Notes: generated from the sequence alone by a model not told the origin. Shown: positions 1 through 20,560, numbered from the stretch's first letter. The stretch: 20,560 bases of DNA from Nanobdellota archaeon (GCA_021813435.1 JAKAKR010000002.1:1-20560); one strand, 5' to 3'. Numbers and translations: made by a program.

Positions 1-1
1 C

Positions 2-136
2 AAATATGGAGATGCACTAAAAGCATATTCAATAAAAGGAAGACGCGCAGAAGTAACAACAAAAATATTAGCACATAACTTATGGAGAAGATTAATTCTC
101 AAAATCTACGAGCTTTGCAATATCGCCCAACCATAG
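2..136 (+). CDS. 3' end of a CDS entering from upstream of the window (partial, product unknown)
   Basis: The frame is open from the window edge and reads ...KYGDALKAYSIKGRRAEVTTKILAHNLWRRLILKIYELCNIAQP*, with TAG at 134-136. No start is visible. It overlaps the convergent small ORF 92-241 by 45 nt, so only one of the two may be real. Confidence 0.3.
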   Translation, partial: KYGDALKAYSIKGRRAEVTTKILAHNLWRRLILKIYELCNIAQP

Positions 137-241
137 AAACTTATTAAAAAACCAATAAATTAGGCCTAAACCGATAAAAACTATCCCTAAAATCAATGCA
201 ATTCTTAGCTCATTCCAGATTTTTTTATTGCTACGTTTCAT
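92..241 (-). CDS. small (49 aa) single-pass membrane protein, hypothetical
   Basis: ATG at 241-239 lies 24 nt downstream of the rfcL stop. Translation is MKRSNKKIWNELRIALILGIVFIGLGLIYWFFNKFLWLGDIAKLVDFEN*: a basic N-terminus followed by one clear hydrophobic helix. It is below the ORF-track size cutoff and was found by hand translation. Confidence 0.3.
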   Translation of the reverse strand: MKRSNKKIWNELRIALILGIVFIGLGLIYWFFNKFLWLGDIAKLVDFEN

Positions 242-265
242 TAGTAATAATTATTTTATAGATAA

Positions 266-1477
266 TTATTTCTTCAGCCACTCGACTTCTTCTTTCTCAA
301 GCTTTAATTCCTCAGTGAGTCTTTCAAGAAGTTTCTTGTCCTTGGATTTCTTGAATACTGCGCGGATATAATCGACTTCGTGAAATGCGCGCCGCGCAGA
401 AGTATGTGTCTGCATTGCGATCTTTTCTGCGATTGCAGTACGCCTGAGCTTTTTCTGGTTTGCAATCCATATCTTCAGAATGCGATCAGACTGCTTATAC
501 TCGACCGTATGAGTGTATCGCTCCTTCTTCGAGAGTGCAATACCGACTGAGAGGAGGTTGTAGATATAGACATAATACCGGTAATACTGCCACCGGCGGA
601 TGCGCCCGAAATATACATCCGCACGCGAAAGATTGTCATAGGCTGCTGCCAAATCCTCTGGTTTTGTATATTCTTTGGGAAGATTCTCATCAAGCCACAT
701 GAAGATCTTATCAATATCCTCATCAATATGCTCGTACGCACTGATGGCAATATCTGGATTTGTGGTCTTGAACACCTTGAGAAGCGCCTGCGCGATGGAT
801 TCCTCGCGTTCACGCTCGCCAGTCTCCAATACGTCCTTCTTGGTGATCTTTTTTGTTCCTGAAGCGACGTTCTGAAAATCATTCAATGCAGACCGCAGAT
901 CGCCCTTGGACATGCGTGCAAGCTGGCTTAATGCATCTTCTTCATAAGGGATATTCTCTTTTTCAGCAATTTTTTTCAGGAAACCTGCAGTCTCAAGAAA
1001 ACCGATGGCCTTGAACTCGACCATGATGCACATCTTGCGCAGGGGATTGAACTTCTGCTCAAAAGGATCGTTTGCCGTAAGGATGATAGGAAATGAGGAT
1101 TCCTCGATGAACTTGATGAGTGTCGGGATGCCGCCGCGATCATTGGTTCCGGAAATACCGTCGATCTCATCAATGAGGATGATCTTTCCCCGACCAAAGA
1201 GCGATTGTTGTTTTATTGCAGGAAGGATCTTTTGCTCAAGTCCCTCGGTGTTTCGCGTATCAGATGCATTGACCTCGATAAGTTCAAGATCTAATTCATT
1301 TGCAAGTGCAGTGATGGCGCTCGTCTTTCCGGTTCCCGTCGGACCATATACTAGCAGCGCCTTTCTGACTTTTTTTGCACCATGCTCTGCAACATGCTTT
1401 TTGATGGTCGTGATATTCTCGTCCTGGCCAATGATCTCCTTGGTCGATTTTGGCTCATATTTCTGGGTTAACTGCAT
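266..1477 (-). CDS. rfcL: replication factor C large subunit (AAA+ clamp loader)
   Basis: 403-aa ORF with an ATG start. Motifs: N-terminal KYEPKSTKEIIGQ; Walker A GPTGTGKTS; EVNASDTRN (the NASD-x-R hallmark of the large subunit); Walker B ILIDEIDG; SKGDLRSALNDFQ (the S-x-GD-x-R RFC box). A TATA-like tttataaaaa (minus sense) lies at 1496-1505, just upstream of the ATG. Confidence 0.9.
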   Translation of the reverse strand: MQLTQKYEPKSTKEIIGQDENITTIKKHVAEHGAKKVRKALLVYGPTGTGKTSAITALANELDLELIEVNASDTRNTEGLEQKILPAIKQQSLFGRGKIILIDEIDGISGTNDRGGIPTLIKFIEESSFPIILTANDPFEQKFNPLRKMCIMVEFKAIGFLETAGFLKKIAEKENIPYEEDALSQLARMSKGDLRSALNDFQNVASGTKKITKKDVLETGEREREESIAQALLKVFKTTNPDIAISAYEHIDEDIDKIFMWLDENLPKEYTKPEDLAAAYDNLSRADVYFGRIRRWQYYRYYVYIYNLLSVGIALSKKERYTHTVEYKQSDRILKIWIANQKKLRRTAIAEKIAMQTHTSARRAFHEVDYIRAVFKKSKDKKLLERLTEELKLEKEEVEWLKK

Positions 1478-1505
1478 GATGATTGGAAGGAAGGAGTTTT
1501 TATAA
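1404..1505 (-). repeat. direct repeat copy R1: authentic rfcL promoter plus first 24.5 codons
   Basis: This 102-bp segment is 98/102 identical to 2151-2252 by hand alignment. The four mismatches are at 1436, 1443, 1451 and 1455. Confidence 0.9.
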
Positions 1506-1565
1506 ATGTTACTGCAACGTTACTGCAACGAAAAAGTTTATAACGCCTGTTTATATGTCATATCC

Positions 1566-2078
1566 ATGGCTAAAAGTCCAGTCAGCGAAATCTGGAATTA
1601 TCGCGGGGAACAGATTGAATCATTCTGGTATACGGCGCATTCTTATAACGGATTGAAGCCAATCACACAAGTCTATGCCGTATGTTTTACCCGTGAAGGA
1701 AAAGTGATGGTGATTAGCGCAACAAGCTATAATGGATGGAATGTCGGCGGAGGAAAGCCAGAATCAAAAGAGACTCCACTGCAGACAATCCGGCGCGAGA
1801 TGAATGAAGAGGCATCAGTGGATCTGGCAAAGGCAAGGATGATCGGCTATTGCAAGACAAGAAACCTGAACAAGCAGGGAAAATGGATTTACCAATTGCG
1901 ATATGTTGCGCTCATTGATCGCATAAAACCGCTCAAACCCGATCCTGACAAAGGGATTCTGCGCAAGCGAAAATTTATCCGACCAGAAGAATTCACTCAC
2001 TATATCACTTGGGGTGTGAGCAAGGCAATATTTACCGCCGCATATGCTGAATTCAAGAAGTGGAAACAGAACAAATAA
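1566..2078 (+). CDS. NUDIX hydrolase
   Basis: The Nudix box GKPESKETPLQTIRREMNEEASV matches G-x5-E-x7-REUxEExGU, with only the last G replaced by S. The maximal ORF starts at ATG 1506, but ATG 1566 (MAKSPVSEIW) has a tttataa element about 25 nt upstream (1537-1543). The first 20 codons of the long form cover a tandem 11-mer repeat, so 1566 is preferred. Confidence 0.8.
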   Translation: MAKSPVSEIWNYRGEQIESFWYTAHSYNGLKPITQVYAVCFTREGKVMVISATSYNGWNVGGGKPESKETPLQTIRREMNEEASVDLAKARMIGYCKTRNLNKQGKWIYQLRYVALIDRIKPLKPDPDKGILRKRKFIRPEEFTHYITWGVSKAIFTAAYAEFKKWKQNK

Positions 2079-2151
2079 TCATTCCCCAATAATCTTAATC
2101 AGAATCTTCTTGTTTTTCTGTCCATCGAATTCATCCGCAGATTTTTACAAA
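2079..2151 (-). pseudogene. orphan 3'-terminal fragment of a diverged yjbQ homologue (repeat copy Y_A)
   Basis: The minus-strand translation of 2135-2079 is [18 protein letters not shown]. The resident YjbQ C-terminus is [18 protein letters not shown]. An in-frame TAA lies immediately upstream, so this is only a fragment. Bases 2081-2151 are 69/71 identical to 3871-3941. Confidence 0.85.
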
Positions 2152-2252
2152 TGGTCGTGATATTCTCGTCCTGGCCAATGATATCCTTGCTCGATTTGGG
2201 CACATATTTCTGGGTTAACTGCATGATGATTGGAAGGAAGGAGTTTTTATAA
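2099..2252 (-). pseudogene. duplicated rfcL promoter plus 5' end (repeat copy R2) fused to unrelated sequence; 41-codon chimeric ORF
   Basis: 2151-2252 duplicates 1404-1505, including the TATA-like element and the ATG (2224-2222). Translation is MQLTQKYVPKSSKDIIGQDENITTI, then CKNLRMNSMDRKTRRF* after the junction at 2151. It differs from authentic RfcL at E8V, T12S and E14D. Confidence 0.8.
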
Positions 2253-2255
2253 CAG

Positions 2256-3005
2256 TTATTTATCTTTGCCTAATCTCTCTGAATTAATCCATACTTTATC
2301 AAAAATTATTTCTAAAGCTTTTGCAAAATCTTTATGATGGATTAATATCCCTAACGGTTCGTCTTTGTTCGTGCCAAGAAGCGCAACCATATTTTCGGCG
2401 ATATAAATAGTCATCGGCGTATCTTTGAGTTCATTAAATACTCGTGTTTCACGGTATTCTTTTTTATCTTTAGAGAATAACACATTTCTTGCTATAGTAC
2501 TATCCTCGCTTAATACTTTCAGCGGTATCTTATGTTTTACTCTATCTGCAATATGTCTTGGCGCATAGTAGGGTAATAGTGTTAACATTGCATTCGTATT
2601 ACTAAAACATCGCAATGGCTTGTTCACGTCAATGAGTGATTGATATACGGTTTTTACCCCTTCTTTGCTGACGAATAATTCAGTCCTCGGCAGATCGGGT
2701 CTTCCTGCTTCTAATGATTTTAGATTAGGGAGGATTTCTTTTATAGCGTTCTGCCTTTCTTCTAATAATTGGATTAATTTTTCTGGCGGTGCAGCTTCTA
2801 GATGCAGTACTTTATCTTGCATCATTGATGAAACTATCCCTTTGTCTCTAAGAGATTTAATAACGTCGTATATTGTTGTTCGCGAAACGTTTGAATCGAC
2901 GGCAATCTGTGTGGTTGTTGCGCTTCCTAATTTTAATAGTGAAATATAGACTATTGCTTCTTTTTCTGAAAGACCATATTCACGCAATTTATTTACTAGT
3001 GTCAT
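2256..3005 (-). CDS. TrmB-family transcriptional regulator (N-terminal winged HTH plus C-terminal TrmB-type domain)
   Basis: 249-aa ORF. The N-terminus LREYGLSEKEAIVYISLLKLGSATTTQIAVDSNVSRTTIYDVIKSLRDKGIV follows the canonical TrmB wHTH pattern. ATG start. The gene is visibly AT-rich: a spot count of the 60-nt line at 2281-2340 gives under 30% GC, against 48% for one line of rfcL. Confidence 0.85.
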   Translation of the reverse strand: MTLVNKLREYGLSEKEAIVYISLLKLGSATTTQIAVDSNVSRTTIYDVIKSLRDKGIVSSMMQDKVLHLEAAPPEKLIQLLEERQNAIKEILPNLKSLEAGRPDLPRTELFVSKEGVKTVYQSLIDVNKPLRCFSNTNAMLTLLPYYAPRHIADRVKHKIPLKVLSEDSTIARNVLFSKDKKEYRETRVFNELKDTPMTIYIAENMVALLGTNKDEPLGILIHHKDFAKALEIIFDKVWINSERLGKDK

Positions 3006-3122
3006 ATCCCTCTCAAGACGTCCGGTATTTATATAGTTTATTGTTGTCGAATTTCCACGAATAAATTATAAATAGATTATCACTTCATAGTTATTACATT
3101 TAATATTTTATCGGAGGCACAC
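3006..3122. promoter_or_regulatory. divergent promoter region between the TrmB-family gene and ORF 3123-3788
   Basis: This 117-bp AT-rich spacer holds TATA-like elements tatttatata (about 3027-3036) and aaattataaata (about 3063-3074). A GGAGG Shine-Dalgarno-like motif lies 6 nt upstream of ATG 3123. Confidence 0.5.
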
Positions 3123-3788
3123 ATGAATAATCCCACCATCAATGAAACAGCAGTAGATAACATTGCAAAGAAATATTTTCCAGAACTTCCCACTGTTGTA
3201 GCGGAGAACGATGTCAATTTGTTACCTTTAGCAAGACAACTATATGTCTATAAAAGTGAAATCATTGTTAACGGAAATTATCGCTTTCGGATAGATGAAG
3301 TCGGATCGCAAGTGATCCGTGAATCTCACGAAGATACGTTGATGCGGCTTCGGCAACGAGCCCAATATCGCCGTACTCCATTAACTTTTCTCTATTCGTT
3401 ATTAGAAACAAATTTTGAAAATAAAAATGCAATATTAAAATATTTTCCTTTGTCTATTACTGAAACGATTAATACACTTGTAAGAGATGTAGATTTTGAA
3501 ACCTACAAATTACGACTTTTTGCAGGTCAAGAATCCGCGCAAAGAATGGCGGTTGAAATGGAAGAAAAATGGGTGTGTGAAGAAGTGCCATATTCTGATC
3601 CTACGTCGGTTTTTTATAACCCTAATTTGCCTTATGGAGGAATTGCTGCTGTAGACTGGCATAGTAAACCATTGACTGAAGAAAAAGTTCAAGAACTTAT
3701 TAACTTGTATATCCCTTTAGCAAACAGATTAGGAGCGCGTTCATTGGCCGAATCAATGGGAAAAGCATTAGCAGGAAGTTTGCATTAA
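3123..3788 (+). CDS. hypothetical protein (221 aa), no recognisable family
   Basis: Long ORF with an ATG start preceded by GGAGG, and T-run terminators after the stop. It is divergently paired with the TrmB-family gene. I could not recognise any motif. Confidence 0.65.
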   Translation: MNNPTINETAVDNIAKKYFPELPTVVAENDVNLLPLARQLYVYKSEIIVNGNYRFRIDEVGSQVIRESHEDTLMRLRQRAQYRRTPLTFLYSLLETNFENKNAILKYFPLSITETINTLVRDVDFETYKLRLFAGQESAQRMAVEMEEKWVCEEVPYSDPTSVFYNPNLPYGGIAAVDWHSKPLTEEKVQELINLYIPLANRLGARSLAESMGKALAGSLH

Positions 3789-3793
3789 TAGTA

Positions 3794-3820
3794 TTTTTGA
3801 ATTTTTTTGTAATCTTTTTT
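3794..3820 (+). terminator. oligo-T transcription terminator candidates
   Basis: Three T-runs (ttttt, ttttttt, tttttt) lie within 35 nt after the stop codon at 3786-3788. Archaeal termination typically occurs at oligo-T. Confidence 0.45.
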
Positions 3821-3868
3821 CGAAGAATATCTGAAACTTTTGAAGGATCGGCAGGTATCTAAAAATCG

Positions 3869-3941
3869 TTATTCCCCAATAATCTTAATCAGAACCTTCT
3901 TGTTTTTCTGTCCATCAAATTCATCCGCAGATTTTTACAAA
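3869..3941 (-). pseudogene. second orphan yjbQ-homologue 3' fragment (repeat copy Y_B)
   Basis: The minus-strand translation is DEFDGQKNKKVLIKIIGE*, with TAA as stop. It is 69/71 identical to 2081-2151. One difference is synonymous (F) and one is conservative (I->V). It lies 42 nt downstream of the intact yjbQ. Confidence 0.85.
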
Positions 3942-3949
3942 GAATCTGG

Positions 3950-3983
3950 TAAAAAGTGCGGGTTGAATTTCGTTCAAGCCCGC
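3950..3983 (-). terminator. hairpin plus T-run terminator candidate for yjbQ
   Basis: The minus-strand RNA reads GCGGGCTTGAA-CGAAA-TTCAACCCGC, followed by ACTTTTT, directly after the yjbQ stop. The stem is 10 bp with one bulged C. Confidence 0.5.
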
Positions 3984-4397
3984 TCACTCGCCTATGATTT
4001 TTATTAATATCTTTTTATTCCTTTGCCCGTCAAACTCGCCGTAAAATATCTCTTCCCAGGGGCCGAAATCCAGTTTGCCATTCGTGATCGCGACAGTGGC
4101 TTCGCGGCCCATGATGGTCCGTTTCAGGTGCGCGTCTGCATTGGACTCGCCGGTCTGGTGATGCAAGTAGCCGGTTTTTTCCGGCGCAAGTTCCTCAAGC
4201 CAGTGGAGAAAATCCTGTTTGAGTCCTGATTCTTCATCATTGATGAATACTGAAGAAGTGATATGCATGGAATTGACTAAACATAATCCCTCGCTGATGC
4301 CTGATTCCTCGACTGCAGCAGCTACCGCACGGGTGATATTGACGATTTCTTTATTCTTTTTTGTGTTCACAACAAGATACTTGGTATACGTCTTCAT
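3984..4397 (-). CDS. yjbQ: YjbQ/UPF0047 family protein (secondary thiamine-phosphate synthase-type fold)
   Basis: Family-typical pattern: [12 protein letters not shown]...HH...[12 protein letters not shown]...[23 protein letters not shown]. The ORF-track start at 4403 is GTG. ATG at 4397 (MKTYTKY), with AGGT upstream, is preferred. Confidence 0.85.
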
Positions 4398-4412
4398 CAG
4401 CACTACCTGGCT

Positions 4413-4628
4413 CTAACTATTCGTAGGGTTATGCGTGACGAGGGTCCGCTGGACTGGGGGAAGTGTTGCAGCGCTTGTGACAGTTGCAGTTGCTGCGCCT
4501 GCAGTGTCGCGAGAAGTCGTTGCCTGCGCAATCCCGGTATTTTGGGAGACCACAAACCACGTGATTCCGACAATGAGCACTATTGCAATGATTGCAAGAA
4601 TATAATTGCGTGATTCAGAAGATTTCAT
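4413..4628 (-). CDS. small membrane-anchored protein with a Thr/Ala-rich tail (71 aa)
   Basis: ATG start with GGGTGG 6 nt upstream. One N-terminal TM helix (ILAIIAIVLIVGITWFVV) is followed by a low-complexity T/A/G-rich segment. It sits tightly between the AsnB-like gene and yjbQ. Confidence 0.55.
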   Translation of the reverse strand: MKSSESRNYILAIIAIVLIVGITWFVVSQNTGIAQATTSRDTAGAATATVTSAATLPPVQRTLVTHNPTNS

Positions 4629-4651
4629 AAGACCACCCTATGCGTCAAGAT

Positions 4652-5587
4652 TTATAAATTTTGCTCAAGAATCTTCTTGATATATCCGCTTTTGCCATCC
4701 TGCTTGTGGATTCGCGCAAGCTTGAGTAGCGCGCGATCAAAACTTGAACCATACTGCGCGGCGCGCTTTGGGCGCTCGCTGAATGTTCCCAGGAGGGGTT
4801 CAGCGGCTTTGCGCAGGATCATCTTGCTCCCATTTGCATTGATCTTGTACTGTATGGGGATCCTGAGCGAGTATCGCATCAATTCCTCATCAAGAAATGG
4901 AGTGGTGAATGCAAATCCGAGCGCCTGCGGGATTGCAGTGTCGCGCAAAAGGTCGCGCGCATACATCTTGAAGAGTCCGTCAGTACATTCAGCATTGGTA
5001 GGATTGAGTTTGTGCCGCTCATATCCGGCGTATAATTCCTCAGAGCCAAGCCCTGAAAAGAATATCTTCTCATGGCGCGAGATAGAATGCGCTGCAACTT
5101 CGACAGCGCCGACTCCGACAGTTACGACATTGACAATATCTGTATGATACTGCTCTGATCCTTGTTTGAGGATCTGTATTGTTTTTGCGATTATCGGCTC
5201 CATCTCTTTTACAGTAAATATCTTCTCCTTAAATTCATCATCGCGTAATTTGAGGTGTTTTGCGACAAGACGCGCCTGGATGATGTCTTCCGGATCCTTG
5301 AAATCGCCGTCCTGGAATCCGACAGTGTAGCAGGTGAAATTTGCCTTGAATCTCTTGCAGAGCGCTGCAATATATGAACTGTCAAGTCCGCCGGAAAAAC
5401 AGATGCCGGCATGATCCACTCCTTCAAGACGTTCTTTGACTGCGGATTCGACAAGTCGCCGCAACTGGAGCGCGATAGCACCCGCAGAATCCTCAAGTTC
5501 AGTGTCTGACTGCAATGACCGGATTTTTGATTCCCACATATCTTGGGAAATGATATCATTATTTTTGATGAAGAATTCCTGCTTCAT
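4652..5587 (-). CDS. asparagine synthetase-like PP-loop ATP pyrophosphatase (synthetase domain only, no glutaminase domain)
   Basis: 311 aa. It has the PP-loop FSGGLDSS and the AsnB-type motif FSGLGSEELYAGYERH. There is no N-terminal Cys-Ntn glutaminase domain. ATG start preceded by AGGAGG. Confidence 0.8.
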   Translation of the reverse strand: MKQEFFIKNNDIISQDMWESKIRSLQSDTELEDSAGAIALQLRRLVESAVKERLEGVDHAGICFSGGLDSSYIAALCKRFKANFTCYTVGFQDGDFKDPEDIIQARLVAKHLKLRDDEFKEKIFTVKEMEPIIAKTIQILKQGSEQYHTDIVNVVTVGVGAVEVAAHSISRHEKIFFSGLGSEELYAGYERHKLNPTNAECTDGLFKMYARDLLRDTAIPQALGFAFTTPFLDEELMRYSLRIPIQYKINANGSKMILRKAAEPLLGTFSERPKRAAQYGSSFDRALLKLARIHKQDGKSGYIKKILEQNL

Positions 5588-5674
5588 ACTCTTAGAATCC
5601 TCCTGTCTTTTTTAAAATTTCCGCAAAAGTTCGTATCTATTACATTCTTTTTGTTCTGCTGGTGTCTTATAGGA

Positions 5675-5932
5675 TTACTGATGTTCTGCAAAATATTTTG
5701 CGGCATACGAGCATGTCGGGATGGCCTTGAGCCCGTGCTCCTTGAGGTATGCGGCGGCTGCATCGTATAATTGTTTTGCAATCCCCCTGCCACGCAAGGT
5801 CGCAGGGACAAAGGTGTGTGTGAATTCGAGCGCCCCAGGATGGATAGTATACTGTACGAAACATTTTTGTCCGTCTACCATACAATAGAACTCGTGCATG
5901 CTTTCATGATGAATGATGGCGATTGATTTCAT
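5675..5932 (-). CDS. small GNAT-like N-acetyltransferase (YjdJ / Acetyltransf_CG type)
   Basis: 85 aa. The pattern HTFVPATLRGRGIAKQLYDAAAAYLKEHGLKAIPTCSY matches the minimal GNAT core (the R/Q-x-x-G-x-G/A acetyl-CoA loop followed by a C-terminal P-x-C-x-Y). Confidence 0.75.
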   Translation of the reverse strand: MKSIAIIHHESMHEFYCMVDGQKCFVQYTIHPGALEFTHTFVPATLRGRGIAKQLYDAAAAYLKEHGLKAIPTCSYAAKYFAEHQ

Positions 5933-5952
5933 GATATGTATTTCTTAACCGA

Positions 5953-6366
5953 TCATAGTGGTACGATGACATTATTGATGAAGAATTTTCGGTCATCATA
6001 TGTTCCATCGTTAAGATATATTTCTGCGGCGAGCGGTACATCAATATTAAATAATGCCTGATGTTTAAATGCATATTCGATGCGGACACATAATTTGTTT
6101 TCTGCTTGTGATGTTATTTTTATCTCAAGATTTCTACTGGTGTTCTTCAAACAACCGGAAAGCGGTATCTTTTCGATATGATAATTCTTGTTCTTTATGA
6201 TAAGTTTGTGCTGTTTAATGGTATAACTCGAGTTCTTTACATATTCATCAAATACGCGCAATGATTGCTTGATGCCCTGCATCGGCTTATCAAACAATCT
6301 TTCACAAGACTTCACGCCATCCTTGTACGAGGCTATGACAGTATCATATAAATCTTTTTTCTTCAC
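5953..6366 (-). CDS. hypothetical protein (137 aa)
   Basis: The ORF has a GTG start preceded by GAGGGCGGGT. It is the first gene of the minus-strand run 6366->3984. No recognisable motif. Confidence 0.55.
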   Translation of the reverse strand: MKKKDLYDTVIASYKDGVKSCERLFDKPMQGIKQSLRVFDEYVKNSSYTIKQHKLIIKNKNYHIEKIPLSGCLKNTSRNLEIKITSQAENKLCVRIEYAFKHQALFNIDVPLAAEIYLNDGTYDDRKFFINNVIVPL

Positions 6367-6402
6367 ACCCGCCCTCTCGTGCTCAATAATAAAAATATTT
6401 CG

Positions 6403-6417
6403 GTTTCTGCCAGAAAC
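6403..6417. promoter_or_regulatory. perfect 7-1-7 palindrome (gtttctg c cagaaac) in a divergent promoter region; candidate operator
   Basis: Read directly from the sequence. It is flanked by two copies of cggtttct (6401-6408 and 6422-6429) and lies between the starts at 6366 (-) and 6470 (+). A tttataa element lies at 6441-6447. Confidence 0.4.
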
Positions 6418-6469
6418 TTTCCGGTTTCTTGATACATATGTTTATAAGGAAGATTGCATTGTTGATAGC

Positions 6470-6937
6470 ATGGTCGCTTATTCGAATATTCCATTGAGCG
6501 AATTGTCTTGTGGTGAAGAAACAAATAGTGATGGCGTGCTTAATAAATTTGGTCGTGTACCGTTCTATCCGCAGAAAGCAAAACTTTCCATTGAGCAATT
6601 CGCGGAGTTCTATCTGAAGAGTCCACAATTAGCGCATTTTAAGGTATCGACCCGTAGAGAGATTGCGACGCGGGATATATTGGTAAACTACGCTCGATAT
6701 ATGCATACGATAACTACTCGTGTTGATACTCCCAATGCAGAGGATGCAGAACATCTTTTAGGCCTTACCTACGATCTTATCTATAAGACATATTTCCTAC
6801 AGCGCTACACGTATCAGTTTATCCGATCAAAAAAATCTTCCCAGGAATTCTTTGAAACATATGGCGATCGAATAAGCCGTATGGTTTTTGAAGATATCTG
6901 TCAGAATATTTGCATATCAGTAGATTACAAATCATAA
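6470..6937 (+). CDS. hypothetical protein (155 aa)
   Basis: The ORF-track start at 6269 is TTG and overlaps gene 5953-6366 by about 100 nt. The in-frame ATG at 6470 has tttataa about 25 nt upstream (leaderless geometry). No recognisable motif. Confidence 0.55.
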   Translation: MVAYSNIPLSELSCGEETNSDGVLNKFGRVPFYPQKAKLSIEQFAEFYLKSPQLAHFKVSTRREIATRDILVNYARYMHTITTRVDTPNAEDAEHLLGLTYDLIYKTYFLQRYTYQFIRSKKSSQEFFETYGDRISRMVFEDICQNICISVDYKS

Positions 6938-6969
6938 AACTTTATAAAATATCACTGCTCCTTGTCCGT

Positions 6970-7527
6970 ATGGCATATGAAGTCGAGAAGCGGAGCAAAT
7001 TGACGCGGGCGCAGTATGCGCGTTTGCAGTCGCATCTTGATACCCATGCAACATTTTTGGGAGAAAAACGCCTCGACTCATTTCTCTTCAGAAAGCCGTC
7101 CTACCTGCGCATCCGTCTCAGTTCTGATGATCCGAATGTGTATATCACGGAAAAGACCGGAACATACGCAGATGCTGCGCGGTTCGAAAAAGATACAAAA
7201 ATCAAACGGGCTGCACTTCCCGGATTTGTGGACAAGCTCCAAAAGAGGGGTTTTCAGGAATGCGTCCCAGTCATCACCTATCGCCGAACCTATATATTAG
7301 ATGGTCTTAAAATGGAGCTTAACCGCATTAATTATCTCGGACTTATTTTAGAAGTTGAAGTCGTGACGAATAAGAAATCAGCAGTGCTTCAACTTGAACA
7401 GAAAGTAAGTCTTATGTTGACTCGATTGCGTGTAAAAGAATTACCTGCGAATATTTACCAAGGTATGCTTGATAGGAATTATCGTGATCATCTTGTTGAT
7501 ATCCGGAAGATATCTTTTGCACCATAG
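6970..7527 (+). CDS. CYTH-domain protein (triphosphate tunnel metalloenzyme; CyaB/ThTPase superfamily)
   Basis: The protein begins MAYEVEKRSKL, which carries the N-terminal E-x-E-x-K CYTH signature. The family-typical LGLILEVEVV strand lies near the C-terminus. The ORF-track start at 6910 is TTG. ATG 6970 has tttataaaa at 6941-6949. Confidence 0.75.
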   Translation: MAYEVEKRSKLTRAQYARLQSHLDTHATFLGEKRLDSFLFRKPSYLRIRLSSDDPNVYITEKTGTYADAARFEKDTKIKRAALPGFVDKLQKRGFQECVPVITYRRTYILDGLKMELNRINYLGLILEVEVVTNKKSAVLQLEQKVSLMLTRLRVKELPANIYQGMLDRNYRDHLVDIRKISFAP

Positions 7528-7607
7528 CGTTTATGTTATAGTAATTATTCTTCTTAAAGTAACCACTTAGCAATAGTAAACTTTATAAATACATGTTCCT
7601 TAGTTAA

Positions 7608-8408
7608 ATGATGAACAATTCAATAAAACGATTCCAGAATGTACTCGGCGTAAAATCACTTATTGCAGGAGTCTATACCACTGATGATAATCCGCAGCGA
7701 ATAGCTAATGAGCTTCGTTTTCTGAATAGTCTTGGTGTTGGATGTGCATATATTGAAGATGATACGAGCCTAGAGAATCCTGATCGTAAACCACAAAATA
7801 TCCAAACCATACGTTCTGCTCTTGAATTACTTGCAAATGATACTTTAAACATTAAAATCGGCGTCAATATTATGCCTAATCGTCAGGGAACAGAACACGA
7901 GATCGCATTTGATCTTGCAAAAACATATAGTCTTTCTTTTATCGTTGTTGATTTAGTCTACGGAACGCATAAGATTAAACGAAAAACATTAGATGCCGCA
8001 GGTAACGATTATGATCTCGTCAAGATCAATGCTGAATCCTATGCGCAAAAAAGAAGTGAAAACTCTGAACTTATTGTTATTGGAGGTTTTTCCTCACCGT
8101 ACGCAGAATCAGTATTTGATTCTGATTCTTTAGACCCGCTTACTGAAACAGGACGCAGGACAGATGCAATACTCTATAAGGCGTTGCCTGTTGAAAACAA
8201 AATTCCCCGTGAAGGACTTCGGGTCTATAAAACACTTAGTGAACTTCCCATTGTTGGCGCATCAAAAATAACACCTTCAAATATTATTGAAATCGCAGAT
8301 GTTGCAGACGCATTCATTGTGGGATCAAAATTACGTGATGAACACGGAAAATTATCTTTTTCAAACATCAATGCAATAGAAAAAGTTCTTTCACCGTACC
8401 GTCATTAA
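7608..8408 (+). CDS. BtpA/SgcQ-like TIM-barrel protein (tentative)
   Basis: 266 aa. The order of patterns resembles BtpA family members: LIAGVYT..., LGVGCAYIEDD, IGVNIMPN, SFIVVD, and C-terminal PIVGASKITPSNI...ADAFIVGSKLRDEHG. tttataaa lies about 22 nt upstream of the ATG. The assignment rests on remembered pattern only. Confidence 0.5.
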   Translation: MMNNSIKRFQNVLGVKSLIAGVYTTDDNPQRIANELRFLNSLGVGCAYIEDDTSLENPDRKPQNIQTIRSALELLANDTLNIKIGVNIMPNRQGTEHEIAFDLAKTYSLSFIVVDLVYGTHKIKRKTLDAAGNDYDLVKINAESYAQKRSENSELIVIGGFSSPYAESVFDSDSLDPLTETGRRTDAILYKALPVENKIPREGLRVYKTLSELPIVGASKITPSNIIEIADVADAFIVGSKLRDEHGKLSFSNINAIEKVLSPYRH

Positions 8409-8410
8409 TT

Positions 8411-8420
8411 GTTTTTTTTT
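8411..8420 (+). terminator. oligo-T terminator candidate
   Basis: A run of 9 T begins 4 nt after the stop codon at 8406-8408. Confidence 0.45.
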
Positions 8421-8776
8421 GCAGGGCCATTAATATACGACGCTTCAAAAAACTTTCCGGCATTTTTTCGTTTAATGTTCCAAATAATTTTTCCCAGTCC
8501 CGAACATGTATTCTTTGATTATTTGAAATCGATTGTTGAAAGTGGTTTAATTTCTTTTGGAATTAGTAATCTATTTGATTAAACTTTTTCTTTCACTGGA
8601 CATCTTCGCGCAGTGTATTTAAATCCTTCTTGATTTCTTCATACTGCTCCGTGCGATATTCTTAGTTTGTGGAGAATATCTTCGGAGGTAATCGTATGGA
8701 AGAAATCAATATCTGGGATTTAGGATAAAAGATTAATGTACGGATATCTGGAGAATTATATTCTACTATTAAGTCT

Positions 8777-9859
8777 ATGATTAAATCACGTTATGTTTCT
8801 TTTAACGAGTTTTACAGCGAATTCATAACGTATCACTCGATTTCTTTCTCTGTTTTAAAAGATAAATTTAAACCCGGTTATCGCTATTTTATTGATTTGG
8901 AAATTTTACTTGTTACTTGTCTTATACTAAAAATTTCTTTTGTCGAATTTCAGAAACACGTTATTGCGTATAAAACTCGCCGAGGGAATAACAGTATTTC
9001 TATCCCAATTTTTCCTATTAAGATAACTCCTGTCTTTGATATGCTTCTCGCGCATCATTTTGCTGATGGATGCTTACTTAATGCGTACGGTAATCGAAAA
9101 GACTATTTTCTCTATCGACAATACGATGCGCATTATCGTAATTTGTATATTAAAAAAATTGAATCAATCTTTGGTAGAATCTTCTATAAAAGCGATTATA
9201 TCACTAATTTAAAAATGACCAAAATTTACGCACCGATTGTAATCTCAGAACTTTTATATTCGTATTATGGGTTAGATAAACGTAGTTTTATCTCGGAAAC
9301 TGCAAGGATTCCTAAGCAGATTTTTGAAAAAGATTGGAAAAATAAACTTGCGTTTTTGATTGCTTTTATTATTGATGAAGGACATGTTGATTCTAATTTG
9401 ATTGTGATACGTATAAAGAATATGGGATTAACTAATGATTTATCATATTTATGTAATGATTTAGGATATAGTCACTCTGTACGGATTGAAAATAATGGAT
9501 ACGCATGTCTATATATTTTATCGTCAAGTTTAAGTAAATTTTATAAAGACTATCTTGTTCTTAAAGAGGAGTATCCCGTGGTTGATTTGGGATGGAAAGG
9601 CTTAAAGATCAAAGAATTTATTGATAGACAATCTAAACCAAAAATTTATCGCCCGGGAAACAAAAGAGTGATACTGCAATTGCTTGTAAACGAGCAACTA
9701 ACAGTTAATGAACTCGCAAGTCGTCTTAACATGACAAGACAGGGCGCAAGATATTTCATCCATAAGTTAGAAAAAGAAAATAAAATTGAAGTAAAATCAA
9801 TAGTAAAATTCGCGAATTGGAAATACGGAGTAAAAAATGCAAGTGGGAGTGGTGGGTAA
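8777..9859 (+). CDS. free-standing double-motif LAGLIDADG homing-endonuclease-like protein with a C-terminal winged-HTH
   Basis: 360 aa. There are two LAGLIDADG-type motifs, MLLAHHFADGC and LAFLIAFIIDEGHV, both keeping the acidic residue. The second is preceded by the typical IPKQIF. The C-terminal LTVNELASRLNMTRQGARYFIHKLEKENKIE is MarR/ArsR-like wHTH. Spot counts of two 60-nt lines give 27% and 35% GC. The 3' end overlaps the next gene by 23 nt. Confidence 0.75.
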   Translation: MIKSRYVSFNEFYSEFITYHSISFSVLKDKFKPGYRYFIDLEILLVTCLILKISFVEFQKHVIAYKTRRGNNSISIPIFPIKITPVFDMLLAHHFADGCLLNAYGNRKDYFLYRQYDAHYRNLYIKKIESIFGRIFYKSDYITNLKMTKIYAPIVISELLYSYYGLDKRSFISETARIPKQIFEKDWKNKLAFLIAFIIDEGHVDSNLIVIRIKNMGLTNDLSYLCNDLGYSHSVRIENNGYACLYILSSSLSKFYKDYLVLKEEYPVVDLGWKGLKIKEFIDRQSKPKIYRPGNKRVILQLLVNEQLTVNELASRLNMTRQGARYFIHKLEKENKIEVKSIVKFANWKYGVKNASGSGG

Positions 9860-11039
9860 ACCAAATACAGGCAAGAGCACATTCTTTAAGGCAGCAACAT
9901 TAATGGATGTTCTCATCGCGAATTACCCGTTTGCAACCATTAAACCAAATCATGGTGTTGGTTTTGTAAAGATCGATTGTGTGGACACATTCTTTAATAC
10001 ACAATGTAATCCTCGTGAGGGATTCTGTGTCAATCATAAGCGTTTTGTTCCTGTTGATGTCATTGATGTTGCTGGACTCGTTCCTGGAGCTCATGAAGGC
10101 AAAGGGTTAGGAAATCAATTACTTGATGATCTACGTCAAGCAGATGTATTAATCCATGTTGTCGATTTTGCAGGAACAACGAATGAACGGGGAGAACCTG
10201 TAAGCGCAGGATCACGCGACCCGTACGAAGACATCAAATTCTTAGAAGAAGAAATAGATTTCTGGTATCTTGGAATACTTAATAAGGGTTGGGAACGATT
10301 TGCTCGTCAAATCCAACAAGAACACAGCGATGTTACCAAAGCACTTGCAAAACAATTATCCGGACTCAAAGTCACTGAAGAGATCGTTGAAGACGCGATA
10401 CGCAAACTTAAACTCGATAAATCGCAACTCATGGGATGGACTGATGATAACTTATTCGACCTTGCACGTGAACTACGAAAAATCACAAAGCCGATGATTA
10501 TTGCAGCAAATAAAATGGATATCCCTGTTGCGCAGGAAAACTATACGCGGATACGCGCAGAGCACCCTGAACTCATCATTATCCCCTGCTCAGCTGAATC
10601 AGAGCTTGCATTAAAAGAGGCTGCAAAGCATCAATTGATCCAGTATACTCCCGGAACCACGGATTTCACCTTTGTTGATGAATCAAAACTTTCCGAGAAA
10701 CAGAAATTCGCGCTCAATTTCATCAAAGAGAATGTTTTGCAAAAGAGCGTTTCTGGAACAGGGATACAAGCTGCGTTAAACGCTGCAGTATTTGACCTGC
10801 TCAAGTATATCGTGATCTTTCCCGGAGGGGTCAATAAACTCACTGACCAGTACGGTCGGACGCTTCCTGATTGTTTTCTGATGCCGCCAAAAACAACCGC
10901 ACTCGATTTTGCCTATCGCCTGCATACAGATTTCGGAAAGAACTTCATCAAGGCAATCGATGTCAAGAAGAGATTGCCGGTCGGAAAAGACCATCCCCTC
11001 CAGAACGGCGATGTCGTCGAGATACACAGCGGAAAGTAA
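9837..11039 (+). CDS. Obg/YchF-like GTPase with a C-terminal TGS domain (archaeal PH0525 type)
   Basis: 400 aa. Motifs: G1 GKPNTGKS at residues 7-14; G3 DVAGL; G4 NKMD; G5-like CSAE; a C-terminal TGS-like segment (ALDFAYRLHTDFGKNFIKAIDV...GDVVEI). Confidence 0.85.
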   Translation: MQVGVVGKPNTGKSTFFKAATLMDVLIANYPFATIKPNHGVGFVKIDCVDTFFNTQCNPREGFCVNHKRFVPVDVIDVAGLVPGAHEGKGLGNQLLDDLRQADVLIHVVDFAGTTNERGEPVSAGSRDPYEDIKFLEEEIDFWYLGILNKGWERFARQIQQEHSDVTKALAKQLSGLKVTEEIVEDAIRKLKLDKSQLMGWTDDNLFDLARELRKITKPMIIAANKMDIPVAQENYTRIRAEHPELIIIPCSAESELALKEAAKHQLIQYTPGTTDFTFVDESKLSEKQKFALNFIKENVLQKSVSGTGIQAALNAAVFDLLKYIVIFPGGVNKLTDQYGRTLPDCFLMPPKTTALDFAYRLHTDFGKNFIKAIDVKKRLPVGKDHPLQNGDVVEIHSGK

Positions 11040-11130
11040 TTTGTGAGATTTTTGCTTATCAAAAATTTCGGAAAACAATTCTTTAAATTATGCCTTTATG
11101 ATATTTGCAGTATCAAAAGAGAATCATTAT

Positions 11131-12159
11131 CTACTCCCCGTATGCTTCTTCGAGAATCTTTTTTGCGTGCGGGTGATCGAATTTCTTGCGGATGGGCTCA
11201 AGCAGGATATTTACCTCTTGCGCAACACCATTCTTCAAGTCCATAGGATGCAATTGTTTTGATGCATACGCGTTATACAGTTCCTCTTTGGTCCTGAATG
11301 TCAATGGACCGCCCCACTTCTCCGGCCTGCTAATCACAAATGCTTCACCCTTATCCATCTTTTGGGTCATGATGACTGTCAATGCAAAATCAAGTACACC
11401 ATTCTCCGGATTGCCTTCTTCGCAATAGGCATTCTTCAATTTGTCCCGGATGGTCTTTTCATCATCCAGAAGATCGATCTTTGAGACCTTATTCGAGCTT
11501 GACATCTTGCCGTCAGCAGTGAGTCCGCGGATAAAGGGGATCATGAGTTCTATGCGGCTCCGGTATCTGATCTGCGGCATATACTCGCGCGCAAATACCA
11601 GGATCTTGCGTTGATCTATTGCGCCCATCTGGATATCCACATCAAGATACTCCTCGTCGAGCGATTGCATGATAGGATAGATGAGTCCGGAAAGATGCGG
11701 GTTATCGCCCATCTTGACAACATCGGACGCTGCCTTGGTGCAATCACGCACTGAAGTAATCGTTGACATCTTGAGGACATCAAGAATATACTCTTTCTTG
11801 AGCTGAAAATCAGAACCCTTGATCATCTCAAACTGTGCAAGATCCCCACCCATTGCCTCAATCATTGCAGGGATTACAATCTCATAATACTTATAGCGTT
11901 TTTCGAGAAGGTCCCACGGGGTATTATCGAGCGCGCCATGGATGTCAGCAAGAAGGACTTTTACCTTGAACCCTGCCTTGAGGCAGTCTGCAAGCTTTTG
12001 CACCCAGGCAAAGTAGCCGATGTGCGGTCGTCCAGTAACTGATGTTCCTAAGTAGATTGCAGGATGCTTTTTTGATTCGAGCAATGCGCGCAATTCTTCC
12101 TCAGTAATTATTTCTTGAGTATTCCTTTTGATAAGTAAGAATTTTTCTTCAGTATCCAT
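11131..12159 (-). CDS. tyrS: tyrosine--tRNA ligase (archaeal type)
   Basis: It aligns by eye with M. jannaschii TyrRS: LIKRNTQEIITEEELRALLE; the HIGH-like PHIGY; the KMSKS-like GKMSSS; RPEKWGGPLTF...LHPMDLKNGVAQEVNILLEPIRKKF. The ORF-track start at 12177 is TTG. ATG at 12159 (MDTEEKF) is preferred. Confidence 0.9.
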   Translation of the reverse strand: MDTEEKFLLIKRNTQEIITEEELRALLESKKHPAIYLGTSVTGRPHIGYFAWVQKLADCLKAGFKVKVLLADIHGALDNTPWDLLEKRYKYYEIVIPAMIEAMGGDLAQFEMIKGSDFQLKKEYILDVLKMSTITSVRDCTKAASDVVKMGDNPHLSGLIYPIMQSLDEEYLDVDIQMGAIDQRKILVFAREYMPQIRYRSRIELMIPFIRGLTADGKMSSSNKVSKIDLLDDEKTIRDKLKNAYCEEGNPENGVLDFALTVIMTQKMDKGEAFVISRPEKWGGPLTFRTKEELYNAYASKQLHPMDLKNGVAQEVNILLEPIRKKFDHPHAKKILEEAYGE

Positions 12160-12173
12160 CACTATGACCCCGC

Positions 12174-12437
12174 TCAATCGTGTTTTTGAAAATAGAGATA
12201 TCCTGCAAATCCGCCGACAACAAGCACAAAGAGTACTTTACTGAATCCCGCAAATGAGATTGGCGCAATATTCTCGTTTCCCACAACATTTCCTGTGACG
12301 CCGCCTGCGCCTGATGCAGAAGCAGTTGCCGCAGTGCCTTGCGTAGTTGCATGTCCACTGCTGAGCATCACAATGATGCCGACAATAGCGACAATGCCGA
12401 CGATCAATAGGAGATATACTGGTGTGTTATCTTGCAT
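12174..12437 (-). CDS. small two-TM membrane protein with a Thr/Ala/Gly-rich linker (87 aa)
   Basis: It has an N-terminal TM helix (VYLLLIVGIVAIVGIIVML), then a T/A/G-rich segment, then a C-terminal TM helix (VLFVLVVGGFAGYLYF). The track start at 12446 is GTG. ATG 12437 has GGTGA 5 nt upstream. It is wedged between the acidic protein and tyrS. Confidence 0.55.
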   Translation of the reverse strand: MQDNTPVYLLLIVGIVAIVGIIVMLSSGHATTQGTAATASASGAGGVTGNVVGNENIAPISFAGFSKVLFVLVVGGFAGYLYFQKHD

Positions 12438-12446
12438 GGATTTCAC

Positions 12447-13013
12447 CTACTTGATAAGTTTATAATGTTTCAATGCTTTGGTATATAATTCGAAATCCTC
12501 GCTCCGCTTGAATTCCTGGAGCTTCTCCGGGGGGAGTTCAAGGATCCAATCATGCATGTTCTTGAGCAGCGTCTTTATCTCTTCTTCGCTGATCTCGACT
12601 GCAGGGGTTTCTTCTGCGATGGACTCATCTTCCGCGTCGTTTGCGTCATCCTCCACAGCATCAGCGGTAGCGGAATCGTTCGGCTTTGCGTGATGGAGTT
12701 TTTTGAAGAATCGTTTCAACACCCCTTCATGCTCCTCTTCAATCTCTTCTTCGACACGCTCTTCAACTGTATTGACTTCCTCGATCTTTGCCTCCATCTC
12801 ATGGAGTTCTTTCTTGTCGTCTTCAGCAAGCGCATTCTCTTCAGCTGCGGCTTTCTCTTCAAGATCCTCTTTGATCTCTTCCTGAACCTCAGTTTTTGAC
12901 CGCGGAGAGTTGCGGAATACGCGCTGCCAGAATGGTTTACTCTTCTTGCGATCATTAATATACGATTTCAAGTCATTATTAATCTCTTGTTGATGCATAC
13001 TCATCGACCCCAT
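12447..13013 (-). CDS. highly acidic Glu/Asp/Lys-rich hypothetical protein (188 aa)
   Basis: ATG start. It has long E/D/K-rich, probably helical regions and a structured C-terminal portion (IKTLLKNMHDWILELPPEKLQEFKRSEDFELYTKALKHY). It is the first gene of the operon ending in tyrS. Confidence 0.6.
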   Translation of the reverse strand: MGSMSMHQQEINNDLKSYINDRKKSKPFWQRVFRNSPRSKTEVQEEIKEDLEEKAAAEENALAEDDKKELHEMEAKIEEVNTVEERVEEEIEEEHEGVLKRFFKKLHHAKPNDSATADAVEDDANDAEDESIAEETPAVEISEEEIKTLLKNMHDWILELPPEKLQEFKRSEDFELYTKALKHYKLIK

Positions 13014-13156
13014 TTACACTTATGATATATTCAATGGTTTGATGTTTTTAAAGTTATTGATTTTGACGCAGTATGCTGCAAGAGCACACTACAATCAGCA
13101 TTGCATGCAATCAGAACAGGCAGTGTTTCTGCTGGTGTACGAACCATCCAGAACTT

Positions 13157-13810
13157 CTAGATGAATATATTTTTGATGAAATGATAATAGTTGAATGTCA
13201 TCAGATGAATCCCGTATACGAGAAAATATTTGAGAAAAAACACGAGAAGCAGCAGTTCAAGCAGTTTTCCGCCAATGTTATAGCACTGGAATTTCCAGAA
13301 GTTGTATTTGATGCTGCCCATAAAGACTGTGAGCGGTTCAGTGGGAAAAAAAGGGATGAAATTTCCAGCAATCAGAAGTCCCCCGCCCCATTTAGAGAAT
13401 CGCTTATTGAACACTTTCAGATCCTCCTTGAGAAGTTTCTTCTTCACAAATCCTGAGAAGAGATGCCCTACAAGATAATTGACTGTTCGCCCCAGCGCAA
13501 CTGCAAGCACTGCAACAACTGTTGTTGCAAGTGGATCTGCGCCATCAATGATATAATAGATGTAAAAGAAATGAACCGGGAGCGCAAGAAAAATTGTCGA
13601 GCCGGCAAGCGAGATAACAAAGAGCCAGAACCATGATTTTTCCTGCAATTGGAGCAGTGCAAGATTATATAATTGGTGAATTCCCGTACCACTGCCGGTT
13701 GTCCGGAAAATAATGGTCTGGATCAAAGTCATGATGAGCATGAAGAGGATCAGTGCTCCTGCAAAGAAGATGATCTTACGATATGCCTTCCAGAACTTTT
13801 CAAAATCCAT
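13157..13810 (-). CDS. VTT-domain (DedA/TVP38/TMEM64, SNARE-associated) family membrane protein
   Basis: Multiple TM helices. LGRTVNYLVGHLFS and GNFIPFFPTEPLTVFMGSIKY resemble the VTT-domain re-entrant motifs. The track start at 13858 is GTG and runs across a duplicated tRNA 3'-end segment. ATG 13810 (MDFEKFWKAY) is preferred. Confidence 0.7.
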   Translation of the reverse strand: MDFEKFWKAYRKIIFFAGALILFMLIMTLIQTIIFRTTGSGTGIHQLYNLALLQLQEKSWFWLFVISLAGSTIFLALPVHFFYIYYIIDGADPLATTVVAVLAVALGRTVNYLVGHLFSGFVKKKLLKEDLKVFNKRFSKWGGGLLIAGNFIPFFPTEPLTVFMGSIKYNFWKFQCYNIGGKLLELLLLVFFLKYFLVYGIHLMTFNYYHFIKNIFI

Positions 13811-13837
13811 CGCTGCCCCCCACGACTGAAAAATAAC

Positions 13838-13854
13838 AATGGGAATGCTGGGAT
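13838..13854 (-). repeat. 17-nt exact duplicate of the tRNA 3' end (T-stem 3' strand, acceptor 3' strand, discriminator and 2 further nt)
   Basis: aatgggaatgctgggat occurs at 13838-13854 and again at 13937-13953, which is the real tRNA end. An inverted copy agcattccc lies at 13913-13921. Confidence 0.85.
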
Positions 13855-13938
13855 ACACCCGCGCCTTTTATAAAAAGTCGCGTCAAAAATGAATGTAAAC
13901 GCTTGCGCGTTTAGCATTCCCCTGTTTTACTCTTTAAA

Positions 13939-14060
13939 TGGGAATGCTGGGATTCGAACCCAGATCAACCGGTATCTTCTGGCGTATAGTCATCGCCTTT
14001 TGGGCTCAGCGCTCCAGTCAGCTGGAGCCGGTTATTCTAGCCAGGTTATACTACATTCCC
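13939..14060 (-). tRNA. intron-containing tRNA, most likely tRNA-Trp(CCA); 48-nt intron at the canonical 37/38 position (13974-14021)
   Basis: Read on the minus strand: acceptor GGGAATG/CATTCCC (7 bp) with discriminator A; U8, A14, G18G19 and A21 in place; T-arm CTGGG-TTCGAAT-CCCAG; anticodon stem ACCGG/CCGGT; loop CTCCAG|intron|A, giving anticodon CCA at 14025-14023. CCA is not encoded. The TATA box ttttataaa lies about 29 nt upstream. Weak points: the D-stem is poor (G.U, U-A, A.A, U.G), and the bulge-helix-bulge is relaxed (central helix 3 of 4 bp). Confidence 0.75.
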
Positions 14061-14084
14061 GTTCTCTTGCAGAATCGGCAAGTA

Positions 14085-14093
14085 TTTATAAAA
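14085..14093 (-). promoter_or_regulatory. TATA box for the tRNA gene
   Basis: tttataaaa (minus sense ttttataaa) is centred about 29 nt upstream of the tRNA 5' end at 14060. This is the standard archaeal promoter geometry. Confidence 0.6.
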
Positions 14094-14166
14094 GTATTGT
14101 TGCATGCGATTCACTGACACAAAAACTATATAAACCGGTATGCATCTCTTTTTATCGTCGTAAAAC

Positions 14167-15366
14167 ATGAAATCATCTTCCCCGGCATTTCTGCGCGCAA
14201 TCGTTCTTGCGTCAGCAATAGGTGGATATGCCTTATTCAGTTCACCTGCTGCTCCTGCGCCTGTTCTGCCCAAGGCCATTGTTGCGCAGGACACAATCCT
14301 TCTTATTGTAAGCACCCCTCCGACAGGCAAAAAGAAATATCCGACGGGAAATCTTGAGGGAAAAGTCATCGACGGGTTCTATAAGAATTATTTTGGCGTT
14401 TCAGGACGGATTGGCGACTCGCTCTATGTTGATTTTGATGCGCGGATGGACCAACTCTGGCTTGCAAAATCACGCCGGTCCCATAGAAATCCTATTGTTA
14501 AGCGATTCTGGAATACGATAGGGCGAAAGGCGTATCTGGATGATACTGCACAGATGTCTATTGATGAATACCTTGCAGTCATTGATACTGTGCGCTCTCA
14601 TGTCATTTCCAGTATTGATTGGTCACAAGTCGGACAATTGCTGGAGCTTGATTCGACGAGGGTTCACGCCCTGCAGGGCTATGCCTCGCGGATAACCGCA
14701 GCGCATCTCTTGTCCTATCAAATGACTGAATTATTCCCCTCGAACGATAAAAAGGATCCTGCAATGCCGAATAATAGGGATGTCCTTGATTTTATACTCC
14801 GCGCGCGTGGGCGCTCATTCATTGAATTCATCCCTGCATTAGGGGACACCTGTCTCTCATTCGGTGCTGGGCAGATGACTTCATATGCGCTCTCTGCTGA
14901 CTCTTCTACTGCGGTAAAGGCATCACTCATCAATCTTGCACTTCCCCGATCATACCAACTGCCTTCGCATGTGTATCAGCTTCGTGGAGATGATCATACC
15001 AAAGCAATGCTCCTCTTGTCAATATATAATATTGGACTGCTGCTCAAAGAATCGACTGCTGCAGAACTAACTACTCTTGAGGGTGTGTGGAAAGATGAGA
15101 AGAACATCGCAAAATACATCTCCACAGCGCACCATCATGAATTGCGCGCGATTGCAGGGATGAAAAACTGGCTAAAAAGGCGTGGAAAAAACCAGTACGA
15201 GCGTTATTGCTCTAAATCGCTTGCAGCATACGCGAGAAGTACACTCAAAAACCTCGAATCATTGCAGCCTGTAACGCAGGTGCTTCTTGCAAGAGAATCA
15301 TCATACCACCATAATACCCGCGGGTATCAGAATCATAACGATAGGAATATCGGCGTAACAAACTGA
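14167..15366 (+). CDS. secreted hypothetical protein (399 aa) with a possible lysozyme-like / lytic-transglycosylase-like core
   Basis: N-terminal signal-like segment MKSSSPAFLRAIVLASAIGGYALFSSPAAPAP. ATG start with tatataaa about 35 nt upstream. A weak motif triad is described in the findings. Otherwise no family is recognised. Confidence 0.65.
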   Translation: MKSSSPAFLRAIVLASAIGGYALFSSPAAPAPVLPKAIVAQDTILLIVSTPPTGKKKYPTGNLEGKVIDGFYKNYFGVSGRIGDSLYVDFDARMDQLWLAKSRRSHRNPIVKRFWNTIGRKAYLDDTAQMSIDEYLAVIDTVRSHVISSIDWSQVGQLLELDSTRVHALQGYASRITAAHLLSYQMTELFPSNDKKDPAMPNNRDVLDFILRARGRSFIEFIPALGDTCLSFGAGQMTSYALSADSSTAVKASLINLALPRSYQLPSHVYQLRGDDHTKAMLLLSIYNIGLLLKESTAAELTTLEGVWKDEKNIAKYISTAHHHELRAIAGMKNWLKRRGKNQYERYCSKSLAAYARSTLKNLESLQPVTQVLLARESSYHHNTRGYQNHNDRNIGVTN

Positions 15367-15464
15367 GTTCTCATTGAATATTCAAGCTCTCGAAGAATAT
15401 CGAGATCTCAAGAATATTTCTTTATCTGCATGTTCTTCTTTTATCCTCGCTGCGTTGTCTCTAT

Positions 15465-17837
15465 TTACTTTTTTCGTACTCGCTTCTTCTGCCGGATAAT
15501 CACTGCAAGAAATACCAGTCCAAGAATGATTGCAAAATATGCAAGATTGATGTACCAGCAATAGATCGTGTAGAGTTCTGTCTGTGAACGCTTTACTGCC
15601 TCAACAACAGTGAGTGTGATCTGGGGGCTTTGCGCAGTGCCGCCCTGCCTGTCATCAGCGATAATTGATACTGCTTCAGTGCCGAACCAGTCGCGTGCAG
15701 GAACAAAGGTCACCATATTCTTCTCGACAACCCCGCCAATATGTCGCGAGCGATTGATGCTGTAGACCAGTGTGTTATTGTCCGGGTCACTAAAGTATTT
15801 TGCAGCATTGATGCTGAATTGCCCGTTCTCAACCATCTGGAACCTGAGCGTATCATAGTCCTGCGTGAGATTATAGACCTGTCCCTGGGTTTTGGGAAGT
15901 CCTGCAAAGAGGATAACCAGCACTACGCCAAAGACAAATACCAATGCAAGTATTGCAAGGATAGGAAGTTTATAGCGTACCCTGTTCCAGAATTTATAGG
16001 GATAATGCGGTCCGCGGATTGCAATGAAGATAATGAATGCGATTGCAAGGAGTATGAGGATGATCTCTATAAGGCTGAACTGCCTGCAGACAGTGCCGAA
16101 TGCAAAGAATTCCCATGCCTTAGTAAACACCGATTTATCCTTGAGGCGTACAGTTATTGGCGTGCTATAGCTCGCTTGGGAATCAGTATGGACAAGTGTC
16201 AATGTCCCGCTATAATCCCCTGCAGATATGTTATTTGTGTGCGCGAGGAGTGTGACTGTCTTTGATTCTCCTGCGTTAAGCGTGACCTGTGAAGTATTGA
16301 GTGTAAGCATCGGATTGCCGTTGAAGCGAACAGTATATGTCCCGTCACTGATGCCGGTGTTCTTGACCGGGATTGTTATTGCAGCAGTCTGATAATTGAT
16401 GCGATAGAGATTTTTGGTGATTGCGATCTTATGCGATTCCTGGACGTCAAATGATTTGATCCAGACGCCGCTTGTTTCGCTGATCTGATTCTTGAGCGCT
16501 GCAGTGACTGTGATATGATAGATTTCATTCGTGTCAGGACCAGTGATAAAGAGCCGGACTGTCTTTGACTCGCCGGATTTTACCGTGATGCTCTTTTGCG
16601 AGAGCGCAACGCCGGATGGCGCGCCCTGGATACTGAGCGCAATATCCTCAGTATACATGCCAAGATTCTTTACAGTGACATCATAGCTGTAGAGACTGTT
16701 TGCAACAGTAAAGATTGGATTTTTTTCGCTGTTTTTCGCAATGCCTGCAATGCTTATCGTATGTTCGTAGCAGAGCAAGTGATTGACGCCGATGCGCTGC
16801 TCCTTTTTGATATCTCCGAGTTTTGATTTTATTGTGACAGTGAACGCATCATAGGCATTCTCATAACGGAATGCCTGGGTATCAGCGCTAAAATACACGG
16901 TCTTTGATTCTCCTGCTTTCAGGGATATCTCGCGATCGACATCATTGAGCGTGATGTACTTGGGAAGTGACTTTGTCGTGATGGTAAATGTATTGTCGAC
17001 ACTTCCACTGTTGATGATAGTCAGCGGGATGAGTGTGCGATAGACGCGATTGCATACCTGTACGGTTGCGGTCGGGGTATCATTGGCGAGCGGTTTATTG
17101 TTGAAAAGGATATCAAAATTGTATCCTGCGCGATCAATCGTGATCGGTGAATCAATGCTTGCCGTAAGCCCATTCTTGATCGATCGTGTCGTGAATGTGA
17201 TGTCTTTTGATCCAAAGATGCTGCAATCAAATGTGACGCTTGCATTGACTTGCGCAGTGGTATTCGGTTGGAGTGTGAATGTCCTTGCGGAATATTTCAT
17301 TTCAGCGTCGTGATTGCTGGATATGGAATAATCTTCGCTGAATGGACCCACATTGGTGACAAAGATGAGAAATCGCGCCGGACTGCAGGGCAGTACTGTG
17401 CTGTTCATTGTCTTGAGACGCATCTCAATATTCTGGCATTGTGTTGTGGTGATGGTTTTTGCAAAACGCTTTTCGAGGCCGAGGTTTGACTTGACGCTGA
17501 TTTCATACTCCTGGGTTCCGGTGCTGCAATCTGCAGCAATGGTCGCAGAGACTGTGCGTGATTCCTGCGGCGCAAGAACAACAGCATTTTCTGAGAATGT
17601 GACTGCTGTAGTGTCTGCGCTCAGCGTGAACGTTACATCATACGATGCAAGATTAGTGATAGTGATCGGGTCGCGTGCTCCTGCGCAGCTGCATGCGCTG
17701 ATGGCGCTTGCAGTGGTGACTGAGAAGTCGCGGTAGAGTGGGTATGTGTTGACGTCGATGACAGCACTTGCGGCATGCGCTATCATGAGCGCAAGCAGGA
17801 ATAAAACACTGAATTTGATGAAGGTGTTGGTTTTCAT
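15465..17837 (-). CDS. large surface protein: signal peptide, multiple CARDB/NEW3-like beta-sandwich repeats, two TM helices, an Ig/cadherin-like ectodomain and a C-terminal TM anchor
   Basis: 790 aa. Signal peptide MKTNTFIKFSVLFLLALMIAHAASA. Recurrent strand motif x-G-E-S-K-T-V (LKAGESKTVYF, VKSGESKTVRLF, LNAGESKTVTLL; degenerate LAPQESRTVSA). TM helices FSLIEIILILLAIAFIIFIAI, LPILAILALVFVFGVVLVILFAGL and INLAYFAIILGLVFLAVII, followed by RQKKRVRKK. The domain between TM2 and TM3 carries FSDPDNNTLVY...FVPARDWFGTEAVSIIADDRQG. Confidence 0.8.
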   Translation of the reverse strand: MKTNTFIKFSVLFLLALMIAHAASAVIDVNTYPLYRDFSVTTASAISACSCAGARDPITITNLASYDVTFTLSADTTAVTFSENAVVLAPQESRTVSATIAADCSTGTQEYEISVKSNLGLEKRFAKTITTTQCQNIEMRLKTMNSTVLPCSPARFLIFVTNVGPFSEDYSISSNHDAEMKYSARTFTLQPNTTAQVNASVTFDCSIFGSKDITFTTRSIKNGLTASIDSPITIDRAGYNFDILFNNKPLANDTPTATVQVCNRVYRTLIPLTIINSGSVDNTFTITTKSLPKYITLNDVDREISLKAGESKTVYFSADTQAFRYENAYDAFTVTIKSKLGDIKKEQRIGVNHLLCYEHTISIAGIAKNSEKNPIFTVANSLYSYDVTVKNLGMYTEDIALSIQGAPSGVALSQKSITVKSGESKTVRLFITGPDTNEIYHITVTAALKNQISETSGVWIKSFDVQESHKIAITKNLYRINYQTAAITIPVKNTGISDGTYTVRFNGNPMLTLNTSQVTLNAGESKTVTLLAHTNNISAGDYSGTLTLVHTDSQASYSTPITVRLKDKSVFTKAWEFFAFGTVCRQFSLIEIILILLAIAFIIFIAIRGPHYPYKFWNRVRYKLPILAILALVFVFGVVLVILFAGLPKTQGQVYNLTQDYDTLRFQMVENGQFSINAAKYFSDPDNNTLVYSINRSRHIGGVVEKNMVTFVPARDWFGTEAVSIIADDRQGGTAQSPQITLTVVEAVKRSQTELYTIYCWYINLAYFAIILGLVFLAVIIRQKKRVRKK

Positions 17838-17960
17838 TTTGACATGTTTTGCTTGCCGATGCAGTGCGTGATTTAAGGAGAGGATATTTTTATGGTATCT
17901 TCTCTCTGGGATCGCATTGCTCTACTGCTTTCAGGTATATGCGATACCTTATTCGCTCGT

Positions 17961-19244
17961 CTAATAATACGTTTCTGTAGGCTCGTTCTTGTTTTCTTTG
18001 AGCTTGCCAAAACCGATGATCAATCCAATGATGATAAGGATGATGACAAGGATCACAAGACCGATCTCAAGACCATTCTTCAGGCCGCTCCAGCTATCAC
18101 TGCTATTATTGTTTCCAGTGACCTTTGCGGTGATTGCAACCTGCCGGGTATCACCATCAGATGAGTCGATACTGAGTGTGAATGCCTTCTCGCCGACTTC
18201 TGCGTTGTTGTTTGCGCTCACATAGAGGTAGACTGTCTTGGATTGTCCTGCGGGAACAACAGTGACTGCACTAGGATCAATGCGTGTTGTTGCCCAATTG
18301 CCTGTTCCTGAAACTGCAATAGTGTATGTCTTTGCAACAGCCATTGGATTAGTGATCATGACTGGATACACAACGCTCTGTCCCTGGCTGATCTCCTGAT
18401 AATTGGGGACAGTGACGACTGTCTTTTGCGCCGGTGGCGTCTGTCCATTGTTTGCGCCAATGCCGCACGTGTCGCTTCCGACAACCTGAATCGTCGTGTC
18501 TTTTGTTGTCTCTTCATATTCATCGAAGTCAACAGTCAATGTGACGGTGTATGTTCCGGGCTTTGCGCAGTCGGGAATTCGCAGATATAATTCCTCAAAG
18601 ACCTTGCTTTGATCTGCATTAAGTGAGTTCATGTATGCGGATTGCTGAAGATTCAATTGGGGAATGCTCATGGTGAGCTTGAGACCGCTCAAGTCGTAGT
18701 GTCCATAATTTTTGACCTGGATCATTGCCGTAACTGGTCGTCCTGCAACAACCTGCGTCGGATCAATAGTGAAATCCTTGATCTGCACTGCAGATGATGA
18801 ATCAATGCCCTTGACATGCAATTCATATGATTGTTCAAAGAGTGTGCTGTCACGATCTGCGACCATGACATGGACCTTATAATAATCCATATCCATCTTT
18901 GTAGGGACCTGGAGGTTTAATGTCTTACAGACAGTATCATTCTGGTCGAGGTCGAATGTGGGGGAAGAATCAGAGACCTTTTGGGGATCGCGCAGTGAGT
19001 AGCGGTATCCATAGATATCTGCCTCGACTTGTGCATCCTGCACATTGGCGAGTGCCTGCAGACAGACTTTGACGTTGAGTGAATCGCCGCGCTGTACCTG
19101 GAGGTTTATGGATCTGCCGTTTGCCTGTGAAACAATCTCGTCGTTGATTTTGACATAGTTGATCTGAATGTTGACTGCGCTTGCAAATACGGTCGCTGCA
19201 ATCAAGAACACAAAACATAAGACGATTGTCTTTAATCCTTTCAT
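17961..19244 (-). CDS. S-layer-like / CARDB-like surface protein with signal peptide and C-terminal TM anchor
   Basis: 427 aa. Signal peptide MKGLKTIVLCFVFLIAATVFASA. Beta-sandwich repeat signatures (AKPGTYTVTLTVDF, VPAGQSKTVYLYVSAN). C-terminal LEIGLVILVIILIIIGLIIGFGKLKENK. GGGGGT lies 8 nt upstream of the ATG. Confidence 0.8.
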   Translation of the reverse strand: MKGLKTIVLCFVFLIAATVFASAVNIQINYVKINDEIVSQANGRSINLQVQRGDSLNVKVCLQALANVQDAQVEADIYGYRYSLRDPQKVSDSSPTFDLDQNDTVCKTLNLQVPTKMDMDYYKVHVMVADRDSTLFEQSYELHVKGIDSSSAVQIKDFTIDPTQVVAGRPVTAMIQVKNYGHYDLSGLKLTMSIPQLNLQQSAYMNSLNADQSKVFEELYLRIPDCAKPGTYTVTLTVDFDEYEETTKDTTIQVVGSDTCGIGANNGQTPPAQKTVVTVPNYQEISQGQSVVYPVMITNPMAVAKTYTIAVSGTGNWATTRIDPSAVTVVPAGQSKTVYLYVSANNNAEVGEKAFTLSIDSSDGDTRQVAITAKVTGNNNSSDSWSGLKNGLEIGLVILVIILIIIGLIIGFGKLKENKNEPTETYY

Positions 19245-19484
19245 TTTAGTACCCCCATCTGGTCTGTTATCAATAATTGTTTAGGTTTTTATGTGTACAT
19301 ATACGATTTATGTACATGATGATCAGCAGTATTGTGGTGTTACTTCCTGCTAAATTTTTGGTAGGAGTAACCCCTCTTCATTTATAAACTTTTCGTTTAT
19401 TTCACTACTCGTGAGTAGCTTTAATTCGTGTTGTTTTTTGATTGCATGTTGCTATGTTGATGCAACCCCAAGCAGGAATGCTAT

Positions 19485-20560
19485 TCAGTAAGTGTTTCCG
19501 CATTGAGTATTGCACACGCAGGTATCACTGATCTGGATATCACGATATTTGATGCGGCGCACATTATCATCATACACTACAACTTTAATGGTGTATAATC
19601 CCTTTTGCGTGTTATAGATCGGCACGACGATTGATTGTGTTTCCTCGCCGCCGCGGTTGAGATCGAACATTGATCCTTCTGATTCAATGCCAAGATCCGG
19701 GATGATTGCCTTGACCTGCGCATCCTTGAGTTTCTTGCCATAATTCTTGAGATCAACGCTGAGCTGCAGATCGTCATTGGTCCGAACGCATCCTTCGGTC
19801 CCGTCTTTTCCCATGATCGTAATTTTTTCAAGATATAATCCATCATCATTCGCGACTGGTGCATGCTGCGCAGCATATGTGCGCTCAATGATTGTCGCGC
19901 GTGTCGTTGCAGTTGCGCTGTTACCCTGCGCATCATAGACTGTAAGTCTTACAGTATAGACTCCGATCTTATTAAGATAGACATGACTGATGGTTGGTGT
20001 TGTTGCATTTGCCTGCACTCCATCGCCAAAGTCCCAGAGATAGCGAACGATTGGGCCAGTGGATCGTGAACCATCAAATGAAATCCCCTCATTGACATAT
20101 CCATAATACGGACCACCAGGGTTTGCGCTCAGTGATGCATTAGTGTTATTAGTAGGAGGGTTGACGACGATTGGAACATTGTTGTTACAATACGCTGAAG
20201 CTGTAGTCCCATTGCTGTCAGTCACGGTGATTTGCGGCAGGAATGCGCCTGTTGTAGTGTATTGGTGATTGGTATTCTGCCCACTTCCTGTTATTCCGTC
20301 GCCGAATGCCCATGCATATCCGGTGTATACCCCTGTTCCTCCACTTGCAGAAGCGCTTAATGACACTGTAAGCGGCACTATTCCGCTTGTCGGGTTTGCA
20401 GTGCATGAGACGCTGAGTTGATTTGGGATGATGGGGTTTATTGTTACTGGTGTGCAGGTGATTATTCCGCTGTTTCCTGCGTTGTCGTAGACTTGTACTT
20501 GTGCGGTGTATGTTCCTGTGGTGTTGTAGTTGTATGTGGGGTTTTGTACTGTGTCGGTGT
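19485..20560 (-). CDS. PKD-domain surface protein with a C-terminal CARDB-like domain (5'-truncated by the window edge)
   Basis: PKD signatures YAWAFGDG...HQYTTTGAFLPQITVTDSNG and YLWDFGDG...HVYLNKIGVYTVRLTVYDAQG. The track start at 20378 is GTG, but the frame stays open to the window edge. Upstream it reads TDTVQNPTYNYNTTGTYTAQVQVYDNAGNSG..., the end of a third PKD domain. The gene therefore continues beyond 20560. Confidence 0.85.
   Translation of the reverse strand, partial: TDTVQNPTYNYNTTGTYTAQVQVYDNAGNSGIITCTPVTINPIIPNQLSVSCTANPTSGIVPLTVSLSASASGGTGVYTGYAWAFGDGITGSGQNTNHQYTTTGAFLPQITVTDSNGTTASAYCNNNVPIVVNPPTNNTNASLSANPGGPYYGYVNEGISFDGSRSTGPIVRYLWDFGDGVQANATTPTISHVYLNKIGVYTVRLTVYDAQGNSATATTRATIIERTYAAQHAPVANDDGLYLEKITIMGKDGTEGCVRTNDDLQLSVDLKNYGKKLKDAQVKAIIPDLGIESEGSMFDLNRGGEETQSIVVPIYNTQKGLYTIKVVVYDDNVRRIKYRDIQISDTCVCNTQCGNTY

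Follow-up and report, generated by a model that had tools for sequence, protein, structure and literature searches.

The tRNA-Trp gene and its surroundings

The window, i.e., the whole stretch of 20,560 nt that we have analyzed (Nanobdellota archaeon, GCA_021813435.1 JAKAKR010000002.1:1-20560), encodes RFC, TrmB, an Obg-like GTPase and a class I aminoacyl-tRNA synthetase, as would fit an archaeon, and carries an intron-bearing tRNA-Trp gene on its minus strand (Table 1). The Rfam tRNA model RF00005 matched positions 14060-13939 with 45.3 bits and a 52-nt insert within the anticodon loop. ARAGORN with introns allowed (-i) returned tRNA-Trp(cca) with the intron i(40,48), that is, starting at index 40 (index 1 being the tRNA 5' end) and 48 nt long. 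Both searches supported the anticodon and the intron position of the original prediction, which had described a tRNA-Trp with a 48-nt intron. The default ARAGORN run found no tRNA at window 13939-14060, and the Rfam search gave no C/D family match, even at E-values up to 10.

Table 1. Features of the tRNA-Trp locus (positions in the window; index counted from the tRNA 5' end)
Feature	Position	Strand	Basis
tRNA-Trp(CCA) gene including intron, 122 nt; mature tRNA, 74 nt	13939..14060	-	Rfam RF00005, ARAGORN -i
5' exon, index 1-39	14022..14060	-	sequence
Guide target GCUCCAG, tRNA positions 31-37, index 33-39	14022-14028	-	sequence
C34, index 36	14025	-	sequence
48-nt intron, canonical position 37/38	13974..14021	-	ARAGORN -i, sequence
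Leader CUGA, index 40-43; loop of the cis guide hairpin	14018..14021	-	relatives' leaders all differ
Guide CUGGAGC + G, index 44-51; 7 Watson-Crick pairs to positions 37-31	14010..14017	-	sequence, covariance model
G47, partner of C34	14014	-	sequence
D'-type box CUGA, index 52-55; G54, A55 are kink-turn 2n/1n	14006..14009	-	GA at +7/+8 in 35/35
Kink-turn C-stem hairpin GCC-CAAAA-GGC, index 56-66	13995..14005	-	family pair counts
C'-type box: bulge G67-A68-U69, tandem G70-A71, C72-U73-A74 (3b-5b)	13987..13994	-	family bulge counts
GCGAUGA of the original prediction, index 65-71	13990-13996	-	sequence
Variable 3' spacer, index 75-81	13980..13986	-	length, sequence unconserved
BHB 3' strand: GAAG (index 82-85) to positions 35-32, 3/4 pairs	13973..13979	-	relatives; H. 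volcanii geometry
3' exon, index 88-122	13939..13973	-	Rfam, sequence
A/T-rich TATA-like element TTTTATAAATA, ~25-30 nt upstream of tRNA position 1	14083..14093	-	read from sequence
Trailer hairpin followed by T run, terminator-like	13885..13913	-	sequence

Judged by its sequence, the TTTTATAAATA element may be the promoter of the tRNA-Trp gene. At the other end, the 3' trailer (13885-13935, minus strand) holds GGGGAATGCT, which nearly copies the 5' end of the tRNA, could pair with the 3' acceptor strand of the tRNA and accounts for a weak Rfam match to “permuted tmRNA” (20.6 bits). Downstream of it come the hairpin, capped by GCAA, and the T run. A 93-aa ORF runs antisense over the gene (13889-14170, plus strand). 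It is an annotated gene in one public assembly (L002 9723-10004; L numbers denote loci from public genomes) and is absent from the annotation of the other; the call is probably spurious and arose because the tRNA is unannotated.

Five independent assemblies of this organism carry the identical tRNA-Trp sequence; the assemblies in which it occurs include GCA_027374615.1, GCA_027369495.1 and GCA_027374575.1. The neighborhood is syntenic with loci from Candidatus Woesearchaeota or Nanobdellati MAGs: the Obg-like GTPase shares 62-63% identity with L042, L093 and L102, and a 427-aa and a 790-aa protein share 53% and 39% identity, respectively, with L098. The mature tRNA was closest, among the matches listed, to the same Woesearchaeota locus L098 (69/74 bases). 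Because of this synteny and tRNA similarity, the description of the genome as DPANN-like proved right, the genome being Woesearchaeota-like. Just beyond the left end of the window, a DDE transposase adjoins the RFC gene (L126/L127 11342-12082), and past it the assemblies of the organism diverge (L126/L127 11342-12082 vs. L128 from about 12500). In one of them a TrmB-family gene and GrpE-DnaK-DnaJ come next, in the other PadR, a serine recombinase and large unknown ORFs, which suggests a mobile insertion or strain variation.

We have also looked for the proteins of a C/D RNP. Fibrillarin, Nop5 and L7Ae were absent from ~40 kb of the source genome, including a 10-kb contig extension. A tblastn search with fibrillarin and L7Ae sequences, covering the collected loci and those ~40 kb, returned a single L7Ae homologue, in the Undinarchaeota locus L017 (1768-2106), and none in the genome of the window. 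The homologue is 61% identical to an A. fulgidus L7Ae sequence and lies 1.6 kb from a tRNA-Trp gene with a kink-turn intron.

Guide register and kink-turn across related introns

The elements that the original prediction had placed in the intron were checked base by base. Index 44-50 reads CTGGAGC and is perfectly reverse-complementary to index 33-39 (GCTCCAG), and CTGA (index 52-55) stands directly 3' of G51. The fifth nucleotide upstream of this CTGA is G47, which pairs with index 36 and thus with C34. GCGATGA (index 65-71, 6/7 match to RUGAUGA) and GAAG (index 82-85, 3/4 pairs with positions 32-35) were found as described. The guide begins 4 nt inside the intron, the CUGA box lies one nt past it, and the duplex is short, with 7 bp in the window and 5-7 bp in relatives. 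To estimate chance, 1,000,000 composition-matched shuffles of the 48-nt intron were generated. In 2.3% of them, C34 was covered by a complement of 6 nt or more; such a complement followed by GA in the N+5 register appeared in 0.175%, and complement, register GA and kink-turn partner together in 0.0018% (1.8e-5).

Relatives were collected through one exon-only pattern scan of species-representative genomes (GGCTCCAR, gap 30-60, ACC, T arm), which gave at least 120 loci. When a paired acceptor stem was required, 72 distinct intron-bearing archaeal tRNA-Trp precursors were retained among the matches listed, with three intron layouts. Type A, in which the anticodon-loop complement lies at the intron 5' end, comprised 35 distinct introns among the matches listed (the window and 34 species-representative genomes, mostly DPANN). 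A covariance model added L046 and L081, and L107 is a truncated example, giving about 37 introns in total. The titles of the type A genomes read Woesearchaeota, Nanoarchaeota, Nanoarchaeia, Nanobdellati, Undinarchaeota, Aenigmarchaeota, Parvarchaeota, Acidifodinimicrobium and plain “archaeon,” and a few read “uncultured Methanosarcinales,” with tRNA and neighbors that look woesearchaeal. The MAGs so labeled (L031, L046, L066, L091, L120) have a Woesearchaeota-like tRNA-Trp with a DPANN-type intron, L066 also having the Obg-like GTPase and 188-aa neighbors of the window, and their Methanosarcinales labels or bins look doubtful.

Type B (25 introns among the matches listed, from Hadarchaea, Bathyarchaeia, Thermoproteota and one Micrarchaeaceae) presents a CTGA-loop-GATGATGA unit first and CTGGAGC after it. 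The order in Hadarchaea, Bathyarchaeia and Thermoproteota is GGGTCTG, CTGA, loop, (G)GATGATGA, CCCA and CTGGAGCG (L006, L008, L010, L014, L026, L032, L035, L040, L049, L061, L063, L067, L069, L070, L073, L082, L087, L101, L105, L109, L112, L123, L125), and it resembles the 3' two-thirds of the haloarchaeal tRNA-Trp intron. At the expected box D site the sequence is inconsistent (GCTA, GAAG, GCGG, CGGA, AAGA, TTGA and others), and the spacing to the intron 3' end is variable. Type C (12 introns among the matches listed, e.g., Anstonellaceae and some Micrarchaeota) consists of plain hairpins without a complement of 5 nt or more. The module was absent from some DPANN tRNA-Trp introns (L051, L086, L089, L110, L122), and the other intron-bearing tRNAs in 0.9 Mb of loci held no comparable module. 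Six tRNA-Trp genes, mostly from Thermoproteota and Hadarchaea, have an apparent second intron in their 5' half (L025, L038, L052, L090, L100, L115), which explains the wrong anticodons that ARAGORN assigned to them (Ser, Arg, Leu, His, Pro, Asn).

Comparison of related introns had been set beforehand as a refutation test, and we have anchored the 35 type A introns on the base pairing with C34 for this purpose. Positions +7/+8 from the C34 partner were GA in 35/35 introns, so that the N+5 rule for C34 is valid in every member and the prediction withstood this test. Position +6 was T in 32/35, +1 was A in 35/35 and -1 was G in 34/35; positions +2 to +5 were variable, and the leader (1-14 nt), loop and spacer were mutually unalike. 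The box reads CTGA, ATGA or TTGA, rarely ACGA, CGGA or AAGA. The 3' spacer ranged from 2 to 33 nt (16 nt in the window), with no box downstream. L099, a Woesearchaeota locus with a DPANN-type intron, has an extra canonical ATGATGA near the 3' end, in this spacer, which may be a relic or an incipient second box.

A second CTGA, at the very start of the window intron (index 40-43), had also been pointed out. It is present, but no relative among the matches listed keeps it, so that it is not counted as a box, and its reading as box D, including in a circularized intron, was discarded.

In every type A member the box is followed by a short hairpin or loop, and this by (G/A)-A-U-G-A, which gives the kink-turn order hairpin stem, 3-nt bulge (G/A-A-U) and GA. 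The canonical-stem hairpin has 0-7 bp across type A, with 2-3 bp in most members and often a GNRA or UUCG loop. Across the family, 96% of the cells at the three hairpin-stem pairs were paired, by GC, CG, UA, AU and GU. In the bulge, L3 is U in 35/35 introns, L2 is A in 32/35 and L1 is G, A or U; GA follows the bulge U in every type A member, which is partly by construction of the parse. Tandem sheared G.A/A.G pairs are possible between the last GA of GATGA and the GA of NUGA. In the non-canonical helix, 3b.3n is mostly pyrimidine-U, and 4n-4b covaries (A-U in 10-11, U-A in 7 and C-G in 6 of the 35 introns). The resulting 23-24/35 Watson-Crick pairs, of three types, were reached by 0/5000 shuffles. 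When the introns were aligned with MAFFT (alignment A1), 87.4% of the cells at the four named pairs were paired vs. 53.3% after shuffling, and the covariation score was 0.506 vs. 0.120, with 0/500 shuffles as high; slid registers on this alignment gave at most 49% paired cells. The helices around both boxes covary in related tRNA-Trp introns. For these very short stems RNAalifold predicted no consensus pairs on the 35-sequence core alignment, so that the case for the hairpin rests on the pair counts.

The kink-turn of the window has the stem GCC/GGC and the bulge G-A-U. Its 4n-4b is U.C and its 3b.3n is C.U, which makes its non-canonical helix weaker than that of most relatives in the family register. 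The register first proposed for the window, on the first GA of GATGA, gives U.U, G-C and a kink-loop, and is also open to the window because its box is CUGA; the D'-type GA is identical in either register, hence the ruler is the same. As a family rule, this canonical C' register was rejected, with 1b not being G in 9/35 introns (the first G of GATGA is replaced in AATGA, TGTGA, TATGA and AGTGA) and 4b-4n lacking covariation. The downstream box is a relaxed C' box: a downstream (R)UGA is kept together with the register, but only the last UGA of GATGA is conserved family-wide. Set against RUGAUGA, which the window GCGAUGA matches at 6/7, the family keeps (A)UGA only, and the three bases after GA vary.

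We have found no second kink-turn, position-39 guide, terminal stem or box C upstream of the guide in the intron. This agrees with the half-mer reading of the 48-nt intron, which would thus be a natural “half-mer” and not a canonical two-sided euryarchaeal guide. A second kink-turn formed by the leader CUGA with the 3' AGAAGAU was set aside, as it needs a 2-nt bulge and is unconserved, and an H/ACA-like reading was dropped because neither a conserved ACA nor a pocket is present. The minimum-free-energy fold has a competing alternative hairpin (index 64-67 with 77-80).

Guide and kink-turn were combined in the covariance model R1, which was searched over 708 kb of loci and the window. All type A tRNA-Trp introns scored 20-38 bits, and two introns outside the training set scored 32.8 (L081) and 26.1 bits (L046). 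Elsewhere the scores were 18.2 bits or less, with the best outside match inside an RFC coding gene. R1 thus separates type A introns cleanly from the background in the 708 kb searched, and its sole match in the window was 13987-14017, with 35.6 bits.

Guide fold and splicing fold

In the guide pairing and in the bulge-helix-bulge (BHB) splicing fold, the anticodon-loop bases involved are the same, so that either one precludes the other. We have folded both conformers, and the competition that had been predicted between them is real. With the cloverleaf enforced, the guide conformer had -30.0 kcal/mol with the boxes held open and -31.9 kcal/mol when unconstrained within the arm, and the BHB conformer had -26.8 kcal/mol. 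The guide fold is thus predicted to be 3-5 kcal/mol more stable than the BHB in naked RNA. The isolated arm folded into the guide hairpin at -20.1 kcal/mol (z = -1.7).

The window intron has the 4-bp central helix and the two 3-nt bulges with splice sites of archaeal BHB introns. The central helix joins positions 32-35 to GAAG, with 3/4 pairs, and the bulges are A36-G37-c and a-u-A38, a geometry equal to that of the published H. volcanii hBHBh' drawing. The motif is relaxed because the outer helix has only 2-3 bp. In the splicing conformer, CCAG (index 79-82) would be able to pair with the guide CUGG. Across type A, the BHB 3' strand is GAAG in 21/35 introns and GGAG in 5/35. With GAAG instead of GGAG, C34 faces an A in most DPANN splicing folds; the central helix of H. 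volcanii has four pairs, whereas the window and the 21/35 relatives with GAAG have this mismatch. About half of type A can form an outer helix from intron nucleotide 2, using the leader and the guide start (e.g., TATTGG/CCAATA in L042 and TGTTGT/ACAACA in L102). Its covariation across type A was not above that of shuffles (mean 3.26 bp vs. 2.97 ± 0.15).

Interpretation and comparison with known guides

The guide module is a real conserved feature of these introns, as seen in its sequence, register, covariation and competing folds. Going by sequence features, we consider it fairly likely that the intron would act as a single-kink-turn (“half-mer”) box C/D-type methylation guide within pre-tRNA-Trp, and the module probably either descends from the euryarchaeal tRNA-Trp intron guide or gave rise to it. 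In such a guide, L7Ae would bind the intron kink-turn and recruit Nop5-fibrillarin, and fibrillarin would 2'-O-methylate C34 while the guide and the anticodon loop are paired. Within the precursor the reaction could take place in cis; alternatively, another precursor or the excised intron could act in trans, possibly via a Nop5-bridged pair of half-mers. The RNA would then refold to the BHB, the splicing endonuclease would cut it, and the exons would be ligated. That a natural DPANN guide with one kink-turn acts in cis to methylate C34 in the precursor that carries it, or works as a Nop5-bridged half-mer pair, is a more tentative proposal, which may well turn out wrong. The single kink-turn, the short duplex, the lack of a box C upstream and the weak non-canonical helix of the window are points against the guide reading.

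Some of these points lend themselves to the leading rival explanation, in which the module is an L7Ae-bound structural or timing element without methylation. The kink-turn would bind L7Ae and the 5' segment would mask the anticodon loop for folding, stability or splicing timing, for example by holding the precursor in a non-BHB state or by stabilizing the excised or circular intron. In its favor, there is one kink-turn only and the duplex is short, the two folds are mutually exclusive with the guide fold being the more stable, and L7Ae is reported to bind many kink-turn RNAs outside C/D RNPs. Masking leaves unexplained, however, that GA stands at exactly +7/+8 in 35/35 introns while the bases between are variable; this spacing is the fibrillarin ruler, and it falls on the very nucleotide whose intron-directed methylation is known from Euryarchaeota. 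We therefore hold this explanation to be unlikely.

A decaying, nonfunctional remnant of a two-sided C/D intron, with C, D and the second guide lost, appears improbable. The haloarchaeal intron does have the same internal kink-turn together with the parts missing in the window, and the module is wholly lost from some DPANN introns. Yet no variation is seen in the box bases, the bulge U and the register, and compensatory changes occur in the stems, across genomes labeled as several phyla (Woesearchaeota, Nanoarchaeota, Undinarchaeota, Aenigmarchaeota, Parvarchaeota). Flanking sequence is no longer alignable while the module was kept, which indicates purifying selection and not decay.

It is very improbable that the excised intron acts in trans on rRNA or another tRNA, with the tRNA-Trp match being secondary. 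tRNA-Trp introns are stable circles in several archaea, but the only conserved antisense element matches the tRNA-Trp anticodon loop, and the 3' spacer, the possible site of a second guide, varies from 2 to 33 nt without a downstream box. Chance resemblance in a short intron, to which the commonness of short motifs such as CTGA and GATGA might point, is refuted by the composite probability per intron given above and by the recurrence of the motif in 35+ independent species, and deserves practically no weight.

On the guide reading, the methylation guide encoded in the tRNA-Trp intron would not be confined to Euryarchaeota but reach into several DPANN phyla, stripped there to one kink-turn and a 5-7-bp guide; this reading also suggests that reduced-genome archaea keep the methylation of the tRNA-Trp wobble C under selection. 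If a single-kink-turn guide is indeed active, the two-motif architecture, which is held to be a requirement of archaeal C/D RNPs, would be dispensable in vivo, the 30-60-nt module would represent the C/D guide in its most reduced or else its most ancestral form, and it would at the same time serve as a conformational switch of the methylate-then-splice kind. With its core of ~30 nt, the module is a very small substrate for biochemical and structural studies. Annotators should note that this tRNA-Trp gene escapes default tRNA finders and that one public assembly has a probably spurious ORF over it.

Box C/D sRNAs in the euryarchaeal tRNA-Trp intron were reportedly described by Clouet d'Orval in 2001 and Singh in 2004, for Haloferax volcanii, Halobacterium and Pyrococcus (sR50). 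The archaeal tRNA-Trp intron has a median length of 65 nt and contains a nested box C/D sRNA. Experiments in H. volcanii have established that C34 and U39 are 2'-O-methylated under the direction of the intron, acting in trans or after its excision; the intron is dispensable for growth. The window shares with this guide the location in a tRNA-Trp(CCA) intron at 37/38, C34 at N+5 of a D-type box and a pairing that competes with the hBHBh' splicing fold. The euryarchaeal intron has 60-105 nt and is two-sided (C, D' guide for U39, D', C', D guide for C34, D, terminal stem), whereas the DPANN form has 48 nt in the window (30-60 nt in relatives), one kink-turn and one guide. The window intron does not have the two-sided C/D + C'/D' architecture with ~12-nt guides: it has neither a terminal stem nor a guide for position 39, which is C, and, unlike in the euryarchaeal guide, its 7-bp guide lies 4 nt past the 5' splice site and RUGAUGA has no conserved “UGA” tail.

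In the published alignment of the haloarchaeal intron, C and a D' guide (U39) are followed by CUGA, an 8-bp hairpin, GU, UGACGA, CCCUCUGGAGUU (C34), CCGA and the terminal stem (PMC2584109, Additional file 4). Its internal kink-turn (CUGA, 8-bp hairpin, GUU bulge, GA) is built like the DPANN one (box, hairpin, 3-nt bulge, GA), and the element order indicates that C34 is guided by the D guide. The analogy drawn in the original prediction therefore holds for the N+5 register on C34 but not for the guide used, which in Haloarchaea is D and not D'.

In S. solfataricus, the intron of tRNA-Trp is a stable circle of 65 nt, complementary to positions 34 and 39 and without consensus C/D boxes; a guide role has been suspected for it, with no box or kink-turn defined. 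It resembles the type B order of TACK and Hadarchaea (kink-loop, then CTGGAGC) and not the DPANN order. Within DPANN, Nanoarchaeum equitans has an active C/D system, with 27 C/D sRNAs expressed. Its tRNA-Met intron is a 66-nt C/D-like RNA with boxes C and D, and its other three introns are short, that of tRNA-Trp being reported as much shorter than that of tRNA-Met. Like the window, N. equitans thus has an intron-borne C/D-like RNA, but in tRNA-Met. Our full-text literature search returned nothing tying DPANN to C/D sRNAs or tRNA-Trp introns, and no natural half-mer guide was found described in the literature searched.

According to a review, the symmetric two-motif architecture of archaeal sRNPs is critical for site-specific catalysis in vitro, and the DPANN introns offer a natural test of whether archaeal C/D RNPs need two symmetric motifs. 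Half-mer C/D RNPs do assemble, and crystallization constructs of this kind have been crystallized with target RNA. The synthetic half-mers of P. furiosus and S. solfataricus have one kink-turn and one guide, like the window intron, and assemble with L7Ae, Nop5 and fibrillarin; they are laboratory constructs, whereas the window intron is natural.
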